This document shows positions 1-64,000 of a stretch of DNA of 64,000 nt, piece after piece (positions within the stretch are counted from its first letter, which is position 1; the number at the start of each line of letters is the position of its first letter). Source of the DNA: Candidatus Dojkabacteria bacterium (GTDB lineage Bacteria > Patescibacteriota > Dojkabacteria > J137). The DNA lies in contig JAUQWV010000003.1 in assembly GCA_030834985.1 (NCBI GenBank), positions 143,387 through 207,386 on the forward strand. The letters are read 5' to 3'. The position numbers and the translations under genes are program-made. Below the pieces are notes generated by a model, which was not told where the DNA came from, ran no database searches, and saw only the letters and a list, made by a program, of their open reading frames with translations.

Positions 1-20
1 CTGCACAAAGATTACGGCTT

Positions 21-2267
21 TTAGAAATAGATCTCTAAAGTTTCTAATGCTTTGTTTAAGTAACTGAAGTTTTTAATATATACTTTTGCACTATCTACTA
101 TTTGTTTGTAAAGCTCTTTGTTACTAAGCAGATTTTCGACTGCAGTAGTAATATTTTCAACGGAGTTATCCTTAATTTTAAATACTTCCTTGTTGAGTTC
201 TTCAAAAGCCTTAATATCTGTAACGATTGTAGGCTTTAAAGAAGCCAATGTTTTTTCTATAGCTGCACTCGCAGATTCTCCAGCTGTATCTACATAAGCC
301 AGTACATTAATATCACCACATTGCAGAATAATTTCGATAACCTTTTTATCTAAGAACTCATCAACCAGCACTGCATTACTTTGTAACTTCAGATTTTGAA
401 TCTGCTCCTGCAGCTGCTTATATAGCGCAGAGGCCCAAATATTATTCGGAGAAACTGCATTTAAGCCTAAAAATAATATATTTGGATATCGATCTTTTAA
501 CATTGCAACTGCGGAAATAACATTATCTACTCCTTTATTTGTATTTAATAGTCCGTGAGTGGCAATAATTGGATAGTAGTTTTCTAATCCTAACGTAGCT
601 TTTAAATTAGCTCTGTTTCTATTTTTGTAGCTTATTCTTGGGATACGCATTAAAACAACATTATTTAAAGTTTTAGCTGCATAATCTAAATCTGCCTGAT
701 TATGGAAAATTACTTTTTGTACTAATTTTAGATTAGGACAGTCTTTAATAACATCTAACTCTTTATTATTAGTTACAGAGTGTAAAGTTATAAAAGTCTT
801 AATCGATAAATTTTTTATATTTTCAAGTAAAGTATTCAAGCTTGAAGGCGCAAACTCGCCTGTATGATATTGAATATGAAAGATTTCAATCTTGTTTTCA
901 CTCAAGAATTCAACTAGTTGTGTAAAGTCAGTATCTCCAGTAGACCAATTTCTAACAACATTTGTACTATCTAGTTCTGTACGATCTGCTATATCTTGAT
1001 TAGCAAGGTAATAGAAGTTATTAAAAGATTTCTCTATATTTTTATATAGCTCTTTTGAGTAAGAACTTATTCCAGTCTGATCGTTTAAAAAGGTAAGTGT
1101 TGCAAAATTTTTATCTTTAAAAGCTACGCTCTTTTGTATTGAGTTTAAAAATTCAACACTTTCTTTTGCAGAAGCTTCCCACCTTATAGAATCTGCTGTT
1201 TCTTTTGCATTTTTCACCTTTTGATTTAATTCTTCTAGCTCCGGTAAGTTTTCTGCTCCTTCTATTCTTAGGTTATAGACTTTCTTCATTAAGACTTTTA
1301 ATTGATCAAAGTCAGGTTCAGCCCAATATGAATTTAAATTTACAATTTCATTTTTGCTTGCCAGCTCTAGTTTATAATCTAGTAAATATGCGTTCTCTTC
1401 TGAGCAAAAATCCATATGTCCACTGTAGCCTGTTACAATAACTGGAACCTCTAATTGCATAGCTTCTAAGATTGGAAGGCCAAAACCCTCTCCCCTTGTT
1501 GGATACACTGCACAATCACAACTGGATGTTAAGTTTGCAATTTCTGCTTCAGTTAGATTCGGATCTGGAATATGGACAACCTCTGGCGAGCTATCAGTTT
1601 TATTTTCTGCAAGTAGTTGCTCTACAACATTGTCTGGCCCGGGAAAACTTTTGATCACTAAAACACAGTTATCGTCCTTAGTAAATTCAGAAAAGTATGC
1701 TTTGATTAATAAATCTACACCTTTTCTTTGTTTAGCTGAACTTATATGTATAAATTTAAACTTTTTATTTGTATTCAACTTATATTCTGATGATTGTTCT
1801 TTTTTTAACTCTGGATCTAGAGCATTTGAAACAACCTTTATTGGAACTCTAACACCTGAATCAATTAAGACATCTCTAACAAAAGACGTTGTAGCCATTA
1901 CTCCATGAAGATTTTCATTTATTTCTTCAACCCAACTAGTTGGGTAAGTTACATCTTCCCAAGCGATGTACATTAATTTAACATCTGCATTTAAGTCTTT
2001 TAAGCCATGCAAACTTGTTAATGTTTTTGGGAAATTATTGTAAATAGCAATATCTGTTTTAGTAGGTGTAAGCTTTACAACTTCTGTCAGCTGCCGTTTT
2101 GAGATTTCATCTGCAGATGGCTGGTAATCAATTGCTTCAGGATCACAATACAAGAATGCTTTATATTCTGAATTTAGTGCGTTTATGGCTAAAGCAAGTT
2201 CACGATTAACTTTTGCCAAGCTATAGTTTGTAAAATATGGGCCAACTATTTGTATTGTTTTTTCCAT
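21..2267 (-). CDS. Large two-domain glycosyltransferase (GT4/GT1-like, retaining GT-B fold)
   Basis: 748-aa ORF. EGFGLPILEAM-type E-x7-E nucleotide-sugar motif and a second GT-like half. Overlaps the start of the upstream regulator ORF by 1 nt. Confidence 0.7.
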   Translation of the reverse strand: MEKTIQIVGPYFTNYSLAKVNRELALAINALNSEYKAFLYCDPEAIDYQPSADEISKRQLTEVVKLTPTKTDIAIYNNFPKTLTSLHGLKDLNADVKLMYIAWEDVTYPTSWVEEINENLHGVMATTSFVRDVLIDSGVRVPIKVVSNALDPELKKEQSSEYKLNTNKKFKFIHISSAKQRKGVDLLIKAYFSEFTKDDNCVLVIKSFPGPDNVVEQLLAENKTDSSPEVVHIPDPNLTEAEIANLTSSCDCAVYPTRGEGFGLPILEAMQLEVPVIVTGYSGHMDFCSEENAYLLDYKLELASKNEIVNLNSYWAEPDFDQLKVLMKKVYNLRIEGAENLPELEELNQKVKNAKETADSIRWEASAKESVEFLNSIQKSVAFKDKNFATLTFLNDQTGISSYSKELYKNIEKSFNNFYYLANQDIADRTELDSTNVVRNWSTGDTDFTQLVEFLSENKIEIFHIQYHTGEFAPSSLNTLLENIKNLSIKTFITLHSVTNNKELDVIKDCPNLKLVQKVIFHNQADLDYAAKTLNNVVLMRIPRISYKNRNRANLKATLGLENYYPIIATHGLLNTNKGVDNVISAVAMLKDRYPNILFLGLNAVSPNNIWASALYKQLQEQIQNLKLQSNAVLVDEFLDKKVIEIILQCGDINVLAYVDTAGESASAAIEKTLASLKPTIVTDIKAFEELNKEVFKIKDNSVENITTAVENLLSNKELYKQIVDSAKVYIKNFSYLNKALETLEIYF

Positions 2268-2881
2268 TATTGTCTAACTAGGTCTTCGTAATTACCAATT
2301 AGCATTACATTATCCTGCATAAGAACATCTGTGATCATTTGATCTTTTCTTCGCTTTCTTAAGGCAAATTCATTTGGCTTTAGCACCATATAGTGGATTT
2401 CCCGGCCTTTGTTTGATTGCATCTTTTGAACAATAGACTCCAGTTCATCTAAGTCAACATCTCCAACAACTACTAAATCAATATGTTGTTCAATATTATT
2501 TGCACCTTTTGTATAAGTAGGAGTTAAAAACGCAAATTGAATCTCACCGATTTTTTTTGAATTAGTTATTATATCGCCGCCTAATCCATATACCTTATGG
2601 AACATTGACAACATATCGTTGTAGAAAGGATGCTCTATGTTTACTCTAAAATATTTTCTATTACCTTTACTTTCGCAAATAATAAATTTAGTTTCTTCTA
2701 ATCTATTAAGTTCTCTTCTAACAGCGTTTATTTCTTCCTCGAATTCTCTAACTGCACCCCTCAAATGAATTGTAGCTTCAGGGTTTAATGCAAAGTATCT
2801 GAGTGTTTTAATTCTAACTTTTGAGATGAATAAATGTTCTAAAGATTTGTATCCAGGATTGTTCATAAATATAAAAATCAA
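2267..2881 (-). CDS. Putative winged-helix transcriptional regulator (start may be the internal Met at 2866)
   Basis: 204-aa ORF with an N-terminal HTH-like region (KVRIKTLRYFALNPEATIHLRGAVREF). The family is not confidently recognised. Confidence 0.35.
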   Translation of the reverse strand: MIFIFMNNPGYKSLEHLFISKVRIKTLRYFALNPEATIHLRGAVREFEEEINAVRRELNRLEETKFIICESKGNRKYFRVNIEHPFYNDMLSMFHKVYGLGGDIITNSKKIGEIQFAFLTPTYTKGANNIEQHIDLVVVGDVDLDELESIVQKMQSNKGREIHYMVLKPNEFALRKRRKDQMITDVLMQDNVMLIGNYEDLVRQ

Positions 2882-3039
2882 CTGTAGACTTGGGATCTAC
2901 AAAATAGTATAAATAAATTAAACAATATTCGGTGTAATTTAGTCAAGTGGAATTTTAAGATTTTCCATAATCAAAATTATTATACAGGAATTCCACCTGA
3001 ACTTTTAAGTTTTCTTTTTAAAATTCATTTAAAGTAAGA

Positions 3040-3070
3040 AACTTAAAGGCGGCGCTCCTAGCGCCGCCTT
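3040..3070 (-). terminator. Rho-independent terminator downstream of recA
   Basis: Perfect 8-bp GC stem GGCGGCGC/GCGCCGCC (3048-3055 / 3061-3068) with a 5-nt loop. The minus-strand RNA continues into UUUAAGUUU. Confidence 0.55.
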
Positions 3071-3099
3071 ACTAAAACCTGTATTTTATAATTCAGCGA

Positions 3100-4125
3100 T
3101 TAAAGACCTGCCGCTTTTTTAACATCGTTCCACACCTCTTGCAAAAGTTTCTTGTCATTTTTTAACAGTTCTTTAATTCCCTCTTTGCCCTGTCCTAGGT
3201 TTTCACCATTACGTTTAAACCACGCACCAGACTTCTCTATTACATTGTATTTAACTGCAGCATCCACTAGGCTAGATATTTTATCAATACCTTCACCATA
3301 ACGAATTTCAAATTCAGCTTCTTTAAATGGCGGAGCTACCTTATTTTTTACTACCTTAACACGAACCAGATTCCCAACAACCTCTTCTCCTTTTGTAATT
3401 TTTTCTTTTGCTCTAATATCCATTCTTACAGAAGCATAAAACTTTAGTGCGTTACCTCCTGTAGTAGTTTCCGGGTTTCCAAACATTATTCCTATTTTCA
3501 TTCTTAATTGGTTTAAGAAGATTACAACTGTATTAGTTTTACTTGCAATACCTGTAATCTTTCTTAAAGCCTGACTCATAAGCCTTGCCTGCAAACCCAT
3601 GTGAGAATCCCCCATTTCACCGTCAATCTCTGCTTTGGGTGTTAAAGCTGCCACTGAATCGACAACTATTATGTCCAGCGCTCCTGATCTTAATAAAGTT
3701 TCTAAAATTTCTAAAGCCTGTTCACCATAATCTGGCTGAGAAACTAAAAGACTATCTGTTTGAATACCTATTTTTTTTGCATATTCAGGATCAAATGCAT
3801 GTTCAGCATCAATCAGAGCTGCAGTTCCACCTGCTTTTTGCGCTTCTGCAATAACATGCATTGCTAATGTTGTTTTACCGGATGACTCTGGACCAAAAAT
3901 TTCAATAATTCTCCCTTTTGGTACACCACCAACACCTAAAGCAATATCTAAGCCTATTGCACCAGTAGAAACTGAGTCATATTTCTTAACCTTCTCCTCT
4001 GCTAAGGTCATAATTGAGCCCTCACCAAATTGCTTAGTGATCTGTTGCATAGCCATTTTTATTGCATTGGATTTATTATCTGTTTGAGAAGTTTCTGTAA
4101 CCTCTTCTTTTTGTGCTTTTGCCAT
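3100..4125 (-). CDS. recA: Recombinase RecA
   Basis: GPESSGKTT Walker A, the [12 protein letters not shown] region and the conserved L1/L2 regions. 341 aa. Confidence 0.97.
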
Positions 4126-4245
4126 AATATTAGTTTTAAAGTTAATTTAAGCAATTTTAATTGGATTAGGTTTACAAAATTCTTACAACCTTCCAATAAA
4201 TCAATAATAAGCTACAAATACGGGAGTGTCAAAAGGTATACGGGG

Positions 4246-4815
4246 TTATTGCCCATCTGCTAAGGAAAATATCATCTCAACCGATGATAAATGTTCTAGG
4301 ACTTCTAACTTAAAATCAAATTCTCTTTCAGAAAATTTATCAAGAGTTATTGTTTTTGGTCCAAAGGATTCTTCTCTTGTATACATAATCAAAGAGTCTT
4401 TTTCATCTTCTAAGTAAACTTTAATTTTTCCTTTAAGAGCTTCTGGAATATTAAAACTAGCTTTAGTTTTAATTTCAGTATTATTTGGATTGTAAATATT
4501 AAATAAGCTACCTGAGTAGGTCCCTTTTAATAAGTTAGATGCAGATAAATTAAAAGAAGCTTGTCCATCAATATTTTCTTCTCTTGAAATTTTAAATTTG
4601 GGATCTTGTTTAAAAGTATCGTTAACAACTAAAGGAAGTGCGGTATGCGCTTCAGTAGAGATTCCAGCAACTCCGCCAGAACTTATATTAGAACCATATT
4701 GCTCTACTATTGGATTAAGCATCGAAACACTAATAGCACTAACAAGGACTAAACCAATAATGCCCATAACTGCAAAACTGGCTTCTAATTTGTTAATAGG
4801 ATTTTTTATAGCCAT
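4246..4815 (-). CDS. Hypothetical membrane-anchored/secreted protein
   Basis: N-terminal hydrophobic helix (FAVMGIIGLVLVSAISV) followed by a polar S/N-rich domain. No recognisable family. Confidence 0.4.
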   Translation of the reverse strand: MAIKNPINKLEASFAVMGIIGLVLVSAISVSMLNPIVEQYGSNISSGGVAGISTEAHTALPLVVNDTFKQDPKFKISREENIDGQASFNLSASNLLKGTYSGSLFNIYNPNNTEIKTKASFNIPEALKGKIKVYLEDEKDSLIMYTREESFGPKTITLDKFSEREFDFKLEVLEHLSSVEMIFSLADGQ

Positions 4816-4919
4816 ATACTACATACTAAAGAGTAAAAGCTAAATTGTAAAGCACAAGCATTTTTAAAAATTCAGGTATTGAATTAAAATGAATCAATAA
4901 GATTTTATTCAAAAGACTA

Positions 4920-5645
4920 ATGAGCAATTACGGAATAAAGCTTGAAGCTAATCCTAATAGAGAACTTATAAGCGAGCATAAAGGAGTTAAATATGCACGT
5001 TATCCTGTTGAAACTCCTATTGTTAATATTGGAGACGATCTATATAAATTTATTGAAGACTATGCCGCTCCATATTTTCAAGAAGGGGATTTTTTTTGTA
5101 TCTCTTCAAAGATCCTCAGTATTACTGAAAAATATGTTGTTCATAGATCTGAAATCGAAATTTCACCACTTGCCAGACTAATAGTTAAGTTTGTAAAAAA
5201 GTGGCCTAACGATTATGGATACTCTCTACCTGAAAAAATGCAAGTGGCAATAAATATAGTTGGATATCCGCGTATGATTCTTGCTTTAATAGGAGGTACC
5301 TTAATGAAATTTATAGGTAAGCCGGGATATTTCTACAGGATAGCAGGACACAATATAAATGCAATTGATGGCTTTATTCCGACAGCAATGAAACCTTTTA
5401 ATGAATATGCTTTTTTACCTCCAACAAATGCAGATGAGATAGCCAATAAGATCGAAGAAAAATTTAATGTTCCTACTGCGATTGTAGACGGTAATAACAT
5501 AGATAACAATATTATAGGATATGGCACTAAGTTAAGAGAAATGTTTAGTGTAGAGGACTTAATGCAAATATTAAAAGGAAATCCTCAAGGGCAAGATGAT
5601 GATGGAAACATAACACCAATGTTAATCGTTAGAAAGGTAGTGTAA
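4920..5645 (+). CDS. F420-0:gamma-glutamyl ligase (CofE)-like family protein
   Basis: The GDDL..EDGD..CISSKILS..EK pattern resembles the CofE/FbiB N-terminal region. 241 aa fits the size of that family. Confidence 0.4.
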   Translation: MSNYGIKLEANPNRELISEHKGVKYARYPVETPIVNIGDDLYKFIEDYAAPYFQEGDFFCISSKILSITEKYVVHRSEIEISPLARLIVKFVKKWPNDYGYSLPEKMQVAINIVGYPRMILALIGGTLMKFIGKPGYFYRIAGHNINAIDGFIPTAMKPFNEYAFLPPTNADEIANKIEEKFNVPTAIVDGNNIDNNIIGYGTKLREMFSVEDLMQILKGNPQGQDDDGNITPMLIVRKVV

Positions 5646-5678
5646 AATACTTTTGAGTTATAAATTATTTATTATAGG

Positions 5679-6338
5679 GTGGTATACTCTCACGTGAAAA
5701 AATTATATAAAATTGCTCAAAAGCCTTTACTAATAAGCATTCTTACAATGAGTATGCTTTGTCCCATAGTAATTACAGCTCAAGACTTAACTACTCAATC
5801 AAAAGCTCCAGAAATCCAAGATGTTGACGGGTTAAGAACAGAGTTTAAACAATACACGCAGGACCCAGCTACAAAGAAAGTTAAATTTGAAATGGTTCTA
5901 AAATCTAATATAGACTCTGATAGAGTAAGAATTACTTGGACAACCACCGGACCAAATATATTTGAAAAACAAGGCAACTATGTAATTGAAGGAAATACAG
6001 CACGCGGAGATATATCAATTAGAAAAGGTCAAACATACGTAATTCCTATTGAAGTAACAATTTTAGGAGGCGGTGTAAATGAGCTTTTTGGAAGAGCTGA
6101 AGCATTCTTAGCTGAAAGTACCTATATCGCAACGGTTCGAAAAAACTATGCTACCAATAGCGAATCAGAAGTACTCCCTATTACAGATGAATACACTTCA
6201 ATAAAGACTAGAAACCTTATTATCACAATTGTTTTAATAATTATGGCTGTAGCAGCTTCTTTAGTTGCAATTTATTTAGGTTTAAAACAGTTCTTAAAAT
6301 GGTTAGATAAAGACGAGCGCGACCTGCCTGAATATTAA
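5679..6338 (+). CDS. Hypothetical exported protein with C-terminal membrane anchor
   Basis: N-terminal signal/TM segment and a C-terminal TM followed by a charged tail (KQFLKWLDKDERD). No motif recognised. Confidence 0.45.
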   Translation: MVYSHVKKLYKIAQKPLLISILTMSMLCPIVITAQDLTTQSKAPEIQDVDGLRTEFKQYTQDPATKKVKFEMVLKSNIDSDRVRITWTTTGPNIFEKQGNYVIEGNTARGDISIRKGQTYVIPIEVTILGGGVNELFGRAEAFLAESTYIATVRKNYATNSESEVLPITDEYTSIKTRNLIITIVLIIMAVAASLVAIYLGLKQFLKWLDKDERDLPEY

Positions 6339-6361
6339 GTTAATGTGTTATCCTACTTGCT

Positions 6362-8041
6362 ATGGAATGGATTTTACCTGAGCAAAATAATGCTCCTTTA
6401 ATTGAATGGATTTTTTCGTCAAGAAACATTGATCCTAATAACTCTTCCTTTTTTAATCCTCAACTATCTGATTTACACTCTCCTTTGCTTTTAAGTGATG
6501 TAAAGAAAGTGGCGGTGATTATTAAAGAGTTTTTGGGAACTGATAGAAAGATATTTATACATGGTGATTTTGATGTAGATGGTATCACCGCCACTTCAAT
6601 CATGTGGCAGTTTCTATTCAGAGATCTAGGCCTTAATGCTCTGCCCTATATACCATCAAGATTTACAGAAGGTTACGGTTTAAGTGAAGAATCAATTAAT
6701 AGAATTATTGAAATGGGTGGTGAACTTATTATTACAGTGGACTGCGGAGTTAAAGACGCTTCACTAATAAAAGAGTTCAGCAATAAAATTAAATTTATAG
6801 TTACAGATCACCATACTCTATTATCGGATAAAGAGAAGGTTGAAGGTGGCAAACTGGCAGGCGAATATTTAATACCAGATAAAGCTTTAGCAGTTTGCCA
6901 CCCTAAACTCAATAATTATCCATTCAGTGAACTATGCGGTGCTGCTGTTTCTTGGAAAGTATGTTCTGCTGTTAATGAAATCCTTAAAAAAGATATCGAT
7001 ATGACAAAATATCTCGACCTAGTAGCGATAGGAACTGTTTGCGATATTATGCCTTTGATTGATGAAAATAGAACGTTAGTTAAATTAGGCTTAGAAAAAC
7101 TAAAGAGAACTTCTAATTTAGGAATTAGAAATATTTTTGACTATCTAAAGATACCATTAAACAGTATCGATACTTATCACCTGGGCTTTGTATTAGGACC
7201 AAGAATCAATGCTACAGGGCGCCTAGAAGACGCAATGGATGGAGTCAGACTACTTACGACTCAAGACCATAAAATGGCTTTAAAAATGGCTTTAAAACTC
7301 GATTCTTTAAATTCAGAGAGGCAACTTTTAACTCAAAAGTTTATTAAATTAGCCGAAGAACAAATTCAAAGTCAAATAAATGACAATCTTTTTTTTATTT
7401 ATGGAGAAGATTGGCCTGAAGGAATTATTGGCCTAATTGCGGGTAAAATTTGTGAAAAGTACCATAGACCAGTCATTGTAGGATCTTTAAAAGATGGTAA
7501 GATAAAAGCATCTGCACGTAGTATTGAAAGCTTTAACATCGCTCAAAATTTATCTGATCTATCTGCTCTGCTCTTATCACATGGCGGGCACACACAAGCA
7601 GCAGGCCTTAGCTTTGCTAAGGATAATCTAGAGAAATTTGTGCCCGCCATAAAAGACGCTGCAAACAGTACTATCAGCCAAGCAGATCTTATAAAAAAAC
7701 TTCGAATTGATGGGATAGCTAACCTTACAGATATCAATTTAGAGACCCATAATAAACTGTCATCACTCTCCCCTTTTGGGATGGCAAATAAAAAGCCCGT
7801 GGTAGCACTAAGGAATGTATCTGCCCATCAGCTAAGAGTATTCGGTAAAGAAAATAATCATATCAAGTTTATATTTAATACTGATAATGGTCCAACAGAA
7901 GCATTAGGTTTCTATAAAGCACAGGAGTTAGAAAATATCGGTATCGGAAACAAAGTAGATATAGCAGGAACAATAGAAAGAAACGATTGGAATGGCACAC
8001 AATCCACCTATATCAAGATTGATGATATTAAGCACAGCTAA
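6362..8041 (+). CDS. recJ: Single-stranded-DNA-specific exonuclease RecJ
   Basis: DHH family motifs DFDVDGIT and VTDHHT, plus a DHHA1 GGH motif (SHGGHTQAAG). Confidence 0.9.
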   Translation: MEWILPEQNNAPLIEWIFSSRNIDPNNSSFFNPQLSDLHSPLLLSDVKKVAVIIKEFLGTDRKIFIHGDFDVDGITATSIMWQFLFRDLGLNALPYIPSRFTEGYGLSEESINRIIEMGGELIITVDCGVKDASLIKEFSNKIKFIVTDHHTLLSDKEKVEGGKLAGEYLIPDKALAVCHPKLNNYPFSELCGAAVSWKVCSAVNEILKKDIDMTKYLDLVAIGTVCDIMPLIDENRTLVKLGLEKLKRTSNLGIRNIFDYLKIPLNSIDTYHLGFVLGPRINATGRLEDAMDGVRLLTTQDHKMALKMALKLDSLNSERQLLTQKFIKLAEEQIQSQINDNLFFIYGEDWPEGIIGLIAGKICEKYHRPVIVGSLKDGKIKASARSIESFNIAQNLSDLSALLLSHGGHTQAAGLSFAKDNLEKFVPAIKDAANSTISQADLIKKLRIDGIANLTDINLETHNKLSSLSPFGMANKKPVVALRNVSAHQLRVFGKENNHIKFIFNTDNGPTEALGFYKAQELENIGIGNKVDIAGTIERNDWNGTQSTYIKIDDIKHS

Positions 8042-8074
8042 GCCTCTACTCTATTTTTGTAGATAAATTAAGCA

Positions 8075-8104
8075 TAAAAAATCCCGACCTTACGGCCGGG
8101 ATAA
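8075..8104 (-). terminator. Rho-independent terminator downstream of hup (may also serve recJ)
   Basis: Minus-strand RNA stem CCCGGCC-GUAA-GGUCGGG (one G.U pair) followed by AUUUUUU. Lies between the convergent recJ and hup genes. Confidence 0.55.
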
Positions 8105-8124
8105 ATGCTAAAAAAGATTTAGAC

Positions 8125-8400
8125 TTATCTTGAAACAACTTCTCTGAAGTGCTTTCCAGGTCTGAATCTTGGAACGTTCTTAGCCTTTACTCTTACAGGT
8201 TCTCCGGTTTTTGGATTTCTTTTAACACTTTCTTTTCTTCTTACGGATACGAAAGTACCGAAGTTTGTTAAAGTAACTGGCTTTCCGGATTTAACAGTTG
8301 AAACAACAGCATCAACGATTGCGTCTAATGCGCTGTTTACATCCTTCTTTGTTAAACCAGTCTTATTTGCAACGTATGCAATTAATTCTGCTTTATTCAT
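8125..8400 (-). CDS. hup: DNA-binding protein HU
   Basis: 91 aa with the canonical HU/IHF fold signature (MNKAELIA...GFGTF..R..RNP.TGE...). Confidence 0.9.
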   Translation of the reverse strand: MNKAELIAYVANKTGLTKKDVNSALDAIVDAVVSTVKSGKPVTLTNFGTFVSVRRKESVKRNPKTGEPVRVKAKNVPRFRPGKHFREVVSR

Positions 8401-8886
8401 AGAGAATGAATAAATAAATAAAATAATTATCCGTTAAGGATCTTAGCTTGTGACTTTTTTCAAAGTCAAGTTAAGTTTATGTTTTAGCAAGCCAAATTGT
8501 CAATCACTCTACCCTGTAATGTTTTGATTTCACATACTCTATTCATCTATAAAAATTTTTAAGTAAAGTACTTTGTGTTAAACATTACCCTATAACCATA
8601 TGGCCCTATTCTTCTTTATAGATAAGGATTTGCACTTATTAATTATCAGCTGGCTTTAATGCCAGTTTTTGGAAACATAATCTTGAGTATAGAACAGCCA
8701 TATTTTAAATAGATAAAAATTAAAGGATTTATTTGCCAGCAAGCAAATTTTCAGTTCCTATTTCCTCTAAAATTTTTTGTAAGAACTTTGTAAGAAAAAT
8801 TCTTTAAAATTTTCCTGCGGAGCGTTTTCGTGTGAAAGTATACCTATATAGTATTTTTTAAGAAACAAACTAAAATAGAGGTAGTA

Positions 8887-9249
8887 TTATTCTATGGAGT
8901 TTTTAACAGCTTGAAAGGGTAGAGTAGCGCATTTTAATCTAGCCATAGTTAAAGGAATCCCAACGAGATTAATCTGAAAGTCTTCACTTAGATTTTTAAC
9001 TTCATCTAATGTTTTACCTTTTAATTCTTCAAGAAGTAAGGAAGCACTTCCAATTGCAATAGAACAGCCTTCGCCACTAAACGCCACATTCTTAATAATC
9101 TTGTCAGCAGATACTTCTAACCATATTTCAATTTCATCACCGCACGATAAATTAGAAACTTTAGCATTATGAGTAGCCTCAAAAGAAGGAGCACCAAAAT
9201 TTCTTGGTGAGTGGTAATGATCTAGTAATTGTTGTTGATACTCATTCAT
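8887..9249 (-). CDS. Fe-S cluster assembly scaffold, NifU/IscU/SufU-like
   Basis: NPRNFG, CGD and GCSI cysteine motifs characteristic of U-type scaffolds. Confidence 0.8.
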   Translation of the reverse strand: MNEYQQQLLDHYHSPRNFGAPSFEATHNAKVSNLSCGDEIEIWLEVSADKIIKNVAFSGEGCSIAIGSASLLLEELKGKTLDEVKNLSEDFQINLVGIPLTMARLKCATLPFQAVKNSIE

Positions 9250-9279
9250 ATATTCATTATTAACGAATGAATTTTAACA

Positions 9280-9909
9280 CTATAATTTATTTATTTCTTC
9301 GATCTCACCGCTAACAAGCGAAATACCTGCTGCCTTTAGATACTCCAAATACGTGTCTACAAATTTTTCTAAAGGTAAGCTTTCGTTATCGGTTTTATCC
9401 TGTAGATTCTGTAAAAGAAGATACCTTTTAAGTGATTCAGAAAGGAGCAGAGCAGTCACAATTTGTTCTAGAAGAACGAATTCATACTCTGGGAATTTTA
9501 AAGAAAAGTAGTTAACCAACTTTTCTTTTTCTAAATTTTTAGAAGTCTGCAGGATTATTACATAAGTTATAGGAATAGAGATAAACCATAAAGAAAGTAT
9601 CGTTAAAGCCCAGCTAATAGATGTAGTAGCAATTATAATAAAAAATACAAAAGAAAGCAGAGCGAATTCTATGGCAACTAAGTTTGTATAGTTGTTCATT
9701 CTAGATTTGTAGTAATTATGAACTTCGGGAATTAGAAGCTTTTTGGCTTTTGGAGGTTCTTCAAAGCTAAAAAGGAAGTATATTATTGACGCTAAAAAAG
9801 CCAAAAAGCTTACCAGATCAACAATCCAGCCTGCATCTGCTAAACTAAAAACTATAGCTAGAATAAAAGTGATAGCAAAAATAACAATGTAAAAACGAAA
9901 CCTTTCCAC
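9280..9909 (-). CDS. Hypothetical integral membrane protein
   Basis: Several hydrophobic helices. No family recognised. Confidence 0.45.
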   Translation of the reverse strand: MERFRFYIVIFAITFILAIVFSLADAGWIVDLVSFLAFLASIIYFLFSFEEPPKAKKLLIPEVHNYYKSRMNNYTNLVAIEFALLSFVFFIIIATTSISWALTILSLWFISIPITYVIILQTSKNLEKEKLVNYFSLKFPEYEFVLLEQIVTALLLSESLKRYLLLQNLQDKTDNESLPLEKFVDTYLEYLKAAGISLVSGEIEEINKL

Positions 9910-9951
9910 AAAAATTTTTTTAACTTATCTTCATTTTACTCGTACTTATCG

Positions 9952-9980
9952 TTGACAGCAAAATTTTCTTAATTTATTAT
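9952..9980 (+). promoter_or_regulatory. Sigma-70-like promoter upstream of rpoB
   Basis: TTGACA (9952-9957), 17-nt spacer, TATTAT (9975-9980). Confidence 0.35.
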
Positions 9981-10104
9981 GATATTTACACTTTACTTTT
10001 AGGGATATTTCGTGCTATAAATAGTCCACATTAAAAAAGTCCCTAAAAGCTATATATAGCAAATGCTAAAAAAGAAAATTATCTAAAGATTATAAAGAGT
10101 TAAT

Positions 10105-10144
10105 ACACACTCAATAGGGCGAGTGTGTCTTTTTATTGCTTTTT
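10105..10144 (+). promoter_or_regulatory. Terminator-like hairpin/attenuator in the rpoB leader
   Basis: Perfect 8-bp stem ACACACTC/GAGTGTGT followed by CTTTTTATTGCTTTTT, ending about 15 nt before the rpoB ATG at 10160. Confidence 0.4.
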
Positions 10145-10159
10145 AAGTTTTATTACAAT

Positions 10160-13100
10160 ATGGCCATAAATAATAGAGTAAACCTCACTAAGAATCCCAC
10201 CCCTAAAATGTCCATGGATTATTTGGAGGCTCAAAAAGAGTTCTTTGAACGCTTTAAGGTTGAAGGATTCGAAGAATTGTTCGACGAAATTAATCCTATA
10301 ACGGACTATACAGGATTAAACTGGGAAATCACATTTGAAAGTTTCGAATGGGGAGAACCAAAAATTACTTTCAGAGATGCACAATTATTAGGACAAACCT
10401 ATGATGCGCCTGTGCATGCAAACGTAAGACTTCTTAATAAAAAAACTGGAGAGATAAAAAAACAAAAAATCTACCTATGCGATATGCCTTTAATGAGCAA
10501 TAGAGCATCATTTATGATTAATGGTAACGAAAGAGTAGTTGTGTTCCAAATTTTAAGATCAGAAGGTTTATTATTCTCAGAAAGCAAAGCATCATCATCA
10601 AAAAAGAAGCTATATTCAGTTAAATTGATGCCTCACCGAGGTAACTGGTACGAATTTGAAGTAAATAAATATGGAGTAATGAGCATTAAGCTACTTCAAA
10701 AAAGACCAAGAATTCTTTTAACTACATTATTAAGAGCACTTGGATACAGCTCTGACAATGATATTAAAAGAGTTTTAAGTGCAGTAGATGTACCACAAGG
10801 AGAAAGCGAAACAAGCTTTGTTGATGCTACTTTAAGAAAAGATCCTACAAAAAACACAGAAGAGGCATTAGTTGATATCTATAGAAAACTAAGACCTGAA
10901 GATACTGTAACATTAGAAAATGCTAAAGCCTTAATTGATAATATCTTCTTTAATAAACGAAGATTCTATTTAGGAAAAATCGGCCGATACAAATTAAACA
11001 AAAAGCTAGGCATTAACGAAGAGATTACAAATGCTGAATATATTCTTAAGAAAAGAGATGTTGTAGAAGTTATCAAATGTCTTATCAAATTAAATCACGG
11101 TACATTACTTCCTGACGATATTGATAGCTTAAGTAATAGAAGAATTAGAGGAGTAGATGAGCTTGTAGAAGAAAAAATTAGAGTAGGTGTTCTAATAATG
11201 GAGAAAAATATTAAAGATAAGATGGCTACTTACTCAACAGATGAGAAAGTAACTCCAGCAATGATTGTAAATACAAGACCTGTTGTATCTGCAATTAACC
11301 AATTCTTTGGAAGCTCTGCATTAATGAGATTCATGGACCAAAGTAACATCTTTAGTGAATTAGAAGCTAAAAGAAAGATCACTGCGGGAGGACCTAGAGG
11401 TTTAACAAAAGAGAGAGCAACATTCTCTGTTCGAGACGTTCATAACTCTCACTATTCACGACTATGTCCTGTTACCACACCAGAAGGTCCATCTATTGGT
11501 ATGGTTAACCAGTTAGCAATTTATACAAAAATTAATGAATATGGATTCTTAGAAGCTCCATACTTTAATGTTGTAAACAAATTTATTATTGAAATAGATA
11601 AAGTTTCTAACTTTAAAAATCGAGAATTATTTGAAGATTTGGTAGTAAATGGTAAAAGATTAGGTAAGAAAGGTGACGCAATCACAACAGACTTAGCTGA
11701 AAAAGCTAAGAAAGCCGGACTTACTGAATTCCATATTAGACCATTTGTTACAGATGAGATCGTTTATATTGATGCAGATACTGAGCTAGAGCACAAGATC
11801 GCTAGCGCAAGTGTTCATAGAGATGACCATGGAAATATAATTGAAGAACAAACATACGTTCGAGATGGTCAAAACTATGCAAAAGTAAAAACAACAGAAG
11901 TTGATTATTTAGATATTAGCCCCGCACAAATTGCAAGTATGGGATTAGCATTGATTCCTTTTGCTGGAAACGATGACCCTAATAGAACATTAATTGGTGC
12001 AAAAACTCAGGGACAAGCTATTCCTTTAATTAAGAGTCAGTCTCCGATTGTAGGAACTGGATTTGAAACTGAAGCAGCAAGAGCTAGCGGAAGAACAGTA
12101 TATGCTAAAGCAGCTGGAACTGTACTTTATGCAGATGCCGCAAAAGTAACTATTAGCTATGGAAAAAATGACATCGTAGACTATCCTGTAGAAAAGTTTG
12201 TAAGAACAAATCAAAACACATCATTCTCTCAAACTCCAGTTGTTTTACCTGGTCAAAAAGTAAAAGAAGGAGATGTAATTATTGATGGTCCTTGTACAGA
12301 TCATGGTGAATTAGCACTAGGAGTTAACCTAAGAACTGCATACATGGTATACGATGGATATAACTTTGAAGATGGAATTGTGATTTCACAAAGAGTTGTA
12401 AAAGAAGATCTTTTAACTTCAGTACATATTCAAGAATATGTTCAGGAAGTTCGAGAAACTAAATTAGGTAATGAACTTATAACTCGAGATATTCCAGGAG
12501 TAGGAGATTGGGCATTAAGAAATTTAGATGAAGAAGGAGTTGTAAGAATTGGAGCAAGTGTTTCTGCAAATGATATCTTAGTAGGAATTATTGCACCAAA
12601 AGGAGAAAGTGAATTAACAGCAGAAGAGAAATTATTAAGAGCAATCTTCGGTGAATACGCAAGAGATGTTCGAGATAACTCATTAAGAATGCCTTACGGA
12701 GAGCATGGAGTTGTTGTTGCTGTTCAAATTCTTGATAGAGACTCTGGCGCTAAACTAAACGCTGGTGTTCTAAAACAAGTAAAAGTTTGGGTAGCAAAAA
12801 CTCACAGAATTTCTATTGGAGATAAGCTAACAGGGTTCCACGGAGACAAAGGTGTTATTACTAAAGTTGTCCCTGATGAAGATATGCCTCATACAGCAGA
12901 TGGCAAACCAGTAGATATTATTCTTGGTCCATCTTCTATGATTAGACGTATGAATATTGGTCAGTTAATGGAAGTGCACGTTGGAAACTTGGCAAATAAG
13001 TTAGGTGTAAAAGTGCAAGTTCAGCCATTCTCTGAATTCAGCTTAGAGCCATTATTAGACATGGCTAAGAAAAATGGACTTCAATACGAGGAAAAGGTTG

Positions 13101-13609
13101 ACTTGTTTGATGGTAGAACAGGAGAAAAGTTTAAACAACAAGTAACAGTTGGAATGAAATATATGTTCAAACTTGATCACTTAGCTGATCACAAAGTTCA
13201 TGCTAGATCTACTGGACCGTACACTTTGGTTACACAGCAGCCTTTAAGAGGTAAAGCTCAAAGAGGAGGACGAAGATTCGGCGAAATGGAAGTTTGGGCA
13301 CTTGAAGCACACGCTGTACCAAATGTATTACATGAAATGTTAACAATTAAATCTGACGATGTTGTTGGTAGAGCTGCAGCTTACAAAGCAATTATTTCTG
13401 GACAAAGAATTACAGCACCTAGCGTGCCAGAGTCATTCAATGTTTTAGATAAAGAGCTTGCAGGTTTAGCAATTAAACTTGATAAGATCAATGCAGAATA
13501 CGATGAAGAGAGAGCAGATATGGCACTTGAGGAAATCGTTGACTCAATTGGAAACGGCAGCAATGTAACTGACGATCCTAACTTAACAGTTATGGATGAT
13601 GTTGAATAA
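10160..13609 (+). CDS. rpoB: DNA-directed RNA polymerase subunit beta. ATG at 10160 (MAINNRVNL...) preferred over the TTG at 10136
   Basis: Full-length beta subunit with conserved rifampicin-cluster and catalytic regions (GPRGLT..., NMQRQAVPL-like, GDK..HGNKG). Confidence 0.97.
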   Translation: MAINNRVNLTKNPTPKMSMDYLEAQKEFFERFKVEGFEELFDEINPITDYTGLNWEITFESFEWGEPKITFRDAQLLGQTYDAPVHANVRLLNKKTGEIKKQKIYLCDMPLMSNRASFMINGNERVVVFQILRSEGLLFSESKASSSKKKLYSVKLMPHRGNWYEFEVNKYGVMSIKLLQKRPRILLTTLLRALGYSSDNDIKRVLSAVDVPQGESETSFVDATLRKDPTKNTEEALVDIYRKLRPEDTVTLENAKALIDNIFFNKRRFYLGKIGRYKLNKKLGINEEITNAEYILKKRDVVEVIKCLIKLNHGTLLPDDIDSLSNRRIRGVDELVEEKIRVGVLIMEKNIKDKMATYSTDEKVTPAMIVNTRPVVSAINQFFGSSALMRFMDQSNIFSELEAKRKITAGGPRGLTKERATFSVRDVHNSHYSRLCPVTTPEGPSIGMVNQLAIYTKINEYGFLEAPYFNVVNKFIIEIDKVSNFKNRELFEDLVVNGKRLGKKGDAITTDLAEKAKKAGLTEFHIRPFVTDEIVYIDADTELEHKIASASVHRDDHGNIIEEQTYVRDGQNYAKVKTTEVDYLDISPAQIASMGLALIPFAGNDDPNRTLIGAKTQGQAIPLIKSQSPIVGTGFETEAARASGRTVYAKAAGTVLYADAAKVTISYGKNDIVDYPVEKFVRTNQNTSFSQTPVVLPGQKVKEGDVIIDGPCTDHGELALGVNLRTAYMVYDGYNFEDGIVISQRVVKEDLLTSVHIQEYVQEVRETKLGNELITRDIPGVGDWALRNLDEEGVVRIGASVSANDILVGIIAPKGESELTAEEKLLRAIFGEYARDVRDNSLRMPYGEHGVVVAVQILDRDSGAKLNAGVLKQVKVWVAKTHRISIGDKLTGFHGDKGVITKVVPDEDMPHTADGKPVDIILGPSSMIRRMNIGQLMEVHVGNLANKLGVKVQVQPFSEFSLEPLLDMAKKNGLQYEEKVDLFDGRTGEKFKQQVTVGMKYMFKLDHLADHKVHARSTGPYTLVTQQPLRGKAQRGGRRFGEMEVWALEAHAVPNVLHEMLTIKSDDVVGRAAAYKAIISGQRITAPSVPESFNVLDKELAGLAIKLDKINAEYDEERADMALEEIVDSIGNGSNVTDDPNLTVMDDVE

Positions 13610-13640
13610 TTTATTTTGATAAATCTTAAACTAATAACCT

Positions 13641-16600
13641 ATGCTTAAAGATTTTAATGCAGTAAAAATTTCAGTAGCAAGTCCGCAAGATGTAATGAAC
13701 TGGTCACATGGCGAAGTTGCTAGAGCTGAAACAATCAACTACAGAACATTCAAGCCAGAACCCGGTGGTTTAATGGCCGAGGAAATTTTTGGTCCTACCA
13801 AAGACTTTGAATGTTACTGCGGTAAATACAAAAAGATTAGATACAAGGGTATCGTTTGCGACCGATGCGGTGTTGAAATTACTCATAAAAGAGTAAGAAG
13901 AGAGCGAATGGGCCACATTAAGCTGGCTGCTCCTGTAGCACACGTATGGTTCTCAAATGGAGTTCCTAACAAATTATCTTTAATTTTAGATATTCCTCAA
14001 AAGAAGCTAGAAACAGTTATCTACTACGCAAGATATGTTGTAACAAATGTAATTGATGAAGAACGAGAAAAAGCACTTGGCAGCCTTGATGAGCTAAAAA
14101 AGAGCGAATCAGATGAAGTTACTACCGAGTTAGAAGAAAAGATTAAAGAGATTAACGCTCAGTTTGAAGAGGAAGCTGAAGATGTAAGAAAGTCTTCTAA
14201 AGAAAAGGCAAAATTAGACCTTCAATTAGAAAGAATTAGAAATAATGAAAAAACTCAAATTGCAAGATTAAAATCTGCTTATAAACAAAAGCAAGATAAT
14301 ATCGAAAAGAAATTTGTAGACTTAAAAGCTTTAATTCAAAGTGTAACAATCGGTTCAACATTATCAGAAGAAGAATATCAGCTTCTTGAATCTTATGGCT
14401 TCTATTTCTTTGAAGCAGGTATGGGTGCAGAAGCTATTAAGGAGTTGTTAGACAAGCTAAATGTTGATGAAGAAATCACATTATTAGAAGAGGAGTTAAA
14501 AACAAGTAAATCTCAATTAAAAAAGAGCAGAATCGTACAAAGATTAAGAATAATGAAAGGATTACAAAAATCAGGAGTACATCCATCTTGGGTTGTGCTT
14601 GAAGTTTTACCTGTAATTCCTCCAGATTTAAGACCTATTGTACAGCTACCAGGAGGTAGATTTGCTACATATGACCTTAACGACTTATACAGAAGAGTAA
14701 TTAACAGAAATAACAGACTTAAAAGATTAATAGCACTTGGTGCACCTGAAATCATTCTAAGAAATGAAAAAAGAATGCTTCAAGAAGCTGTTGATTCATT
14801 GTTAGATAACAACCACAAACCAGGTGCACCTTCTTTAAACACAAGAGGATTACCATTCAAATCGTTATCCGACATGTTAAGAGGTAAGCAAGGTAGATTT
14901 AGACAAAACCTATTAGGCAAAAGAGTTGACTATTCAGGTAACGCAGTTATTGTTCCTGGTCCTGAATTACAATTTGATCAGTGTGGTTTGCCTAAAGTTA
15001 TTGCTTTAGAGTTATTCAGACCATTCATTATCAGAGAACTTATTGCTAGAGGCTTAGCAGCAAACCCTGCAAAAGCTAAATTGATTTTTGAAAGCGGAAT
15101 TGATGAAGTTTGGGATATTTTAGAAGATGTAAGTAAAGGAAGACCAGTTCTATTGAACAGAGCTCCAACTTTACAAAAACAGAGTATTATTGCATTCTAC
15201 CCAGTCTTAATTGAAGGTAATGCAATTAGACTACATCCTATGACTTGTGCTGGTTTCAACGCAGACTTTGATGGAGACCAAATGGCTGTACATTTACCAT
15301 TATCTGAAAAAGCAGTTGAAGAAGTTAAAGATAGGATGTTTGCAAAGAATAACTTGTTGTCATTAAAAGACGGTTCACCTTTATACAACGTATCTAAAGA
15401 CATGGCATTCGGTATTTACTTCTTAACATTAATGAGAGGTACCGAAGCTGATGCTAAAAATACATATGCAAATATCGACGAGTTAATTTCTGCCTACTAT
15501 CTAGGTAAAGTTCACTTTGACGAACCAGTAAAATTATTACTAGACGGCAAAGTTATTGTTACAACAGCAGGTAGAGCAAGATTAAATAAATCCTTGCCGG
15601 AAGGACATGAATTTATTAATAGTGCATTAGGCTTAAAAGATATATCTGCATTATCAGCAAGTATCTTTAATACCTACGGAAATGAAATCGCATTAGAAAC
15701 ATTAGACGCTATTAAATCTCTTGGATTTATTTATGCAGGAAGACTTGGATTCTCTGTTTCGATGGAAGAATTCAGATTCGGTGGTGACGAGATCTTAGAA
15801 AAGAGATTGGATGAATTTGTAAAGACAGAAGACCAATTAGGTGACGACTACGCTCAGGGCTTCATTACAGAAAATGAACTAAAGTGGAGCAGAAGATCTG
15901 AATGGCAAAAAGAAGTAGAAAAGATTCAAGATGAAATTTGGGAATTAGCGCAAAAAAAATCTCCTAATTTGGTAGATTTGAGCAATTCTAAAGCTATTCC
16001 AGTTGCTCCTTGGGTAAAGAAGATCTCGGGAGTACAAGGCTTTGTAACAGATCCATCTGGAAATATTGTAGACTTGCCACTAAAAAATAACTTTGAAAAA
16101 GGTCTAACAAACTTTGAATATTTTGTTGCTGCTCGTGGAGCTAGAAAAGGCTTTGCAGACGTAGCTTTAAGAACTGCAGACTCTGGTTACTTAACTAGAA
16201 GATTACATGACGTAGCTCAAGATATTGTTACAAATGTTGAAGACTGCGGTACTACAGAAGGTGTTGTAATTGAAAGAGCAGATAAAAGATTGCAATCATT
16301 TGTAAACAGACTAAAAGGAAGATACTTAGCTCAAGATTTGGCTAACCCAAAAATAGGCGAAGTTATTTTATCTGCAGGTGAAGCAATTACATTAGATTTA
16401 GCAAAACACATAGACGCTATTGAAGAGATTACTGAAGTAAAAGTTCGGAGTGCAACAACCTGTCGAGTAGCACATGGTATTTGTCAAAAATGTTATGGAT
16501 ACGACTTAGGAACAGGTCAGCCTGTAGAATTTGGGGTAGCTGTAGGTACAATTGCCTCTCAATCTTTAGGAGAGCCTGCTACTCAATTAACTCTAAAGTC

Positions 16601-17684
16601 TAAATCTGACGCTAGAGCAGGTAGTGCTGACATTACTCAAGGTTTCCCTAGAGTAGAGGAATTACTTGAAGCTAGAACACCAAAAGCTTTAGCTTTACTT
16701 TCAGACATACCAGGTCAAGTTAAGATTATTGATGACAAAAAGAAAGTAATCATTCGAGTAACCGGAGAAAAGAAAGTGGTAAAGAAATATCAGGTAGATA
16801 AAGAAGAGAGTATTGCAGTAAAAGATGGTAAGAAAGTTAAAGTTGGCGACACACTAGCAATCATCAAGAAAAAAGAGCTACAAAGCGAAATAGATGGTAT
16901 CGCCAGCGTAGAAGGTAAGGTGATTACGGTTCGAGGTACAAAAGAGGTTGAAGTTGAAAAAGAAACTGAGAGCTTAATAAACCTTGTTGTTAAAGATGGT
17001 CAAATTGTTGAACAGGGAGACCAGTTAACATTCGGATCAATAGATCCAAAAGAGTTAGCTAAGCTAAAAAGTATTGAAGAAGCTCAAAAATATATTATTA
17101 GAGGAGTACAGGAAGTAATCGGTATCTCTGGTATTGAAGTAGATGACAAACACTTAGAAATAATTGTTAGACAAATGGCCAGGTACGCAATGGTTGTAGA
17201 TAGTGGCGATAGCAAAGAGTATTTGCTTGGCGATTACGTAGATGTACTTGACTTAGAAGCCGAGAACGAAAGATTACAGTCTGAAGGACTAAAGCCAATT
17301 AAATCTGTAAGAGTTCTAATGGGAATCACAAACTCTGCATTAAGAACAGAAAGCTTCTTATCTGCAGCGTCATTTGAGCAGCAAGTTAGAGTTCTAACTG
17401 ATGCAGCGCTTATAGGTAAAGTAGATCATTTGAGAGGATTAAAAGAAAATGTTATAATCGGCAGACCAGTTCCTTTAGGAGATGAGCTTAAAAAACAATT
17501 AGGCTTGATTGTAGAAGAGGAAGTGGTAGAACCAAGTGCAGATACTGTTGGTACAGAAAATGAAGTAGAAAGTACCACAGACGAATTCGGTTTTGCTAAA
17601 ACATCTGAAGCAGTAGAAGATGCTGCTAGCGGAAATGTTGGAGAACAGGCCGATGCAGATGAAAATCCTGCAGATATAGAATAA
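13641..17684 (+). CDS. rpoC: DNA-directed RNA polymerase subunit beta'
   Basis: Zn-finger CYCGKY..CDRCGVE and the NADFDGDQMAVH catalytic motif. Carries a lineage-specific coiled-coil insertion and an acidic C-terminal tail. Confidence 0.97.
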   Translation: MLKDFNAVKISVASPQDVMNWSHGEVARAETINYRTFKPEPGGLMAEEIFGPTKDFECYCGKYKKIRYKGIVCDRCGVEITHKRVRRERMGHIKLAAPVAHVWFSNGVPNKLSLILDIPQKKLETVIYYARYVVTNVIDEEREKALGSLDELKKSESDEVTTELEEKIKEINAQFEEEAEDVRKSSKEKAKLDLQLERIRNNEKTQIARLKSAYKQKQDNIEKKFVDLKALIQSVTIGSTLSEEEYQLLESYGFYFFEAGMGAEAIKELLDKLNVDEEITLLEEELKTSKSQLKKSRIVQRLRIMKGLQKSGVHPSWVVLEVLPVIPPDLRPIVQLPGGRFATYDLNDLYRRVINRNNRLKRLIALGAPEIILRNEKRMLQEAVDSLLDNNHKPGAPSLNTRGLPFKSLSDMLRGKQGRFRQNLLGKRVDYSGNAVIVPGPELQFDQCGLPKVIALELFRPFIIRELIARGLAANPAKAKLIFESGIDEVWDILEDVSKGRPVLLNRAPTLQKQSIIAFYPVLIEGNAIRLHPMTCAGFNADFDGDQMAVHLPLSEKAVEEVKDRMFAKNNLLSLKDGSPLYNVSKDMAFGIYFLTLMRGTEADAKNTYANIDELISAYYLGKVHFDEPVKLLLDGKVIVTTAGRARLNKSLPEGHEFINSALGLKDISALSASIFNTYGNEIALETLDAIKSLGFIYAGRLGFSVSMEEFRFGGDEILEKRLDEFVKTEDQLGDDYAQGFITENELKWSRRSEWQKEVEKIQDEIWELAQKKSPNLVDLSNSKAIPVAPWVKKISGVQGFVTDPSGNIVDLPLKNNFEKGLTNFEYFVAARGARKGFADVALRTADSGYLTRRLHDVAQDIVTNVEDCGTTEGVVIERADKRLQSFVNRLKGRYLAQDLANPKIGEVILSAGEAITLDLAKHIDAIEEITEVKVRSATTCRVAHGICQKCYGYDLGTGQPVEFGVAVGTIASQSLGEPATQLTLKSKSDARAGSADITQGFPRVEELLEARTPKALALLSDIPGQVKIIDDKKKVIIRVTGEKKVVKKYQVDKEESIAVKDGKKVKVGDTLAIIKKKELQSEIDGIASVEGKVITVRGTKEVEVEKETESLINLVVKDGQIVEQGDQLTFGSIDPKELAKLKSIEEAQKYIIRGVQEVIGISGIEVDDKHLEIIVRQMARYAMVVDSGDSKEYLLGDYVDVLDLEAENERLQSEGLKPIKSVRVLMGITNSALRTESFLSAASFEQQVRVLTDAALIGKVDHLRGLKENVIIGRPVPLGDELKKQLGLIVEEEVVEPSADTVGTENEVESTTDEFGFAKTSEAVEDAASGNVGEQADADENPADIE

Positions 17685-17713
17685 ATTAATAAAATAAATA
17701 TATTTAAATAAAT

Positions 17714-18175
17714 ATGGCAAGAGTTTCGCAATTAGTTCGAAAGGGAAGAAGTCCAAAAACGAAGACTGTAAGGTTTAAAGGACTATTATTCTCTGAAGAC
17801 GATAAAATTAAATCAATGCATTTTAACTTCAACGGAGTTAAAAATAAGTACTACATGCGACCAAATCCATTTAGAAGAGGCGTATGTATTGCAGTTAAAA
17901 CTATGACACCTAAGAAACCAAACTCTGCTTTACGAAAAATCGCAAGAGTAAGGTTATCTAATAAACAGGTAGTAACTGCATATATTCCTGGAGAAGGTCA
18001 TAACCTTCAGGAGCACTCTGTTGTATTGTTAAGAGCAGGAAAAAAACCTGACCTACCTGGAGTAAAATACCAAGTTGTTAGAGGCGTTTATGATGCTGCT
18101 CCTGTTGAAAATAGAAGACAGGCTCGAAGCCGATACGGTCGAAAGAAACCAAAAGCAGGCGAAAAGAAAGCATAA
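17714..18175 (+). CDS. rpsL: 30S ribosomal protein S12, with an ~25-30 aa N-terminal-region insertion
   Basis: [12 protein letters not shown] ... [11 protein letters not shown] ... [11 protein letters not shown] ... conserved. 153 aa versus ~124 aa typical. Confidence 0.93.
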
Positions 18176-18268
18176 GACACCATAACTAAATTTAAAAGAA
18201 GAGTATTCTCGGCGAAAGCTAAGGAGAACTTTGTTTTAAACATAATTCTTAATTATTAAATAATATAA

Positions 18269-18736
18269 ATGAGAGGAAAAAGAGCACCGGTAAGACCAAT
18301 CAAACCGGACGAAGTACATAATAGTGTATTAGTTTCAAAATTCATTAACTACGTAATGTACGATGGTCAAAAGCAGACTGCTAGAACTATTGTATATAAA
18401 GCAATAGAGGATTTAGCAAATAAAACAAAGACTAAAGGTACTGAAGCTTTAGAAAAAGCTATTGAAAACGCAAGACCAAAGATCGAAGTTAGAAGCAGAA
18501 GAATTGGAGGAGCAAACTTTCAAGTTCCTGTTCCAGTAAGCGAAAAAAGACAAACTGCATTAGCCTTAAAATGGATTTTAGAAGCAGCAAGAGCTAGCAG
18601 AAAGAATACTGAATTCTGGGTTGTATTATCTAAAGAATTGCAAAATGCCTATAACAAAGAAGGTTCTGCTATTAAGAAAAAAGAGGAAGTTCTAAGAATG
18701 GCAGAAGCTAATAAAGCATTTGCTCAATTTGCTTAA
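18269..18736 (+). CDS. rpsG: 30S ribosomal protein S7
   Basis: 155 aa with an S7 signature (MRGKRAP...YDGQKQTA...). Confidence 0.93.
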   Translation: MRGKRAPVRPIKPDEVHNSVLVSKFINYVMYDGQKQTARTIVYKAIEDLANKTKTKGTEALEKAIENARPKIEVRSRRIGGANFQVPVPVSEKRQTALALKWILEAARASRKNTEFWVVLSKELQNAYNKEGSAIKKKEEVLRMAEANKAFAQFA

Positions 18737-18775
18737 GAAGAATTAAAGAATAAAGTTAAAAATAAAGCTGTTTCA

Positions 18776-18808
18776 AGCCCCGACCCCAAGGCCGGGGCTT
18801 TCTTTCGC
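18776..18808 (+). terminator. Rho-independent terminator after rpsG
   Basis: Stem AGCCCCG/CGGGGCT followed by TTCTTTCG. No fusA/tuf downstream. Confidence 0.5.
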
Positions 18809-18957
18809 GATTAATACTTTCGATTTCAATCTTATTTTCGAGCTACCAGTCAGCAGCAGCTGTCTTATTGCCCCTAAAACACTGCGCTACCTTGATATTA
18901 GCGCCCACAATATGTTAGAATATTTTGACATTAATTCATAATTGTTAAATTAAACGC

Positions 18958-19734
18958 ATGGGGATCAAAATAGATAAATCCGTCAAGAACTTCTTATTAG
19001 ATTTTGGACTGACAGATAAAGAAATCACTGTTTATACAACCCTCCTTAAAACAGGACCCAATACAATTATGAATCTGGCTAGAGAAACTAGCATCAAAAG
19101 ATCCACTACACACAATACTGTTGAGGAATTAATCAAAAAAGGATTAGTAAGCCAAACAAATTATGGTGAAAGAAGAATGGTTATAGCAGAAGACCCTGAT
19201 AAATTAAAGTTTCTAATGGAGCAGAAGAAGTGGGATATTAATAAACTAGAGAAGAACTTACCTGATACAATACAGGCTATACAAGGATTAGTACCAGCAA
19301 GTACAGATGTTAATGATGTCGAAGTTAAATATTTTACAGGAGAAAAAGGTGTACAAATGATATATACTGAAGCACTAAGAGCTCAAGAACTACGATCCTA
19401 TGCAAATATTCAGAAAATATTTGAAGTCTTTCCCGATAATTCTGAGATTTTTAGACAAGCTCATATAACGAATAAAGACTTAAAATTATGGGAAATAGTT
19501 GAAAATTCTGAAGTAGCGAAAGAATACGCTTCAAAATATGCCGAAAAAGATAGGTATCATTACAAACTTTCCCCTGTATTATTTACTGCTGGAGCATTAG
19601 ATATATTGATCTATGACGGTAAAGTCGCTGTAATCACTGTTAAAGAAGGGGTTACTGGAGTCGTGATCTCTAATAAAGATTATTACAATAATACAGCTGC
19701 CGTATTCGACTTTGTATGGAGTGCTCTTGACTGA
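18958..19734 (+). CDS. TrmB-like HTH transcriptional regulator (paralog 1)
   Basis: N-terminal winged HTH (FGLTDKEITVYTTLLKTGPNTIMNLARETSIKRSTTHNTVEELIKKGLV) followed by a conserved RRMVIAEDPDKL segment typical of the TrmB architecture. Confidence 0.55.
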   Translation: MGIKIDKSVKNFLLDFGLTDKEITVYTTLLKTGPNTIMNLARETSIKRSTTHNTVEELIKKGLVSQTNYGERRMVIAEDPDKLKFLMEQKKWDINKLEKNLPDTIQAIQGLVPASTDVNDVEVKYFTGEKGVQMIYTEALRAQELRSYANIQKIFEVFPDNSEIFRQAHITNKDLKLWEIVENSEVAKEYASKYAEKDRYHYKLSPVLFTAGALDILIYDGKVAVITVKEGVTGVVISNKDYYNNTAAVFDFVWSALD

Positions 19735-20858
19735 TACACCCAATAGCTAGGTTTAAGAGCCCCTCCCAACTGGCGCTTAAATTTATTTAAATCTGAAAAT
19801 TCTGATCCACCTAGATTAACGTACTCATAGCCTTTCTGCTTTAAAAGGCTAAATAATTCTACATAAGCAAATGTTGACATAGCAGACAAGCCAATTCTTT
19901 CGTCTGCATTCCATACCGCTCCTGTTAAATTGGTTAGAACACTTTCATCTCGAAGTGTGAATGGTGTATAAAGCGCAAACGTATCTGGCGATATACTTTC
20001 GCCAACAAAAACAGATACTGGAAATTTTCCAAGAAATCCTAAAAGCCCTACGCAAGCTTCATTCTTTAGAATTTTTGAGCTTATCGAATTGATATGGTCT
20101 TCTATTGAAGAACCCGCTCGTTTACCTTGCCTAGTAAGCATATCAAAATGAGAAGTAATGACATCTAAAGCCTGGACTGCATTCTTCCCTGTTAGAGATT
20201 CTAGCCTATATTTTATATCATTTCTTTGTAAAAAATTTCTAAATCTGGCATATGCATATTTAACTTTTTTGCCGCTATCACCCTCTAAATGATGTATTTT
20301 GTTTACTCTTCTTTCCTTACCATCTAAAATTACTACATCATCTATCTTAACTAAGCAATTATTAAATGTTTCGTCTTCCTCAGGAGATTCTGGACAGAAA
20401 GGATATTCTTTAACTGGCAAATAACCTTTTTTTATAAACTCAACATATAGATTTAAATCCAGATATCTAATATATACTCCCTGAATAGGTAATTCCTTAT
20501 TGCTAAATACTCTTTGTATAAAGGTATTTACCTTATCAACAATAGCAGATCCGGTTGGAGCAACAACAAACAAATAACCATTCTTATCATCTTCTTTCTT
20601 TTTAAAAAAGCTTATTGAAAAAATCGATTTACCATCTTCGTAAACTAATCCATATTTATGAAGAGAACTAGCGCCTCGAGGATTATTTCCATTCGAATAC
20701 AGTGAAAAGGCTAATGAGCTAATTCCGAAATTTCCATTTTTATATTTATTAACTTTTTCGAAATCTTTATCTGGGTTGAACGGAGATACATGTGTTAATT
20801 CTTTCAACAGGAATTCTTCAACTTTGTCTCTGTCTGTCATAAAAGCATTATAAATCAA
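19683..20858 (-). CDS. Hypothetical protein, possibly a GNAT-fold aminoacyl-transferase-like (FemAB / MprF-C-like) protein
   Basis: The C-terminal YEYVNLGGSEFSDLNKFKRQLGG resembles the Y.Y.fGG....FKr.fGG signature of FemAB/DUF2156-type GNAT folds. Weak. Confidence 0.3.
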   Translation of the reverse strand: MIYNAFMTDRDKVEEFLLKELTHVSPFNPDKDFEKVNKYKNGNFGISSLAFSLYSNGNNPRGASSLHKYGLVYEDGKSIFSISFFKKKEDDKNGYLFVVAPTGSAIVDKVNTFIQRVFSNKELPIQGVYIRYLDLNLYVEFIKKGYLPVKEYPFCPESPEEDETFNNCLVKIDDVVILDGKERRVNKIHHLEGDSGKKVKYAYARFRNFLQRNDIKYRLESLTGKNAVQALDVITSHFDMLTRQGKRAGSSIEDHINSISSKILKNEACVGLLGFLGKFPVSVFVGESISPDTFALYTPFTLRDESVLTNLTGAVWNADERIGLSAMSTFAYVELFSLLKQKGYEYVNLGGSEFSDLNKFKRQLGGALKPSYWVYQSRALHTKSNTAAVLL

Positions 20859-20895
20859 GGGATTATATCATATTTAAGATATATTAGTTTTACCT

Positions 20896-21690
20896 CTAAT
20901 CAATGCTTTCCCAGACAATATTGTGCAAGTATATTAGAAATTTACTTATCTCTATAGAATTTAGCTTTAAGGAAAATGGAGTTGTATGCTTAAAGTTAGA
21001 AAAAATAATATAAGATTTTGTTATAAAAATATCTGTTAATTCACTTTCTCTTAATAAGGGAGAATCTTTTATAACTTTAAATTCATAGTCAGTGTAATCA
21101 TAAGCTTTTATATTTTCTTTAAGCTCCCTAACCGAATCACCGTCTATGACCAAGTCTTTGAACTTACGCTTCTTATTTAATCTATTAGCCTGCGATTGCA
21201 GAAATAAACCCTTTGGAAATGTCTTATAGTAGTCATCCAATCTACATATTGAATATACTTCTGGAATATTGACAGTAGATCTGTATAATCTAAGAACCTC
21301 CTTCTTACCTAAATACAAATCTATACTACTGTCTAGAAATGACCCTGTTAACTTTAGAAGATTTAACATTTTATTTAGCGATTCTTGTGCAGATACAATA
21401 GTTTGAATCCTATCTTCTAGAATATTAAGGTTATTATGAAGAAATCTATCGAGACTACCTAACGATTTAGCCCTATACATCTTTGTCCCAGATTTGTCTT
21501 TTACAAAATAAGCTATCAGCCCTAAATCATCAAGACTATTTAAACTCTCAATTAGAGTACTTCTAGCCAAGCCTAGAACTAAGACTAATTCTTTTATTGT
21601 ACGTTCTCTAGAAAGGAGTAAGGCATATATTCTAGCTTGAGTTTTAGAGAGTCCAATCTGGTTTAGTAATTTTAATATCTCACTATCCAT
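20896..21690 (-). CDS. TrmB-like HTH transcriptional regulator (paralog 2). Start placed at MDSEILK (the longer ORF extends to 21735)
   Basis: N-terminal HTH (LGLSKTQARIYALLLSRERTIKELVLVLGLARSTLIESL). Confidence 0.5.
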   Translation of the reverse strand: MDSEILKLLNQIGLSKTQARIYALLLSRERTIKELVLVLGLARSTLIESLNSLDDLGLIAYFVKDKSGTKMYRAKSLGSLDRFLHNNLNILEDRIQTIVSAQESLNKMLNLLKLTGSFLDSSIDLYLGKKEVLRLYRSTVNIPEVYSICRLDDYYKTFPKGLFLQSQANRLNKKRKFKDLVIDGDSVRELKENIKAYDYTDYEFKVIKDSPLLRESELTDIFITKSYIIFSNFKHTTPFSLKLNSIEISKFLIYLHNIVWESID

Positions 21691-21708
21691 ATCTATTATA
21701 AATAAACT

Positions 21709-21729
21709 GTGTCGGTAATTGCCCGACAC
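21709..21729. promoter_or_regulatory. Operator-like inverted repeat in a divergent promoter region
   Basis: GTGTCGG-taattgc-CCGACAC, perfect 7-bp arms, between TrmB-like paralog 2 and XRE gene 1. Confidence 0.35.
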
Positions 21730-21775
21730 TGGCATTGACCAGTATTATAGCAAAAACTTATAGGCTGTCGAAGCT

Positions 21776-22033
21776 ATGGAACAAGGCAAAAGAATTAAAT
21801 ACTTTCGCAAACGAGCAAACGTTACGCAACTCGAGCTTGAGCTACGGATTAATGCCTCATTTGGGAGTATAAGTAGAATGGAGACTGGATTGACTAATCC
21901 TACCAAAGAAACATTATTTGCCATAGCAAATGCATTAAACCTAACAGGTTTAGAAACTGCTATTTTATTCGGGATCGATATCACTTCTTATAACATTTCA
22001 CAAAGTCAGAATTTAGAAATCAAACTTCCGTAA
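21776..22033 (+). CDS. XRE-family (Cro/C1-type) HTH small regulator, copy 1
   Basis: IKYFRKRANVTQLELELRINASFGSISRME..LTNPTKETLFAIANAL is a classic XRE HTH. Paralog of 23016..23300. Confidence 0.7.
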   Translation: MEQGKRIKYFRKRANVTQLELELRINASFGSISRMETGLTNPTKETLFAIANALNLTGLETAILFGIDITSYNISQSQNLEIKLP

Positions 22034-22081
22034 ACAAACTCTATTTTTTTAATTTAAAACAAATCCTGGATCGTATTTTTA

Positions 22082-22852
22082 TTAGAAGCTTGGAGTAGGA
22101 ACTACTTCCCACATAGTCTTAAATAAAGAAATACTGGTCTGTATTATCGGCTTACTATATATTACTAGACCATTTATATCTTTATCCTCCTCATAAACAA
22201 GTGCTATACCTTTAGCAGTTATCATATAGTCTAAAACATCAAAGTTATCCTCACACTTTAAGAATTTACAGCTATAAGTAGGGTATTTAAGCATTGATTT
22301 CACAAACTCATTCATAATCTTCCCATTAATTATTATGTCTTTAAGTATCATCCCACCTTCTAATGCGGTCTGAAATTTATTTACATTTTCGGGGAATAGA
22401 TCTGCTGTAAAGACAGAATTAACATAAGAATAAACTTCTTTGGATGTTAATACGAAATCATAAAGTCGCCTACAATTTTCTATTCCTTCAAACATCCTAA
22501 TATCTGCGAATGTAGTTTCTTTGAGATTATTAACAGAAGCATTAATAGAGCTAATTAAGTTCAGAACATTACCTTTTCTTCTTTTTACCTCTAGCTCTTG
22601 CTGTTCTATGAGACTTCTAAACCTTTCTGGATCTTCTGCTATTATATGTCTTCTATTAGTTTTCTTTATTTCACTTACTAAGCGTTTATCTAATAAGGAA
22701 CCAACAACCATATGGACTGTTGACCTATTTATTTTTGTATATTTAGATATACTTAAAATTGTACTTGGCCCCCTTTTAAGCAAGAAAAGATAAACCTTTG
22801 ATTCATTCTGAGTTAACCCTAAATCAGTTAAACTTACTTCTAAATTATTCAT
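22082..22852 (-). CDS. TrmB-like HTH transcriptional regulator (paralog 3)
   Basis: LGLTQNESKVYLFLLKRGPSTILSISKYTKINRSTVHMVVGSLLDKRLV plus RRHIIAEDPERF. Confidence 0.55.
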   Translation of the reverse strand: MNNLEVSLTDLGLTQNESKVYLFLLKRGPSTILSISKYTKINRSTVHMVVGSLLDKRLVSEIKKTNRRHIIAEDPERFRSLIEQQELEVKRRKGNVLNLISSINASVNNLKETTFADIRMFEGIENCRRLYDFVLTSKEVYSYVNSVFTADLFPENVNKFQTALEGGMILKDIIINGKIMNEFVKSMLKYPTYSCKFLKCEDNFDVLDYMITAKGIALVYEEDKDINGLVIYSKPIIQTSISLFKTMWEVVPTPSF

Positions 22853-22948
22853 TGTATAAGGTTTACTAACATTTAAAAGATATTAATAAGCAAATGACAG
22901 ATATGTACAGGTTATTAGCAAGTTAGTAACGTCAATCTACTCCTAACA

Positions 22949-22975
22949 TTTTGTTGCATAAATTTTGCAACAAAA
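22949..22975. promoter_or_regulatory. Operator-like inverted repeat in a divergent promoter region
   Basis: TTTTGTTGC-ataaatttt-GCAACAAAA, 9-bp arms, between TrmB-like paralog 3 and XRE gene 2. Confidence 0.35.
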
Positions 22976-23015
22976 TATATCCTGATTTTAGCATAGTAAG
23001 TAAAATCCTTATATT

Positions 23016-23300
23016 ATGCTAACAATAGGTCAAAGAATAAAACACTTCCGTAAACGAGCAAACGTTACGCAACTCGAGCTTGAGCTACGGATTAATGCCT
23101 CATTTGGGAGTATAAGTAGAATGGAAAATGGGTTAACTAACCCTACAAAAGAAACCCTGTTTGCGATTGCAAACGCATTAAACCTAACAGGACTAGAAAC
23201 TGCTATTCTTTTTGGGATTGACATAGGGTCTTCCAGCGTTCTACAAAGTGAAGATTTAGAAATTAAAGTTCTGCAATCTGATAATATTCATTCAATTTGA
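23016..23300 (+). CDS. XRE-family HTH small regulator, copy 2
   Basis: N-terminal 60 aa nearly identical to copy 1. Divergent C-terminal tail. 3' end overlaps the Elp3-like gene convergently. Confidence 0.7.
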   Translation: MLTIGQRIKHFRKRANVTQLELELRINASFGSISRMENGLTNPTKETLFAIANALNLTGLETAILFGIDIGSSSVLQSEDLEIKVLQSDNIHSI

Positions 23301-25092
23301 AACCTCTTTTGTCGTAATATTCTCTTGTACCAATGCTTGAGATCACTGCAAGTTTAGTAAAGCCTTTTTCTTTAGCTATCTCTTTAGCTTTTTGTATAAG
23401 TTGAGTGCCCAAGCCTAGGTGCTGCGCTTGTCCGCTGGAGGTTTTATCGAATTCTAGGCTTGGGCCATAAACATGGACTTCACGAATAATGGCACAATCG
23501 TCTAGCTCATTTGTAATTATATTCTCTTTGCTTTTAGGCAAAGATAACCTCAAAAAGCCTGCAATTTCATTTTTAGCAGTTATAAACTGTAGGAATAGCT
23601 CATTAGCTATTTCTGTTGAATAGGGCACAATATCAAGCTTTAAATCTTCAAATTTTAGGTTCCTAAACTTAACTTCCCGCGCTCGAATATTTTGATTCTT
23701 GCGGCCTTCCTTTGCTAGTTTATATTCAATAACTTCTCGAAGATTTGTAGTTTTATTGCCGTCTGCAATCTCTGTAGATGGAATATCCCTAATAATTCTT
23801 GTCAGACGGCAATACTGAGGAGTTGCCTCTATACAATCAGCTATTAGATTTATAAGCTGTTGAGTAGTATATGGCTTGTATTTACCTTCTTGCCAATAGT
23901 TATATAATTCAGTATTTTTAATAATTGAAGTAGGGTAGATTTTCAGCTCATCAGGCTTATATTGTTCACTTTCAAATAGTTCTTTATATACTTTCAAATC
24001 AATTTCAGGAGTCGCTCCATACAAATTAGGCATTATGTGAGCATGGATTTTAAAACCGCCTGCACGAAGCAGCTGGAAGGCCCGTGAAGTTTCTGCACGA
24101 TGTTCCCCGCGCTTATTTAAATCACTTATCCTATCATCTAGAGTTTGGATTCCTAGTTGTATTTTTGTTGCGCCAAGCTTACGCAAGTCCAGAACGTCTG
24201 CGGGAGTAATTGTATCTGGCCTGGTCTCTAAAACCAAACCTACACAACGGCATGAAGATTTTGAGTTTTCGTCCTGAACATTAATCAGATCATTCCACTC
24301 GATATCTTTTTCTTCAATAATCTTTGCCTTAAAAGCCTCTTTAAATTCCTTTGTTTGAATTAACTGATTATATGGTTTATTACCATAAATCTTACGTAAA
24401 TCAGTATTGATATCGTTTTTTAAATCATTTTCTATATTTATACCTTTTAAGTCTTCCAGATCGGACATGTTTTGATGAAATACATTGTCATTATCATGGA
24501 GCCTGCTAAATTCGTTCATTGCTCTAAAACACTCATGAATGAACCAAATCTTGTATTTTTTTGGGTAATAGCTCCATGTTCCGCCTAATATGAGTAATTC
24601 AATTTTCTGAGTAGGGTGCCCAATATTTTTAAGGGCCTGTAGTCGATTAAAAACCTGAGCATAAGGGCTAAAGCGGTTCATTAAAGCACGCTGGGCACCC
24701 GGCTCTGTCGCAATATAGCTTTTAGGCATTCGCACATCATTTGGACAAAATACACACTGGCCTGGACATGCAAATGGTTTAGTAAGCACTGTTACTGTAG
24801 TTACGCCTGAAACCGTTCGCATAGGTTTCAATTTTATTTGGTCAATAATTCTTTCTAGCCCACTAATATCATTACCTGATAGCTTAATACCTTCAATACT
24901 ACCTACTTTTATAAAGTGATTTATACCTGCAATAACCTGATCCCTGCCAAAAATCTCATTTTTATCCTTTGGATATTTTCTTAAAATTTTATCTAAAGTC
25001 TTAAGATTAAACTTTTTGGCACTTAAAATAGCGGCAACAATAGAAGCTAAATCTGATTTGTATTTTTCGATATTAAATTGGTAATTCTGCAT
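23263..25092 (-). CDS. Elp3-like radical SAM + GNAT protein (tRNA wobble-uridine carboxymethyl/acetyl-transferase homologue)
   Basis: Radical-SAM cluster motif CPGQCVFCP followed by SYIATEPGAQRA. C-terminal GNAT with HVYGPSLEF..QAQHLGLGTQLI..ISSIGTREYYDKRGF, matching the Elp3 C-terminus pattern. Confidence 0.8.
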   Translation of the reverse strand: MQNYQFNIEKYKSDLASIVAAILSAKKFNLKTLDKILRKYPKDKNEIFGRDQVIAGINHFIKVGSIEGIKLSGNDISGLERIIDQIKLKPMRTVSGVTTVTVLTKPFACPGQCVFCPNDVRMPKSYIATEPGAQRALMNRFSPYAQVFNRLQALKNIGHPTQKIELLILGGTWSYYPKKYKIWFIHECFRAMNEFSRLHDNDNVFHQNMSDLEDLKGINIENDLKNDINTDLRKIYGNKPYNQLIQTKEFKEAFKAKIIEEKDIEWNDLINVQDENSKSSCRCVGLVLETRPDTITPADVLDLRKLGATKIQLGIQTLDDRISDLNKRGEHRAETSRAFQLLRAGGFKIHAHIMPNLYGATPEIDLKVYKELFESEQYKPDELKIYPTSIIKNTELYNYWQEGKYKPYTTQQLINLIADCIEATPQYCRLTRIIRDIPSTEIADGNKTTNLREVIEYKLAKEGRKNQNIRAREVKFRNLKFEDLKLDIVPYSTEIANELFLQFITAKNEIAGFLRLSLPKSKENIITNELDDCAIIREVHVYGPSLEFDKTSSGQAQHLGLGTQLIQKAKEIAKEKGFTKLAVISSIGTREYYDKRGFKLNEYYQIAEL

Positions 25093-25144
25093 TGGGTAAT
25101 TTTAACACGCACTTCTGATACAATATCAGTAGTTATTTATTTGT

Positions 25145-25831
25145 ATGGACCTTTATTCTACTTACGCAGAGGATTTCTCAAAAACAAGGCAAGCTCCATG
25201 GGATGGATGGAAAAAGACACTTAAATATATTAATTCGCTTACCAAACCTAAAGTATTAGATTTAGGCTGCGGAAATGGCCGTTTTTTAAAGTTTTTGGTT
25301 AATTCTGGTGTAAACTTGGGTGAATATACTGGTGTAGATAATTCATCTGAACTTTTAAAGATGACCGATGACTTTATGCATCAAATTCAAGCAACTAATC
25401 GGTTATCTAAATTTGAGCTTTTAAATTTAGACTTTGAGGACTTAAAGTGGGGTACCCATATAAACCAAACCTACAACCTGATAGTAGCATTTGGCATTAC
25501 TCATCACTTAAAAACAGTAGAATCGCGAAGACAATTTTTTAATACAATAAATTTCTTGTTAGAGAAAGACGGATTTTTGATTGTTACTTTCTGGGAATTC
25601 CTAAAAATTGATAGATACAAAGAGAAGTTGACGCCTGTAGTTATTGAAAGTTCACAAAATGATTTTGAGATGACATTTGGTACAAATGGAGCAAAGAGAT
25701 TTTGTCATTACTATAATCCGCTAGAGATTATTGAACTAACTAGCCATCTTCCATTAAAAATAATGGAAGAATATAACGAAGATGGAGTAGAAAATAACCA
25801 AAACCATTATATTGTTTACAAAAAACTTTAA
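25145..25831 (+). CDS. Trm9/ALKBH8-like SAM-dependent methyltransferase (class I)
   Basis: N-terminal Y..YAEDFSKTRQAPW (Trm9-type Y..IA..FS.TR.kPW), VLDLGCGNGRFL motif I, and a later ITHHL...W motif resembling Trm9 HHW. Confidence 0.6.
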   Translation: MDLYSTYAEDFSKTRQAPWDGWKKTLKYINSLTKPKVLDLGCGNGRFLKFLVNSGVNLGEYTGVDNSSELLKMTDDFMHQIQATNRLSKFELLNLDFEDLKWGTHINQTYNLIVAFGITHHLKTVESRRQFFNTINFLLEKDGFLIVTFWEFLKIDRYKEKLTPVVIESSQNDFEMTFGTNGAKRFCHYYNPLEIIELTSHLPLKIMEEYNEDGVENNQNHYIVYKKL

Positions 25832-26511
25832 TGGACTTCAAAAGGAGAGGTACAAGCAACCTAGATATTAGAAGTAGGAAGCTAAAAACAAAGCTTATCG
25901 TTTTTCGCGATAAACATTTTAATTTAAGATCTATTTTAAAATTAATATTACCTATTGTGATTGTGGCGGCGCTGATGCCGTTAGCTTTGTACTTTTTAGT
26001 AACATGGACCTATCAGCGCCGCACAATCACCACTCCTCAAGAAATCCCATTAGAGCTGCGTACTGGCGTTGTCATGTTGCGCCAGGAAGATATCTTATAC
26101 GACTTTGACAACGCCAGGCAACTAATTAACCAAATGTTAGATTTATACACTAAAAAAAGAGTAACTCAAGTATTCATCATTGCTTACAACGATAACAGAA
26201 CTGTTGTTTCATCAATTGAACCTTTTGAGCAGTTCTTTAAAGATATTCCAACTGATAATTACAAAATTGATATCTCTGCTAAAAATATCTTTGAAGCATG
26301 TAATACAATTTCGGAAAAATATCAAACTCAAAAGTTTCTACTTACTTCGTACCGAAATGTTTTGCCACGTATGAGTTATGCATGCAACGTTGAAGGACAA
26401 TATGTAAAGCCATACTTGCCTAGAGAGTATCAATTTACAACCCAGGAAGATGATTTTAAAGATACGCTTGATATAATATTAAAAAGTATCTTTCCAAATA
26501 CACAAGAATAG
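25831..26511 (+). CDS. SanA/DUF218-like membrane-anchored protein
   Basis: N-terminal TM, then TGVVML ... VFIIAYNDN ... FLLTSYRNVLPRMSYAC, matching the layout of E. coli SanA. Confidence 0.4.
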   Translation: MDFKRRGTSNLDIRSRKLKTKLIVFRDKHFNLRSILKLILPIVIVAALMPLALYFLVTWTYQRRTITTPQEIPLELRTGVVMLRQEDILYDFDNARQLINQMLDLYTKKRVTQVFIIAYNDNRTVVSSIEPFEQFFKDIPTDNYKIDISAKNIFEACNTISEKYQTQKFLLTSYRNVLPRMSYACNVEGQYVKPYLPREYQFTTQEDDFKDTLDIILKSIFPNTQE

Positions 26512-26566
26512 TACTTAAAACCAGCCTGACTAAGTTGTACAATGATAGAAGATTATCCGAACTTTT

Positions 26567-27670
26567 ATGAAAGATAAAAAAGTCATATTCATTGGAGTGA
26601 TTGCACTTGTAATCTGCATTGTCTTACTAGCAACAATACTGCTGCTTTCATTACTATCTGGAATGAATAATACTAATAATACAAATCCGCCTGTTTCAAC
26701 TCCTGTAAGCTTGCCGGTAAATATTATAGATTTAACAAACGCACCTGGTGGACGATTTGAATATGCTGTAATTAAGCCTGACGACACAATTGAACTGAAA
26801 AATAAAATGAACGAAAGGTTCATTATCGGGTTAGAAAAACGTGAGTGGAAAAGCTTATCCTGGAGTCCAGACGGCAAGCTTGTAGCCACACTTGGTAAAT
26901 CAGCAGAGGATATATACGACATATACATATACAATATTGAAAGCAAAACTTGGTCAACTGCAACAGATTATAGAAATTTTGAAGATGGAGTTGATCAATA
27001 TGTGTGGACTGATAACAATACAATCCTTTATACTCAAGGTCAGGCACCTAACCGATGGCTGCATAGATTTAATTATTTATCTAAAGAAATACTAAAAGCA
27101 TCTAATATTCTAGGAAATATTGTAAGCGTTAGTCCTAATAGAAATTTTGTTGTTATTAAAGATACAGTAAGTGCACCAGAAATTTATGATTCTAACGGAG
27201 TAAAATTAACAACTGTAGCTAATATTCGAGATCTTGAAACACAAAGCCCTATTGCATTTAGTCAAGTTGAATTCTTTAAAGATTCAGATAAAATCTTAGC
27301 TAAAACCTTAACCAATAGTTATTACAAGATGAATCTGGGAGACACTAACGCAGTAGTCACAACGCTACCTAGTACCTACCAAACATTATGTTCTTTAAGC
27401 GATAATTCGTTTGGTGTGTTTGATATTGATGGCAATACTTTGACTTATGCTACATTTAACTCTCGAGACGATCTGCTAAATATTTTAGTAGAAGAGGAAT
27501 TCAAAAAACCATTTAGTATTAATAAGGAGCTTTCGTACTGCATCAATAGCACTGCATATATAAAAGTAGAATTTACAGATTTAACAACTAAATGGTATAA
27601 ACTAACCAATACTACACTAGAAGAAGACCTAGTGCTTGTTGATAATATAGAAATAGCAATTATTAAATAA
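26567..27670 (+). CDS. Hypothetical exported protein, possible PD40/TolB-like beta-propeller repeats
   Basis: N-terminal TM/signal. SWSPDGKLVAT-type repeat. Confidence 0.4.
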   Translation: MKDKKVIFIGVIALVICIVLLATILLLSLLSGMNNTNNTNPPVSTPVSLPVNIIDLTNAPGGRFEYAVIKPDDTIELKNKMNERFIIGLEKREWKSLSWSPDGKLVATLGKSAEDIYDIYIYNIESKTWSTATDYRNFEDGVDQYVWTDNNTILYTQGQAPNRWLHRFNYLSKEILKASNILGNIVSVSPNRNFVVIKDTVSAPEIYDSNGVKLTTVANIRDLETQSPIAFSQVEFFKDSDKILAKTLTNSYYKMNLGDTNAVVTTLPSTYQTLCSLSDNSFGVFDIDGNTLTYATFNSRDDLLNILVEEEFKKPFSINKELSYCINSTAYIKVEFTDLTTKWYKLTNTTLEEDLVLVDNIEIAIIK

Positions 27671-27672
27671 AT

Positions 27673-28026
27673 ATGAATTCCAAAGACCTACTGCAAAAGG
27701 CCGAAGACTATTTAGCAAATGAAGGTGTTGACGTTAGCGGTAAATCTGACAGTGAAACGTTAAAAGAATATATTTTACCTGCTATGGAATCTTCTAAAGA
27801 TGTATTAAGTGCTATTTATGCTTTTCAATCACGTGGTAGAGCTGGGTTCTTAGGCAAAATCAAAACATTCGTTCAAAGAAAAATCATATTCACAGTAATT
27901 AACGTGATTGAAAAGCAGAGCATGCGGCAGCAAAAATTTAACGAACTTACATATAGAGCAGTTGAGAAACTAATTGCAGAAAATGAAAGTCTTAAAAAAG
28001 AGCTTGAAGACTTAAAAAACAAATAA
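27673..28026 (+). CDS. Hypothetical protein with C-terminal coiled coil
   Basis: No family recognised. Adjacent to, possibly translationally coupled with, the upstream gene. Confidence 0.35.
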   Translation: MNSKDLLQKAEDYLANEGVDVSGKSDSETLKEYILPAMESSKDVLSAIYAFQSRGRAGFLGKIKTFVQRKIIFTVINVIEKQSMRQQKFNELTYRAVEKLIAENESLKKELEDLKNK

Positions 28027-28033
28027 ACTGCTT

Positions 28034-28579
28034 TTATTTAGCCCACTTCATTTCAACATCAAAATATCTTTCCATTATAGAGCCTGTAACAAAGTGTGCT
28101 ATGTATTCCTGTATCAGTTTCAACATTATTACCAAAGCAAACATTGGTACCAAAAACGGCGGTTCAATTAAAAATGATAATTGAGGTACGATAACTCCTA
28201 TTAAAATTAAAATAAATACATTCTCATAAAAATTAGCGAACAACAAAAAGAGCTTACGCTGATGTGTTTTAAGAAAAACAAAAAAACCAAAGAGTCTGTA
28301 AGCGTAGAGTAAAGCAAGTAGCTCTCTAAAAATATAAAAGCGAGGATCTAAAATTACCAAAGCAAAGGTAATTGTATACCACACAAGGTCTAAAGTTTTA
28401 TCTATATGCTGATACTCAATACTTTTAATGCCACCTCTTGCAGCATAAAGCCCATCAAAAGCGTCAAACACAATCATAAAAAGTACAGCTAATAGAGGAT
28501 TAACAAATATCAGGAAAGGGGACACTAAACGGGCAGCAATTAGTATTATGTAGTTTAATTTATACTCGCCCTTGGTCAT
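28034..28579 (-). CDS. CDP-alcohol phosphatidyltransferase-like membrane protein
   Basis: Loose match to DG..AR..(8)..G...D...D: DAFDGLYAARGGIKSIEYQHIDKTLD. Multi-TM. Confidence 0.4.
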   Translation of the reverse strand: MTKGEYKLNYIILIAARLVSPFLIFVNPLLAVLFMIVFDAFDGLYAARGGIKSIEYQHIDKTLDLVWYTITFALVILDPRFYIFRELLALLYAYRLFGFFVFLKTHQRKLFLLFANFYENVFILILIGVIVPQLSFLIEPPFLVPMFALVIMLKLIQEYIAHFVTGSIMERYFDVEMKWAK

Positions 28580-28619
28580 AATAGATTTATTCTATCATAA
28601 TTACAGATATACGTTTTGT

Positions 28620-28800
28620 GATATAATCCTTTCAAGTTCGTTATTACCTAAGATTAACGTCACTTAGGAAGAAAAAGAAAGAACGCCGTATAAGCAAGTA
28701 GATTCTTTCGGGACAAGCCCGTTATAGCTTAAGAAAAGCGCCCTAATACCTCAAATTAGGGAATAGAGGTGGTACCACTGCAAACAGTCCTCATAAATTA
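28620..28800 (+). promoter_or_regulatory. Candidate T-box riboswitch leader upstream of valS
   Basis: AAATTAGGG (28753-28761) and GGTGGTACC (28768-28776) resemble the T-box AAUUAGGGUGGNACC core, with a 7-nt insertion. Preceding CCCTAAT/ATTAGGG helix. Located in the 5' leader of an aminoacyl-tRNA synthetase gene. Confidence 0.35.
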
Positions 28801-28821
28801 GTAAAATATTATTATAAATTT

Positions 28822-31143
28822 ATGAGCTTACCTAACGGACCATACAATCCTCAGCAAAATGAGGACGAAATTCTTAAATACTGGCTTGAAAACAAATTCT
28901 ACAAGCCTGAATACAGCCCTGTAAAAGACCAGGTAGTTTCTACTGAAGAAATGAAAGCTGACCCAAGAGAGCCATTCAGCATTATTTGCCCGCCGCCAAA
29001 TGCCTACGGCAGGCCTCATTTAGGGAATATCTCTGGATATGCATATCAAGATGCAATGGGTAGATATGCCAGAATGAAAGGTAAAAAAGTCTTACTTTTA
29101 CCAGGCAAAGACCATGCAGGTTTAGAAGGTGAGGGTGTTTTTGTTCGAGATATTTTAGAGAAAAAAGGGGTGGATAAATTTTCATTAAGCCGTGAAGAAT
29201 TCTATAACCAAATTTGGAAATTTAACATGCAGAATAAAGAACTAGCATTGAAAGATGAACAGACCATTGGACTTTCTGCTGACTTTGATAGAGATATCTT
29301 TACACTTGACCCTAAAATCGTTGAAATTGTTTTATCAACATTTATAGAAATGTTCAATCAAAATATGATCTATAAAGGAGTTCGTATTGTAAATTGGGAT
29401 CCTAAAGCCCAATCAGTAATTGCTGATAATCAATGTGTACGTGAAGAGAGAAAAGGAAAGATTTATAGAATCAAATATCCTATTGTTGATGATAATAACC
29501 AAATAACTGGAGAATTTATTACAGTCGCAACAACAAGACCTGAAACAATGTTTGGAGATACTGCAATTGCAGTTAATTCTACAGATGAACGCTATACGAA
29601 TCTAGTCGGTAGAAAATGTTTGATACCTTTAACAAATACAATTATTCCAATAATTACAAGTCCACGTGTAGAAAAAGAATTTGGTACCGGTTGTTTAAAA
29701 ATTACACCAGCCCATTCATTAGATGATTTCACAATTATGACTGAATGGAATCAAGCTAATCAGGCCAACCAAATAAGCTACTGCAATGTAATAAATAAGG
29801 ACTTAACTTTGGTTGGCCCAGTACCATCCAAATATCTAGGTAGAAAATACACTGATGTATTACCAGAAATCCTTTCTGATCTAAAAAGTGGAGAATACCT
29901 AATTTCAGAAGAAGAATTAGTTCAAAATATCTTAATTGCAGAAAGAACAAAAGCTATTGTTGAACCAATAATGAGTTCTCAATGGTTTATTGATATTGAA
30001 AAAATCAGACAACCTGTGATTGATATGGTTAAAAATGGAGATGTAACAATTCATCCTAAAAATATGGAGGCTAAATTCTTTTACTGGATGGAAAATTTAA
30101 GAGATTGGGCAATCAGCAGAACTCTATGGTGGGGCTACAGGATGCCAGTATGGTATGCAGGTCCTATTGAAGAAAGAATAGATAACAACGGCAAAGTTGA
30201 AACCTTTATAAATTTAAATAATGAATGGGTTGTTTTAGATTCAACAAGCGAAAACCACTTGAAAGTGCAACTAGAAAGTCCTGGAACAAACTGGATTCAA
30301 GAAGAAAGTGTTCTAGATACATGGTTTAGCTCCGGACAATGGCCATATGCAACATTGATGGTAAATAATTTAATGGATACATTTTATCCAACAAGTGTAA
30401 TGGAAACTGGATACGATATTCTTGAAAATTGGGTAAGCAGAATGATGATGTTCAGCTACTTTAAATTAAAAAAGGAGCCATTTAAAGATATTTATCTTCA
30501 TGGATTAGTAAAAGGAACTGATGGACAAAAAATGAGTAAATCAAAAGGTAATGTTATTCCAATGGATCAGGCTAAAGAAAAATATGGAGTAGATCCTTTA
30601 AGAATGGTTTATTTTTATCAAAATAGTGCAGGGGCAAGCTATGCATTAACTTACGAAAAGTTAGAGATGTTTAAAAACTTTAATAATAAGATTTGGAATG
30701 CTAGTAAATTTGTACTTGGTAATTTTGAAAAGAATAATATTCAATACAGCATTCCAGCTTTAGATAGTTTAAGACTCGAAAATAGTAAAGAGATTTTTAA
30801 TCATATTACCGATGTAAAACAAAAAGTCACAAAGTTTATGGATACATTTAAATTTGGTCTAGCTAGCTCAACTTTGTACGATGAATTCTGGCATAATTTT
30901 TGTGATAAGTTAATCGAGCAATCTAAGGTATATTTGTATACACAGAAAAATAAAGATACAGGTGAATTTATCAGCGAACCAAAGCCGGAGGAATTACAAG
31001 AAACAGTAAATATTTTTGTTTATGCACTAAAAGAATATACTAAGATGCTGCACCCATTTATTCCGTTTATAACAGAAAAGATCTGGCAGGAACTGCCAAA
31101 AGTGGAAGGTGATCATAAAACAGTTATGTATTCGAAGTGGTAG
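28822..31143 (+). CDS. valS: Valine--tRNA ligase (class Ia aaRS), short form lacking a C-terminal coiled coil
   Basis: PPPNAYGRPHLGN (HIGH-type), GKDHAG (ValS-specific TDHAGIAT-like), RIVNWDPKAQSVIADNQ and KMSKSKGNV. Confidence 0.75.
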   Translation: MSLPNGPYNPQQNEDEILKYWLENKFYKPEYSPVKDQVVSTEEMKADPREPFSIICPPPNAYGRPHLGNISGYAYQDAMGRYARMKGKKVLLLPGKDHAGLEGEGVFVRDILEKKGVDKFSLSREEFYNQIWKFNMQNKELALKDEQTIGLSADFDRDIFTLDPKIVEIVLSTFIEMFNQNMIYKGVRIVNWDPKAQSVIADNQCVREERKGKIYRIKYPIVDDNNQITGEFITVATTRPETMFGDTAIAVNSTDERYTNLVGRKCLIPLTNTIIPIITSPRVEKEFGTGCLKITPAHSLDDFTIMTEWNQANQANQISYCNVINKDLTLVGPVPSKYLGRKYTDVLPEILSDLKSGEYLISEEELVQNILIAERTKAIVEPIMSSQWFIDIEKIRQPVIDMVKNGDVTIHPKNMEAKFFYWMENLRDWAISRTLWWGYRMPVWYAGPIEERIDNNGKVETFINLNNEWVVLDSTSENHLKVQLESPGTNWIQEESVLDTWFSSGQWPYATLMVNNLMDTFYPTSVMETGYDILENWVSRMMMFSYFKLKKEPFKDIYLHGLVKGTDGQKMSKSKGNVIPMDQAKEKYGVDPLRMVYFYQNSAGASYALTYEKLEMFKNFNNKIWNASKFVLGNFEKNNIQYSIPALDSLRLENSKEIFNHITDVKQKVTKFMDTFKFGLASSTLYDEFWHNFCDKLIEQSKVYLYTQKNKDTGEFISEPKPEELQETVNIFVYALKEYTKMLHPFIPFITEKIWQELPKVEGDHKTVMYSKW

Positions 31144-31161
31144 AATAAAAATATATTAGTT

Positions 31162-31491
31162 ATGATTATTTATATGCCATTACCAAAGTTAGTAAGAGAT
31201 AATATTCCCGAAATAATCTACCAGAATGAAGGTAAGGAACCGGTTACAAGAATTTTAGAAGAGGATGAGTATATTTGGCATTTATTGGCAAAGCTGCAAG
31301 AAGAGGTTAAAGAAGTTGTTGAATCAGAATCAGGAGAACATAGATTAGAAGAATTAGCAGATGTTATGGAGCTTATAAAAGCAATAGCTGCATTAGATGG
31401 TGTAACACTAGAGCAAATTGAAGAAATTAGAAAAGCAAAATCACTTAAAAATGGCGGTTTTGACAAACGAATCTTATTAAAAGAGATTTAA
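31162..31491 (+). CDS. MazG-like nucleotide pyrophosphohydrolase (PRA-PH-like small all-alpha NTP-PPase)
   Basis: KLVRDNIPEII ... EE..E...EELADV pattern. Confidence 0.55.
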   Translation: MIIYMPLPKLVRDNIPEIIYQNEGKEPVTRILEEDEYIWHLLAKLQEEVKEVVESESGEHRLEELADVMELIKAIAALDGVTLEQIEEIRKAKSLKNGGFDKRILLKEI

Positions 31492-32819
31492 CTGACTTTT
31501 CCAAGTAAAGCTTGTCTTACAGCTTCAGCGTCGTTCCATTCATAATCTACATGGGCAAATGATAGTGTATCTTCATCACCTTTACCAGTAACAAAAACTA
31601 TATCTCCTGGTTTTGCAAATTTGATTGCATAATCTATAGCATTAAGACGGCTTGTATAGTCTTCGGCATCAAACGCAACAAATGGGATGTCGCGATTATC
31701 CCATACTCTTTCAATCTTTAATCTTAAGTTATCTTTGTTAATCCAAGAATATTCTTCTTGTGAGCCGACTCTTTCAACAAGAATTGCCCTATTGGGCTGT
31801 GCTCTTAAATGAAGCTCTGTATTGATATCAGAAACTCTTTCGCTTCTAGGATCTTCTGCTGCTAGTAAAACAAGGTTTGAATATTTAGCAGCGGCGGAAG
31901 CGATTCTTCTCCTATCTTTGTGCTGATCACCGCTGCTTCCTAAAACAGTAATAATTCTTGAGTTATACGGTTTAATTAAATGTAAATACATTAGTGCATC
32001 TTCCAGCATATCCGGCGTGTACGCATAATCTACAACTACAGAGAATGGATGCTTTTGAACAACTTCCATACGGCCTTTTGGAGGGTCAAAAGTACCTAAA
32101 GAACTAGGAATTATATGCTGTGGAACATAGATTTGTGCAAGCTTTGCTGCTTGAGCAGCATTAAAAATATTTGCTGTTCCGATAGTTGGCAGAGTGTACG
32201 GCTCCTTTTCGAACTCAAAAGAAACATCATTAATTGAATGTCTAATATTTCCGAGCTTTGACATATCTATCCAGTACGAATAAATACTGTTTTTAATTCT
32301 ATTAGCTTCGCTAATTATCCAGTTTGAAACATCGGCACTATGGTTATTGAATACAACTAAACCACCTTCACGAACTTTAGATAAAAAGTCTATCTTTGTT
32401 TGAGCATACTCTTCCCAAGTCTCGTAATCATCAGGTCTATCAAAAAATATATTAGTTAGGATTCCAGAATCAAAAGTAATACCGTCAAAATTTCGTTTTC
32501 TTAACCCGCTTGAATTAACCTCAACAACTGCATGTGTCATACCTCCCTTATGCATGTGAGCTAATAATTTATTGAGCTCAACTGAATCAATAACATTAGC
32601 ATAAGTGTCACGCTCATATTTTAGTGGTTCTGCAGAGTAACCTAGTGTAGAGATATAACCAACATTTAATCCTGAGCTTTTTAGGATATGGTAAAGCATA
32701 TGAGCAGTAATAGTTTTTCCACGCGTGCCTGCAACACCTACCACCTTAAGTTTGGTAGATGGGTTTCCGTTTGCAATTGAAGATAGTACAGATTTTTGAC
32801 TATTTAAAAATTGAATCAT
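31488..32819 (-). CDS. Mur ligase family protein (MurE/MurF/MurT-like)
   Basis: GVAGTRGKT ATP-binding motif near the N-terminus. C-terminal VTGKGDE..F.D.E mirrors the Mur ligase C-domain GKGHE..F.D. Confidence 0.6.
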   Translation of the reverse strand: MIQFLNSQKSVLSSIANGNPSTKLKVVGVAGTRGKTITAHMLYHILKSSGLNVGYISTLGYSAEPLKYERDTYANVIDSVELNKLLAHMHKGGMTHAVVEVNSSGLRKRNFDGITFDSGILTNIFFDRPDDYETWEEYAQTKIDFLSKVREGGLVVFNNHSADVSNWIISEANRIKNSIYSYWIDMSKLGNIRHSINDVSFEFEKEPYTLPTIGTANIFNAAQAAKLAQIYVPQHIIPSSLGTFDPPKGRMEVVQKHPFSVVVDYAYTPDMLEDALMYLHLIKPYNSRIITVLGSSGDQHKDRRRIASAAAKYSNLVLLAAEDPRSERVSDINTELHLRAQPNRAILVERVGSQEEYSWINKDNLRLKIERVWDNRDIPFVAFDAEDYTSRLNAIDYAIKFAKPGDIVFVTGKGDEDTLSFAHVDYEWNDAEAVRQALLGKVS

Positions 32820-32855
32820 AACCTAGATACATTATGTACTATTGATATTAAGGTA

Positions 32856-33245
32856 TCAAGCCTTCTTTCTTTCAATACTTAAAATATATATAGCCAAAGA
32901 GATTAAGATGATATTTTTAAATACAAATTCACCTTCAAGTGTAAATAAAGTAGATTGGCTAAAATAGTAATTCCAATTAAATAAAACACCTATAAATGTT
33001 CCTAAAAGATGCAAGATTATGCCAATACAGGCAAGAACTCTTGTGGTTCTAAATAGTATAGCTATTCCAAGTGCAACTTCTGTTAGGCCAATTAAGAGGA
33101 TTATTGACTCATTAAAGAATGGATAGCTAGCTAACATTAGTTCCTCAACAGAAGTTGCGCCTAAAATCTTAGGAATTCCAAATGCTATATAAACTAAAGC
33201 AATGGAGCCGATCAGTAATCTGTACGGCGTTATTTTCTTTATCAT
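32856..33245 (-). CDS. DoxX-like small membrane protein
   Basis: Four-helix hydrophobic profile with LLIGSIALVYIAFGIPKILG, typical of the DoxX family. Confidence 0.4.
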   Translation of the reverse strand: MIKKITPYRLLIGSIALVYIAFGIPKILGATSVEELMLASYPFFNESIILLIGLTEVALGIAILFRTTRVLACIGIILHLLGTFIGVLFNWNYYFSQSTLFTLEGEFVFKNIILISLAIYILSIERKKA

Positions 33246-33868
33246 TTATTTGATTTTCGATTTTCTACAAAGTAAATTAATATTACCCAAATTCCACTAA
33301 AAAGCATTAGCCCACCAATGCTTACAATTACTAAATCAAAATATATTTGACTAACTGAAGCTATAAATCCGGCAGCAATACTAAAACATGCTCCAGCTAT
33401 GCTTAATATTGTATCGTACACTGCATAGTTATAGCCTTCGCGCCCTTTATCTAGATTTTTAGCAAATAATTTACGCCAGTTAACTAAGTTCATTGCTGCA
33501 CCCAAGCCTGCAATGAATTGAAGAAAAAAGTATAGATAAGGGCTTGCTAAAAGGGGATAGAAAAAGAACGGAACACCCATAAGCAAATTCCCAAGTAATA
33601 AAAAAAGTATATCGTCCTTATCTCTTTTAATTCTATCTGTAATTAATCCAACAGGAATTTGAGATACGCCTTTTGATAAGAGATATACTGCAGTACCTAC
33701 ACCAATATATTCAACAGCTCTTCCACCTAACTTAGTTTCTAGATAGATACCTACAATGGTGGTAATTACCATGTACAGTCCCCAAGTAAAAATATCTGAC
33801 AATGTTAGGTACCAAATAACTCTGTTAATTGAAAATTTTGACATCACGCTTTTGTTTTCTACCATCAT
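33242..33868 (-). CDS. Hypothetical multi-pass membrane protein (MFS-half-like)
   Basis: Six hydrophobic segments. 4-nt overlap with the downstream gene. Confidence 0.3.
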   Translation of the reverse strand: MMVENKSVMSKFSINRVIWYLTLSDIFTWGLYMVITTIVGIYLETKLGGRAVEYIGVGTAVYLLSKGVSQIPVGLITDRIKRDKDDILFLLLGNLLMGVPFFFYPLLASPYLYFFLQFIAGLGAAMNLVNWRKLFAKNLDKGREGYNYAVYDTILSIAGACFSIAAGFIASVSQIYFDLVIVSIGGLMLFSGIWVILIYFVENRKSNK

Positions 33869-33931
33869 ACATCTACAAATATATCACATTACGTAGTAAA
33901 GTATTTACAAACAATTCTTAATTTTAGATAA

Positions 33932-34195
33932 ATGCAGGACTCAGAAAAATTAGAAATGGCAAACCGAAGCAGCCACGTTCATTTGAAATCAAGAAGACGC
34001 ATTGTGTTTGATAACTTCTTAGGTGGAATCTCATGGGGAGTAGGTTCAGTAATTGGAGCCTCGATTGTTGTTGGAATTATAGGGATAATTGTGATTAGAA
34101 CAAGTACAATACCACTAATAGGAGATCTTGTAAGGGTAGTGATGAACGAAATTCAAACAGGTGTTAACGAAATAACAAAAAATACTACGGAATGA
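33932..34195 (+). CDS. Small hypothetical membrane protein
   Basis: 87 aa with one Gly-rich TM. 4-nt overlap with the ECF sigma gene, suggesting co-transcription. Confidence 0.35.
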   Translation: MQDSEKLEMANRSSHVHLKSRRRIVFDNFLGGISWGVGSVIGASIVVGIIGIIVIRTSTIPLIGDLVRVVMNEIQTGVNEITKNTTE

Positions 34196-34713
34196 ATTTA
34201 GACGAACAAAAATTCAATCTCTCCAAAATTTATGATGACCAATTTGATAGAATATACTCATTCTTTTATTATAAAACGCTTTCTAAAGATACTGCAGAAG
34301 ACTTAACCAGTGAAACTTTTCTGACATTAGCAAATATTCTAGCGGGCGGGAAAGGACACGAGATAGAAAATATCAAAGCATTTCTGTTTGGAATTGCCCG
34401 TAATACTTTTATTAAATACCTTCAGCACAAATACAAGGCAGAAATTCCATTTTCAGTTTTTGGAGAAAATTTTGAAGAATATATGGATACTTTTACAAAA
34501 GAGAGTAAAAAAGCAATACCATTTGAAGACAGATTGATTAAATACTTAGAACATATACCTAAAAAACAGGCAGTTATTTTACAGCTTAGATTTATAGAAA
34601 AGCTTAGCTTAACAGAAATCTGCCAAAGGCTAGGTAAAAATATGAATTATGTAAAAACTACCCAAAAAAGGGCTTTTAAATCTTTAAAAGATGCTATAGA
34701 AACTACGTTATAG
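34192..34713 (+). CDS. ECF-type RNA polymerase sigma-70 factor
   Basis: Region 2 (DRIYSFFYYKT..DLTSETFL) and region 4 HTH (LQLRFIEKLSLTEICQRLGKNMNYVKTTQKRAFKSL). Confidence 0.7.
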   Translation: MNLDEQKFNLSKIYDDQFDRIYSFFYYKTLSKDTAEDLTSETFLTLANILAGGKGHEIENIKAFLFGIARNTFIKYLQHKYKAEIPFSVFGENFEEYMDTFTKESKKAIPFEDRLIKYLEHIPKKQAVILQLRFIEKLSLTEICQRLGKNMNYVKTTQKRAFKSLKDAIETTL

Positions 34714-34749
34714 CAAGGTTTTTGTACACTTTTTAATACTAGATATTGT

Positions 34750-35712
34750 ATGCAAAATAAGATAGATCAAGAAGAAAAACGATTTTTAGAGTTAATGGAG
34801 CCAGAAAGCTCAGTCGCAAATCCGGCTTTTAAAGCACGCCTAAAAGAACGATTCTTAGAAGAGCTTGAACCAAAGTTCAGTTTTTGGCGTCTTTTAGACT
34901 CTAATTTGAGCTTTCTGGCTGTTATTGCAGTAAGCTTTATTACTGTTTTAGGTGGATTCCTAATACTTACAAATCTAACAGAGCCTAAAACTATTAATAA
35001 TACTCCTGTTTTTTCTGAGAGAAGAAAACAAGAAGTAGTTGAAAAAGTTGCCAAAAAGACTTCAATTTCGGCATTAAAACTTTTATCTGTTAATGAGTTT
35101 TTAGACGAAAATTATATCTCTAAACCAATAAAAGCTGAAGAAAACGGTTTCAACTTGAGAACAACTGAAGTAACATACACACCAACTTCTCAAGTTGAAA
35201 CCTGCAAAGAGCTTAAATTACCAAGTGAGCTAACTACAACTCAGTTATTTGAATACTTTGAAAATGGGCATTCAATAGTTAAATTAGAGAAAAATAACCA
35301 AACTGTTATTGTTACTGAGTTTGAGGAAGAAGATCCTGTAAGTTTTCCTATTTCGTTTGCTACACCAGTCAGTTTTAGTAATGTATTAGAGCACGAAATA
35401 ATTGATTCAAATTTATTAGAAATCAATAATAACTTTGAGGTTGTAGAAAGAACAGATGGTAAAGAAACTATATTCATAATCACAGATTATGTTGCATTTG
35501 ATTGTGGAAATGAGCCTGTTTCGTTTAGCAGCTTATTAGAATCCGACAGAGATAAGATTATTCGTGAATTCATTTTAAATCCAGATTATTCAATACATAC
35601 AGTTAATTTCTATTTAAACGAGATTAGTTCAGATACAAGACTTGCAGAAGTAAGCATTGCGTCTGAAGTTTCTACAATAGATAGTAATACTGCAAAAAGG
35701 ATATTACGGTAA
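34750..35712 (+). CDS. Putative anti-sigma factor (single-pass membrane protein)
   Basis: Immediately downstream of the ECF sigma gene. Cytoplasmic N-terminus, one TM, extracytoplasmic domain. Confidence 0.4.
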   Translation: MQNKIDQEEKRFLELMEPESSVANPAFKARLKERFLEELEPKFSFWRLLDSNLSFLAVIAVSFITVLGGFLILTNLTEPKTINNTPVFSERRKQEVVEKVAKKTSISALKLLSVNEFLDENYISKPIKAEENGFNLRTTEVTYTPTSQVETCKELKLPSELTTTQLFEYFENGHSIVKLEKNNQTVIVTEFEEEDPVSFPISFATPVSFSNVLEHEIIDSNLLEINNNFEVVERTDGKETIFIITDYVAFDCGNEPVSFSSLLESDRDKIIREFILNPDYSIHTVNFYLNEISSDTRLAEVSIASEVSTIDSNTAKRILR

Positions 35713-35752
35713 CCTTTAAAAAGAATTCATAAAATTAAGCTAACATATTAAA

Positions 35753-36487
35753 ATGATAATTTTAGCAACAACATCTTTTTTTGCAGGTATTCTTACCATC
35801 CTTACACCCTGTACTTTGCCTTTGTTACCAGTTGTATTAGGTTCGGCAATACACTATAAAAACTCTAGGAGAATCTTTTTGATCCTTGCTTCACTAGGAC
35901 TTTCTGTCTTTGTGTTTACTTTAGCATTTAAAGCCACAACAGACTTTTTAGTTTTGCCAGAAAGCATTCTTCGAATGCTTTCTGGCTTAATAATCTTACT
36001 GTTAGGTATTTTTTATCTATTTCCTGATCTATGGGATAAGATAGCAAATAGAATAGGGTTTAATAAAATCAACAATAAATTATTTAATAACTTCAAAGGT
36101 GAAGACGAGAAGACAAACGCAGTTATAACTGGTATAGCACTTGGTCCAATATTTACAAGTTGCAGCCCAACTTATGGATACATTTTATTTGCTGTCCTGC
36201 CGGCTAGTGCTCCCGAAGCTTTGCTGTATTTAGTAATGTTCATTTTAGGAATGCTAACATTTTTAGCTTTAATAGCCCTGGCAGGACAGCGTATAGTAGC
36301 TAAAACAAGTTGGGCTGCAGCTTCAAATGGCAAGTTCAGAAAATTCCTAGGAATTCAATTTATCTTAATTGGTATTCTGGTAATATTTAAGCTCGATAAA
36401 ACAATAGAATCATACTTATTAGAACAGCCAATAATACAAAACTTATTGTTAAACCGAGTAGAGCAGGAAATAATTAATCAGCTATAG
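35753..36487 (+). CDS. CcdA/DsbD-family thiol-disulfide transmembrane electron transporter
   Basis: FFAGILTILTPCTLPLLP matches the CcdA signature LaGllsflSPCvlPllP. 244 aa. Confidence 0.6.
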   Translation: MIILATTSFFAGILTILTPCTLPLLPVVLGSAIHYKNSRRIFLILASLGLSVFVFTLAFKATTDFLVLPESILRMLSGLIILLLGIFYLFPDLWDKIANRIGFNKINNKLFNNFKGEDEKTNAVITGIALGPIFTSCSPTYGYILFAVLPASAPEALLYLVMFILGMLTFLALIALAGQRIVAKTSWAAASNGKFRKFLGIQFILIGILVIFKLDKTIESYLLEQPIIQNLLLNRVEQEIINQL

Positions 36488-37001
36488 TTAAAGTTTCAAG
36501 CTTTCTTTCTAACTTTACAATCCTTTTTTCAAGATTCTGAGCTTCAATAACTCCTGAAAAAGCGTAGCGAATATACACTAAGAATAAAAGTATTATTAGT
36601 GAAATAATCAGAACCAATACTCTTAGTATATTAGCTAATAAGTTAACAACTTGGCCATAAATATTTGAAGTATATTGTTCAACTTGCTCAACCTGGTTGG
36701 TATTTCCCCAATTTAACAAGCCTTGGACTTTATCTACAATTTCATTTTGCAATGTAGTTACATTTGTTAGTGTTGTATCAATACTTTTTAAATTATTTGC
36801 CAAAGGTGTATCAACAAAATTTGACTCAACAAAGTTTAAATATATTTGAGGTAAGAATAAGACAGAGAAAATAGCAATAATACTTAGAGGAAAAAGGATC
36901 TTTAATAAAAAGGTACCGACTCCAAGTATTTTTTTATAAAGAGCAAAAGCTAAAGTTAATAAAATAACTACCCCTACAATTACTAAAGTCACAATATCCA
37001 T
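36474..37001 (-). CDS. Hypothetical membrane protein
   Basis: N- and C-terminal TM segments. No family recognised. Confidence 0.4.
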   Translation of the reverse strand: MDIVTLVIVGVVILLTLAFALYKKILGVGTFLLKILFPLSIIAIFSVLFLPQIYLNFVESNFVDTPLANNLKSIDTTLTNVTTLQNEIVDKVQGLLNWGNTNQVEQVEQYTSNIYGQVVNLLANILRVLVLIISLIILLFLVYIRYAFSGVIEAQNLEKRIVKLERKLETLTIAD

Positions 37002-37002
37002 A

Positions 37003-37395
37003 TTACTTTAATAGTGTTAATAGAATACTAGAAGCTAGTATGCAAGCTAGAATATAGCCGGAATCTATAAAAAAGAGCTTTAAGCTTTTTTGCTGAAAAA
37101 CATTACTTATATAAATTGAAACAGCGCTAAAGCCAAGCCACAAAAAGAAGCCTAAAACTAAAGCTTCTGTTAGCTCTATTAGTTTTAAAGCTGATAACAA
37201 ATAGGCAAAAACCGAATTAAGTGCTAAAAAACATATTGTCGGGATTACGTACATTGAGCTGCCATCCTTGTCCATCTTATTATTTGATAACTTAGCCCAT
37301 GCTTTTCCAAATAGATAGTCGGAATACCATAGAAATCCTAATGCCATTGATACAATTGTTGCTGCAGCGATTGTTAGAATATTTACTGATTGCAT
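37003..37395 (-). CDS. Hypothetical small multi-pass membrane protein
   Basis: Four hydrophobic segments. Confidence 0.4.
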   Translation of the reverse strand: MQSVNILTIAAATIVSMALGFLWYSDYLFGKAWAKLSNNKMDKDGSSMYVIPTICFLALNSVFAYLLSALKLIELTEALVLGFFLWLGFSAVSIYISNVFQQKSLKLFFIDSGYILACILASSILLTLLK

Positions 37396-37442
37396 ATTTC
37401 GGTCTTAAAAATTTATGTATACTTTAGTATATAATAACGTAT

Positions 37443-37865
37443 ATGGACCCACTCGTAATCATTGTTATTGGAATTTTGTTAATCGCAATTTTTATTATTG
37501 CTCTTATTGCAAGTTCTGCAGGCAGCAAAAGTACTCCTGAATGGAAAAAGAAAGTGCAAAACCAAATTTACAATATCGAAAAAGGATTACAGCTTAATAA
37601 CCATCTTTCCTTAAAGAACTCTTTAATTGAGGCCGATAAACTGTTGGACTTTACATTAAAGCAGAAAAAAGTAAAGGGTGAGACATTAGGTGAAAGGCTG
37701 AAAAGCGCTAAAAGCCTTTTCAGTAAAGATGACTACAATAACATCTGGACTGCTCATAAGTTGCGTAATGAACTAGTTCACGAGATAGATTCAAAAATCT
37801 CTGATAACCACATTAAAAATCAAACATATAACTTGCTTAAATCTATTAAAAAACTTATAGCTTAA
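37443..37865 (+). CDS. Hypothetical membrane-anchored protein
   Basis: N-terminal TM followed by a soluble helical domain. Confidence 0.4.
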   Translation: MDPLVIIVIGILLIAIFIIALIASSAGSKSTPEWKKKVQNQIYNIEKGLQLNNHLSLKNSLIEADKLLDFTLKQKKVKGETLGERLKSAKSLFSKDDYNNIWTAHKLRNELVHEIDSKISDNHIKNQTYNLLKSIKKLIA

Positions 37866-37891
37866 TAGGATTAATGGTGTAAAATATTTGT

Positions 37892-38491
37892 ATGATAAAT
37901 ATTAAAAGGCCAGATCCAAATATCAACAAAAAAGTTATTTTGGTTACACCAAATCTTTTTAATATTGCTCTTATTTTATTCGGAGTTTTAATTGTAGGAT
38001 TTACAGGATATATACTTGTAAAAGTTGCATCAAAACCTGCTAATAACACTACTGGATCAGTTGCTGGAGTTCAAGTCAGTAGAGTTGAAGATACAAATTT
38101 ATTAAATACACTTTCAAAAAATTCAAATTACAAATATTTTTTTGATGCATTAACTAAGTCAGGTGAATATGTAAAACTACAAGACGATGGTCCATACACA
38201 GTTTTAATTCCAGATGATAATGCTTTTAGAAAGCTAGGTGAAGCAGAATTAGCATCACTTTTTAACAATACTGCAAAGCTTAGAACTTTTGTGGGGAACC
38301 ATATTGTAGAAGGAACTTTAAGGAAGCTTGATATTAATAAAGTAGAGTGGATAAGAACAATTAGTGGAAAGCTAATTACAATCGAGCAAACAGAAATGGG
38401 TACATACTTTGACAAAGCAAAGCTGATGAGCAGTGAAATTGAAGCTTCTAATGGAGTGCTGTTCGAAGTAGATTCCGTTTTGTTGTACTAA
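37892..38491 (+). CDS. Fasciclin (FAS1) domain protein, membrane anchored
   Basis: YTVLIPDDNAFRKL ... HIVEG ... ASNGVLFEVDSVLL matches FAS1 H1/H2 motifs (TvFAPtneAF ... NGviHviD.VL). Confidence 0.65.
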   Translation: MINIKRPDPNINKKVILVTPNLFNIALILFGVLIVGFTGYILVKVASKPANNTTGSVAGVQVSRVEDTNLLNTLSKNSNYKYFFDALTKSGEYVKLQDDGPYTVLIPDDNAFRKLGEAELASLFNNTAKLRTFVGNHIVEGTLRKLDINKVEWIRTISGKLITIEQTEMGTYFDKAKLMSSEIEASNGVLFEVDSVLLY

Positions 38492-38513
38492 GCATTTTCC
38501 TTTATACTAGCTA

Positions 38514-38735
38514 TTACATCGGAGCTTCTTCAGCATCAAGTAAGACTTCGGCTTCTTTTTTAGTGCGTTCACATTCAAAAACTAAAGCATCAAAATCTTT
38601 TTTTGTTTCAACTGTCAGCATTCCTGTTTCTGAAAATTGTTCTAATAAATCTTTAGAAAACGTTAAGAGCCGTTCTAATAACTCTGTCATGTCTTCCAGG
38701 CAAGAGGTTATTTGTGCGGATTTTTCCTGGTCCAT
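38514..38735 (-). CDS. Small acidic hypothetical protein with a strong Shine-Dalgarno site
   Basis: 73 aa. The upstream minus-strand sequence GAAAGGAGGTATAAATT-ATG is a near-perfect SD, rare in this window. Confidence 0.4.
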   Translation of the reverse strand: MDQEKSAQITSCLEDMTELLERLLTFSKDLLEQFSETGMLTVETKKDFDALVFECERTKKEAEVLLDAEEAPM

Positions 38736-38850
38736 AATTTATACCTCCTTTCTTAGATTTACTTAAGTTTATGTTTAAAGCCATAGCTGGTCAAGGAAAA
38801 ATCCGCTTTTATGTTAAAATTTCTTGTGCTTTTTGCGGAAGGAGATGAAA

Positions 38851-39165
38851 ATGCACGTAAGAGTAGTAAACCTCTTATTCTATATCGCTATTGTGCTACT
38901 CGTAGGTTCAGTACTACTTGCCGCGAGGGTCGGTACAGACACCGTACTGTTTGTACTTACCCTGTATACAAGCCTATGGGCAATCTTTGTGGTTGCGATA
39001 AGGGCAACGATACGCGGTAAAGAACTACGCGAACGAGTAAGCAAAGCGAAAGAAAGAGGGAAGGAGTTCCACCGATTCAGTACGGGGATAATGCTAGTAG
39101 CGTTTCTTCCACTGATAGGTGTGCTCGTGGCTGTCGGCATTCGTGCCGCAGCTGCACTCCGGTGA
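38851..39165 (+). CDS. Small three-helix membrane protein encoded in a GC-rich island (likely foreign)
   Basis: AAGGAG SD 6 nt before the ATG at 38851. Local GC is visibly far above the flanks. GCG/CGC/GTG-rich codon usage. Hydrophobic helices with Arg-rich loops. Confidence 0.5.
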   Translation: MHVRVVNLLFYIAIVLLVGSVLLAARVGTDTVLFVLTLYTSLWAIFVVAIRATIRGKELRERVSKAKERGKEFHRFSTGIMLVAFLPLIGVLVAVGIRAAAALR

Positions 39166-39181
39166 GCAGGAAGCACAAGCC

Positions 39182-39219
39182 GGGCGTGGCGGTCGTGGAA
39201 ATCACGACCGCCACCGCCC
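39182..39219. terminator. GC-rich hairpin at the 3' edge of the GC-rich island
   Basis: GGCGTGGCGGTCGTG-gaaat-CACGACCGCCACCGCC, about 15 bp with one bulge. No clear U-tract, so function is uncertain. Confidence 0.35.
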
Positions 39220-39240
39220 AGAACAATATTCAAAATAAAA

Positions 39241-39639
39241 TTACTTCAACTTAGAAAGAAGTTCTTCTGCAATTTCTTTATTAAATTCTATTTTTTTACG
39301 CGAATCAAAGTTATCTGCTTGCTCTTTAGTTAAAATAGGGTAGAGCTTCGCATGCAGATGATCCACTTCAAATCCTTCAAAAATCAAAATACACCTTAGA
39401 GTACCTAATTTTTCATCTAACAACTTAGCAACCTTTTTAATGTAAGCCCAGAATCTAGTCATAAACTCATCGTCTTGATTGAAAACATAAGAATCTCTCT
39501 GTACTTTCGGAACAACAAGTGTTTGGCCTTGTACAGATGGATTAATATCTAAAAAAGCCATAAATTCATCATTTTCATCAATAAAATATGCAGGGATCTC
39601 TTTCTTTGCAATCTTTGTAAAAATTGTTTCTTTTTCCAT
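39241..39639 (-). CDS. HIT-family (histidine triad) nucleotide-binding protein with a degenerate triad
   Basis: AFLDINPSVQGQTLVVPK (HIT fold core). The triad region reads DHLHAKLYP, H-x-H-x-K instead of H-x-H-x-H. Confidence 0.55.
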   Translation of the reverse strand: MEKETIFTKIAKKEIPAYFIDENDEFMAFLDINPSVQGQTLVVPKVQRDSYVFNQDDEFMTRFWAYIKKVAKLLDEKLGTLRCILIFEGFEVDHLHAKLYPILTKEQADNFDSRKKIEFNKEIAEELLSKLK

Positions 39640-39725
39640 AAAAAATTTGATTAACTTTGGTATACGTTTTTTATAATAAATTTTATAACTGAATAATATT
39701 ATATAACATCTTATATGAATTCTTT

Positions 39726-40067
39726 ATGAGCAAATCAATCGCCGACATAACAAAGATAATCGTAGACTTTTCTAACGAGAGAGGTTGGGTCAACGAAAAT
39801 CCTTCATTTTTACTAAATGCAATATTTATTGAATTAGGCGAGTTAGCAGAACATTATCAATGGCAATCAGATTTCACTAAAATACGTGCAGCTAATAAAA
39901 ATACAAGAACGGAGATAGGATTTGAATTTGTAGATGTAATAATATATCTATTTAGATTTGCAGAGCGGAGCGGTATCGATATTGAAGAATATTTTGACAA
40001 AAAGATGCCTAAACTTGCAGAAAAATTTAAAGTTGGCGCAGACCATTCTAAAGCGCATAAAGAGTAA
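39726..40067 (+). CDS. MazG-like nucleotide pyrophosphohydrolase domain protein (second copy in the window)
   Basis: ERGW...L..AIFIELGELAE...W fits the small MazG/dCTPase-like all-alpha fold. Confidence 0.5.
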   Translation: MSKSIADITKIIVDFSNERGWVNENPSFLLNAIFIELGELAEHYQWQSDFTKIRAANKNTRTEIGFEFVDVIIYLFRFAERSGIDIEEYFDKKMPKLAEKFKVGADHSKAHKE

Positions 40068-40115
40068 AGAAAAACAGGAAAGAATAAACTGTATTAAATC
40101 TTTAGTATGTGGATT

Positions 40116-40152
40116 GTAGCGGGAGTCCCCAATTTATGGTGACTCCCGCTAC
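40116..40152. terminator. Perfect 12-bp hairpin between convergent genes
   Basis: GTAGCGGGAGTC (40116-40127), 13-nt loop, GACTCCCGCTAC (40141-40152). Confidence 0.4.
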
Positions 40153-40154
40153 TG

Positions 40155-40553
40155 TTAACGGATCAGTAAGGTGAACGGAAGCCTATGTCCACGTGCCAGC
40201 GTGTAAACTGTGAGACCTTTGATTCGTACAGGCTGTTTCTTGACTTTAATCGTGGCGGAGAATTCTTCGCTGTCTTGCTCATCTCCATGAAGAAGAGCAA
40301 GGTAAAATCTTATCTCCTCATGTTCGTCAAAGACCTGAACTCCTCGCGCATAGGTCTCCTGGTCACCAATGAGCAGAGTAACCTGCAAGAACTGGGACCT
40401 ATCTTTCTGTAGGCCATTTCCTATACGGAAAGTTTCTCCTTCCGCACTTAGTGGAAATGCCTGCTGAATGCCAACAGTTGTTATTACCATATACGGCAAC
40501 AGCAATTTCTCGGCAAGGCCAAACGCAATCGAATCGTTTGGTAGGACTTGCAT
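40155..40553 (-). CDS. Hypothetical protein, compositionally atypical (GC-elevated)
   Basis: 132-aa ORF filling the gap between the hairpin and the msrA promoter. AAAGGA SD-like sequence upstream. No family recognised. Confidence 0.35.
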   Translation of the reverse strand: MQVLPNDSIAFGLAEKLLLPYMVITTVGIQQAFPLSAEGETFRIGNGLQKDRSQFLQVTLLIGDQETYARGVQVFDEHEEIRFYLALLHGDEQDSEEFSATIKVKKQPVRIKGLTVYTLARGHRLPFTLLIR

Positions 40554-40645
40554 ATTATTATCCTTTCATCTTAATGAGCCTACCCTTATTATATCATCAG
40601 TATATATCCGTTGTCGAATAGATGTTATAAGAGTAGAATTATTAT

Positions 40646-41188
40646 ATGAAACTAGAAACAGCAATGTTAGCTGGAGGATGCTTTTGGTGTGTAGAAGCCA
40701 TTTTCCAAAAGATCAAAGGAGTTGTTTCCGTTACACCAGGTTATTCTGGCGGTATAACCCCAAATCCAACATATGAAGAGGTCTCAACAGGAGAAACAGG
40801 ACACGCTGAAACAGCAGAAATCAAGTTTGATTCAAATGTCATTTCGTATAAGGATTTACTGTGGATATTCTTTTTAACGCACGACCCAACTACATTGAAT
40901 CAGCAAGGCGGAGATGTTGGTACGCAATACAGATCAGTGATCTTCTTTATGAACGAAGAACAAAAACTAGAGGCAGAAGAAGTGAAGGCGCATATAGAGG
41001 CTGAAAGAATCTATAAAGATCCAATTGTAACTGAAATTACTGAATTTAAAAAATTCTACACTGCGGAAGATTATCACCAAAATTTCTACAATCACAATAG
41101 AGACTATCCATATTGCAGGATTGTAATTGACCCGAAAATCAATAAACTCAAAAAGGAGTTTCTATATAAGCTCAAGGCAGATAACTAG
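40646..41188 (+). CDS. msrA: Peptide methionine sulfoxide reductase MsrA
   Basis: GCFWC active-site motif and a GYSGG..PTYEEV..G.TGHAE core. Confidence 0.9.
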   Translation: MKLETAMLAGGCFWCVEAIFQKIKGVVSVTPGYSGGITPNPTYEEVSTGETGHAETAEIKFDSNVISYKDLLWIFFLTHDPTTLNQQGGDVGTQYRSVIFFMNEEQKLEAEEVKAHIEAERIYKDPIVTEITEFKKFYTAEDYHQNFYNHNRDYPYCRIVIDPKINKLKKEFLYKLKADN

Positions 41189-41189
41189 C

Positions 41190-43136
41190 TTATAATCTGT
41201 CATCAGGCATAGAACCCTCTCCAGAAGATGATGCCACTGGCTTTAAAGAATCTCTTAATAAAGTTTCAATAACTTGAAAGTCTGAGCTATTTGATGTGTT
41301 GTATGCACTAAACTCTGCATTATCCGCAGCTAAATCATATGTAATAGAATCTACCATACCTGTATTAGAGTACTCCTTTAGAGCATATTTATTATTGCCA
41401 AATTCAAATACCAGTATGTAATCTGTATACCAACATTCATCCTCACCACATGAGTTAATTGGAGCATCTGGTGCAGGGGCGATGAGTGAGGTTGAAACAT
41501 CATCTCTCACTTGTGATTCTGCTGCCAGTGGCATTATCATACCTCCTTGGCTGTATTCGTAAGAGTAAAGAGTTCCAGAAACAACCTCTCCGTTTATGCT
41601 TACAGAAACTTGAGTTTCCATTTTATTTCTTAATTCACTCCACAAGAAAGAATCAACAATCTTAATATTATCTTCTTGATTATTATAAATATTGATTGAG
41701 TAATTGCTTGCACCTAGGGTATAAGACATCGTACCAACCGTTGTTGGATAGTAATATGGTGATGTAAATGAAAATGAGCCATTGTACATTGCAAACATTT
41801 TGTCTCCTAATTCACCTAAAGGATAGAATGCTCTGTCTGCATAGTAGTTACTTGAATTATCTACAGTAGAAAAATCATTGTTGCTAATATACAAAGATTG
41901 ATTAGTTGCATCTGTTGCGTTTGGTAATAAGACATCAATATCTGTATTTCTTGCGTAATCAACTTGTTTTTGTAATTCGCTTTCTGGATCATAGATTAAA
42001 ACATCAGGAGATGTTGTATTAATCACAATATCTCTAACAGGTACATTCAAATCAAAGTTAAAGCTAATAGATAAGTCTGCAACTGTACGCTTTTCATTAA
42101 CGGTTTCTGTTGTAGAAGACTCCATAAGTCTATCGTTTCCAACATAGTCTAAGTAATTATCAACTCTTACTATTTGATAATTTTCTGCATCCGCATACGA
42201 AACAGAGTAGATAGTTCTAATATCTTGTTGAATATCAAATTCCCACCTACTTTTATTCTGATAACCTGCACAATCTGCTTGATACGAGTGTTGGATAATA
42301 TAATAGTCTCTACCATTAATATTTTGCATTCCTATAATCTGAACATCAGGACCGAAGTATTCGGTTGGATCAATTGGAGGAACTTCTTCTGTTGGAGTTT
42401 CTGGAGTAGGCTCAATTTCTTCAGGAGCTGAAACCGGAATAGAAACTGGATCGACTACATCTGTAACACCTGTGTCAACTGCAACAGGAGAAACTGAAGT
42501 CTGGCCAGCTCGTAATTGTCCTTGTGAATCTACTGGATACTCATAAACGTTTCTAACAGCATAGCTACCTCCTAAATATGTATAATTCTCGCTTCTGTAA
42601 GTAACTCCATTATTTTCAGATGTACTTAATGAGTAATTATTAATTGAACCATCTTGGTTATAGCCAACATATTTTGAGTAATAGTTTGACTCGTCAAAAA
42701 AGTTATAGCTTTCTACTACTGGAATAAAGATATCATCCTGCAAATTAATTCCATATGTACATTGTTCAAATGCTGGGCCTCGGGTTATTGAGGTTTTAGA
42801 ATAAAAATAGTTGGCATCAGGATTAGCTATCCATCCTGGAGCAACCATCATCCTGTCGCTAGAAAGAGATGTTCCCAATGGAGCTGCAGCAAGTGCGTTC
42901 TCGGCTGCAGAGCCTGCAGTTGCAAGTTGTGAATAGCTAGGGTTGTTTAAAGCGATTCTTCGTAGAATAGCTAACTGCTCTGCAGCCGACAGTCCAGTAT
43001 TTGTTCTAGACAACAGCATAAAAGCAAGAACTGAAGTTCCTATGAGAGCTAAAAAAGCAAGTCCTAATAGCCCAAATACGAAAAGTTTGCGTTTATTCAT
43101 AAAAATGGAGTTAAAAACTATTGTTTCTAACTTCAT
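41190..43136 (-). CDS. Large hypothetical cell-surface/secreted protein
   Basis: N-terminal TM/signal. 648 aa, rich in S/T/N/Y. No catalytic motif recognised. Confidence 0.45.
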   Translation of the reverse strand: MKLETIVFNSIFMNKRKLFVFGLLGLAFLALIGTSVLAFMLLSRTNTGLSAAEQLAILRRIALNNPSYSQLATAGSAAENALAAAPLGTSLSSDRMMVAPGWIANPDANYFYSKTSITRGPAFEQCTYGINLQDDIFIPVVESYNFFDESNYYSKYVGYNQDGSINNYSLSTSENNGVTYRSENYTYLGGSYAVRNVYEYPVDSQGQLRAGQTSVSPVAVDTGVTDVVDPVSIPVSAPEEIEPTPETPTEEVPPIDPTEYFGPDVQIIGMQNINGRDYYIIQHSYQADCAGYQNKSRWEFDIQQDIRTIYSVSYADAENYQIVRVDNYLDYVGNDRLMESSTTETVNEKRTVADLSISFNFDLNVPVRDIVINTTSPDVLIYDPESELQKQVDYARNTDIDVLLPNATDATNQSLYISNNDFSTVDNSSNYYADRAFYPLGELGDKMFAMYNGSFSFTSPYYYPTTVGTMSYTLGASNYSINIYNNQEDNIKIVDSFLWSELRNKMETQVSVSINGEVVSGTLYSYEYSQGGMIMPLAAESQVRDDVSTSLIAPAPDAPINSCGEDECWYTDYILVFEFGNNKYALKEYSNTGMVDSITYDLAADNAEFSAYNTSNSSDFQVIETLLRDSLKPVASSSGEGSMPDDRL

Positions 43137-43147
43137 TATATATCAAT

Positions 43148-44275
43148 TTATCGAGTAACTTGAAAACTTTTTACTTGTTCAAGAATCTGTCTTGCATTTA
43201 GATCTATTTCAAAATGATTTCTAACAGGTTGAATAAGCTTATCCAGATATTCAATTACAGCTGTCTTTAAATCAATTGATGATAATTCATTTTTAGCAAA
43301 TGCATCTTCAAGTTCCTGATATGTTTTGAAAGCAATATCGCCTCCGTACTGAGCAGGTCTTTTTACAACAAATCTATCAGATAATAAATTTTCCTGACCT
43401 TTTAGATGATGAGCTTCGAAGATAATAAACTTACAGTATTCAAGTATAGGATTATCTGTAATTTCACCATCTTTACTGTAAGCTTTTGTAATTTTTCGCT
43501 TTATATCATCATAGGTATCTGTCATAAATATTGCTGAATCTGGAACTGACTTACTCATCTTAGCTGCAATTGCTCTTGTTACTGCATCACCTTCGTTAGC
43601 TATTGGCGCGCCTAATCCGCGTAACATTCTATGGCTTACAACAACAGGTTTCCAAAAGCCTAATTCCGGTCCAACCTGGCGCGCCAACATATTCACTTTT
43701 CTTTGATCCATACCAAGTTGAGTAACTTGGCACTTCATAACTCCAAAAATATCTGCTGTCTGCATGCAAGGGTAGAGGATCTGTGCAGCAGATAATTCAT
43801 CTTTTTCTGATCTGCCCATTATTTCTGTTGTTCTTAAAATTCTATTTAGAGTTGTTGTTCTTGCAACTTTCATTACAAGCTCCCAGTATTCTCTTTGTCC
43901 TACAAAGTCACTTGTCCATAAAAACTCTACATGATCTAAATCCATTCCGCTGGCTTTCCAAATCTCAATAAAATATTCACCTACTTTTTTAATCTTTTCT
44001 AAATCTCCGCCCATCTTATTATTCAAAAAACCAAACCAGTCAGCTACCCACATACGAAATATAAAGCCAGCTTTAATCATCTTATTTGTATTGATAGCTC
44101 TAATAATACCTTGCGCTATATGCATTTGGCCGGATGGTTCAAATCCGTCATAAGTGTATAAAGGTTCATTTGAAGCTAGAATTTCAGGTAAATCTTCTTC
44201 TCCTACAATTTCGCCGCCATCAGCAGCAATCGATTTAATAAGAGCAATACGCTCTTCAATGGACAGGTTACTCAT
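43148..44275 (-). CDS. tyrS: Tyrosine--tRNA ligase, archaeal/eukaryotic type
   Basis: YDGFEPSGQMHIAQG (HIGH-region variant of the archaeal/eukaryotic-type TyrRS GFEPSG.lHlGh), ADWFGFLNNKMGG, KMSKS. Confidence 0.7.
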   Translation of the reverse strand: MSNLSIEERIALIKSIAADGGEIVGEEDLPEILASNEPLYTYDGFEPSGQMHIAQGIIRAINTNKMIKAGFIFRMWVADWFGFLNNKMGGDLEKIKKVGEYFIEIWKASGMDLDHVEFLWTSDFVGQREYWELVMKVARTTTLNRILRTTEIMGRSEKDELSAAQILYPCMQTADIFGVMKCQVTQLGMDQRKVNMLARQVGPELGFWKPVVVSHRMLRGLGAPIANEGDAVTRAIAAKMSKSVPDSAIFMTDTYDDIKRKITKAYSKDGEITDNPILEYCKFIIFEAHHLKGQENLLSDRFVVKRPAQYGGDIAFKTYQELEDAFAKNELSSIDLKTAVIEYLDKLIQPVRNHFEIDLNARQILEQVKSFQVTR

Positions 44276-44381
44276 AAAATATTGGATAAATCTTTATTGA
44301 TTCGATTATACAATAATCAATCTAGTCTTTAAAATTTATGTATAATGAATTTTGAACTATTTTTGCTTTTAATTTTGAACT

Positions 44382-45371
44382 GTGAATGGATTTAATCCTG
44401 TACTGTATTTATTAGCTTTTGCCCTGATTTGGGTAGGGTCAGGTTTAACAGTAAATTCAATTGAAAGAATTGCCAAACGACTAAAGATGAACACCTTTAT
44501 TGTGTCGTTTGTAATTTTAGGAATCTTTACCACATTACCTGAAATTTTTTTAGCGGTTAACTCAACAGTTCAGGGAACTCCAGAGATTTCTGCTGGCAAT
44601 TTACTTGGCGGAATTATTGTTCTCTTTTTGCTTTTAATTCCTTTGATTGCGATTGCCGGAAAAGGGGCTAAGATTATAAAAGACATAAGTCAGGTAAAGC
44701 TCTTCCTTTCGGCAATCGCAATCATTCTTCCAACTCTTTTCTTGCTTGATGGTTATGTAGGTGGAACTGAAGGCCTACTATTCTTAGCTGCCTATACAGG
44801 CCTAATATTTTTTGTAGAAAGAGACAGCAGACCGCAGAAGATTGAAAATAAAGCAGTAGCAAAACCTAAAAAACAAAAGAGAAGACAAATAAATATGGGA
44901 CTAACAACTTACTTTGGAAAATTAATCTTGGGCGTAGTTTTAATATTTATCTCAAGCGATATTATTTTAGATAACACATTAAAACTTGCGCAGCTGCTTG
45001 ATATGTCTACATTTATAATCAGTTTATTTATTATATCTTTAGGAACAAATTTGCCGGAATTTACAGTTGGAATTAGGTCTATCTTACAAAAAGATAAAAA
45101 TATTGCACTTGGAAACTATGTAGGCTCAGCTACAGCTAACACACTTTTATTCGGCTTCCTTGTATTAATAAATCCAACAGGAGTTTATATAAAAGACGAA
45201 AAGTTTGCACTAACTGCAGGGTTAATAATTGTAGCCATATTACTTTTTTACATCTTCACAATAACCAAAAAAGTTCTTTCACCAAAAGAAGGTTTTATTC
45301 TGCTTGGATTATACATAACCTTTGTAGTCTTAGAAATTGGATACACATTGAGTGCAGAAGCGACAACTTAA
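44382..45371 (+). CDS. CaCA-family cation/Ca2+ exchanger (YrbG-like)
   Basis: Two alpha-repeat halves with GTTLPE and GTNLPE motifs. Multi-TM. Confidence 0.7.
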   Translation: MNGFNPVLYLLAFALIWVGSGLTVNSIERIAKRLKMNTFIVSFVILGIFTTLPEIFLAVNSTVQGTPEISAGNLLGGIIVLFLLLIPLIAIAGKGAKIIKDISQVKLFLSAIAIILPTLFLLDGYVGGTEGLLFLAAYTGLIFFVERDSRPQKIENKAVAKPKKQKRRQINMGLTTYFGKLILGVVLIFISSDIILDNTLKLAQLLDMSTFIISLFIISLGTNLPEFTVGIRSILQKDKNIALGNYVGSATANTLLFGFLVLINPTGVYIKDEKFALTAGLIIVAILLFYIFTITKKVLSPKEGFILLGLYITFVVLEIGYTLSAEATT

Positions 45372-45808
45372 AAATGAACTTCCTCACTTTTTGCAGCTAG
45401 TGCCGAATTTAAAGTGTTGTCGTCTAGTACTTCCAAAATAGATTTACCGATCAGCTCATCTTTGTTTTCAGCTTCTATAATCCAAATGCCCGTATGATCT
45501 GTTCCAATGCCAATTTCATCTTCTGCTAAAACCATTGAATCAGACTCTAAACCTCTTAGCATTTTTTTGCCAAGAACAACTTTTTCTCCTTGTAAAAGTA
45601 AATAGCCAGGTACTACATTTCCTTCTGTTAAAAAAGGAACAATATCGTTTTCTTTAATATTTGAAGCCCCGGTTATTACTGCTTTTACTTTACCTCCTAT
45701 GTCCAATACTGCAATATTGAGTTTATCGGCATTAGGATGTTTTAAAATTCCTAAAATTTTCCCTAATTTAATTTCTTTCAATAGTTCTTTGTATTCTGAT
45801 AATTCCAT
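45368..45808 (-). CDS. tRNA-binding domain protein (Trbp111/CsaA/EMAP-like Myf domain)
   Basis: ILKHPNADKLNIAVLDIGGKVKAVITGA ... GLESDSMVLAEDEIG matches the OB-fold tRNA-binding domain signature. Confidence 0.65.
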   Translation of the reverse strand: MELSEYKELLKEIKLGKILGILKHPNADKLNIAVLDIGGKVKAVITGASNIKENDIVPFLTEGNVVPGYLLLQGEKVVLGKKMLRGLESDSMVLAEDEIGIGTDHTGIWIIEAENKDELIGKSILEVLDDNTLNSALAAKSEEVHF

Positions 45809-45847
45809 TTTTTGAATTTAATAGCTTAAACAAAGTAGATTTTAACA

Positions 45848-46399
45848 CTAGCTCCATTGATATTTTGATGGATGCTTTCTAATGTGTTCAATTTCTCTAA
45901 AAACATCTACCACAAGTATTAAAGTTAAGAGAATCGTAGTAAATGTTACTGAAATACCAATCCATAAAAAACTTTTACCGGTTAGGTAGTTGACCCACAC
46001 AATTACATTCGTTAATAGCATAAAGATCCACCAAGCTGAAGCTTGAGTATAAACAGTATAGGAGTCTTTTAAGAGATTCAGAAGGTTTCTTTTTGCCAAG
46101 CTTAGGATTACTTTTTCTGAGGCATGGCTGCTATGTAAAAATATTGTTCTAAAGACAGCTCCCGAAAAGAAAATCGCTATAATAACAAACATAAACAGAT
46201 CAGAGTACGCAGTTACGGTTATTACATCATCATGATTGAGCACAGTAGTGACTGCAAAGATTGAACCTGTATAATCTCTTATCGACCAGGCAATATTAAA
46301 GATATTAATTACTAAGAGTATGCCTAAAAGCTTTGCAACAACTAATACGGCTGCAGGTAAAACAGAGAAATCTAGGATTTTTACAAGAGATTTTGACAT
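45848..46399 (-). CDS. Hypothetical multi-pass membrane protein
   Basis: Five hydrophobic segments. Confidence 0.4.
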   Translation of the reverse strand: MSKSLVKILDFSVLPAAVLVVAKLLGILLVINIFNIAWSIRDYTGSIFAVTTVLNHDDVITVTAYSDLFMFVIIAIFFSGAVFRTIFLHSSHASEKVILSLAKRNLLNLLKDSYTVYTQASAWWIFMLLTNVIVWVNYLTGKSFLWIGISVTFTTILLTLILVVDVFREIEHIRKHPSKYQWS

Positions 46400-46437
46400 T
46401 AGTATATTTTATAGCAAAAGAAGGGCCAAACCAACTT

Positions 46438-46698
46438 TTAAAGTGATTTGATCATTTTTGCTAGCTGAGCTTTGTATCGATTAGCTGTGTTTTTATGAAG
46501 AACGCCACCTTTAGCAGCCTTATCAATTGATTTGAAGGCCTGTGGTAAAAGCTTTTCTGCTTCAGCTTTATCTTTATTGGCAATAGCTTTAACTACACCT
46601 TTTCTATCTTCTTTATACTGTCTGTTTTTTCGAAGGTTAATAATTTTCTTTCTTGCAGACACTCTAATTGCCTTTTTTGCTGAACTTGTATTCGCCAT
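46438..46698 (-). CDS. rpsT: 30S ribosomal protein S20
   Basis: MANTSSAKKAIR...NR..K. Basic, 86 aa. Confidence 0.85.
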   Translation of the reverse strand: MANTSSAKKAIRVSARKKIINLRKNRQYKEDRKGVVKAIANKDKAEAEKLLPQAFKSIDKAAKGGVLHKNTANRYKAQLAKMIKSL

Positions 46699-46791
46699 AT
46701 ACTAATTAATTTAATCTTAAAGCGTATGAATTTTAGCAGAGAATTAGCCAATAGGCAATAATTCTAACGGATTTTATAGTAGAATACGAGC

Positions 46792-47619
46792 ATGCATATT
46801 AGCGATTTTCTACCTAAAAACGGCCTTTTTGACTCTCATTGTCATCTGGAAGGCAATATTGAGCAAGTTATGGGAAAATCTCGACAGCACGGAGTATCTG
46901 GAGTATTTAATGCTGCAATTGATATAAAAACGTCTAAAAATGGGGTTTTGCTAGCCCAAAAGTATCCAGATTATATAAAGACATTTATTGGTATTGATCC
47001 TCAGGTATTTATACCTAACCACGAGTTTTTTTTAGGATTTCATTATTCAGATAATCAGGTGGAAGATTTTAGAAGGCAGCTTGAGGAGATTTATTCTTCT
47101 GCAAAGGAAGCTGTTATAGGAATTGGTGAAACTGGTATGGATTTTTATTGGATAAAAGATTTAGACCAGGAATCCCAACAAAAATCCAAATCTCTGCAGC
47201 TAAAACTTTATGAGGTTCATTTGCAGCTAGCTACCCAACTCAAGCTGCCTTTAACTATCCATTCCAGAAGGGCCGAGAAAGAGTGTTTAGAAGTAATAGT
47301 TAAAAACACCCTTTCTGTAAAAGGAATATTTCATTCCTTTACCGGTAATTATGAGATTGCCAAAGCTATTTTAGATTCCGGAAATGGGTTAGGAGTGAAT
47401 GGAATTATTACTTTCAAAAACGCAAATGACCTAAGAGATGTTTATAAAAAAATAGTAGGCAAGCTAACGGGTGAAGAAAGTCCAGAGTTTTTTTATCAGA
47501 AAGGTATTTTTTTTGAAACCGACTCTCCTTTTTTGGCTCCTGAAGGTAAAAGAGGAGAGACTAATTATCCATATAATGTTAAAGATATCTTCGAATTCTT
47601 CGTGAACTACCTAAAGTAG
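46792..47619 (+). CDS. tatD: TatD-family metal-dependent hydrolase/DNase
   Basis: FDSHCHL, GIGETGMDFYW and HSR/FHSF motifs. Confidence 0.8.
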   Translation: MHISDFLPKNGLFDSHCHLEGNIEQVMGKSRQHGVSGVFNAAIDIKTSKNGVLLAQKYPDYIKTFIGIDPQVFIPNHEFFLGFHYSDNQVEDFRRQLEEIYSSAKEAVIGIGETGMDFYWIKDLDQESQQKSKSLQLKLYEVHLQLATQLKLPLTIHSRRAEKECLEVIVKNTLSVKGIFHSFTGNYEIAKAILDSGNGLGVNGIITFKNANDLRDVYKKIVGKLTGEESPEFFYQKGIFFETDSPFLAPEGKRGETNYPYNVKDIFEFFVNYLK

Positions 47620-47642
47620 CGTAAAATTGTTAAACTCTGTGT

Positions 47643-48818
47643 ATGAGTAAGATTAAGATTGGATATGTAATTCAAAGGTTCCACCCTTTTAAAGGCGGAG
47701 CAGAGCAGAACATGTATGCGCTGGCCTATCGAATGGGCAAACAAGATCACGATGTTACAGTGATAACAACAAATGTAAAGTTTAGAAACGAAAAGCTTCC
47801 ATATCACGAAACTTATAACGGCATGAAGATAGTAAGGAACTGGTCGCTTAATAAACAGCTCTATGCAGGATTCTACCCGGGACTTTTAACATATCTGCTA
47901 CAAAATCAATTTGATGTAATACACGCTTCTGGTATTGGTTTTGCCTGGAGAGAGTTTTGTCTGATTATCAAAAAGATCTTTTCTCGAGGCAAAACCAAAT
48001 TTATCGTTACCCCGCATGGCCCATTTATGGCTGTTAATTACGATACTGGTCTTAGATCTATTGCTAAAAAATCTTATACTGCGATTCTAAGATTATTCAT
48101 TCCTTGGTTATACGATGTTGTAATTGCTGTAAATCCTAAACAAATAGAATGGATGACTAAAGAGTATGGAATTAATCCAGAGAAGATATTTATTGTTCCA
48201 AATGGTATTGATACTAACTATATAGCAGAGAACATATATGAACATTCCAATGAAGAAAAAACAGTAATTACATATATGAATAGACACGAATGGTACAAAG
48301 GAATTCATAATGTAGTTGAAGCAGTCAAAAATATTCGAGATAACAAACTGACTGAAAAAAGATTTGAATTCTGGATTATGGGACGAGCCGGGAATTACAC
48401 TCCAAAACTGACAGAAATGGTGGAAGAGTATAACTTAAAAGATTATGTTAAATTTGTTTTCTCTCCATCAGATGAAGAACGAGACAGAATATTTTACGAA
48501 GAATCTCAAATAAATATTTTGCCAAGCAATTGGGAAGCTACAGGAATCACTTTAATAGAAGCAATGGCCAAAGGAAATGTAATAATAACAACTTACCAAA
48601 ATGAAGTAGCTGAAATTATCATTAAAGAAGGCGAAAACGGCTACATATACAACTACACAGATATTGATAAGCTTACAGAGATATTGGTAAATTTAATTAA
48701 TGATTATGAACTAAGACAAAAAATTAGAGAAAAAAATCTTGAAGAAGCAAAGAATTTTACTTGGGAAGCAATTTTCCCTGAATACTTAACATTAGTTGAG
48801 AATATCATTAGAAAATAA
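47643..48818 (+). CDS. Glycosyltransferase family 4
   Basis: N-terminal GG..E motif and C-terminal EATGITLIEAMAKGNVIITT. Confidence 0.75.
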   Translation: MSKIKIGYVIQRFHPFKGGAEQNMYALAYRMGKQDHDVTVITTNVKFRNEKLPYHETYNGMKIVRNWSLNKQLYAGFYPGLLTYLLQNQFDVIHASGIGFAWREFCLIIKKIFSRGKTKFIVTPHGPFMAVNYDTGLRSIAKKSYTAILRLFIPWLYDVVIAVNPKQIEWMTKEYGINPEKIFIVPNGIDTNYIAENIYEHSNEEKTVITYMNRHEWYKGIHNVVEAVKNIRDNKLTEKRFEFWIMGRAGNYTPKLTEMVEEYNLKDYVKFVFSPSDEERDRIFYEESQINILPSNWEATGITLIEAMAKGNVIITTYQNEVAEIIIKEGENGYIYNYTDIDKLTEILVNLINDYELRQKIREKNLEEAKNFTWEAIFPEYLTLVENIIRK

Positions 48819-49522
48819 TGGCTAAACTTATACTTGTTGGGCTCCCTTTAGGCAATATTGAAGACATCACTTTAAGAGTTTTTAATTCTTTATTTACTGC
48901 TAGCTGTATTGCCGCAGAAGATACTAGAAACTATTTAAAAATAAAATCTATAGCTAAAGAACGATTTTCAGATAAATTTCCTGATATTAATTTTGAAAAT
49001 AAGCCTGAACTGATTTCTTATCGGGAAGAAAATCATGAAGCAGCAAGTAAAAGGATTATTGAAAAAATATTGCAAGGTAATGATGTTCATTTAATGAGTG
49101 ATGCTGGAATGCCTGCAATTTCTGATCCAGGATTTAGACTTGTAGAAGAATGCTTAAAACATGGAATAGAAATTGATGTGCTGCCTTCTGCAACAGCAGT
49201 AGATACAGCTTTAGTTTTATCTGGACTGCCAACTGATAAATTCTGCTTTATAGGGTTTTTACCAAGACAAGAGTCAAAAATACTCAAAACTATTGATGCT
49301 GCCAGTGAATTTACTATTATTTATTACGAGTCTCCTTACCGAATACAAAAAACTCTACAGATAATTGCCAAAAAATATCCTAATGCGCAAGTTGCTCTAT
49401 GCAACGATCTTACTAAAAAGTTTCAAAAAATTATTAGAGGCAATGTAGTAGAAACGGTAGAACGGTTAAAAGATAACAAAATCCAAGGTGAATGGGTAGG
49501 TGTTCTTAGGGTAAACCGTTAA
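48818..49522 (+). CDS. rsmI: 16S rRNA (cytidine1402-2'-O)-methyltransferase RsmI-like (tetrapyrrole methylase fold)
   Basis: LILVGLPLGNIEDITLRV ... AAEDTR at the N-terminus. Confidence 0.75.
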   Translation: MAKLILVGLPLGNIEDITLRVFNSLFTASCIAAEDTRNYLKIKSIAKERFSDKFPDINFENKPELISYREENHEAASKRIIEKILQGNDVHLMSDAGMPAISDPGFRLVEECLKHGIEIDVLPSATAVDTALVLSGLPTDKFCFIGFLPRQESKILKTIDAASEFTIIYYESPYRIQKTLQIIAKKYPNAQVALCNDLTKKFQKIIRGNVVETVERLKDNKIQGEWVGVLRVNR

Positions 49523-51020
49523 ATCTGTAATTTAAAGCTTCTAAAATATCAGTTTCTTCCACTTTATCTTTTTTGCTTAAATCTGCAATTGTTCTAGCTA
49601 CTTTTAGAATCTTGTAATAACTTCTGGCTGTTAAGTTAAATTTTAGATTTGCTGCTTTTAATAATTTTGTACTTTCATTTGATATCTGCACATATTTATT
49701 TATATCTTTTGGTTGCATTTGAGTGTTTGTATGGAATTGCATATTCTTAAATCTTTCTTTTTGTATCTCACGTGCATAAGTTACCCGTTCAAGTATTAAG
49801 TTTGAACTTTCTGACCGTTTGTAATTAGTTAGATTTTCAATAGGAACTTTATTGACCCATACCTGCAAATCAAATCTATCTAATATTGGACCAGAAATCC
49901 TTTTTTTGTATTGCAACTGCTGCAAAGGTGAACAGATGCATTCTTTATCTGGATCTCCTTTATATCCGCATTTACACGGATTCATAGAAGCTAAAAGAAT
50001 AAAGTTTGCAGGATACTTTGTAGTACCGCTTGCTCTAGAAATAGTAATAACTTTATCCTCTAATGGCTGCCGTAAAACTTCTATTGATCTTGAATTAAAT
50101 TCCGGTAGTTCGTCTAAAAATAAGACGCCATTATGTGCAAGAGTGACTTCACCTGGTTTTAAATTAGAACCACCACCCACTAATCCTATATAAGAAATTG
50201 TATGGTGTGGCTGCCTGAATGGGCTTTGATTTATATATGGATTTTCTTTGTTTAGCAGGCCAGCCACACTATAAATCCTTGTAACTTCTAAAGAGTGCTG
50301 CTCCGAAAGCTCCGGCAAAATAGTTTTAAATGTTTTAGCTAGTAACGTCTTGCCGGAGCCTGGTGGGCCATTCAATAAACAGTTATGTGCGCCAGCTGCT
50401 GCAATTTCTAAAGCTCTTTTGGCAACCAGTTGTCCTTGAATATTACAAAAGTCTAATGCATCATCTAGTAATTTTTTCTTTGGTGCGGAATCTCGATTAT
50501 AAGTCTTTATTAATTTACCGTTAAAATGTTTATGAATATCTTTTAATTTATTAACTGGGAATATATTTATATCTTTAATTAAGGAGGCTTCTTTTGCATT
50601 ATCAGTAGGTAAGAATACTTCGGTAAAACCTTTCTGCTTGGCCTCAGCAACGATCGGAAGCACTGCATTCACCGGCTTTAAATCTCCATTCAAAGATAAT
50701 TCACCTATAAATAATTTCTTATTCGGATTAATTTGTAATTGCTCAGATGCTAATAGATATCCAACTGCTAGTGGTAAGTCAAAGCTGGAGCCTGATTTAT
50801 AAACTTCCGCTGGCGCAAGATTAATAATAATTTGCATTGGTACAAAAGAAAAACCGGAGTTTTTAATTGCAGATGGTAATCTTTCTTTTGCCTCTTGAAT
50901 TGATTTATCAGCTAGACCAACAATAGCAAAAAAGTTTGTTCCTCGACGATAATCAACTTCTACATCTACAATCTGTACATCAAGTCCTTTAATAGAAGCT
51001 GTAAAAAGCTTTGAGAGCAT
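49506..51020 (-). CDS. YifB/ComM Mg-chelatase-like AAA+ ATPase
   Basis: N-terminal Lon-like domain, Walker A GPPGSGKT, C-terminal ChlI-type domain. Confidence 0.85.
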   Translation of the reverse strand: MLSKLFTASIKGLDVQIVDVEVDYRRGTNFFAIVGLADKSIQEAKERLPSAIKNSGFSFVPMQIIINLAPAEVYKSGSSFDLPLAVGYLLASEQLQINPNKKLFIGELSLNGDLKPVNAVLPIVAEAKQKGFTEVFLPTDNAKEASLIKDINIFPVNKLKDIHKHFNGKLIKTYNRDSAPKKKLLDDALDFCNIQGQLVAKRALEIAAAGAHNCLLNGPPGSGKTLLAKTFKTILPELSEQHSLEVTRIYSVAGLLNKENPYINQSPFRQPHHTISYIGLVGGGSNLKPGEVTLAHNGVLFLDELPEFNSRSIEVLRQPLEDKVITISRASGTTKYPANFILLASMNPCKCGYKGDPDKECICSPLQQLQYKKRISGPILDRFDLQVWVNKVPIENLTNYKRSESSNLILERVTYAREIQKERFKNMQFHTNTQMQPKDINKYVQISNESTKLLKAANLKFNLTARSYYKILKVARTIADLSKKDKVEETDILEALNYRFNGLP

Positions 51021-51086
51021 AGTTAATATATTAATATGCTCAGATTTTAGAATAAGAGTTTTACAAAAGTATTACAAATGAAGCTG

Positions 51087-52283
51087 TTAAAAAGTCAATG
51101 AAGGATCTCTGTCTAGTTTCTCAAAATCTTTAAGCCAGATTCCACTTACGGGATCGTGAGCTAAATTAGTTAATCCTATTTTTGCAATTTTATAATTTGC
51201 AGCTAACGCTATCATTGCGGCGTTATCGCCTGTTAGTTTTTTTGTATAAGGGTAGAGCAAGTCTGCGCCAAAAGCTTTGGCTACTTTTCTTAATTCACTT
51301 CGCAGCCTTGCGGATGCGATAACGCCGCCACCAAGCCATACTTGTTCAATTTGATTTTCTTTTAACGCTTTAGCAAGTTTTATTTTTAGCTGTTCAATTG
51401 CAGCTGCTTCAAATAAAACACAAAATGCAACTATCTGTTCTTTAGATAAGCTACTTTCACCCTGAACCTCTTTTTGATGTGTAAGCTTATTTCCTGATAA
51501 TCCTTCTACTAATTGCTTAAATGCAGTTTTTAAACCTGAGTAGCTGAAATTTAAATCTCCTGAACGAGCCATTGCTACTGGTAATTCAAAAACCTCACCT
51601 GTACTTTTATTTGTACAAATAGCTTTAGTTGATAAATTATCTTTTACTGTTTTTAATTCAAAGTTTTTTCTATTTTCTTTTGCAATTTTAGAAATTACTG
51701 GTCCTGCAGGATAACCAAAACCTAAAATTCTTCCGCACTTATCGTAAGCTTCGCCACAAGAATCATCTAAAGTTTCTCCTAACTTTAAGTAGCTACCAAA
51801 ATCTCTAACTAAGATTAACTCTGTATGTCCACCAGAGATTAAAAAACCGAGTGCTGGGAATTTAGGTATATATGATTTACTACTTTTTTTAGAATTAGGA
51901 ACTGCTAAAGATGAAAGTAGGTGCCCTTCCATATGATTAATAGCTATTAAAGGTTTTTTATACCTTACAGCAAGTTCTTTAGCTTTCTTTAAACCAATCT
52001 CTAAAGCAATTGCTAATCCTGGACCATATGTTACTGCTATTAAGTCTATTTGATCCATAGACACACCTGATCTTTTTAACGCTTGATCAACTACATTATT
52101 AATACGCTCTGAATGTGCTAGCTTAGCTAAGGAAGGAACCACGCCGCCAAATTTAGAATGATATTCCATTTGTGAAGGCAGTTCGTTTGCTAAAATTTGG
52201 CGGCCAGAAACCACCGAAACAGAAGTCTCGTCGCATGAGGTATCAATCGCTAATGTTGTTATATCTTCAAGATTTTGCATCAA
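51087..52283 (-). CDS. tsaD: tRNA N6-adenosine threonylcarbamoyltransferase TsaD/Kae1
   Basis: LAIDTSCDETSV and AINHMEGH metal-binding motifs. Has an internal insertion relative to a typical TsaD. Confidence 0.85.
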   Translation of the reverse strand: MMQNLEDITTLAIDTSCDETSVSVVSGRQILANELPSQMEYHSKFGGVVPSLAKLAHSERINNVVDQALKRSGVSMDQIDLIAVTYGPGLAIALEIGLKKAKELAVRYKKPLIAINHMEGHLLSSLAVPNSKKSSKSYIPKFPALGFLISGGHTELILVRDFGSYLKLGETLDDSCGEAYDKCGRILGFGYPAGPVISKIAKENRKNFELKTVKDNLSTKAICTNKSTGEVFELPVAMARSGDLNFSYSGLKTAFKQLVEGLSGNKLTHQKEVQGESSLSKEQIVAFCVLFEAAAIEQLKIKLAKALKENQIEQVWLGGGVIASARLRSELRKVAKAFGADLLYPYTKKLTGDNAAMIALAANYKIAKIGLTNLAHDPVSGIWLKDFEKLDRDPSLTF

Positions 52284-52302
52284 TGGATTATACCCTATAA
52301 CA

Positions 52303-52800
52303 TCAACTTAGGCCTAGTGCCTCGATGATATCTTCTACGTAGTTGTAGCTGTGATGGCCTGCCTCTTTTAATATCAGTTCATACTCAAGTCCAGAAAGTA
52401 AATCTTCTACTGCTTGAATATCGCCATGAGGGTCTTTATCGTTATGGATAACGACAAAATGCTCTAAATTACTCAAATTTGTGTAAGCAGCTAGTTCTTC
52501 AGGATTCAAGTCTTTTGCAGGAATTCCTAGTAGAACTAGCCTATTAACAGTTGTATCTTTTAACATTAAAGAAGCAATATATGTACCAATTGATTTACCA
52601 ACAATGTTTAATTCACTAGGATTTCGTATATGTTGCTTTATCAAATCAATTTCTACCTCTGGATCAAATTTAGTATCAGGACTATCCCAATGACGCCACA
52701 TATGAAGATGCACCTGTTCACCTTTTTCTCTTAAAGCTGATGCTATGCTTTCAGCTTCTTCTTTATTTTTTATTGAAAAGCCCGGTAGAATTAAAATCAT
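52303..52800 (-). CDS. Small alpha/beta-hydrolase-fold protein
   Basis: GKSIGT nucleophile elbow. 165 aa. Confidence 0.4.
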   Translation of the reverse strand: MILILPGFSIKNKEEAESIASALREKGEQVHLHMWRHWDSPDTKFDPEVEIDLIKQHIRNPSELNIVGKSIGTYIASLMLKDTTVNRLVLLGIPAKDLNPEELAAYTNLSNLEHFVVIHNDKDPHGDIQAVEDLLSGLEYELILKEAGHHSYNYVEDIIEALGLS

Positions 52801-52801
52801 A

Positions 52802-53407
52802 TTATGTCGTTATAAAATGACCATTTACTTTATCCCAGTTTATAGCATTCCAAAATGCTTCAATATATTCCGGTCTTCTATTTTGATAATTCAGATAATA
52901 AGCATGCTCCCACACATCCAAACCAAGAACTGGTCTTTTACCTTCCATAATAGGGGAGTCTTGATTTGCAGTACTCCAAACTTCTAGTTTGCCGCTATCA
53001 TCGATTGTAAGCCAAGCCCAACCACTCCCAAATCTTTTTGTTGCTGCTTCTGTAAATAGCTTTTTGAATTCTTCAAAGCTGCCAAAAACACCATTTATAC
53101 CATCCTGTAATTCACCTGATGGTGTTTTAGCTCCATCAGTTCCTAAAATATTCCAAAAGAATGAGTGGTTATAGTGACCGCCACCATTATTAATGACTGC
53201 TTGACGAATATCTTCCGGTAAAGAGTTTGCACCTTTTAAAAGTTCTTCTACAGATTTAGACTGCAGATCCGGATGCTTTTCTAATGCGGCATTAAGATTA
53301 TTAACATAAGCTTGATGATGCTTAGTATAATGAATTTCCATTGTTTTAGCATCTATGTAAGGTTCTAGTGCGTTATATTCGAATGGGAGTTGAGGGAGTT
53401 CGTGCAT
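52802..53407 (-). CDS. sodA: Fe/Mn superoxide dismutase
   Basis: [22 protein letters not shown] ... DVWEHAYY. Confidence 0.93.
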
Positions 53408-53484
53408 AGTAGTTTACTAAAATGTAGTATCCTAAAAAGTATATCATAGTAAAAGTTCAAAATCGAACAAGTTAATTACTCGAA

Positions 53485-54357
53485 ATGAATACAATTATTA
53501 GACAGCAAAAGTTCATGAATACAACTATTACTTTTAAAGTTGTACAAGATGATGAACCCACAATTGAAATATTAGATGCAATAGAGGCTGGTTTTGGCGA
53601 GTTTGATCGTATTGTTAAAACCTATACACGATTTGCCGAAACCAGCGAATTATCTAATTTAAATAGGCAGTCTGAACGGTGGATAAATATCTCAGAAGAA
53701 TTTTGCTACTTAATAAAATATATGCTTTCTATGGCAGAAGCTACTGATGGTGCATTTGACCCTACTGTTATAGATTTTTTAGAGGTGTACGGTTATGATA
53801 AAAATTACGAATTTTCAAAGCTTGATAAACCAGAGCTCGATAGTTTAGTAAAAAAGTTAGTTGCTGAGCGGCCATCCTGGGAAGAGATTGAGCTTGATGA
53901 AAAAAACTTAAAAGTAAAGCTTGCTAAACATCAGCGGCTTGATCTAGGAGGTATTGGAAAAGGATACGCAATAGATTGTGCTTACAATAAATTAAATGTT
54001 TTCAATAATTTTTTAATTGATGCAGGAGGTGATATTAGAGCTAAAGGGAAGAATGATATTGATGAATTATGGACAATAGATTTATTAAATGAAAATACAA
54101 AAGGTGAAAAAGAGGTTGTAGGGCAGGTTCAATTAGATAATGAGTCGGTTGCTAGCTCCGGTTCGTGGGCAAGAAAGTTTAAGCAATTCCACCATCTAAT
54201 TAACCCACGAACCGGAGCTCCTATGAACAAATATAAAACTGTATTTGTTCAAGCACCAACAGGATTAGAATCCGATTCCTGGGCAACAGCTCTTTTTATA
54301 GGAGGGAAAGACGTAATAAGTAAAATGCCACAAGATTTTAAATATTTTTTAATCTAA
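53485..54357 (+). CDS. apbE: ApbE-family FAD:protein FMN transferase
   Basis: DLGGIGKGYAIDCAY motif. Confidence 0.7.
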   Translation: MNTIIRQQKFMNTTITFKVVQDDEPTIEILDAIEAGFGEFDRIVKTYTRFAETSELSNLNRQSERWINISEEFCYLIKYMLSMAEATDGAFDPTVIDFLEVYGYDKNYEFSKLDKPELDSLVKKLVAERPSWEEIELDEKNLKVKLAKHQRLDLGGIGKGYAIDCAYNKLNVFNNFLIDAGGDIRAKGKNDIDELWTIDLLNENTKGEKEVVGQVQLDNESVASSGSWARKFKQFHHLINPRTGAPMNKYKTVFVQAPTGLESDSWATALFIGGKDVISKMPQDFKYFLI

Positions 54358-55003
54358 AGCCAGATTTAAAAACAGTTTCTATTATATTTTCATCACCGTA
54401 CGTCTTAAGTTTGTTCCTAACTCTGCTTATCAATGTATCTACTGCACCAGGAGTGTCATCATCATCAAGCACTTTGTGTAATATTTCTTCACGGCTAAAA
54501 ATTCTGCCAGGATGTTTGCAAAACAAATAGAGTAGATTGAATTCACTAAATGTTAAGATTATCTCTTTTTTCCCTTTTAAAAAAAGTCTACAAGAAGGGT
54601 CTAAATATAAATCACCAATCTTCAGTACAGAACTATTCTCCTTTTGCCTTATCAGTGAGGTTATTTGGGCTTCTAGAATTTGATAGTTAATAGGTTTTTT
54701 ATGCAAAATACTAACTCCTGATTTGTAACTTTCGATCTCATCGTATTCTGTGCAAGCATCAGCCAGTAAAATAACAGGAGAATCATATTTATCTTTAAAT
54801 CTTCTTAATACAGTAATTCCATTAAATTTAGGGAGTGTTAAATCAACTAGTACCAAATCAAATAGTTCCTGCTTAAGAGTTTTAATAGCAGATTCGCCAT
54901 CAAAACAGCTCTTTATTGAGTAATTCTTGTTTTCTAAAAATCTTTGAATAAAAAAGTGGGTGCTGCGATCATCTTCTGCCAGCAAGATTTTAGCTTTCTC
55001 CAT
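54338..55003 (-). CDS. OmpR-family two-component response regulator (orphan: no kinase in window)
   Basis: Receiver domain (ILLAEDD ... LVLVDLTLP) and winged-helix effector (GAVDTLISRVRNKL). Confidence 0.85.
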   Translation of the reverse strand: MEKAKILLAEDDRSTHFFIQRFLENKNYSIKSCFDGESAIKTLKQELFDLVLVDLTLPKFNGITVLRRFKDKYDSPVILLADACTEYDEIESYKSGVSILHKKPINYQILEAQITSLIRQKENSSVLKIGDLYLDPSCRLFLKGKKEIILTFSEFNLLYLFCKHPGRIFSREEILHKVLDDDDTPGAVDTLISRVRNKLKTYGDENIIETVFKSGFRLKNI

Positions 55004-55077
55004 AAAAAGAATTTAAAAAGTTTGCTGGAGTTTATTAGTTGGAGAAAGCTATTGAAAATGCATTTCAATACAAATTA

Positions 55078-55629
55078 TTACTTTGCGTTATCCTTTTTTA
55101 CTTCGTCTACAACTTTTCTGTTGAACTCAATCACTTTACCTACACCAAGTTTAAGATGCTGCTTAACGTATACAAAGAAGAGGATTTCTATTGCAAGAAT
55201 AAAAATATCTACGAAGATAATTGTCTGAATCTCAATGCCATAGAGTTTTAAATATATAGTTAAGCCAAGTGCTACACAAACTAAGAAACCTCTTCGCACA
55301 GCATCAAATAAAGAAGCTTTTTCGTAAAAGTTTTTAAAGAAGAATTTATCTATAACTAAATGAACGGCAACAAAAAGAGAAAATATTGCTGCTAATAATA
55401 TTCCTGCTGCAATATAAGCATTATTAGATAAATAATTTAATATTTGATTCTTTTCAATTAAAACATCTATTGCATCGTTTAAACTTTCCCAATCACCTGG
55501 CTGAATATTATTTGCTTCAACTAAATGCTGAAGCTGAACAATATTGTACGGTGGAAAATTCTCAAAAAAATATCTTGCAATTAACAGCAAAAATATTCCT
55601 AAAGATAAGAAAATACCTACACGCTTCAT
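55078..55629 (-). CDS. Hypothetical membrane protein
   Basis: Four TM helices. Confidence 0.4.
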   Translation of the reverse strand: MKRVGIFLSLGIFLLLIARYFFENFPPYNIVQLQHLVEANNIQPGDWESLNDAIDVLIEKNQILNYLSNNAYIAAGILLAAIFSLFVAVHLVIDKFFFKNFYEKASLFDAVRRGFLVCVALGLTIYLKLYGIEIQTIIFVDIFILAIEILFFVYVKQHLKLGVGKVIEFNRKVVDEVKKDNAK

Positions 55630-55677
55630 ATTTTTAAATTTTGTTATACTTGAAGTATGTAATATTAAACAAGCCTC

Positions 55678-56466
55678 ATGGATAATGATACACCAAAAAA
55701 GAGAGCTTCAATTAAGGATGTACTTAGTTCTCCTTCTCAAGTAAATGAGATAAAAGAAGAAGGGCCTAAAGAAGTCGTTAAAGAAAGAGTTATAGTCCAA
55801 TATCGCGATAAACCACGAGGATATCTTAATGGATGTGGGTGTGGATGCAGATCTTTGGGTTGTGGTCTATTTTTAATTATTCTATTAATTGTTGCAGGTT
55901 TTGTTTATATCTTTGCAGAAAAACCAGCCTTTATTTGGAGTACCGTTGTGAGTTATTTAAACGCAGAAGAAAGGGCTCCTGAGTATGAAGAAGAGAACCT
56001 TGAATCATTACAGCAAAATATAAATTCCCAAGTTAATACTATTGGCAATGTTCAAATTGTTTTAACAGAAAATCAAGTTACAACACTTGTTAGAAATAAA
56101 GTAACTCAACTCAAGGATGTTACAGTAAAGCTTGAAGATGAGACTGTAAAGTTTTATTGGCATTTAGACGATTCGCTGCCAAGTAAACCACTCTTAGGCA
56201 TTATAAAGCTAAGCTACAATCAAGAAGGTAAGCTTATTCTATCTGAAGTTGGAACAGGCAAAGTAAAATTGCCTAATGCATTAAATGGGCTAGTTACTCA
56301 CACCGTTTATTCTGCACTTAATTTAACAGGTGATGCAAATAATCTATCTGAAACGTTTATAAAAGGAATTTTTCAGTCTGAAAACCTAAGTATTAAATCT
56401 ATTAATTTTGAAGAAGGTACTGTTAAAATCGAAGCAAATATTACAGTGAACTTGTTTGAACAATGA
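55678..56466 (+). CDS. Hypothetical membrane-anchored protein with a Cys/Gly-rich juxtamembrane motif
   Basis: NGCGCGCRSLGCG immediately before the TM. Extracytoplasmic domain unknown. Confidence 0.4.
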   Translation: MDNDTPKKRASIKDVLSSPSQVNEIKEEGPKEVVKERVIVQYRDKPRGYLNGCGCGCRSLGCGLFLIILLIVAGFVYIFAEKPAFIWSTVVSYLNAEERAPEYEEENLESLQQNINSQVNTIGNVQIVLTENQVTTLVRNKVTQLKDVTVKLEDETVKFYWHLDDSLPSKPLLGIIKLSYNQEGKLILSEVGTGKVKLPNALNGLVTHTVYSALNLTGDANNLSETFIKGIFQSENLSIKSINFEEGTVKIEANITVNLFEQ

Positions 56467-57386
56467 TCTATCTCTTTGCTGGTGAGGACCAATACGAAAG
56501 CTATGGCCGAGCTTTACTAACTGCCCAAAATCTAGCTTCAAAGTCGGACTCATCTATAAATGTTGTTAATGCAGATGAAATTTCTGACATAAACTATATT
56601 CTTCAGCTGTTGGAAGGTGTTGATATGTTCAGTTCAACAGGTGTTCTGGTTCTAAAAAGGTTTTTAAATAACAAGAAGTTTGTTGAATATTTTTTTGAGA
56701 ACTTTAACAAATTAAACGAATTTGAGATTGTTATATGGCAAGACTCAAAAGCAGATACACGCTTAAAGTTTGTTAAAGCAGTTCAGACAAAAAAGTTACT
56801 GTTTAACTATGATCTGCCAAAAGATGGTGAAATGAAAAATTGGATAAGCCTAAAAACTAAAGAACTATCGATTCCACTGACACCTGCCCAAATAACATTT
56901 CTTTTTGAAAGAATTCAATTTAATAAATTTGCCGTTATTAACGAGCTTCAAAAGTTATCAACTTATATAAAGGCTAAAAGCTTGAAGAGAATAGAGGATA
57001 GTGTACTAGAAGATATTTTAGGTTTAAGTATTAAAGGCGATATGTGGCGATTCTTAGACTATATTGGAGCAAAGAATAAGAATAAAGCCATTATAGAATT
57101 CAGTAAATTAACAAAGTACGAAGAAAATACACAGCTTCTAATAAGTATGATAGATCGCGAAATCAGATTGATGCTTCAGTATAAATATGCAAAAGCAAAT
57201 GGGCACGATACTTCAGAACTTAAGCTTACACCTTTTATACTAAAAAAAGTAGCAGATAAAGCAAGAAACTTTTCGGAGAATGAACTAAAAGAGCTTCTAA
57301 AAAAACTGTTTATTACAGATCTCAAAATTAAGTCTGGTTTAGTAGATGAAAAAACCGCAATGCTGGTTTATTTAGCAGAATTGTAA
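56463..57386 (+). CDS. holA: DNA polymerase III delta subunit
   Basis: MIYLFAGEDQY start and overall helical delta-subunit layout. 4-nt overlap with the upstream gene. Confidence 0.6.
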   Translation: MIYLFAGEDQYESYGRALLTAQNLASKSDSSINVVNADEISDINYILQLLEGVDMFSSTGVLVLKRFLNNKKFVEYFFENFNKLNEFEIVIWQDSKADTRLKFVKAVQTKKLLFNYDLPKDGEMKNWISLKTKELSIPLTPAQITFLFERIQFNKFAVINELQKLSTYIKAKSLKRIEDSVLEDILGLSIKGDMWRFLDYIGAKNKNKAIIEFSKLTKYEENTQLLISMIDREIRLMLQYKYAKANGHDTSELKLTPFILKKVADKARNFSENELKELLKKLFITDLKIKSGLVDEKTAMLVYLAEL

Positions 57387-57410
57387 GCACAAATAATGTA
57401 AAATATTATT

Positions 57411-58604
57411 ATGCGTAAATTTTGTATAGCTATATTACTTACTGTTTTAATCTTACCTATAAATATCTCTGCATTGGAGATTAAAACTGCAGACACATTA
57501 GGTTTAGATAAAACAATCTTTAAAGATGCTTATTCAACCGGATTACCAGAAAAAATCCTTGTTGTACCAATCTTTATGCCAAGTAATGCAAGATTAACAG
57601 AAGAAACATGGCTAAAAGGAATTTACTACTATACAGTTCAAAGGCTAGGATACCCGACTTTACCTTATCATTACATAATCAATAACAAAGGAGTTGTTTA
57701 CAGCAGTGAAAGTAGCGATGAAAGAATTCTTAACATTAAAGATTTAGGCGATCACAATATTGTTATTGGATACCTTGCACCAAGCAATGCAACAAACTTT
57801 TCTGCAGAAGCTGGAACTCCTTTAGGTGATCTTATCTTAGATATTGCCAATAGAAACTCTATAAATATTGATAACGTAAAAGTTGCGGGTCTTAAATTTA
57901 CAAGAGAATCTGAAACTAATCTTGTTTATTTAGAGCAGTCTCCAATTTTTGGATTATGGGAAACAGGATTAAATCAAATTATAGAATCAATTAGACCAAG
58001 ATACTCTCCAAAAGTAAGAGAATATGGCATTGAAATAGAAAATGTTACACTTGCGTCAACTGAATTGGTAGTAGGTAACGAAGTTGAAGGAACAGCAAGA
58101 ATTAAAAATATTGGACCTAATAATATTTATATTACAGATTCAACATACTTGCTTGCAGAAAAATCTGATGGTTCTAATAGCTTATTTTATTTAAATAATG
58201 TATGGGTTTCTCAATCTCAGTTTCCGGCTGTTATAGATGAACAAACTTTCAGAATTGATCAATCGGTTGAATTTAACTTTAAGGTGAAAGCCCCGCTGGC
58301 AGTAGGCGAGGTTTCTGAAAAATTCAAAATTAAGCTAGTTGGCGACGGCCAAATGAATACAAGTGAATTTGAAATTAAAGTTAATGTCCAGCGGGGCGAT
58401 AAAAGAATAGTTCAAATCAATGAAACTGAAACTAACTTCTTAAGAGTAAGAGCAGAGCCATCAACAGTATCAGAAGAGATAAGCAGAGTAGACTCAGGAG
58501 GAAGATACATAGTTCTAGAAGAAGATCCTAATGGCTTTTTAAAGATTGACTTGGGAGATGGTAGATCTGGCTGGGTTGCAGGATGGTTAACAACAACTAT
58601 CTAA
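57411..58604 (+). CDS. Secreted N-acetylmuramoyl-L-alanine amidase-like (Amidase_2/PGRP-like) protein with C-terminal SH3b domain
   Basis: Signal peptide. The YHYIINNKGVVYSS ... NIVIGYL pattern resembles Amidase_2. The C-terminus (NFLRVRAEPSTVSEEISRVDSGGRYIVLEE ... GWVAGWL) resembles an SH3b-like domain. Confidence 0.45.
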   Translation: MRKFCIAILLTVLILPINISALEIKTADTLGLDKTIFKDAYSTGLPEKILVVPIFMPSNARLTEETWLKGIYYYTVQRLGYPTLPYHYIINNKGVVYSSESSDERILNIKDLGDHNIVIGYLAPSNATNFSAEAGTPLGDLILDIANRNSINIDNVKVAGLKFTRESETNLVYLEQSPIFGLWETGLNQIIESIRPRYSPKVREYGIEIENVTLASTELVVGNEVEGTARIKNIGPNNIYITDSTYLLAEKSDGSNSLFYLNNVWVSQSQFPAVIDEQTFRIDQSVEFNFKVKAPLAVGEVSEKFKIKLVGDGQMNTSEFEIKVNVQRGDKRIVQINETETNFLRVRAEPSTVSEEISRVDSGGRYIVLEEDPNGFLKIDLGDGRSGWVAGWLTTTI

Positions 58605-59496
58605 ACTTAATCTTGTTCCTAATTGCATAGATAACTTTTATTAATCTGTAAAGATTCTTATCTACAATGACATCTACAGTTTTAGAGTGCTCTATGATTT
58701 CTCCTCCAAAACCTATTTTAAATCTTGAATATCCATCACTTAAATCATCTTTTATACCAAATAGGTCTAGGTACCTGTATCCATACTCTTTACCAAGCCT
58801 AACCAACTCCCAAACTAAAGCATAAGGTGCCATAACGTTTTTATATTCTTCAGAAGAACCACCGTAAACATAAGTCAATGTATCTTCATATGCAACAATA
58901 AACCAGCTAGCAATTGCTATACCTTCAAAAGTAGCTGTTGCAATAAAAGCATTTTCTTCTTTAAAGTTTTCCCAAACTGTTTTTAGGTAATATGAGCTTC
59001 TTCCTGCGTAACCTTGCCTTGCAACAGTTTTTTGATACAAGTCGTTAAAGACATCAAAGTCAGAATCTTTGTTCGAAATAGACACACTCACGCCTTTTTT
59101 TTGAGCAAGTTTTAAGTTGTAGCGGGTTTTTTGTTTTAAGTTGTTTAATAAAACTTGCTCGTCCAATGTCAAATCTATTAAAACTGTTTTTGGCAAATGA
59201 ATAGGGAAGCCCTCGGCTGCATCAATTCCTTGATTATGTAAAAAATCAAAAGAATCCAAATCTTGTGTTAAGTTTTGCGGATCGATTGTTACAAACACGC
59301 AATTTGCTTCTTTAGCCTGGGCTAAAAGTAAATCAAAGTCTATCTTTGTTAAGTCAACACGCGGCATATAGCCGATATATTTATTTAATATTGGCAATTT
59401 TGTTGTTTGAAAAAAATAATCATCAACATCAAAGCATTTATTGCCTAGTTGCTCTTTAACTTTTTTCCAATTTGGGCTTTGTAGAAAATCTATCAT
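58597..59496 (-). CDS. FemAB-family (peptidoglycan interpeptide-bridge aminoacyltransferase-like) protein, shorter paralog
   Basis: C-terminal YRYLDLFGI...YSRFKIGFGG signature shared with the adjacent FemAB gene. Confidence 0.5.
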   Translation of the reverse strand: MIDFLQSPNWKKVKEQLGNKCFDVDDYFFQTTKLPILNKYIGYMPRVDLTKIDFDLLLAQAKEANCVFVTIDPQNLTQDLDSFDFLHNQGIDAAEGFPIHLPKTVLIDLTLDEQVLLNNLKQKTRYNLKLAQKKGVSVSISNKDSDFDVFNDLYQKTVARQGYAGRSSYYLKTVWENFKEENAFIATATFEGIAIASWFIVAYEDTLTYVYGGSSEEYKNVMAPYALVWELVRLGKEYGYRYLDLFGIKDDLSDGYSRFKIGFGGEIIEHSKTVDVIVDKNLYRLIKVIYAIRNKIKFR

Positions 59497-59506
59497 TATT
59501 AATATT

Positions 59507-60559
59507 TTAATACCTATCTTTTCGATAAATAAAGTATTCAGCTAATCTTTGAATGCTGTACATAAAGCGGTTTGGCAAATCTAGCGCTCCAACATAATCA
59601 ATTTGATAGCCGCCAAACCGCTTCTTAAAATCAGATACACCTTTCATTCCACTTTTTACATTCATGCCTTCAGGAACTACTCCCCACATATTATACTTTT
59701 CTATTCCTAATTCTTTTAGTGATTTGATTATTTCCCAATGCAGAAGGTAAGATGCGCCATATTTTTGAGCTTCTGGATCACTTAAAGAACCGCCATGTGA
59801 ATAAAAGGCCTTTTTATTAAATACGTTTATTAATGCTGCAGAAACAAATTTCTTTCCTTTTTCTCCTTTTTTATAGCATAAAAATACTTTACATAAACCT
59901 TTACTATAAAGTTGCTCAAACTGTTTAATAAAATATTCTTTACCAAAAGATGTGAATTGCTGGCGCCTAAACGTTTCGGAAAGTATTGCATAAAAATTAT
60001 TAATATCTTCTACACTTTCCGTTTGCATTACTTTAAATCCAACTTCTGAAGATTTTTTTATATTGTACCTAGCCACTTTTTTCATCTCTCTTAATAATTC
60101 ATCTTCAGATTTTGTAATATCTATTTCCCAAACATACTTAGCTTGGGTTGGAGCCATAGCTTTAACATATCCTATTTTTGTAAATGTATTAAGCAAAGAA
60201 GCTTCTGTTAATGGATCCATTCTAAAGCAGTTTAAGCTTCTTTGCTGGATAAACTCTTTTTGAAAGTTTCTAATTTCAATAAAAATATTTTCTAAATTAT
60301 TAATCTTTTTTAAATCAAGAACCGGACCATACGGTGAATATGCGTATTTAGAAATCCTACGTCTATAGATTTCAATATAGAAATTACCAATAAAGCTATC
60401 CTCATCTTTTATTAAAAAGAGTTCTGTTTCTTTGCCTAAATATTTTTGAAACTCAATCCAGTCAATAGACGTTAAAAAAGAAGCTTGGGCGTTTTTGTTT
60501 ATCTCTTCCCAAGCTTCTTTTAAAGAATCGTCGTATTTTACAAATGAAAGATTTGCCAT
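59507..60559 (-). CDS. FemAB-family tRNA-dependent aminoacyltransferase
   Basis: ASYLLHWEIIKSLKELGIEKYNMWGV....VSDFKKRFGG matches the FemX/FemAB core. Confidence 0.65.
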   Translation of the reverse strand: MANLSFVKYDDSLKEAWEEINKNAQASFLTSIDWIEFQKYLGKETELFLIKDEDSFIGNFYIEIYRRRISKYAYSPYGPVLDLKKINNLENIFIEIRNFQKEFIQQRSLNCFRMDPLTEASLLNTFTKIGYVKAMAPTQAKYVWEIDITKSEDELLREMKKVARYNIKKSSEVGFKVMQTESVEDINNFYAILSETFRRQQFTSFGKEYFIKQFEQLYSKGLCKVFLCYKKGEKGKKFVSAALINVFNKKAFYSHGGSLSDPEAQKYGASYLLHWEIIKSLKELGIEKYNMWGVVPEGMNVKSGMKGVSDFKKRFGGYQIDYVGALDLPNRFMYSIQRLAEYFIYRKDRY

Positions 60560-60571
60560 CTAATAATTTTA

Positions 60572-61723
60572 TCAGACCTCTCTTCTTAAAGGCATGAGTA
60601 TATGAACATATTTTGCATCAGCTTTATCTTTAAAGATTGATGGTGATAATGGACCCTTAGTTTCAAATTTGATTGTTTCACCCTTAATATGACTAACTAA
60701 ATCCTGAAAGAATCTTAAGTTATATGCTGAATTTAAATCACCTGAGCCGTCGGTTGCTGAAACTTCAATTTCGGTTTCATTTTCACCGACTTCAGCAACC
60801 GACGATTTAAGCTTTACCTTTGAGTTTTCAATATCAAAATCAAACAATGTCTTATTTGATAAGTTGCTTCTAGCAAATGTATTGATAACCTTAATACCTT
60901 CTTCTAAATCACTTCGTTTTACTTCAAATGTATAAACAAAAGAATCAGGCATTATTCTTTTATAATCAGGATAAGGCCCTTCTATTAATCTTAGTGTTAA
61001 TTCAACATCATCGAATTTAAAGATTATCTGAGATTTATTCTCACTTAAATAAACTTCAACTGTATCTACATCTGGATAATCTTGCAAAATCTTTACAACT
61101 TCTGACATATATCTTGCAGGAACAATTACTTGACTCGATAATAAATCTCTTTTTAAGTTTGATATTTTTGTTGTCCGTTTTGAAAGCCTAAAGCCATCTA
61201 AACCTATAAAAGAGATCTCATCGTCGTTGCCATCTTCTAATTCAAATAAAACACCTGTTTGCTGAATCTTACCAGCGCTAAAGTCTGTAGAGCATGCAAA
61301 CAAAACCTTCTCCATAGAAATTATCAATTCTGTTGCAGAGATAGAGAATATAGGATCATTAGATGCTTCAGGTAAAGGAGGAAACTCATTACTAGGAATT
61401 GTAGAGAAGTTTGCTTTTGATTTTGCAGTTTCTACTATAAGAGTGTTTTCTTTTGTAGCAATATCTACTTTTTCTGAAGAACTAGCTGCTACAAAATCTG
61501 CAATATATTTTGCAGAAACAGTTGTAGTACCTTCCTCATCTACTTTTCCAGGTATCCACATGTTAATTCCCATATCTAGATTGGTTGCTGAAAGTTTAAG
61601 GTCTGTATTAGATACTTCCAGTAATACATTGGATAAAACAGGAATGTTGGGCTTTGCACTTACTGCCCGTGATGCATATTGTAAGGACTTTGCAAGCTTT
61701 GAGTGATTTAAAGTGATTTTCAT
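60572..61723 (-). CDS. dnaN: DNA polymerase III beta subunit (sliding clamp)
   Basis: MKITLNHSKLAKSLQYASRAVSAKPNIPVLSNVLLEV start typical of DnaN. 383 aa, three-domain length. Confidence 0.9.
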   Translation of the reverse strand: MKITLNHSKLAKSLQYASRAVSAKPNIPVLSNVLLEVSNTDLKLSATNLDMGINMWIPGKVDEEGTTTVSAKYIADFVAASSSEKVDIATKENTLIVETAKSKANFSTIPSNEFPPLPEASNDPIFSISATELIISMEKVLFACSTDFSAGKIQQTGVLFELEDGNDDEISFIGLDGFRLSKRTTKISNLKRDLLSSQVIVPARYMSEVVKILQDYPDVDTVEVYLSENKSQIIFKFDDVELTLRLIEGPYPDYKRIMPDSFVYTFEVKRSDLEEGIKVINTFARSNLSNKTLFDFDIENSKVKLKSSVAEVGENETEIEVSATDGSGDLNSAYNLRFFQDLVSHIKGETIKFETKGPLSPSIFKDKADAKYVHILMPLRREV

Positions 61724-62180
61724 AATCTATTTATATTTTAATAAGTAGAAAGTGTTAGTAAATAGGCTGTGTTTATATGTGTATAACTGTGCAATAAATA
61801 TGATTATATCAGTAAAATTTTGATTTTGTATATGTGGATATTAGTTGTGGATTAATTTTAATGCAAATTCGTAAAAAGAAGATCTACAAATATTTTCTAT
61901 TAAATTACACATGTGGGCTAATTATGGGAATACTTTGCTTATTAATACCTAATATCCTTATAGGAAAAAGATTTTATTCCTGTGAGTAAGTTTACCACAC
62001 ACATACTAACTTGTTACGAGTGTATTTAGTTTCCTAAATTAGTATACTGCTAATCTGTTAAACCATTTACGTAAAGTCTTTTTAAGACATCAATATAATT
62101 TAGCAAGTAATATAGTTTAAAAACTTGAAACTTTCCTAACAAGTGCTAAGATATCTTTAAACAAATAACTTGAATAACTT
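61724..62180. promoter_or_regulatory. Putative chromosomal replication origin (oriC) with clustered DnaA-box-like 9-mers
   Basis: AT-rich. TGTGTATAA (61778-61786), TGTGGATAT (61834-61842), TGTGGATTA (61846-61854) and TGTGGGCTA (61912-61920), all in one orientation, versus the TGTGGATAA consensus. Confidence 0.4.
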
Positions 62181-62711
62181 ATGAATAATATTAATTTAGA
62201 AATATCTAGCTCTGAACTTAAATTCAGCAAAGAGATCTCTATATCAGAAGCTTTAAAAATAATCTCTTATGTTCTAAATTTATCGGATTTGGATGATGTA
62301 CAGATTCCAAAGAACCATTTAAAAGAAAATCAAGTAAGTAAGCCTGTAATAGAAGCTAAAATAAAGAGAGTTTCAACGTTTAAGAAACCTGCAAGGTCAG
62401 AGTTAAATCCGCAGATAGAAAAAATTGCATTAACAGGAACAATCTCAAATGAATATCCAACTTTTAACAAAATGGTTATTGGAGGCGATAAGATTTTATG
62501 GGTATTACTATATCTTAAAACTCATGGAATAAGTGGAGCCAGCCTAAAGGATATTGAATATGTAAGTTTGAAATTAGGCCAAGTTATTAGATCTAAGTTT
62601 TTTACAGCGCTTAATAAAAGAAATATTATTGACGGAAAAGTTGCGAATTTAAATGGCCTCTTTGTTATACAACAAAGAGGAGAGGAATATTTAAAATCAT
62701 TATTAAAATAA
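62181..62711 (+). CDS. Hypothetical protein encoded between dnaA and dnaN on the opposite strand
   Basis: 176-aa ORF with no family recognised. Convergent with dnaA. Confidence 0.4.
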   Translation: MNNINLEISSSELKFSKEISISEALKIISYVLNLSDLDDVQIPKNHLKENQVSKPVIEAKIKRVSTFKKPARSELNPQIEKIALTGTISNEYPTFNKMVIGGDKILWVLLYLKTHGISGASLKDIEYVSLKLGQVIRSKFFTALNKRNIIDGKVANLNGLFVIQQRGEEYLKSLLK

Positions 62712-62726
62712 TAAGACAAAAGGATG

Positions 62727-64000
62727 CTATTCCATTTCGTCATCAGGACTAGCGCTTTCGTTAATATTAGTAATTATCTGAGCTACTTGTCTATTAAAGC
62801 CATCTTGAAGCATCATCTTGCTTTTTACCTTATCTATTGCATGCAAGACTGTTGTGTGGTCTTCACGATTTAAAAATTTAGCAACTTCTTCTAATTTATA
62901 ATTAAATTCTTCTCTTAAAATATACATAGCCACCTGGCGAGCAAGTGCCAATTCTTTTGTTCTTCGTGGTCCTTTAAGCTCTTTAACTGTTACAGCAAAT
63001 GATTTAGCAACTTCTTTTAATACTTTTGGGACTTTGACCTTTTCTCTTTTACTTTGAGCATCTTTCCCTATTGTGTGGGCAATTTCTTCTAGTGTTAAAT
63101 CACCACTTGGCTTCATTTGGTTGTATAAAGCTACTTTTTGTAACGCACCCTCAAGCTCTCTAATATTATCGGTTACTGTTCTTGCAATAAATTCAATTAT
63201 TTGAGGTTTTAGATTAATGCCTGATGAATCAGATTTTCTTTGTAGAATTGCCAAGCGTGTTTCATAATCTGGGTTTGCTATATCAACTACCATTCCTCCA
63301 AGCATTCGAGATTTTAATCTACTTTCTAAACTTTGGATGTCTTCTGGCTTGCGGTCGGCAATAAAAATTACCTGTTTGCCTGCGTTATGAATTTCGTTAA
63401 AAGTATTAAAAAATTCATCTTGAGTTGCGACCCATTTAGAGATTAATTGAACATCGTCAATTATTAATAAATCGACCTGACGGTATTTTTGGCGGAATGC
63501 CTCCATTTGCCCAGCTTTAATTCCTTTGACCATCTCATTTAAGAATCCTTCAGAAGATATATATTTAATTTTATTTCTAGGATTTCTTTCTAATAGGGCT
63601 CTTCCAATAGACTGTGCAAGATGAGTTTTACCAACACCTGTTTTACCGTACATAAATAGTGGGTTATACATAGAGCCAGGATTATCTACTACTGCAATAG
63701 CAGCTGCATGTGCAAGCCGGTTTGAATTACCGACTATGTAATTTGAAATTGAGTACTTAGGATTCAAACCGGCTTTAGTAATCGCTTCTGTTACAACACC
63801 CATCATTCCATTTTCAACGGCTAATAAAGGAGCTTCTTCTATATTTTTTTCTGTTATATCTTCTTCAACTGCACCTTTATGATACACTTCAAAAATTGGG
63901 TTTAATGGTTCACCGTAGACATAAGTAACAGTTTCTTTTATTAATCTTTCATGTTTACTTTTAAGCCAGTCTAATGTGAATGCATTTTGTACTCCAATAA
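62727..64000 (-). CDS. dnaA: Chromosomal replication initiator DnaA (5' end outside the window)
   Basis: GKTGVGKTHL Walker A, IDDVQ Walker B, sensor/box VII regions and the C-terminal domain IV HTH. The frame stays open upstream of 63887 to the window edge. Confidence 0.93.
   Translation of the reverse strand, partial: IGVQNAFTLDWLKSKHERLIKETVTYVYGEPLNPIFEVYHKGAVEEDITEKNIEEAPLLAVENGMMGVVTEAITKAGLNPKYSISNYIVGNSNRLAHAAAIAVVDNPGSMYNPLFMYGKTGVGKTHLAQSIGRALLERNPRNKIKYISSEGFLNEMVKGIKAGQMEAFRQKYRQVDLLIIDDVQLISKWVATQDEFFNTFNEIHNAGKQVIFIADRKPEDIQSLESRLKSRMLGGMVVDIANPDYETRLAILQRKSDSSGINLKPQIIEFIARTVTDNIRELEGALQKVALYNQMKPSGDLTLEEIAHTIGKDAQSKREKVKVPKVLKEVAKSFAVTVKELKGPRRTKELALARQVAMYILREEFNYKLEEVAKFLNREDHTTVLHAIDKVKSKMMLQDGFNRQVAQIITNINESASPDDEME

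Follow-up and report, generated by a model that had tools for sequence, protein, structure and literature searches.

Archaeal TrmB and TrmBL1 act as dimers on palindromic sites that overlap promoters, resulting in autoregulation or repression. A sugar-binding subdomain sets both proteins apart from TrmBL2, in which an extended winged HTH and a long dimerisation helix precede a single C-terminal domain lacking that subdomain (PMC4877046). TrmBL2 is the closest solved relative of the proteins described below and binds DNA in a largely non-specific manner; TrmBL2 in the strict sense is a tetramer of high constitutive abundance that coats DNA non-specifically (PMC4877046).

The window analysed here is a stretch of 64,000 nt from Candidatus Dojkabacteria bacterium (GCA_030834985.1, contig JAUQWV010000003.1, positions 143,387-207,386 of the forward strand). 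The Patescibacteria (CPR) have very small genomes with few regulators, and their gene control is barely known. Two divergent modules lie side by side in the window, each pairing a minus-strand TrmB-family gene (T) with a small plus-strand XRE gene (X) and having a perfect palindrome in the intergenic region between the two. All of these elements had been described in an earlier, sequence-only reading of the locus and are listed in Table 1. Our literature search found no paper that joins TrmB with Patescibacteria or reports divergent TrmB/XRE pairs. The reading that we prefer, with a probability of about 60%, is that the locus keeps self-contained regulator modules as an array of variable copy number in a fixed slot, and that each T would repress itself and gate X via the palindrome.

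Table 1. Features of the regulator array and its neighbours, in window positions; promoters are predictions and operators candidates.
Feature	Position	Strand	Remarks
T0, TrmB-like	18958..19734	+	Pfam TrmB 45.6 bits; left border of the variable slot
U-short, tandem-GNAT protein of FemX/MprF-C (DUF2156) fold	19683..20840	-	AF2 pLDDT 96.7
T1, TrmBL2-like regulator, type C	20896..21690	-	264 aa; Pfam TrmB 30.6 bits
Operator 1 (candidate), type C	21709..21729		GTGTCGGtaattgcCCGACAC = GTGTCGG-N7-CCGACAC; core TGTCG-N9-CGACA
T1 promoter (predicted)	21744..21771	-	-35 TCGACA, 16-nt spacer, TGcTATAAT; 11/12 with TG
X1, small XRE/HTH_3 protein	21776..22033	+	85 aa; HTH_3 45.1 bits
Repeat copy 1 (X1 + 27 nt beyond stop)	21784..22060	+	homologous to 23027-23303
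T2, TrmBL2-like regulator, type E	22082..22852	-	256 aa; Pfam TrmB 50.8 bits
Operator 2 (candidate), type E	22949..22975		TTTTGTTGCataaattttGCAACAAAA; core TGTTG-N11-CAACA
T2 promoter extended -10 (predicted)	22985..22993	-	TGcTAAAAT
X2 promoter -10 (predicted)	23001..23006	+	TAAAAT; ends 10 nt before ATG
X2, small XRE/HTH_3 protein	23016..23300	+	94 aa; HTH_3 45.5 bits
Repeat copy 2	23027..23303	+	homologous to 21784-22060
Elp3	23263..25092	-	TIGR01211 480.6 bits (cut-off 350); conserved right border

The slot is bordered on the left by T0, which follows directly after rpoC-rpsL-rpsG, and on the right by Elp3. These rpoC-rpsL-rpsG genes adjoin the array at a constant chromosomal site in every relative examined. 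T0 corresponds to the third TrmB-like gene that had been noticed upstream; its orthologues are present in all syntenic relatives with identities of 57-99%, and a predicted promoter conserved upstream of it has the extended -10 element TGnTAAAAT. An Elp3/Trm9 pair had been named as neighbours, and the Elp3 assignment holds whereas the supposed Trm9 is a generic class-I SAM methyltransferase. The neighbour read as a GNAT-fold protein, U-short, proved to be a tandem-GNAT protein of the FemX/DUF2156 type, as judged from its AF2 model and from Foldseek matches to 2hqy (1e-11), FemX (1e-9) and MprF. It is a variable cargo, the place of which is taken in relatives by an unrelated protein of 458-464 aa or by FolE2 and an SDR. 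A TATAAT of its own ends 7 nt before the U-short ATG; this, together with gaps of 238-353 nt or other cargo in relatives, weakens the idea of a T1-U operon.

All three T proteins score above the gathering threshold of PF01978 (25.6 bits), confirming their earlier assignment to the TrmB family. In profile comparison T corresponds to TrmBL2 along its entire length (residues 9-252 on 11-261, E 9e-12), and it likewise matches the structures 5bqt, 5box and 5bpd over residues 9-252. In the AF2 model of T2 (pLDDT 88.9) a helix formed by residues 77-112 is followed by an alpha/beta domain, and TrmBL2 is the top structural match in Foldseek (E 2e-13), while the C-terminal domain is similar to Nuc/NucT in a structure search. 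The type-C profile alone matches only wHTH structures in the PDB, and type C aligns with the other T types over the full length of 250 columns (hhalign 99.1%, E 4.5e-19). T is thus modelled as a winged HTH that a long dimerisation helix connects to a C-terminal domain of PLD-like, non-catalytic type. PLD nuclease activity was dropped as a reading because the histidine of the HxK motif varies even among T0 orthologues. Assignment to the sugar-sensing TrmB/TrmBL1 group was likewise rejected, given the length of 256-264 aa and scores of 25-28 bits for NF040851 and NF047390 against cut-offs of 600-650.

The T proteins of the two window modules are only distantly related, with an identity of 21-24% that varies with the alignment. 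Orthologues of T1 with 47-52% identity are found in loci L013, L014, L019 and L024, and T2 has the orthologues P0024 (94%) and P0025 (59%). T1 and T2 are therefore nearer to their orthologues elsewhere than to each other, and the partner types are older than the split of these genomes. Grouping by identity gives at least five old T paralogue types. The recognition helix reads 'NR(S/T)T.H' in most types and 'RST(L/I)(I/V)E' in type C. The T1 open reading frame extends to 21735 and homologues back the ATG at 21690; automatic annotations of T1 differ, giving 264 or 279 aa, because the candidate operator falls within the longer frame.

The X proteins both pass the HTH_3 (PF01381) cut-off of 23 bits. 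They had been called near-identical, which is true of the HTH core and not of the N- and C-terminal ends; overall X1 and X2 share 82% of their residues and 81% of the DNA (225/277 nt). Within this repeat a tract of 74 nt is perfectly identical (21809-21882 and 23052-23125). The synonymous-codon identity of X copies within one genome is 0.69 in the window and 0.78 in L013, whereas in type-C modules the X genes of different genomes reach 0.32-0.46; the window value also exceeds the 0.39-0.46 seen elsewhere among XRE genes that share a module type. The likeness of X1 and X2 is thus attributed to gene conversion, on the strength of the identical tract and the raised synonymous-codon identity, and the X genes undergo concerted evolution by which they are homogenised within a genome. 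The HTH of X is almost invariant and the same across all module types. The final 38 nt of X2 coincide with the 3' end of the oppositely oriented Elp3 gene. Outside the clade the nearest relatives of X are XRE-HTH regulators of 250-270 aa with C-terminal sensor-like domains, which are 46-57% identical and share the signature …FGSISRIE.G..NPTKETL…. These fused regulators carry a C-terminal domain of their own and often occur in co-directional tandems, whereas X consists of an HTH with only a short tail and has a TrmB-like gene as its partner. When compared, the C-terminal domain of T was unrelated to those of the longer XRE relatives (E > 0.1).

Comparison of about 12 syntenic relatives, a check proposed in the earlier reading, shows that the position of the slot is conserved and its content variable. 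The stretch between T0 and Elp3 contains one to three modules drawn from at least five partner types: a single module in L015, L019, L021, L022, L023 and L026, two in the window, L013, L018 and L036, and three in L014 and L024, where one module has decayed. The window has types C (T1/X1) and E (T2/X2) in the order C-E, while A-C and A-B-C are found elsewhere. Alignment of L018 with L014 gives two blocks that share 87 nt within the HTH-coding region of X, and by this alignment the X repeats mark a clean junction at which exactly one module was removed or added. Further losses in several relatives are seen from alignments as deletions leaving remnants. L039, which is 95% identical to the window right of the array and 87% left of it, lacks window positions 20985-21879, with remnants of T1 and X1 still in place, and the type-A T gene of L024 has shrunk to a remnant of 63 aa. 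The site is a chromosomal hotspot at which close relatives differ through gain, loss and reshuffling of back-to-back regulator pairs. Regulatory content thereby differs between strains that are ~87-96% identical in flanking DNA. The XRE repeats also fragment short-read assemblies at the array.

Each intergenic region has its own perfect palindrome, as described earlier, and the second widens to arms of 11 nt at 22948-22976 (ATTTTGTTGCA-N7-TGCAACAAAAT). Mononucleotide shuffles of each intergenic region gave an arm of 7 in 212/5000 cases and an arm of 11 in 11/5000, so that each window palindrome by itself is only moderately unlikely to arise by chance; their retention in the orthologous modules of other genomes shows that they did not arise by chance. 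Recurrence had been proposed as a check. Neither palindrome, nor its 10-base core with one mismatch, recurs elsewhere within the 64-kb window and no target can be named from it. Half-site and spacing follow the type of T (TGTCG-N9 in C, TGTTG-N11 in B and E, TGTTG-N12 in A) and also the sequence of its recognition helix. In 40 fetched loci (~300 kb) TGTCG-N9-CGACA is confined to type-C intergenic regions (10/10). TGTTG-N11/12-CAACA sites are found in the intergenic regions of type A, B and E modules and ahead of T0 in L013; in L037 such a site lies at the 5' end of a remote TrmB-like gene without an X neighbour. Modules without a clean palindrome are those of L015 (type D), L013 (type A) and L021. 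Half-site centres are 14-17 bp apart, an unusual distance if a simple dimer binds.

The arm sequences of orthologous palindromes are conserved and the loops variable, which fits recognition by a protein rather than RNA pairing. An RNA element was also considered for the intergenic regions and rejected, since the arms are conserved in sequence instead of showing compensatory changes, and the Rfam search of these regions gave no match better than E 0.58. The palindrome lies at a constant distance of about 50-56 nt from the start of X and at a variable distance from that of T; X may therefore also be involved at this site. A motif common to all intergenic regions was sought as an operator for X, and only -10 elements with type-specific inverted repeats around them were found there, so that no X site is put forward.

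Both palindromes overlap predicted promoters, in line with the earlier reading of them as operators. The predicted T1 transcript would contain operator 1 at about +8 to +28, and the predicted T2 transcript would contain operator 2 at about +6 to +26. The extended -10 element of T1 occupies the same position in the type-C modules of L013, L014 and L019, and a TGnTATAAT-like element is present on the minus strand in 13 of 14 modules. On the plus strand a -10 hexamer ends 7-8 nt before the ATG of X in 9/9 modules of types A, B and D; it reads TATAAT, or TAGAAT in L026. The X2 mRNA would have almost no leader, in a genome where leaderless-type starts are common and Shine-Dalgarno motifs nearly absent. 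All of these promoters are consensus predictions, and in an AT-rich genome such matches are frequent (23 found where 19 were expected). From their overlap with these predicted promoters the palindromes are most likely auto-operators of TrmBL2-like repressors that would also gate the XRE genes.

A module comprises a TrmBL2-type T, a small divergent X and one palindrome between them, to which a dimer or tetramer of the T from the same module would bind. The palindrome would cover the T start site or follow it closely and would shortly precede the X promoter, a placement from which we infer that T would repress its own gene and gate the adjacent X. An effector would presumably be sensed via the C-terminal domain of T. 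More speculatively, the X copies may form one common output, as all of them share one recognition surface, with the array serving as a set of exchangeable inputs. If the XRE copies do act as a shared output, a minimal genome could diversify its sensory inputs cheaply. An extension in which the X genes, besides being the common output, act as homologous joints with which Dojkabacteria populations would swap, add or drop TrmBL2-like sensor-repressor cassettes at the hotspot, beside core genes of transcription and translation, is offered tentatively, as a possibility with the balance against it. If true, the array would be a recombination-driven, exchangeable layer of regulatory input in an episymbiont with a reduced genome. 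The covariation of half-site and spacing with the recognition helix also offers a testable operator-regulator code for bacterial TrmBL2-like proteins.

Two alternatives assign other roles to the same proteins and palindromes. X and T could be antagonistic repressors acting on one palindrome, giving each module two heritable expression states in the manner of CI/Cro. Divergent HTH genes with a candidate operator between back-to-back, overlapping predicted promoters, a predicted leaderless X mRNA comparable to that of lambda cI, the constant position of the palindrome relative to X and generic matches of X to phage repressor families would all suit such a switch. Against this, the HTH of X stays constant while half-site sequence and spacing shift with the type of T, most modules contain a single palindrome and not a graded operator set, and a TrmB-like gene lacking an X partner has the same type of palindrome; bistability is thus considered unlikely. 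The T proteins could instead be nucleoid-associated and coat DNA, with the palindromes being features of the promoter or leader RNA and not operators. The archaeal chromatin protein TrmBL2 is indeed the top match in both sequence and structure, a protein without the sugar-binding subdomain whose DNA binding is non-specific (PMC4877046). Palindrome 1 also has a terminator-like score on the minus strand, in a hairpin region that folds well (-15 kcal/mol, z -3.6). We regard this as quite improbable, in that the T genes of modules are dispensable and variable between close relatives, unlike a core chromatin protein, the conservation of the arms extends beyond pairing to sequence that covaries with the recognition helix of T, and palindrome 2 lacks a U-tract. 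From this variable presence a core chromatin role is unlikely for T1 and T2; T0 could still be a candidate.

The origin and the function proposed in the sequence-only reading were weighed in the same way. That reading saw module duplication followed by a change of specificity, and the modules are indeed homologous repeats that share an architecture. If a single XRE/TrmB module had recently been duplicated in tandem, with TrmB and operator then diverging fast and XRE staying unchanged, this would account for the high DNA identity of the X genes, for homology that continues 27 nt past the X1 stop and for palindromes at equivalent positions upstream of X. Against this, T1 and T2 are each closer to orthologues elsewhere, the intergenic regions are unalignable outside the palindrome, the module order varies between genomes, and the similarity of X is a secondary homogenisation, as the synonymous sites and the identical tract show. 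Recent duplication is accordingly given very little credence. Small XRE proteins are frequent antitoxins or defence regulators, and an addiction-like module, or phage- or defence-related control, had also been suggested. X shows weak matches to HipB, RmrA and CapH, the locus turns over rapidly, and the C-terminal domain of T has a PLD/Nuc nuclease-like fold. X and T are, however, divergent and form no operon, the HxK motif of T has no conserved catalytic His, and matches to named families fall far below their cut-offs (20-25 against 71-290 bits for the HipB, PezA and Y4mF types). No toxin family was detected at the locus, effector genes are absent from it, and NCBIfam gave generic HTH matches only. 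In PADLOC the Csa3, CasR, RmrA and CapH models match HTH portions only, with no match for U-short or U-long; PHROGs gave generic HTH matches only, and phage and viral collections no relative beyond one generic XRE match of 44% identity. The position is fixed in the chromosome without integrase or flanking repeats, and modules decay without sign of addiction. Nor did a plasmid-like origin find support. A role of this kind is barely credible and that suggestion is abandoned.

The closest counterpart of T is TrmBL2 of the Thermococcales (TK0471 / PF0496), with the same domain order, a length of ~260 aa and a full-length match in profile and structure. TrmBL2 is a single, highly conserved and abundant chromatin protein and global repressor, whereas T is bacterial (CPR), present as several divergent paralogues, variable between strains and paired with an XRE gene, each T having a palindrome in its own promoter region. 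The archaeal sugar-sensing TrmB/TrmBL1 proteins have in common with T the N-terminal TrmB HTH (PF01978). The second, sugar-binding C-terminal subdomain is absent from T, which has 256-264 aa compared with about 340 aa, and no sugar transport or metabolism genes are found near the locus.

The immunity regions of lambdoid phages resemble the modules in their divergent HTH regulators and, as far as the predicted promoters, leader and candidate operators of the modules are correct, in an operator within overlapping promoters and one leaderless transcript; both they and the array are mosaic and rapidly exchanged between relatives. However, the array has no prophage location and consists of tandem modules at a housekeeping locus; its large partner is a winged-HTH protein of TrmB type where CI/Cro has an XRE/S24 repressor; and there is one palindrome in most modules, with which the small XRE protein does not covary. 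In tandem paralogue arrays such as tuf duplicates, rRNA operons and surface-antigen cassettes, gene conversion keeps the repeats similar, and these repeats are substrates for unequal or homologous recombination that alters copy number. The array described here differs in that only the X gene of each module is homogenised while T is deeply divergent, making it a clear case of a pair in which gene conversion acts on one gene and the partner is anciently divergent. To our knowledge concerted evolution has not been described for transcription-factor pairs, and our literature search found no such case. Should the X genes indeed serve as joints, the array would share the cassette logic of integrons and shufflons and would differ from them in operating without a dedicated recombinase and in having transcription-factor pairs as its cassettes.

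The locus is an array of two divergent modules held between conserved borders. In each module a minus-strand TrmB-like gene (T1 or T2) faces a small plus-strand XRE gene (X1 or X2) across a palindrome (intergenic regions 21691-21775 and 22853-23015), and the array is separated from an upstream TrmB-like gene (T0) by a cargo gene, U. The gene order, collected in the table, was taken from the window ORF list and the sequence.

Genes of the regulator array and its borders (window coordinates)
Gene	Position	Strand	Remark
rpoC, rpsL, rpsG	ends 18736	+	core genes
T0 (TrmB-like)	18958-19734	+	conserved
U (385 aa)	19683-20840	-	variable cargo
T1 (TrmB-like)	20896-21690	-	type C
X1 (XRE)	21776-22033	+	85 aa
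T2 (TrmB-like)	22082-22852	-	type E
X2 (XRE)	23016-23300	+	94 aa
Elp3	23263-25092	-	right border
Class-I methyltransferase	25145-25831	+	

The two-module arrangement described in the sequence-only reading was confirmed. The three T proteins all lie above the Pfam threshold for TrmB, the two X proteins match HTH_3, and both palindromes are present exactly as reported, the second extending to 11-nt arms. The T1 reading frame is also open from an upstream ATG at 21735; as its orthologues start at the position of 21690, palindrome 1 is non-coding. The 64 kb of the window contain no further T or X genes and the Rfam families gave no match. The GC content of the array is slightly below that of its flanks. 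Almost identical database proteins bear names that point to Candidatus Dojkabacteria (WS6, Patescibacteria).

Archaeal TrmBL2 structures are matched by the T profile over nearly the whole length (E about 9e-12), and the match of this profile to TrmB is confined to the N-terminal part. In the AlphaFold model of T2 (pLDDT 88.9) a winged HTH leads through a helix of 36 residues into an alpha/beta domain, and TrmBL2 is the first-ranked Foldseek match (E 2e-13). The C-terminal domain of the model has a PLD/Nuc-like fold; nuclease activity is nevertheless unlikely from the alignment, because the histidine of the HxK motif is not conserved among the T proteins. The partners had been described as diverged, and T1 and T2 indeed share only 21-24% identity. 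T1 belongs to an outlier type (type C). Used alone, the type-C profile hits nothing but wHTH structures; compared profile to profile with the other T types, it aligns across 250 columns at a probability of 99.1%.

About a dozen syntenic loci were recovered from look-ups of X and T homologues (L numbers denote loci from other contigs or genomes). In all of these the left border is rpoC-rpsL-rpsG-T0 and the right border Elp3 with the methyltransferase, except in L036, the contig of which ends before Elp3. Between the borders the slot holds variable cargo (U-short, which is the U of the window, an unrelated U-long, or FolE2 with an SDR) together with T/X modules, from one to three per locus. By pairwise identity the T genes of these modules fall into at least five types (A-E). 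The module order is C-E in the window and L036, A-C in L013, A-B-C in L014, A-B in L018 and (A remnant)-B-C in L024; L019 carries a C module, L015 a D module, L021 and L022 a B module and L023 an A-like module. Beyond its C-E array, L036 (195-999) carries an XRE gene of greater length (99 aa), an opposite-strand XRE gene of 79 aa and a 66-aa ORF. Its right border may be different, since no Elp3 lies within reach of the contig.

In the left border the gene after rpsL-rpsG is T0, at the place that fusA-tuf take in a classical str operon (window 17714-19734 and all relatives examined). T0 is preceded by a terminator-like hairpin after rpsG and by a strongly conserved promoter, TG-T-TA(A/G)AAT-ATT(C/T)TGACA (window 18737-18957; equivalent regions of L013-L026). 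Within this promoter lies an imperfect inverted repeat, TGTTA-N8-TGACA, that could be T0's own operator.

The XRE copies had been called near-identical and the cassette read as a module duplication followed by a change of specificity. The proteins are 82% identical, and the underlying DNA repeat (21784-22060 versus 23027-23303) is identical at 225 of 277 positions, including a 74-nt identical tract. This likeness is due to gene conversion and not to recent duplication, because synonymous codons common to both X genes within a genome (0.69 in the window, 0.78 in L013) are far above the 0.32-0.46 found when X genes of one module type are compared between genomes. The earlier interpretation is supported in part: the homology of the modules and the operator-like palindromes stand, but the duplication itself is old and the likeness of the XRE genes reflects concerted evolution. 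The converted tract reaches 27 nt beyond the X1 stop, and since the counterpart of this extension is the region in which X2 and Elp3 overlap, X2 is probably the donor. In most genomes the final XRE gene and the 3' end of Elp3 share exactly 38 nt on opposite strands (window 23263-23300; also L015, L018, L019, L021, L022, L023 and L024). Owing to this overlap the Elp3 C-terminus probably limits how far the conserved XRE tail (…QFDNIY..) can vary, and convergent transcription from the last XRE gene into Elp3 is possible. Public assemblies of this organism (L001-L012) mostly break in or beside the XRE repeats, with contigs of 0.7-3.3 kb; the 74-nt tract is a likely cause.

Module turnover is visible between close relatives. 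L014 and L018 share about 89-92% DNA identity across the locus. The blocks of their alignment overlap for 87 nt within the HTH-coding part of X, so that the second X of L018 joins the L014 X2 promoter and 5' end to the 3' half of L014 X3. Such a junction is the mark of homologous recombination from one X repeat to another, with exactly one module lost or gained. Identity between L039 and the window is 95% on the right side of the array and 87% on the left; L039 lacks positions 20985-21879 of the window and retains T1 and X1 at their 3' ends. In L024 the type-A T gene is reduced to a 63-aa remnant. The flanks of L019 and L014 are 92-94% identical, the cargo is different and the left breakpoint lies inside T0 (L014 about 3003). 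The 3' third of T0 has been exchanged there along with the cargo neighbour (U-short or U-long), the 3' end of which it overlaps, making T0 a mosaic that between close relatives has a 5' part of about 94% nucleotide identity and only 58% amino acid identity over the whole protein.

With the modules aligned at the start codon of X, the palindrome centres fall some 40-60 nt ahead of that codon. The motif is TGTCG-N9-CGACA in type C modules, TGTTG-N11-CAACA in types B and E and TGTTG-N12-CAACA in type A, and orthologous palindromes have conserved arms and differing loops. Among 40 loci scanned, the C-type core was found only in type-C intergenic regions, and the TGTTG core in module intergenic regions and upstream of T0 in L013. 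A distant TrmB-like gene, whose divergent neighbour is not an XRE gene, also has the TGTTG core, 25-45 nt ahead of its likely start. The T recognition helix reads 'RST(L/I)(I/V)E' in type C versus 'NR(S/T)T.H' in most types. The HTH of X is essentially the same across module types and follows the genome rather than the module. Because motif and recognition helix vary with T type while the X HTH is constant, the palindromes can be assigned to the T proteins with a probability of roughly 0.7.

The strongest predicted promoter of the region lies on the minus strand (TCGACA, 16-nt spacer, TGcTATAAT; 21771-21744) and would place the T1 transcription start, near 21737, about 8 nt ahead of palindrome 1. 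A minus-strand extended -10 element is predicted in 13 of 14 modules examined; in types C, E and B the palindrome falls between about +6 and +28 of the predicted T transcript, and in type A over the predicted -35 region. On the plus strand, each of the nine modules of types A, B and D has a predicted -10 hexamer (TATAAT; TAGAAT in L026) that ends 7-8 nt ahead of the X ATG, and in the window a predicted TAAAAT ends at -10 of X2. The T and X promoters would therefore lie back-to-back and overlap, with the palindrome over the T initiation region and immediately ahead of the X -35. The predicted starts lie near 22977 for T2 and within 3 nt of 23016 for X2, and would coincide with the X ATG in modules of types A, B and D. 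Most simply, T would repress its own gene and X would be under T-dependent control, either positive or negative. Hexamers resembling a -10 element end 6-10 nt before the start of 17 of 64 larger window genes, including U (20841-20870) and Elp3 (25093-25122), and an SD-like motif precedes two of the 64. This pairing of frequent hexamers with nearly absent SD motifs suggests that leaderless translation is widespread in this Dojkabacteria genome.

The neighbouring gene described as a GNAT-fold unknown does have this fold, being a tandem-GNAT protein with a high-confidence model (AF2 pLDDT 96.7). The closest folds to U-short are BT 2hqy, FemX and the MprF C-domain (aminoacyl-tRNA-dependent, DUF2156), and about 156 representative homologues remain at 50% clustering; it may be an aminoacyl-tRNA-dependent transferase. 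Two modules separate U-short from the tRNA-modifying Elp3. A promoter-like element of its own precedes the gene, and relatives have different cargo in its place, so U-short counts as a neighbour and not as an established target. The bacterial Elp3 (radical SAM and GNAT; TIGR01211, 480 bits) and the class-I SAM methyltransferase form a divergent pair (23263-25831) that is kept in all relatives. The label 'Trm9' for the latter is backed by no specific model.

The suggested addiction, phage or defence roles are also unsupported. PADLOC, PHROGs and NCBIfam returned generic HTH matches only, the phage collection gave no match in DNA or protein, the viral contig scan gave a single generic XRE match (44% identity), and no toxin, integrase or effector is present at the locus.

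The protein families involved are already known. TrmB and TrmBL1 carry an extra sugar-binding subdomain that TrmBL2 is without (PMC4877046); the T proteins of the window share the short architecture of TrmBL2 and fall far below the equivalog cut-offs of both TrmB and TrmBL1. The stand-alone X family is small (23 clusters among 5.8 billion proteins in an indexed search), and in its distant relatives the X-like part forms the N-terminal domain of a 250-270 aa protein whose C-terminal domain is unrelated to T. The nearest of these XRE-HTH relatives outside the clade have sensor-like C-terminal domains (L025, L027-L034) and often occur in two or three co-directional tandem copies (e.g. L029 5825-7882). 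The arrangement itself appears undescribed in the literature: it is the combination of a strain-variable array of TrmBL2-like/XRE pairs, homogenized XRE genes as recombination joints and operators that covary with the TrmB-like type.

Follow-up and report, generated by a model that had tools for sequence, protein, structure and literature searches.

In eukaryotes and archaea, the tRNA wobble modification mcm5U is built by Elp3 and Trm9. In Proteobacteria, a carboxylate on the side chain of U34 is also methyl-esterified, by CmoM. The Elp3 and Trm9 genes are clustered in Sulfolobus, and Haloferax forms mcm5U by means of HvoTrm9-Trm112; when trm9 is mutated there, cm5U does not build up and is turned into another compound (PMC6144793). 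Trm112 is obligatory for both eukaryotic and Haloferax Trm9. In bacteria, direct evidence for xcm5U34 derivatives is lacking for the Elp3-bearing species cited (Dehalococcoides spp) (PMC7663514). In the literature searched, we found no description of a bacterial Elp3/Trm9 pairing, of a bacterial Trm9, or of Elp3 in Patescibacteria (the sole paper found that names Elp3 alongside Patescibacteria concerns Thorarchaeia). The two enzymes themselves are already known, and annotation pipelines already give both names to the proteins described below.

The stretch of DNA analyzed here (64 kb, called the window) belongs to the chromosome of an uncultured Candidatus Dojkabacteria (Patescibacteria/CPR) and carries, back to back, an Elp3 gene and the gene of a Trm9-like methyltransferase (Table 1). 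A preliminary description had reported two divergent reading frames of 609 and 228 residues separated by 52 bp, and both are confirmed in extent and position. The motifs quoted there are all found, CPGQCVFCP, SYIATEP, HVYG, QHLGLG, and IGTREYY in the large protein and FSKTRQAPW, VLDLGCGNG, and ITHHL in the small one. The frame that follows the methyltransferase matches no Pfam or NCBIfam family; counterparts of 221–224 aa occur in close relatives, and tblastn matches it in none of the 80 GTDB loci considered below. By its distribution, it is best taken as a lineage-specific operon neighbor outside the conserved pair. Several HTH regulator genes lie directly upstream of Elp3. No tRNA gene and no Rfam family was found in the 64-kb window. 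A ValRS gene considered as split by an in-frame stop was rejected as such: the protein ends where its relatives end, and the difference in length lies inside it.

Table 1. Positions, in the window, of the divergent gene pair and of its predicted elements
Feature	Coordinates	Strand	Remarks
Elp3 gene, 609 aa	23263..25092	-	Radical-SAM + KAT/GNAT; predicted tRNA U34 carboxymethyl (cm5U) synthase
Elp3 KAT (GNAT) domain, acetyl-CoA site	23266..23655	-	E538, H540, QHLGLG 557-562, Y592/Y593
~75-aa insertion in radical-SAM domain, residues 196-270	24283..24507	-	Missing from all solved Elp3 structures
Radical-SAM [4Fe-4S] triad C109-x3-C113-x2-C116 (CPGQCVFCP)	24745..24768	-	Aligns to MinElp3 cluster cysteines
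Elp3 N-terminal region, residues 1-86	24835..25092	-	Predicted four-helix segment preceding TIGR01211-matched core
Divergent intergenic spacer, 52 bp	25093..25144	unstranded	Two conserved -10-like elements
TGTTAAAAT, extended -10-like	25099..25107	-	6 nt upstream of Elp3 ATG
TGATACAAT, extended -10-like	25116..25124	+	20 nt upstream of methyltransferase ATG; left arm of palindrome
Trm9-family class I SAM methyltransferase, 228 aa	25145..25831	+	Predicted carboxyl methyl ester-forming enzyme, cm5U34 to mcm5U34
226-aa ORF, N-terminal transmembrane helix	25831..26511	+	1-nt overlap with methyltransferase stop

The pair is not peculiar to this genome. Most of the species loci that the methyltransferase profile retrieved hold Elp3 and the Trm9-family methyltransferase as a tight divergent pair: Elp3 is directly upstream and divergent in 63 of the 80 GTDB loci (63 of 76 when loci whose upstream sequence is shorter than 2 kb are set aside). 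In three further loci, a same-strand Elp3 lies no more than 10 kb away; in ten of the 76 with sufficient upstream sequence, no Elp3 occurs up to that distance. The genomic context (63 divergent-adjacent loci plus the three within 10 kb) points to a Trm9-type enzyme functionally coupled to Elp3. The divergent pair spans Patescibacteria, Chloroflexota, Acidobacteriota, and Fermentibacteria, and the only conserved neighbor families across the 80 loci are Elp3 and the methyltransferase. A cluster of ORFs of ~100 aa, present in 33 loci, was considered as a third gene and rejected, since these appear to be shadow ORFs opposite Elp3. Among Elp3 loci picked independently of the methyltransferase, two of the three informative ones show the same divergent methyltransferase, 45–58 bp upstream. 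An adjacency found again in 63 of 80 independent species loci is far beyond chance, and its conservation across several bacterial phyla indicates that the two genes are inherited together as a unit. The linkage, put forward in the preliminary description as an argument for a complete pathway, is therefore real and does argue for a single pathway. The same description held bacterial Elp3 homologs to be uncommon; for Patescibacteria, Chloroflexota, and Acidobacteriota, that view is incorrect. Over all domains of life, more than 7900 homologs are found at E ≤ 1e-10, the nearest in Dojkabacteria and further uncultured bacteria, and they are already called Elp3 in NCBI and JGI annotation.

The large protein is a true Elp3. 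It matches NCBIfam TIGR01211 with 480.6 bits (cutoff 350) over residues 80–604. In Pfam, Radical_SAM_C (PF16199; 78.4 bits, cutoff 31.9) covers residues 380–459, with Radical_SAM (40.9 bits) and Acetyltransf_1 (25.1 bits, residues 504–598) also present; the absence of Radical_SAM_C, named beforehand as a sign against Elp3, is not observed. Sequence matches in the PDB cover archaeal, bacterial, and eukaryotic Elp3 (E 1e-95 to 1e-77), among them MinElp3 (6.7e-95) and DmcElp3 (4.5e-91). The AF2 model (pLDDT 85.3) superposes on all solved Elp3 structures, DmcElp3 included: the top 11 Foldseek matches are all Elp3 (E 1e-37 to 1e-33, TMt 0.84–0.91), and other radical-SAM enzymes follow >30 orders of magnitude behind them. 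The cysteines C109, C113, and C116 are invariant in 37 homologs and in all 63 Elp3 copies of the GTDB loci. Functional residues described for Elp3 include, in MinElp3 numbering, Q461 (E386 in DmcElp3), H463, and Y517 (PMC6367351). MinElp3 K150, K266, Q461 (DmcElp3 E386), H463, and Y517 correspond here to K163, K348, E538, H540, and Y592; K163, K348, E538, and Y592 are kept in all 62 full-length copies, with E538 conservatively changed in two (D, Q). The presence of a GNAT/KAT domain, and the historical annotation of Elp3 as a histone acetyltransferase (still visible in PDB molecule names), could suggest a protein lysine acetyltransferase instead of a tRNA-modifying enzyme, but an intact radical-SAM triad and a conserved Trm9-like partner make that reading extremely improbable.

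The window Elp3 belongs to a divergent subtype, recognized at the sequence level by the lack of the CxCxxC motif and by a 75-aa insertion. Every PDB Elp3 aligns to it in two blocks, about 83–195 and 270–604, on either side of the insertion. In the AF2 model, the insertion is mostly helical (block pLDDT 72–86) with residues 203–211 disordered, and it contains the invariant Y241 and N242 (KPYNQLI); across loci, the insert length varies from 6 to 136 aa. At the site of the CxCxxC linker motif, the window Elp3 has KNQNIRARE. The motif is kept in 51 of the 63 bacterial copies of the loci and missing in 12, the window included. Eukaryotic Elp3 also lacks it, and thus CxCxxC does not define the Elp3 family as a whole. 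The N-terminus precedes the part matched by TIGR01211 and by PDB entries, both of which begin only at about residue 80–83; it is modeled as helices 12–24, 30–39, 50–63, and 73–86 (block pLDDT 81–90). Since tRNA-binding N-termini have been described for archaeal and eukaryotic Elp3 (PMC6367351), a similar role may be inferred by analogy for this region.

The small protein requires a finer discussion. The preliminary description had called it Trm9-like, and Trm9 is indeed its nearest characterized relative. With the single sequence, the best PDB match is the Trm9 of Yarrowia lipolytica (5cm2_Z, 3e-5); with a 30-member profile, Trm9 is again on top (77.8 bits, E 7.6e-21, the next match being at 1.3e-16), and the alignment is nearly full-length, continuing past the Rossmann core so as to take in part of the C-terminal substrate lid. 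The hhalign comparison with Trm9 gives 99.4%, and the JGI pipeline names TRM9 in 14 of 120 homologs among the matches listed. Motif I (VLDLGCGNG) is present and the SAM-binding aspartate D39 (Sc D72) is invariant. On these sequence comparisons, the closest characterized or solved relative of the small protein is Trm9.

It could nevertheless be a generic class I enzyme that acts on a small molecule, a protein, or rRNA, unrelated to tRNA U34 and merely located beside Elp3. The Pfam matches are all to generic families (Methyltransf_11/12/23/25/31), and the best NCBIfam matches are all far under their cutoffs (a daptide methyltransferase with 45.8 bits vs. 175, UbiE, and CmoB). The AF2 model (pLDDT 91) has a Rossmann fold on which mRNA cap, glycine, and natural-product methyltransferases score as well as or better than Trm9, so that, for this model, fold comparison alone does not single out Trm9. 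On the other hand, neither Pfam nor NCBIfam holds a Trm9-specific model, and the genuine Yarrowia Trm9 (YlTrm9) likewise matches only generic methyltransferase families in them. These two libraries are therefore uninformative about the Trm9 reading and do not refute it; the check proposed earlier returns the expected Methyltransf_11 match and cannot discriminate further. Against a generic methyltransferase stand also the rank of Trm9 as top sequence relative, with an alignment running past the Rossmann core, and the recurrence of divergent Elp3 in several phyla with no other conserved neighbor. We consider that alternative distinctly unlikely and retain the Trm9-like assignment.

Most residues important for Trm9 are kept, Tyr243 being an exception. 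Those identified by mutagenesis are R29, D72, H115/H116, W145, W168, R241, and N271 (PMC4678810). In the window enzyme, R29 corresponds to R15, D72 to D39, H115/H116 to H120/H121, W145 to W150, and R241 to R185. The residues R15, H120, H121, W150, and R185 are kept in 64–66 of the 66 Elp3-linked copies; the proposed carboxylate-positioning residues R29 and H116, together with H115, W145, and R241, are invariant here. Residue N271, for which a role in recognizing the uracil has been proposed, would correspond to N220, which starts the last strand just past the end of the HMMER and hhalign alignments to YlTrm9; it is invariant in the 30-member alignment, and G, S, or A occupies the position in the Anaerolineales branch. 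Trm9 W168 is F178 in the window and W in 69 of 81 relatives (a count over all 81 aligned sequences only). Trm9 Y243 contributes to tRNA binding and catalysis, and Y243A leaves about 10% of the activity, a 10-fold loss. That tyrosine is Cys187 in the window, and the position is V/Y/C/A/I across the methyltransferase family.

The replacement of Tyr243 by Cys, Val, or Ala bears on a second alternative, in which the two enzymes do share a pathway, but one leading to something other than mcm5U: another Elp3-derived intermediate, or another atom, might be the target of the methyltransferase, or most of the cm5U might become an ncm5U-like derivative or an unknown bacterial xcm5U. The fate of cm5U in the Haloferax trm9 mutants (PMC6144793) and the divergence of the window Elp3, with its insertion and without CxCxxC, would fit such an outcome. 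The invariance of the carboxylate-positioning residues and of their three companions, and the conservation of all acetyl-CoA and Fe-S residues of Elp3, speak against it, and we regard it as unlikely. The reading as a cm5U34-to-mcm5U34 module is the one followed below.

No Trm112-like motif or small CxxC...CxxC ORF was found by a crude motif scan of the 64-kb window, and no conserved third gene, Trm112 included, accompanies the pair across the 80 loci. With no Trm112-type activator found beside the pair, the methyltransferase may need no partner, or its Trm112 may be encoded at another place in the genome.

Aligned with five close relatives, the intergenic spacer shows two conserved islands, the rest being variable with indels. 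On the Elp3 side, the window, L081, L083, L086, and L087 all have AATTTTAACA on the + strand, and L085 carries it with a single substitution (AATTTTAGCA). On the methyltransferase side, TGATACAAT is kept as TTGATA(A/C)AAT in relatives at 82–57% methyltransferase identity and reads TTGGTAGAAT in L087. Both islands may be promoters with extended -10 elements, an assignment made from conservation only; no site in the spacer came out of a two-hexamer sigma-70 scan, nor is the region enriched overall. The placement of the Elp3-side element suggests that the Elp3 mRNA may be leaderless or near-leaderless. The preliminary description had seen in the palindrome CTGATAcaaTATCAG (25115–25129) a possible common operator. 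Through it, a regulator (a neighboring XRE or TrmB-like HTH protein) could co-control both genes. The palindrome is a perfect 6+6 inverted repeat, centered in the spacer and occurring once in the window, and the HTH genes immediately upstream of Elp3 would supply candidates. But the right arm, TATCAG, is conserved in none of the five relatives (82–57% methyltransferase identity), and the conserved left arm reads TGnTAcAAT and fits an extended -10 element. Moreover, perfect 6+6 palindromes with spacers of 0–6 nt occur in ~12% of the 52-bp windows of this sequence, so CTGATAcaaTATCAG is not statistically unusual. On non-conservation and background frequency, the operator was rejected; a shared operator of this kind is very unlikely.

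Taken together, the locus probably encodes a two-gene tRNA wobble-uridine module, in which Elp3 would make cm5U34 and the Trm9-like enzyme would turn it into mcm5U34. Both genes would be transcribed from back-to-back promoters in the spacer. Following the steps established for the Elp3 family, the window Elp3 would bind a tRNA with U34 and its KAT domain would hydrolyze acetyl-CoA; a 5'-deoxyadenosyl radical formed in the radical-SAM domain would activate the acetyl methyl group, and the activated group would add to C5 of U34 to give cm5U34. By homology and synteny, the methyltransferase would then use SAM to methyl-esterify the cm5 carboxylate. Of the cm5U-to-mcm5U module proposed at the outset, the Elp3 identity, the Trm9 relationship, and the linkage hold, with mcm5U itself as the predicted product. 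A broader proposal is offered more tentatively, as one that is quite possible: the divergent pair may constitute an mcm5U34 pathway that is self-contained, needs no Trm112, and is widespread in Patescibacteria, Chloroflexota (Anaerolineae), and Acidobacteriota (Thermoanaerobaculia), including an undescribed Elp3 subtype with CxCxxC replaced by a conserved radical-SAM insertion of 32–136 aa. If this is true, mcm5U would be bacterial as well as eukaryotic and archaeal, the pathway possibly replacing MnmEG in reduced CPR genomes, and confirmation of mcm5U would require a revision of the wobble-modification map of Bacteria. The specialist literature consulted still handles bacterial Elp3 as a curiosity, whereas the present data find it common in several phyla rich in uncultured members. 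For structural work, the pair provides a Trm9 that may not need Trm112, along with an Elp3 subtype bearing a new insertion.

Among known systems acting on U34, bacterial MnmE/MnmG (cmnm5U34) has the same target, C5 of U34, and the same decoding role (PMC7663514), but its GTPase and FAD/folate enzymes are unrelated to the radical-SAM/acetyl-CoA proteins and chemistry of the window pair. In the CmoM/CmoB pathway of Proteobacteria (cmo5U to mcmo5U), the partners are CmoA/CmoB, whereas Elp3 is the conserved partner here; the CmoB matches to the window methyltransferase are far weaker than those to Trm9 (4qnu, E 0.005, in the PDB search), and the top 60 profile matches include no chain under the name of CmoM or SmtA.

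The solved Elp3 proteins (Dehalococcoides mccartyi, Methanocaldococcus infernus, and the yeast and human Elongator) share with the window Elp3 the radical-SAM, Radical_SAM_C, and KAT architecture, as well as the Fe-S triad and the acetyl-CoA and catalytic residues; none has the conserved insertion. The short N-terminus of DmcElp3 contrasts with the predicted folded helical region of ~85 aa, and the cluster spacing is Cx4Cx2C in MinElp3 vs. Cx3Cx2C here. Like archaeal Elp3 and DmcElp3, the window Elp3 stands alone, no other Elongator subunit gene recurring alongside, and it resembles eukaryotic Elp3 in lacking CxCxxC. The window methyltransferase differs from characterized Trm9 (Y. lipolytica Trm9-Trm112, PDB 5CM2; Haloferax HvoTrm9) by its bacterial host, by having no Trm112 found nearby, and by the replacement of Tyr243 and W168 by Cys and Phe. 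With the Trm9/ALKBH8 methyltransferase domain it shares VLDLGCGNG, the arginine of the N-terminal TR..PW, the HH dyad, W150, and the R-x-x-H lid motif, and possibly also the Asn near the end, and, like the Trm9 of Sulfolobus, it is genomically paired with Elp3.

The window is a fragment of a bacterial chromosome with a G+C content of 33.5%. Its closest database proteins are 97-99% identical, and those with a named source come from Candidatus Dojkabacteria, the former candidate division WS6 of the Patescibacteria/CPR lineage. RecA, RecJ, TsaD, and DnaN are encoded in it. Two large ORFs (1157 aa and 1347 aa), judged from size and position to be rpoB/rpoC, are followed by two small ones, the second in the position of the S7 gene of relatives. 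No tRNA genes or Rfam families were found in the 64 kb. The preliminary description had read ORFs of 609 and 228 aa as a divergent Elp3 and Trm9-like methyltransferase pair forming an mcm5U module; both ORFs lie exactly where it placed them, and all the motifs it quoted are found in the two proteins.

Features of the Elp3/methyltransferase locus and its surroundings (window positions)
Feature	Position	Strand	Basis or remark
NifU/IscU-like Fe-S scaffold	8887-9249	-	
Small-regulator cluster	18958-23300		immediately upstream of Elp3
TrmB-like HTH proteins (three)	18958-19734, 20896-21735, 22082-22852		
391-aa ORF	19683-20858		no family match
Direct repeat, 277 nt	21784-22060 and 23027-23303		paralogous XRE HTH genes, 81% identity
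XRE-type HTH gene	23016-23300	+	
Elp3 ORF, 609 aa	23263-25092	-	ORF call
Elp3 insertion, residues 196-270	24283-24507	-	gap vs. solved Elp3s
Divergent spacer, 52 bp	25093-25144		
Palindrome CTGATAcaaTATCAG	25115-25129		
Methyltransferase ORF, 228 aa	25145-25831	+	ORF call
226-aa ORF	25831-26511	+	
Class I aminoacyl-tRNA synthetase ORF	28822-31143	+	putative ValRS, read from domains
TsaD	51087-52283	-	tRNA t6A37 synthesis

The 609-aa protein is a genuine Elp3. It matches TIGR01211 of NCBIfam (480.6 bits, cutoff 350) and, in Pfam, Radical_SAM, a GNAT domain, and the Elp3-specific Radical_SAM_C, in line with the preliminary assignment. With phmmer, the only matches among PDB sequences are Elp3 proteins (M. 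infernus, 6.7e-95; D. mccartyi, 4.5e-91; yeast, human, and mouse, ~1e-78). The AlphaFold2 model (37 homologues as input, pLDDT 85.3) matches all 11 solved Elp3 entries (TMt 0.84-0.91, E 1e-37 to 1e-33), and the fold matches that follow are other radical-SAM enzymes (E ~1e-6). Functional residues described for the M. infernus protein (MinElp3) and the D. mccartyi protein (DmcElp3) (PMC6367351) were transferred through the HMMER alignment: K150, K266, Q461 (E386 in DmcElp3), H463, and Y517 of MinElp3 correspond to K163, K348, E538, H540, and Y592, and the Fe-S triad is C109/C113/C116.

By sequence, the 228-aa protein is a Trm9-family methyltransferase; by fold, it is not demonstrably so. The Methyltransf_11 match looked for in Pfam is present, together with the equally generic Methyltransf_12/23/25/31, and no NCBIfam model scores above cutoff. 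This outcome is uninformative and leaves the Trm9 question undecided, because authentic Yarrowia Trm9 (a 183-residue stretch rebuilt from the HMMER alignment) also matches the same generic Pfam families only. The best match among PDB sequences is Trm9 of Yarrowia lipolytica (YlTrm9, 5cm2_Z), at 3e-5 with the single sequence and at E 7.6e-21 (77.8 bits, nearly full length) with a 30-member profile; the alignment of the profile's runner-up (1.3e-16) ends before the R-x-x-H lid motif. Aligned with Trm9 by hhalign, the family reaches a probability of 99.4%, and the JGI pipeline name "tRNA (uracil-5-)-methyltransferase TRM9" is carried by 14 of 120 homologues among the matches listed. Among the residues needed in S. 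cerevisiae Trm9 by mutagenesis (PMC4678810), R29, D72, H115/H116, W145, and R241 are conserved (R15, D39, H120/H121, W150, and R185 in the window). N271 is probably N220, the YlTrm9 alignment ending just short of it. At the position of W168 the window has F178, where 69 of 81 relatives have Trp, and Y243, here C187, is not conserved and varies through the family.

Synteny provides the decisive evidence. The methyltransferase profile, run on one genome per GTDB species, yields 80 loci, near which Elp3 was located by tblastn with the window Elp3. In 63 of them Elp3 is directly upstream of the methyltransferase and divergent; in three it is on the methyltransferase strand within 10 kb. No Elp3 is seen in four loci with <2 kb of upstream sequence, nor within 10 kb in 10 loci with room upstream. 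The methyltransferases without visible Elp3 show the same signature residues and are therefore probably members of this family whose Elp3 gene lies elsewhere. According to the record labels, Elp3-positive loci occur in Patescibacteria (Dojkabacteria, Saccharibacteria, Paceibacterota, WWE3, Woesebacteria, Gracilibacteria, and others), in Chloroflexota (mostly Anaerolineales), in Acidobacteriota (Thermoanaerobaculia, including Candidatus Multivorans), in Fermentibacteria, and in a few MAGs labelled Proteobacteria or Myxococcales. Elp3 and the methyltransferase are the sole recurring families when the ORFs of the 80 loci are clustered; no Trm112-like protein, thiolase, or other conserved partner occurs in these clusters. 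When Elp3 proteins are picked irrespective of the methyltransferase (three informative loci), a divergent class I methyltransferase is present 45-58 bp upstream of Elp3 in two, and a TetR gene replaces it in the third.

The mapped functional residues of Elp3 are all kept in the window and in the bacterial copies from the GTDB loci. These copies fall into two subtypes, in which loss of the CxCxxC linker motif and gain of an insertion coincide, and the window Elp3 is a distinct subtype. Every solved Elp3 aligns to it as two blocks, about 83-195 and 270-604, and residues 196-270 are therefore an insertion; CxCxxC is replaced by KNQNIRARE (residues 463-471). The motif is kept in 51 of 63 copies, mostly without insertion at this site, where the linker is usually of 6 aa (in a few, up to 43 aa). 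The 12 copies without its cysteines have an insertion of 32 to 136 aa in the radical-SAM domain. They are from the window, another Dojkabacteria genome, Pacebacteria, Woesebacteria, WWE3, a "bacterium" MAG, a Myxococcales-labelled MAG, and five Thermoanaerobaculia, three of them Multivoraceae (loci of other genomes L001-L003, L005, L007, L008, L012, L016, L022, L025, and L065). The insertion has invariant residues in a conserved KPYNQLI motif and is predicted by AlphaFold2 to be mainly helical, as is a folded segment at residues 1-86, N-terminal to the core matched by TIGR01211.

The palindrome of the shared spacer, proposed as a possible common operator, is present and occurs only once in the window. 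However, conservation in five relatives (methyltransferase identity 82-57%) does not extend to its right arm, and comparable palindromes occur in ~12% of 52-bp windows of this 64-kb sequence. Two islands are conserved: TTGATA(A/C)AAT precedes the methyltransferase ATG by 20 nt, and TGTTAAAAT, on the opposite strand, precedes the Elp3 ATG by 6 nt. Sequence and conservation suggest that both may be promoter elements, the former resembling an extended -10 (TGnTAnAAT); with the latter so close to the ATG, the Elp3 mRNA would be leaderless. A two-hexamer consensus scan of the spacer gave no site.

Close relatives share the block rpsG, TrmB, unknown gene, TrmB, XRE, and Elp3, with methyltransferase, a 221-aa gene, a 368-aa gene, a 117-aa gene, ValRS, and Mur ligase on the divergent side. 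In the window, the XRE-type gene at the end of the regulator cluster is convergent with Elp3 and shares 38 nt with its 3' end. This overlap recurs in L081, L082, L083, L084, and L086 (loci of other genomes), so it is a conserved feature and not an artefact of ORF calling; antisense transcription might thereby couple the expression of the two genes. The methyltransferase stop codon shares 1 nt with the 226-aa ORF, whose product has an N-terminal transmembrane helix. No Pfam or NCBIfam family matches this product; counterparts of 221-224 aa occur in close relatives only, and none is present in the 80 GTDB loci. The synthetase ORF has 773 aa vs. 884-935 aa in syntenic relatives. Since the C-terminal sequences are identical, the shorter length reflects a gap inside the protein, beyond about residue 226, and not a split gene. 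Two Patescibacteria-type loci, L088 (2266-3455) and L089 (1-267, 8359-8845), have further RNA methyltransferase genes (SpoU-type, RsmB/F-type) within a few kb of the pair, a hint that genes for RNA modification are also grouped more loosely. Radical-SAM enzymes such as Elp3 rely for cluster assembly on NifU/IscU-like scaffolds, one of which is encoded in the window. MnmE, MnmG, and MnmA were not seen among the window ORFs scanned.

The Elp3 and Trm9 families are known, and both proteins are already named by public pipelines. Full-text literature searches gave no description of a bacterial Trm9 or of a bacterial Elp3/Trm9 pairing. Bacterial Elp3 is called rare or Dehalococcoides-only in two papers (PMC6367351, PMC7663514); a 2026 paper has Elp3 in "numerous bacteria." The specialist interest lies in the pan-phylum divergent pair and in the Elp3 subtype that lacks CxCxxC and carries the insertion.

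Judged from its characterised homologues, Elp3 would convert U34 into cm5U34 with acetyl-CoA and radical-SAM chemistry; homology to Trm9 and the conserved pairing suggest that the methyltransferase would then form mcm5U34. Eukaryotic and Haloferax Trm9 require Trm112; no Trm112 was found beside the bacterial pair. For Dehalococcoides spp, its example of Elp3-bearing bacteria, PMC7663514 explicitly notes the lack of direct proof of xcm5U34 derivatives. The precedent is archaeal: in Sulfolobus, the Elp3 and Trm9 genes are clustered and, in Haloferax, mcm5U is made by HvoTrm9-Trm112 (PMC6144793).

Follow-up and report, generated by a model that had tools for sequence, protein, structure and literature searches.

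A putative replication origin upstream of dnaN in Dojkabacteria, probably merged with a DnaA-regulated dnaN promoter

The described system that most closely resembles the locus analysed here is incC of Bacillus subtilis with its unwinding system (BUS), in which the better DnaA box is followed by a weaker tandem box, a short GC cluster and then the DnaA-trios (PMC8287927, PMC6669920). According to the rule formulated for the BUS, a DnaA box may have up to 2 mismatches and may be accompanied by a tandem box with up to 4, located no more than 3 bp away; it is combined with an in-phase array of 3 or more DnaA-trios (3'-NAN-5') whose start is not more than 16 bp from the better of the two boxes. 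The first trio is 3'-GAT-5', and the length of the spacer between box and trio peaks at 10-13 bp (PMC8287927). In addition to the proximal boxes, incC needs a distal box subregion (PMC6669920). Bipartite origins flanking dnaA are represented by incAB/incC of B. subtilis and oriC1/oriC2 of Helicobacter pylori (PMC8235120). A literature search for a characterised replication origin of Patescibacteria (candidate phyla radiation, CPR) returned no paper. An origin can also stay with dnaN rather than with dnaA, the cyanobacterial oriC upstream of dnaN being an example. The orientation and sequence of the incC boxes of B. subtilis serve as the reference for the comparison with the Dojkabacteria module.

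The window, that is, the whole stretch of 64,000 nucleotides of Candidatus Dojkabacteria DNA that was analysed, contains dnaN and most of dnaA, both on the minus strand. The dnaN gene (60572..61723) encodes the DNA polymerase III beta clamp of 383 aa (Pfam DNA_pol3_beta, _2 and _3, with E-values from 2.5e-27 to 3e-13). The dnaA gene (62727..64000, with the 3' end at 62727; Pfam Bac_DnaA, 6.9e-59, and Bac_DnaA_C, 1.8e-22) runs past the end of the window; its full length, 474 aa, can be read in the near-identical contig L001, which shows 15 differences from the window over 11.8 kb and adds 8.7 kb of sequence. The window and this extension make up the 72.7 kb that were searched. In L001, yidD is located on the far side of dnaA, in divergent orientation, 112 bp from the dnaA start. 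The spacer between dnaN and dnaA (61724-62726) measures 1003 bp, and its first 457 bp (61724-62180) are devoid of notable ORFs and have a GC content of 24.7%, compared with 33.4% overall, in agreement with an earlier note on this DNA, which had put the spacer at about 1 kb with an AT-rich part of 457 bp. The rest of the spacer is largely taken up by a gene for a protein of 176 aa, hereafter ORF176 (62181..62711, plus strand), that is convergent with dnaA, the two stop codons being separated by a 15-bp gap. No intrinsic terminators were found in the spacer, and an Rfam scan of positions 60500-64000 gave a sub-threshold miRNA match and nothing else. The earlier note had proposed an oriC at this site, and its proposal is supported by the best cluster of DnaA boxes in 72.7 kb, by a layout that is kept in 11 species and by a skew switch in relatives. 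Judged from these sequence features, the region upstream of dnaN is probably oriC, merged with a DnaA-regulated promoter of dnaN.

The DnaA boxes were scored by the count of mismatches to TTATCCACA. No perfect-consensus box is present in the window, and the three best matches next to dnaN, all on the minus strand and within 77 bp, have a single mismatch each: box A, TAATCCACA (61846..61854); box B, ATATCCACA (61833..61841), 4 bp from box A and 21 nt upstream of an extended -10 element; and box C, TTATACACA (61778..61786), which is proximal to a trio-like element. A weak box D, ATAAACACA, with 3 mismatches (61768..61776, minus strand), lies 1 nt from box C, and a further box-like sequence, TTACTCACA, with 2 mismatches, is found on the minus strand at 61981..61989. 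The same-orientation box-like 9-mers mentioned in the earlier note are thus confirmed as three with 1 mismatch and one with 2; the distance of 12 bp given there for the two best boxes has to be corrected, their starts being 13 bp apart with a 4-bp gap between them. Under a Markov-1 model of the region, at least three same-strand boxes with at most 1 mismatch are expected in 457 bp with P of about 2e-4, and such a three-box cluster anywhere in 72.7 kb with P of about 0.03. The region upstream of dnaN is the sole 457-bp stretch in the 72.7 kb that reaches three such boxes, so that box scoring, which the earlier note had suggested as a check, singles it out as the best cluster. Ori-Finder/DoriC-style, the cluster stands above chance, and it is located between dnaA and dnaN, with yidD beyond dnaA.

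Between box B and box C, the minus strand carries the extended -10 element TGATATAAT (61803..61811), which scores best among the promoter-like sites of the region (the TG and 10 of 12 positions match), together with a -35-like TATACA at 61827-61832; by its sequence and position, this is most likely the dnaN promoter. Taken by itself, the motif TGnTATAAT occurs in the window about as often as chance predicts (7 times, with 6.7 expected). Relative to this promoter, box B occupies approximately the -35 position and box C approximately +10 to +18, which certainly makes a dnaN promoter under DnaA control plausible. The 12-nt spacer downstream of box C (61766..61777, minus strand) holds box D and a GC dinucleotide cluster, and the AT-rich stretch that extends from this cluster to the ATG of dnaN (61724..61765, minus strand) is a candidate DNA-unwinding element (DUE) as well as the dnaN 5' leader. 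The stretch begins with CTA TTT on the minus strand (3'-GAT AAA-5' on the opposite one), which is similar to DnaA-trios. Its duplex stability (61724-61765, z of about 2.6-2.7) places it among the dozen least stable 50-bp segments in 72.7 kb, a group that comprises 61715-61765 and 62108-62208 (z 2.5-2.8); several other sites in this genome of 33% GC match or exceed its instability. The search for a DUE proposed in the earlier note accordingly has a divided outcome: low-stability segments do occur by dnaN, but none of them is unique in the 72.7 kb.

The conservation of the module was examined in Dojkabacteria by a DnaA scan with one genome per species, which gave 14 loci with DnaA proteins of 55-87% identity, 10 of them including dnaN. 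The alignment of the layout covers 200 bp upstream of dnaN in the window and ten relatives, that is, 11 species. The order of elements is fixed in all 11, namely, box A, 4 bp, box B, 21 nt, TGnTATAAT, 16 nt and box C, followed by 12 nt, CTA, about 40 AT-rich nt and the ATG of dnaN; the spacing of 16 nt between the -10 element and box C is changed to 17 in L018 and to 21 in L024. Both TGnTATAAT and the CTA triplet are invariant in the 11 species. In 9 of 11 species, box C follows the -10 element after 16 nt and reads TTAT(A/T)CACA; the CCACA of box B is invariant across species and its spacing fixed, and box A is partly conserved, as xATCCAC or TTATTCAC. The spacer between box C and CTA shows the conserved pattern TAT..ACA...C and, in the species alignment, includes a second box of degenerate sequence as well as a dinucleotide GC or CC. 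The box module remains by dnaN in L018 and L024, two loci in which dnaN and dnaA are inverted relative to each other. Within the intergenic region, the proximal 135 bp or so (61724-61860) are nearly identical in the window and in its relatives L014 and L015, and the remaining 320 bp are poorly conserved. This distal part (61855..62180), as delimited in the alignment with L014 and L015, contains weak same-orientation boxes at 61912-61920 (3 mismatches) and at 61981-61989 (the box-like 9-mer mentioned above), a conserved ATAAGGAT octamer on the minus strand at about 61953-61960 and 6 of the 7 strain-level differences of the intergenic region; presumably, the ORF176 promoter is located here.

Comparison with the BUS rule yields a mixed picture for the window and a more complete one for some of its relatives. 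Box C with box D 1 nt away corresponds to the better box and the tandem box of the rule, and the first triplet, CTA, follows after exactly 12 nt in 11 of 11 species. The array of at least three trios is not found in the window, where the sequence CTA TTT ACT after box C keeps two triplets in phase because of one extra T. A single in-phase triplet follows box C in each of L014 and L015; four are present in L020 and three each in L021, L023 and L025 (CTA TTA CTA), in accordance with the rule. Trios beside the box A/B pair were considered as the unwinding site as well and rejected, box C being preferred: the NTN triplets that begin 14 nt from box B, four in a row, include no GAT-type array and, by our count, are no more than chance would produce in DNA this rich in AT.

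The presence of a gene between dnaA and dnaN, which the earlier note had called atypical, is usual in this lineage: the Dojkabacteria loci with a resolvable spacer carry differing genes there, mostly on the opposite strand, and a few bp, taken there as the usual dnaA-dnaN spacer, are a poor baseline, given that 0.9-3 kb is the rule in Dojkabacteria. Nor does ORF176 interrupt the origin, as had been suggested; the conserved module consists of the 135 bp or so proximal to dnaN, and ORF176 is located between this module and dnaA.

The raw GC skew of the window is dominated by gene strand and is uninformative, so that the skew at third codon positions (GC3) was used instead; it is usable because coding-strand effects are small in this genome. 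The cumulative GC3 skew falls between 1 and 28 kb (by about 5 SD), is flat between 28 and 62 kb and rises after 64 kb (by about 3 SD), with a nominal minimum at 29.9 kb that differs by about one SD from the value at 60 kb. This profile would allow an origin at 62 kb without locating it. The earlier note had regarded a skew minimum elsewhere as an argument against its proposal; the GC3 minimum is a plateau of 28-62 kb with an upturn at 62-64 kb and does not refute the proposal. In relatives, the sign changes between the spacer genes and dnaN. In the skew pooled over ten loci and read on the dnaA-sense strand, spacer genes are negative (-0.218; 195 G, 304 C) and both dnaN (+0.128) and the downstream genes (+0.121) are positive; in L018, the sign flips at the cluster upstream of dnaN. 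Upstream of dnaA, the skew is negative in all 8 Dojkabacteria loci that have upstream ORFs, the pooled upstream value being near zero because of a single, strongly positive non-Dojkabacteria locus (L027); dnaA itself is mixed across loci. Nearly all spacer genes are on the strand opposite to dnaA and are therefore co-directional with a fork leaving an origin on the dnaN side.

The reading that we favour, oriC and dnaN promoter in one, can be put as follows. The unwinding module of the origin would be chiefly the 135 bp or so proximal to dnaN (61724-61860), out of the 457 bp, and of the B. subtilis incC type. DnaA is predicted to bind all four boxes, which are oriented toward dnaN: the tandem pair A and B on the distal side and the pair C and D on the proximal one. 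From the latter pair, a DnaA-ATP oligomer would grow across the small GC cluster to the strand carrying the trio-like CTA and melt the 40 AT-rich bp ahead of the dnaN start codon. As the boxes bracket the extended -10 promoter, occupancy by DnaA would also set the transcription of dnaN. A palindromic box pair in the 112-bp region between dnaA and yidD would autoregulate dnaA and may be the second half of a bipartite origin. ORF176 would be the last survivor of an island whose genes are co-oriented with the fork heading from the origin toward dnaA.

All conserved elements can also be read, however, as an extended -10 promoter, operator boxes and a conserved 5' leader, and the module might be no more than a DnaA-regulated dnaN promoter with such a leader, the origin being elsewhere in the genome. 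In this case, dnaN would need its own promoter because the opposite-strand genes cut it off from dnaA transcription. The invariant TGnTATAAT with boxes at the positions given above has classic operator geometry, and the dnaA promoter has the same box-within-promoter design. The incomplete trio array of this genome, the AT-rich stretch that is not unique and the skew minimum of the window that is not sharp at this site are all in line with a promoter without origin function. The relatives, in contrast, point to an origin at this very place: the sign change of their skew maps to this intergenic region, their spacer genes are co-oriented with a fork that starts upstream of dnaN, and in four species arrays of box, 12 nt and CTA TTA CTA satisfy the BUS rule. 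Furthermore, no competing box cluster is present in the 72.7 kb, and the roles of promoter and origin can coexist. A promoter alone thus appears rather unlikely.

An origin on the other side of dnaA has to be considered as well. The 112-bp yidD-dnaA region, outside the window, carries the palindromic DnaA-box pair TTATCCACGTGGATA, invariant in all 12 loci examined; the palindrome has the form TT(A/G)TCCACGTGGATA, reads TTGTCCACGTGGATA in this species and, in most loci, is flanked by TTTACA as the -35 and TATATT as the -10 element. Such a position inside the dnaA promoter is, by its design, a predicted autorepression layout. Two strains whose flanking genes differ by 5-9% have 0 differences in the 112 bp, which points to very strong constraint on the region, and the window genome has a further box-like 9-mer here, TAATCCACC, with 2 mismatches. 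If the functional origin were located in these 112 bp, the boxes upstream of dnaN would be auxiliary or purely regulatory; the invariance of the palindrome, the identity between strains and the additional 9-mer all speak in favour of this reading. The region holds, however, a single palindromic site, set within a promoter, which leaves no space for a box array and a DUE; the duplex is more stable on the dnaA side (best 50-bp segment, -55.8 kcal/mol, versus -49.7 kcal/mol upstream of dnaN); in L016, a locus without dnaN in the vicinity of dnaA, the skew is negative on either side of the dnaA promoter and does not flip; and the pooled genes of the dnaA-dnaN spacer still have 'left-arm' skew. We consider an origin in this region quite improbable and rate the 112 bp as a putative dnaA operator rather than an unwinding site, possibly also the second half of a bipartite origin. 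A stronger box cluster beyond dnaA, which the earlier note had thought would speak against an origin by dnaN, did not come to light, the 112 bp holding one palindromic pair and one 9-mer with 2 mismatches.

ORF176 itself, recorded in databases as DOJK_01964 (Patescibacteria group bacterium) and under Candidatus Dojkabacteria bacterium, has no match in Pfam, NCBIfam or PADLOC, a best E-value of 0.26 in PHROGs and no PDB sequence match at a useful E-value, and a word-index homology search retrieves only the protein itself. An exhaustive HMMER search with ORF176 gives 55 cluster representatives, most of about 275 aa and aligned via the C-terminal 110 residues, so that the homology search recommended in the earlier note leads to an uncharacterised double winged-helix family. 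Family members start with a beta-hairpin and helix at the N-terminus and have two winged helices, one in the middle and one at the C-terminus, with a basic linker between them. ORF176 is a shortened member of this family, with the N-terminal beta-hairpin and helix module, a disordered remnant of the lost middle domain and the C-terminal winged helix, and shares the winged helix-turn-helix fold with MarR/PadR-like regulators. Full-length versions (275 and 276 aa) occupy the same place in L014 and L015, divergent from dnaN across 440-462 bp and followed by further cargo genes, including DUF5680, one for a 262-aa protein and others. ORF176 is about 40% identical to these orthologues, two internal deletions having removed most of the middle domain. 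Outside the rearranged C-terminal tip, ORF176 shows 7 synonymous and 2 non-synonymous changes between strains and is therefore a real gene under purifying selection.

Outside the genus, the family is represented by 9 loci in 8 non-redundant contexts with mutually unrelated neighbourhoods. In all 9, the family gene is followed, or nearly abutted, by the gene for a conserved partner of about 250 aa, in which the motif RNNRNxxH(L/V)G is invariant; in L010/L011, an extra 188-aa gene is inserted between the two. Neither the window nor its extension contains this partner. An assignment of the partner to HEPN/Abi_C is tentatively suggested by the RNNRNxxH motif and one weak Pfam match (E 0.063). The 262-aa neighbour in L014 was considered as the usual partner and rejected (hhalign probability 0.1%). 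One family locus is located beside a serine recombinase and a DnaD/Rep_O-like gene. A metagenome scan with the four closest family members and an IMG/VR scan with the Saccharimonadia-type subfamily found no relatives; the latter result therefore gives no evidence of a viral family. PADLOC found nothing in ORF176, its relatives, their partners or the L014 cargo genes. Plasmid-type Rep initiators (RepA, RepE, pi-type WH1-WH2) were rejected as the identity of the family, there being no match in sequence or fold.

The earlier note had suggested that ORF176 may be an origin-associated regulator. As a winged-helix protein, such a regulator would bind the origin region and modulate initiation or dnaN expression. 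The DNA-binding fold and the purifying selection fit this role, as does the fact that, in three species, ORF176 or its full-length orthologue is the immediate neighbour of the origin-like region and is divergent from dnaN, and a distant family member in L009 is encoded 4 kb from dnaA. In the 7 further non-redundant contexts (8 loci), however, the family gene is the first of a two-gene operon with the partner of about 250 aa, in unrelated neighbourhoods, and other Dojkabacteria with the same origin module have spacer genes unrelated to ORF176 or none; furthermore, the low identity of ORF176 to its positional orthologues, with the middle domain lost, contrasts with 83-87% identity for DnaA and DnaN of the same genomes. 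A regulatory role at the origin is thus unsupported and appears very unlikely. ORF176 is a functional but reduced winged-helix DNA-binding gene that is not part of the origin, and the simplest reading of its context would be that it survives, in reduced form, from an island of genes that varies between lineages and separates dnaA from the origin. It is hardly probable that, in this genus, a double winged-helix protein was captured beside the origin from an uncharacterised mobile two-gene module and now serves as a lineage-specific factor binding the origin or the dnaN promoter, with ORF176 as its minimised form. The module supposed in such a capture has a partner with the HEPN-like RNNRNxxH motif, and ORF176 would keep the N-terminal module and the C-terminal winged helix.

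The layout of boxes, promoter, boxes and trios amounts to a concrete prediction, of about 135 bp, for the start of replication in reduced, uncultured bacteria, and speaks for an ancestral, widespread unwinding module of the Bacillus type. In Dojkabacteria, it provides a precise anchor for estimates of replication rate from metagenomic coverage (peak-to-trough). Two side leads emerge as well: the uncharacterised two-gene module to which ORF176 is related, and the island of variable genes that separates dnaA from the origin. ORF176 differs from factors of the MarR/PadR type in that it has no sequence-family match, lacks MarR-style dimerisation helices and carries an N-terminal beta-hairpin and helix, which in the full-length relatives precede two winged helices with basic linkers between them.

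Compared with the known systems, the Dojkabacteria module is most similar to incC/BUS of B. subtilis (PMC6669920, PMC8287927). As in incC, it is located between dnaA and dnaN, directly upstream of dnaN, and consists of distal boxes (A and B, 55-68 bp upstream) and a proximal tandem (C and weak D), oriented toward dnaN; as in the BUS, the GC cluster, a first triplet of 3'-GAT-5' and an AT-rich stretch follow before dnaN, and the 12-nt spacer falls within the 10-13 bp range. In contrast to incC/BUS, the window has no consensus box, the trio array is degenerate here (two) and complete (3-4) in some relatives, an invariant extended -10 promoter is inserted between the distal and the proximal boxes, and dnaA is 0.5-3 kb away from the module, with opposite-strand genes in between. 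With the bipartite origins, the locus shares DnaA boxes on both sides of dnaA and an unwinding-type module on the dnaN side; unlike in these origins, the upstream part is a single palindromic box pair within the dnaA promoter, and the two parts, whose cooperation is putative, are 2.4 kb apart with an extra gene in between. Similarly to origins attached to dnaN, the module is kept by dnaN in L018 and L024 even though the relative orientation of dnaA differs; unlike in such origins, dnaA is still the next conserved gene in most Dojkabacteria. Altogether, this is most likely an ordinary kind of origin in a little-studied lineage without a described one.

Comparison of two strains, represented by a near-identical contig that extends the window 8.7 kb past dnaA (L001) and by the corresponding contig of a second strain (L097), reveals a step in divergence within ORF176, the 176-aa gene between the dnaN-side intergenic region and dnaA (window about 62190-62533). 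On the dnaN side of this breakpoint, the 457-bp intergenic region included, divergence between L001 and L097 is 0.2-3%; it is 5-9% in the 3' part of ORF176 and onward across dnaA, yidD and ftsK. This breakpoint, which adjoins the putative origin, looks like the boundary of a recombination event or a sweep. The window itself differs from L001 at 15 positions, 11 of which are packed into 277 bp of dnaA (window 63483-63759). All 11 are apparently synonymous because their spacings are multiples of 3, and the cluster suggests a short recombination tract. On the other side of dnaA, just beyond the window, the dnaA-yidD intergenic region (L001 11972-12083) shows no differences over 112 bp between L001 and L097, and the synonymous divergence of its flanking genes is about 0.2 in the same comparison. 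This region harbors a palindromic DnaA-box pair, TT(A/G)TCCACGTGGATA, that is invariant and conserved in 12 Dojkabacteria loci. Another box-like site, GTATCCACA, with a single mismatch to the DnaA-box consensus, is located inside dnaN (window 61552-61560, plus strand, antisense to dnaN), 170 bp from the origin module upstream of that gene. This site overlaps the codons for MWIPG and is kept at the same position in most Dojkabacteria dnaN genes, a conservation that probably stems from protein coding constraint.

The organization of the dnaA-dnaN locus varies among the Dojkabacteria. In all three closest relatives, a DUF5680 gene adjoins the 3' end of dnaA (L014 6802-7272, Pfam 2.8e-23; L013 2644-3111 and L015 6716-7186, both assigned by sequence similarity). 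The window genome lacks this gene, which makes its dnaA-dnaN spacer the most reduced one of its genus. In one species (L016), no dnaN is found within 5 kb of dnaA, and 2.3 kb downstream of dnaA, three boxes that each depart from the consensus at no more than one position fall inside about 100 bp (8732-8823). The falling third-codon-position GC skew (GC3 skew) flattens, reaching its cumulative minimum, roughly at this cluster, and this species may have a relocated origin. In two further loci (L018 and L024), dnaN and dnaA are divergent rather than tandem, an arrangement consistent with inversion of the dnaA segment beside the origin; in L018, all genes in the inverted arrangement are co-directional with replication from the module upstream of dnaN.

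Within the window, the cumulative GC3 skew is flat over 34 kb (28-62 kb), flanked by two arms of clear, opposite slope, a pattern to which past rearrangements may have contributed. No tRNA or tmRNA genes were found in the 64 kb (1-64000). Extended -10 motifs, TGnTATAAT, occur at three minus-strand sites (20862-20870, 21744-21752 and 40588-40596), and because they are positioned merely 4-35 nt upstream of the start codons, they hint that this organism has mRNAs with no leader or only a very short one.

Finally, in Saccharimonadia-like and other CPR contigs, members of the ORF176 family, double winged-helix proteins of about 280 aa, share an uncharacterized two-gene module with a roughly 250-aa partner (L008 6001-7630, L009 6001-7621, L010 1512-3397, L012 6001-7606, L093 3510-5088, L095 380-1994 and L096 2170-3751). 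The neighborhoods of the module vary between contigs, and searches of Pfam, PADLOC and PDB returned no match to the module. The partner contains an invariant RNNRNxxH(L/V)G motif and weakly resembles HEPN/Abi_C proteins (Pfam E 0.063, in one of the seven partners).
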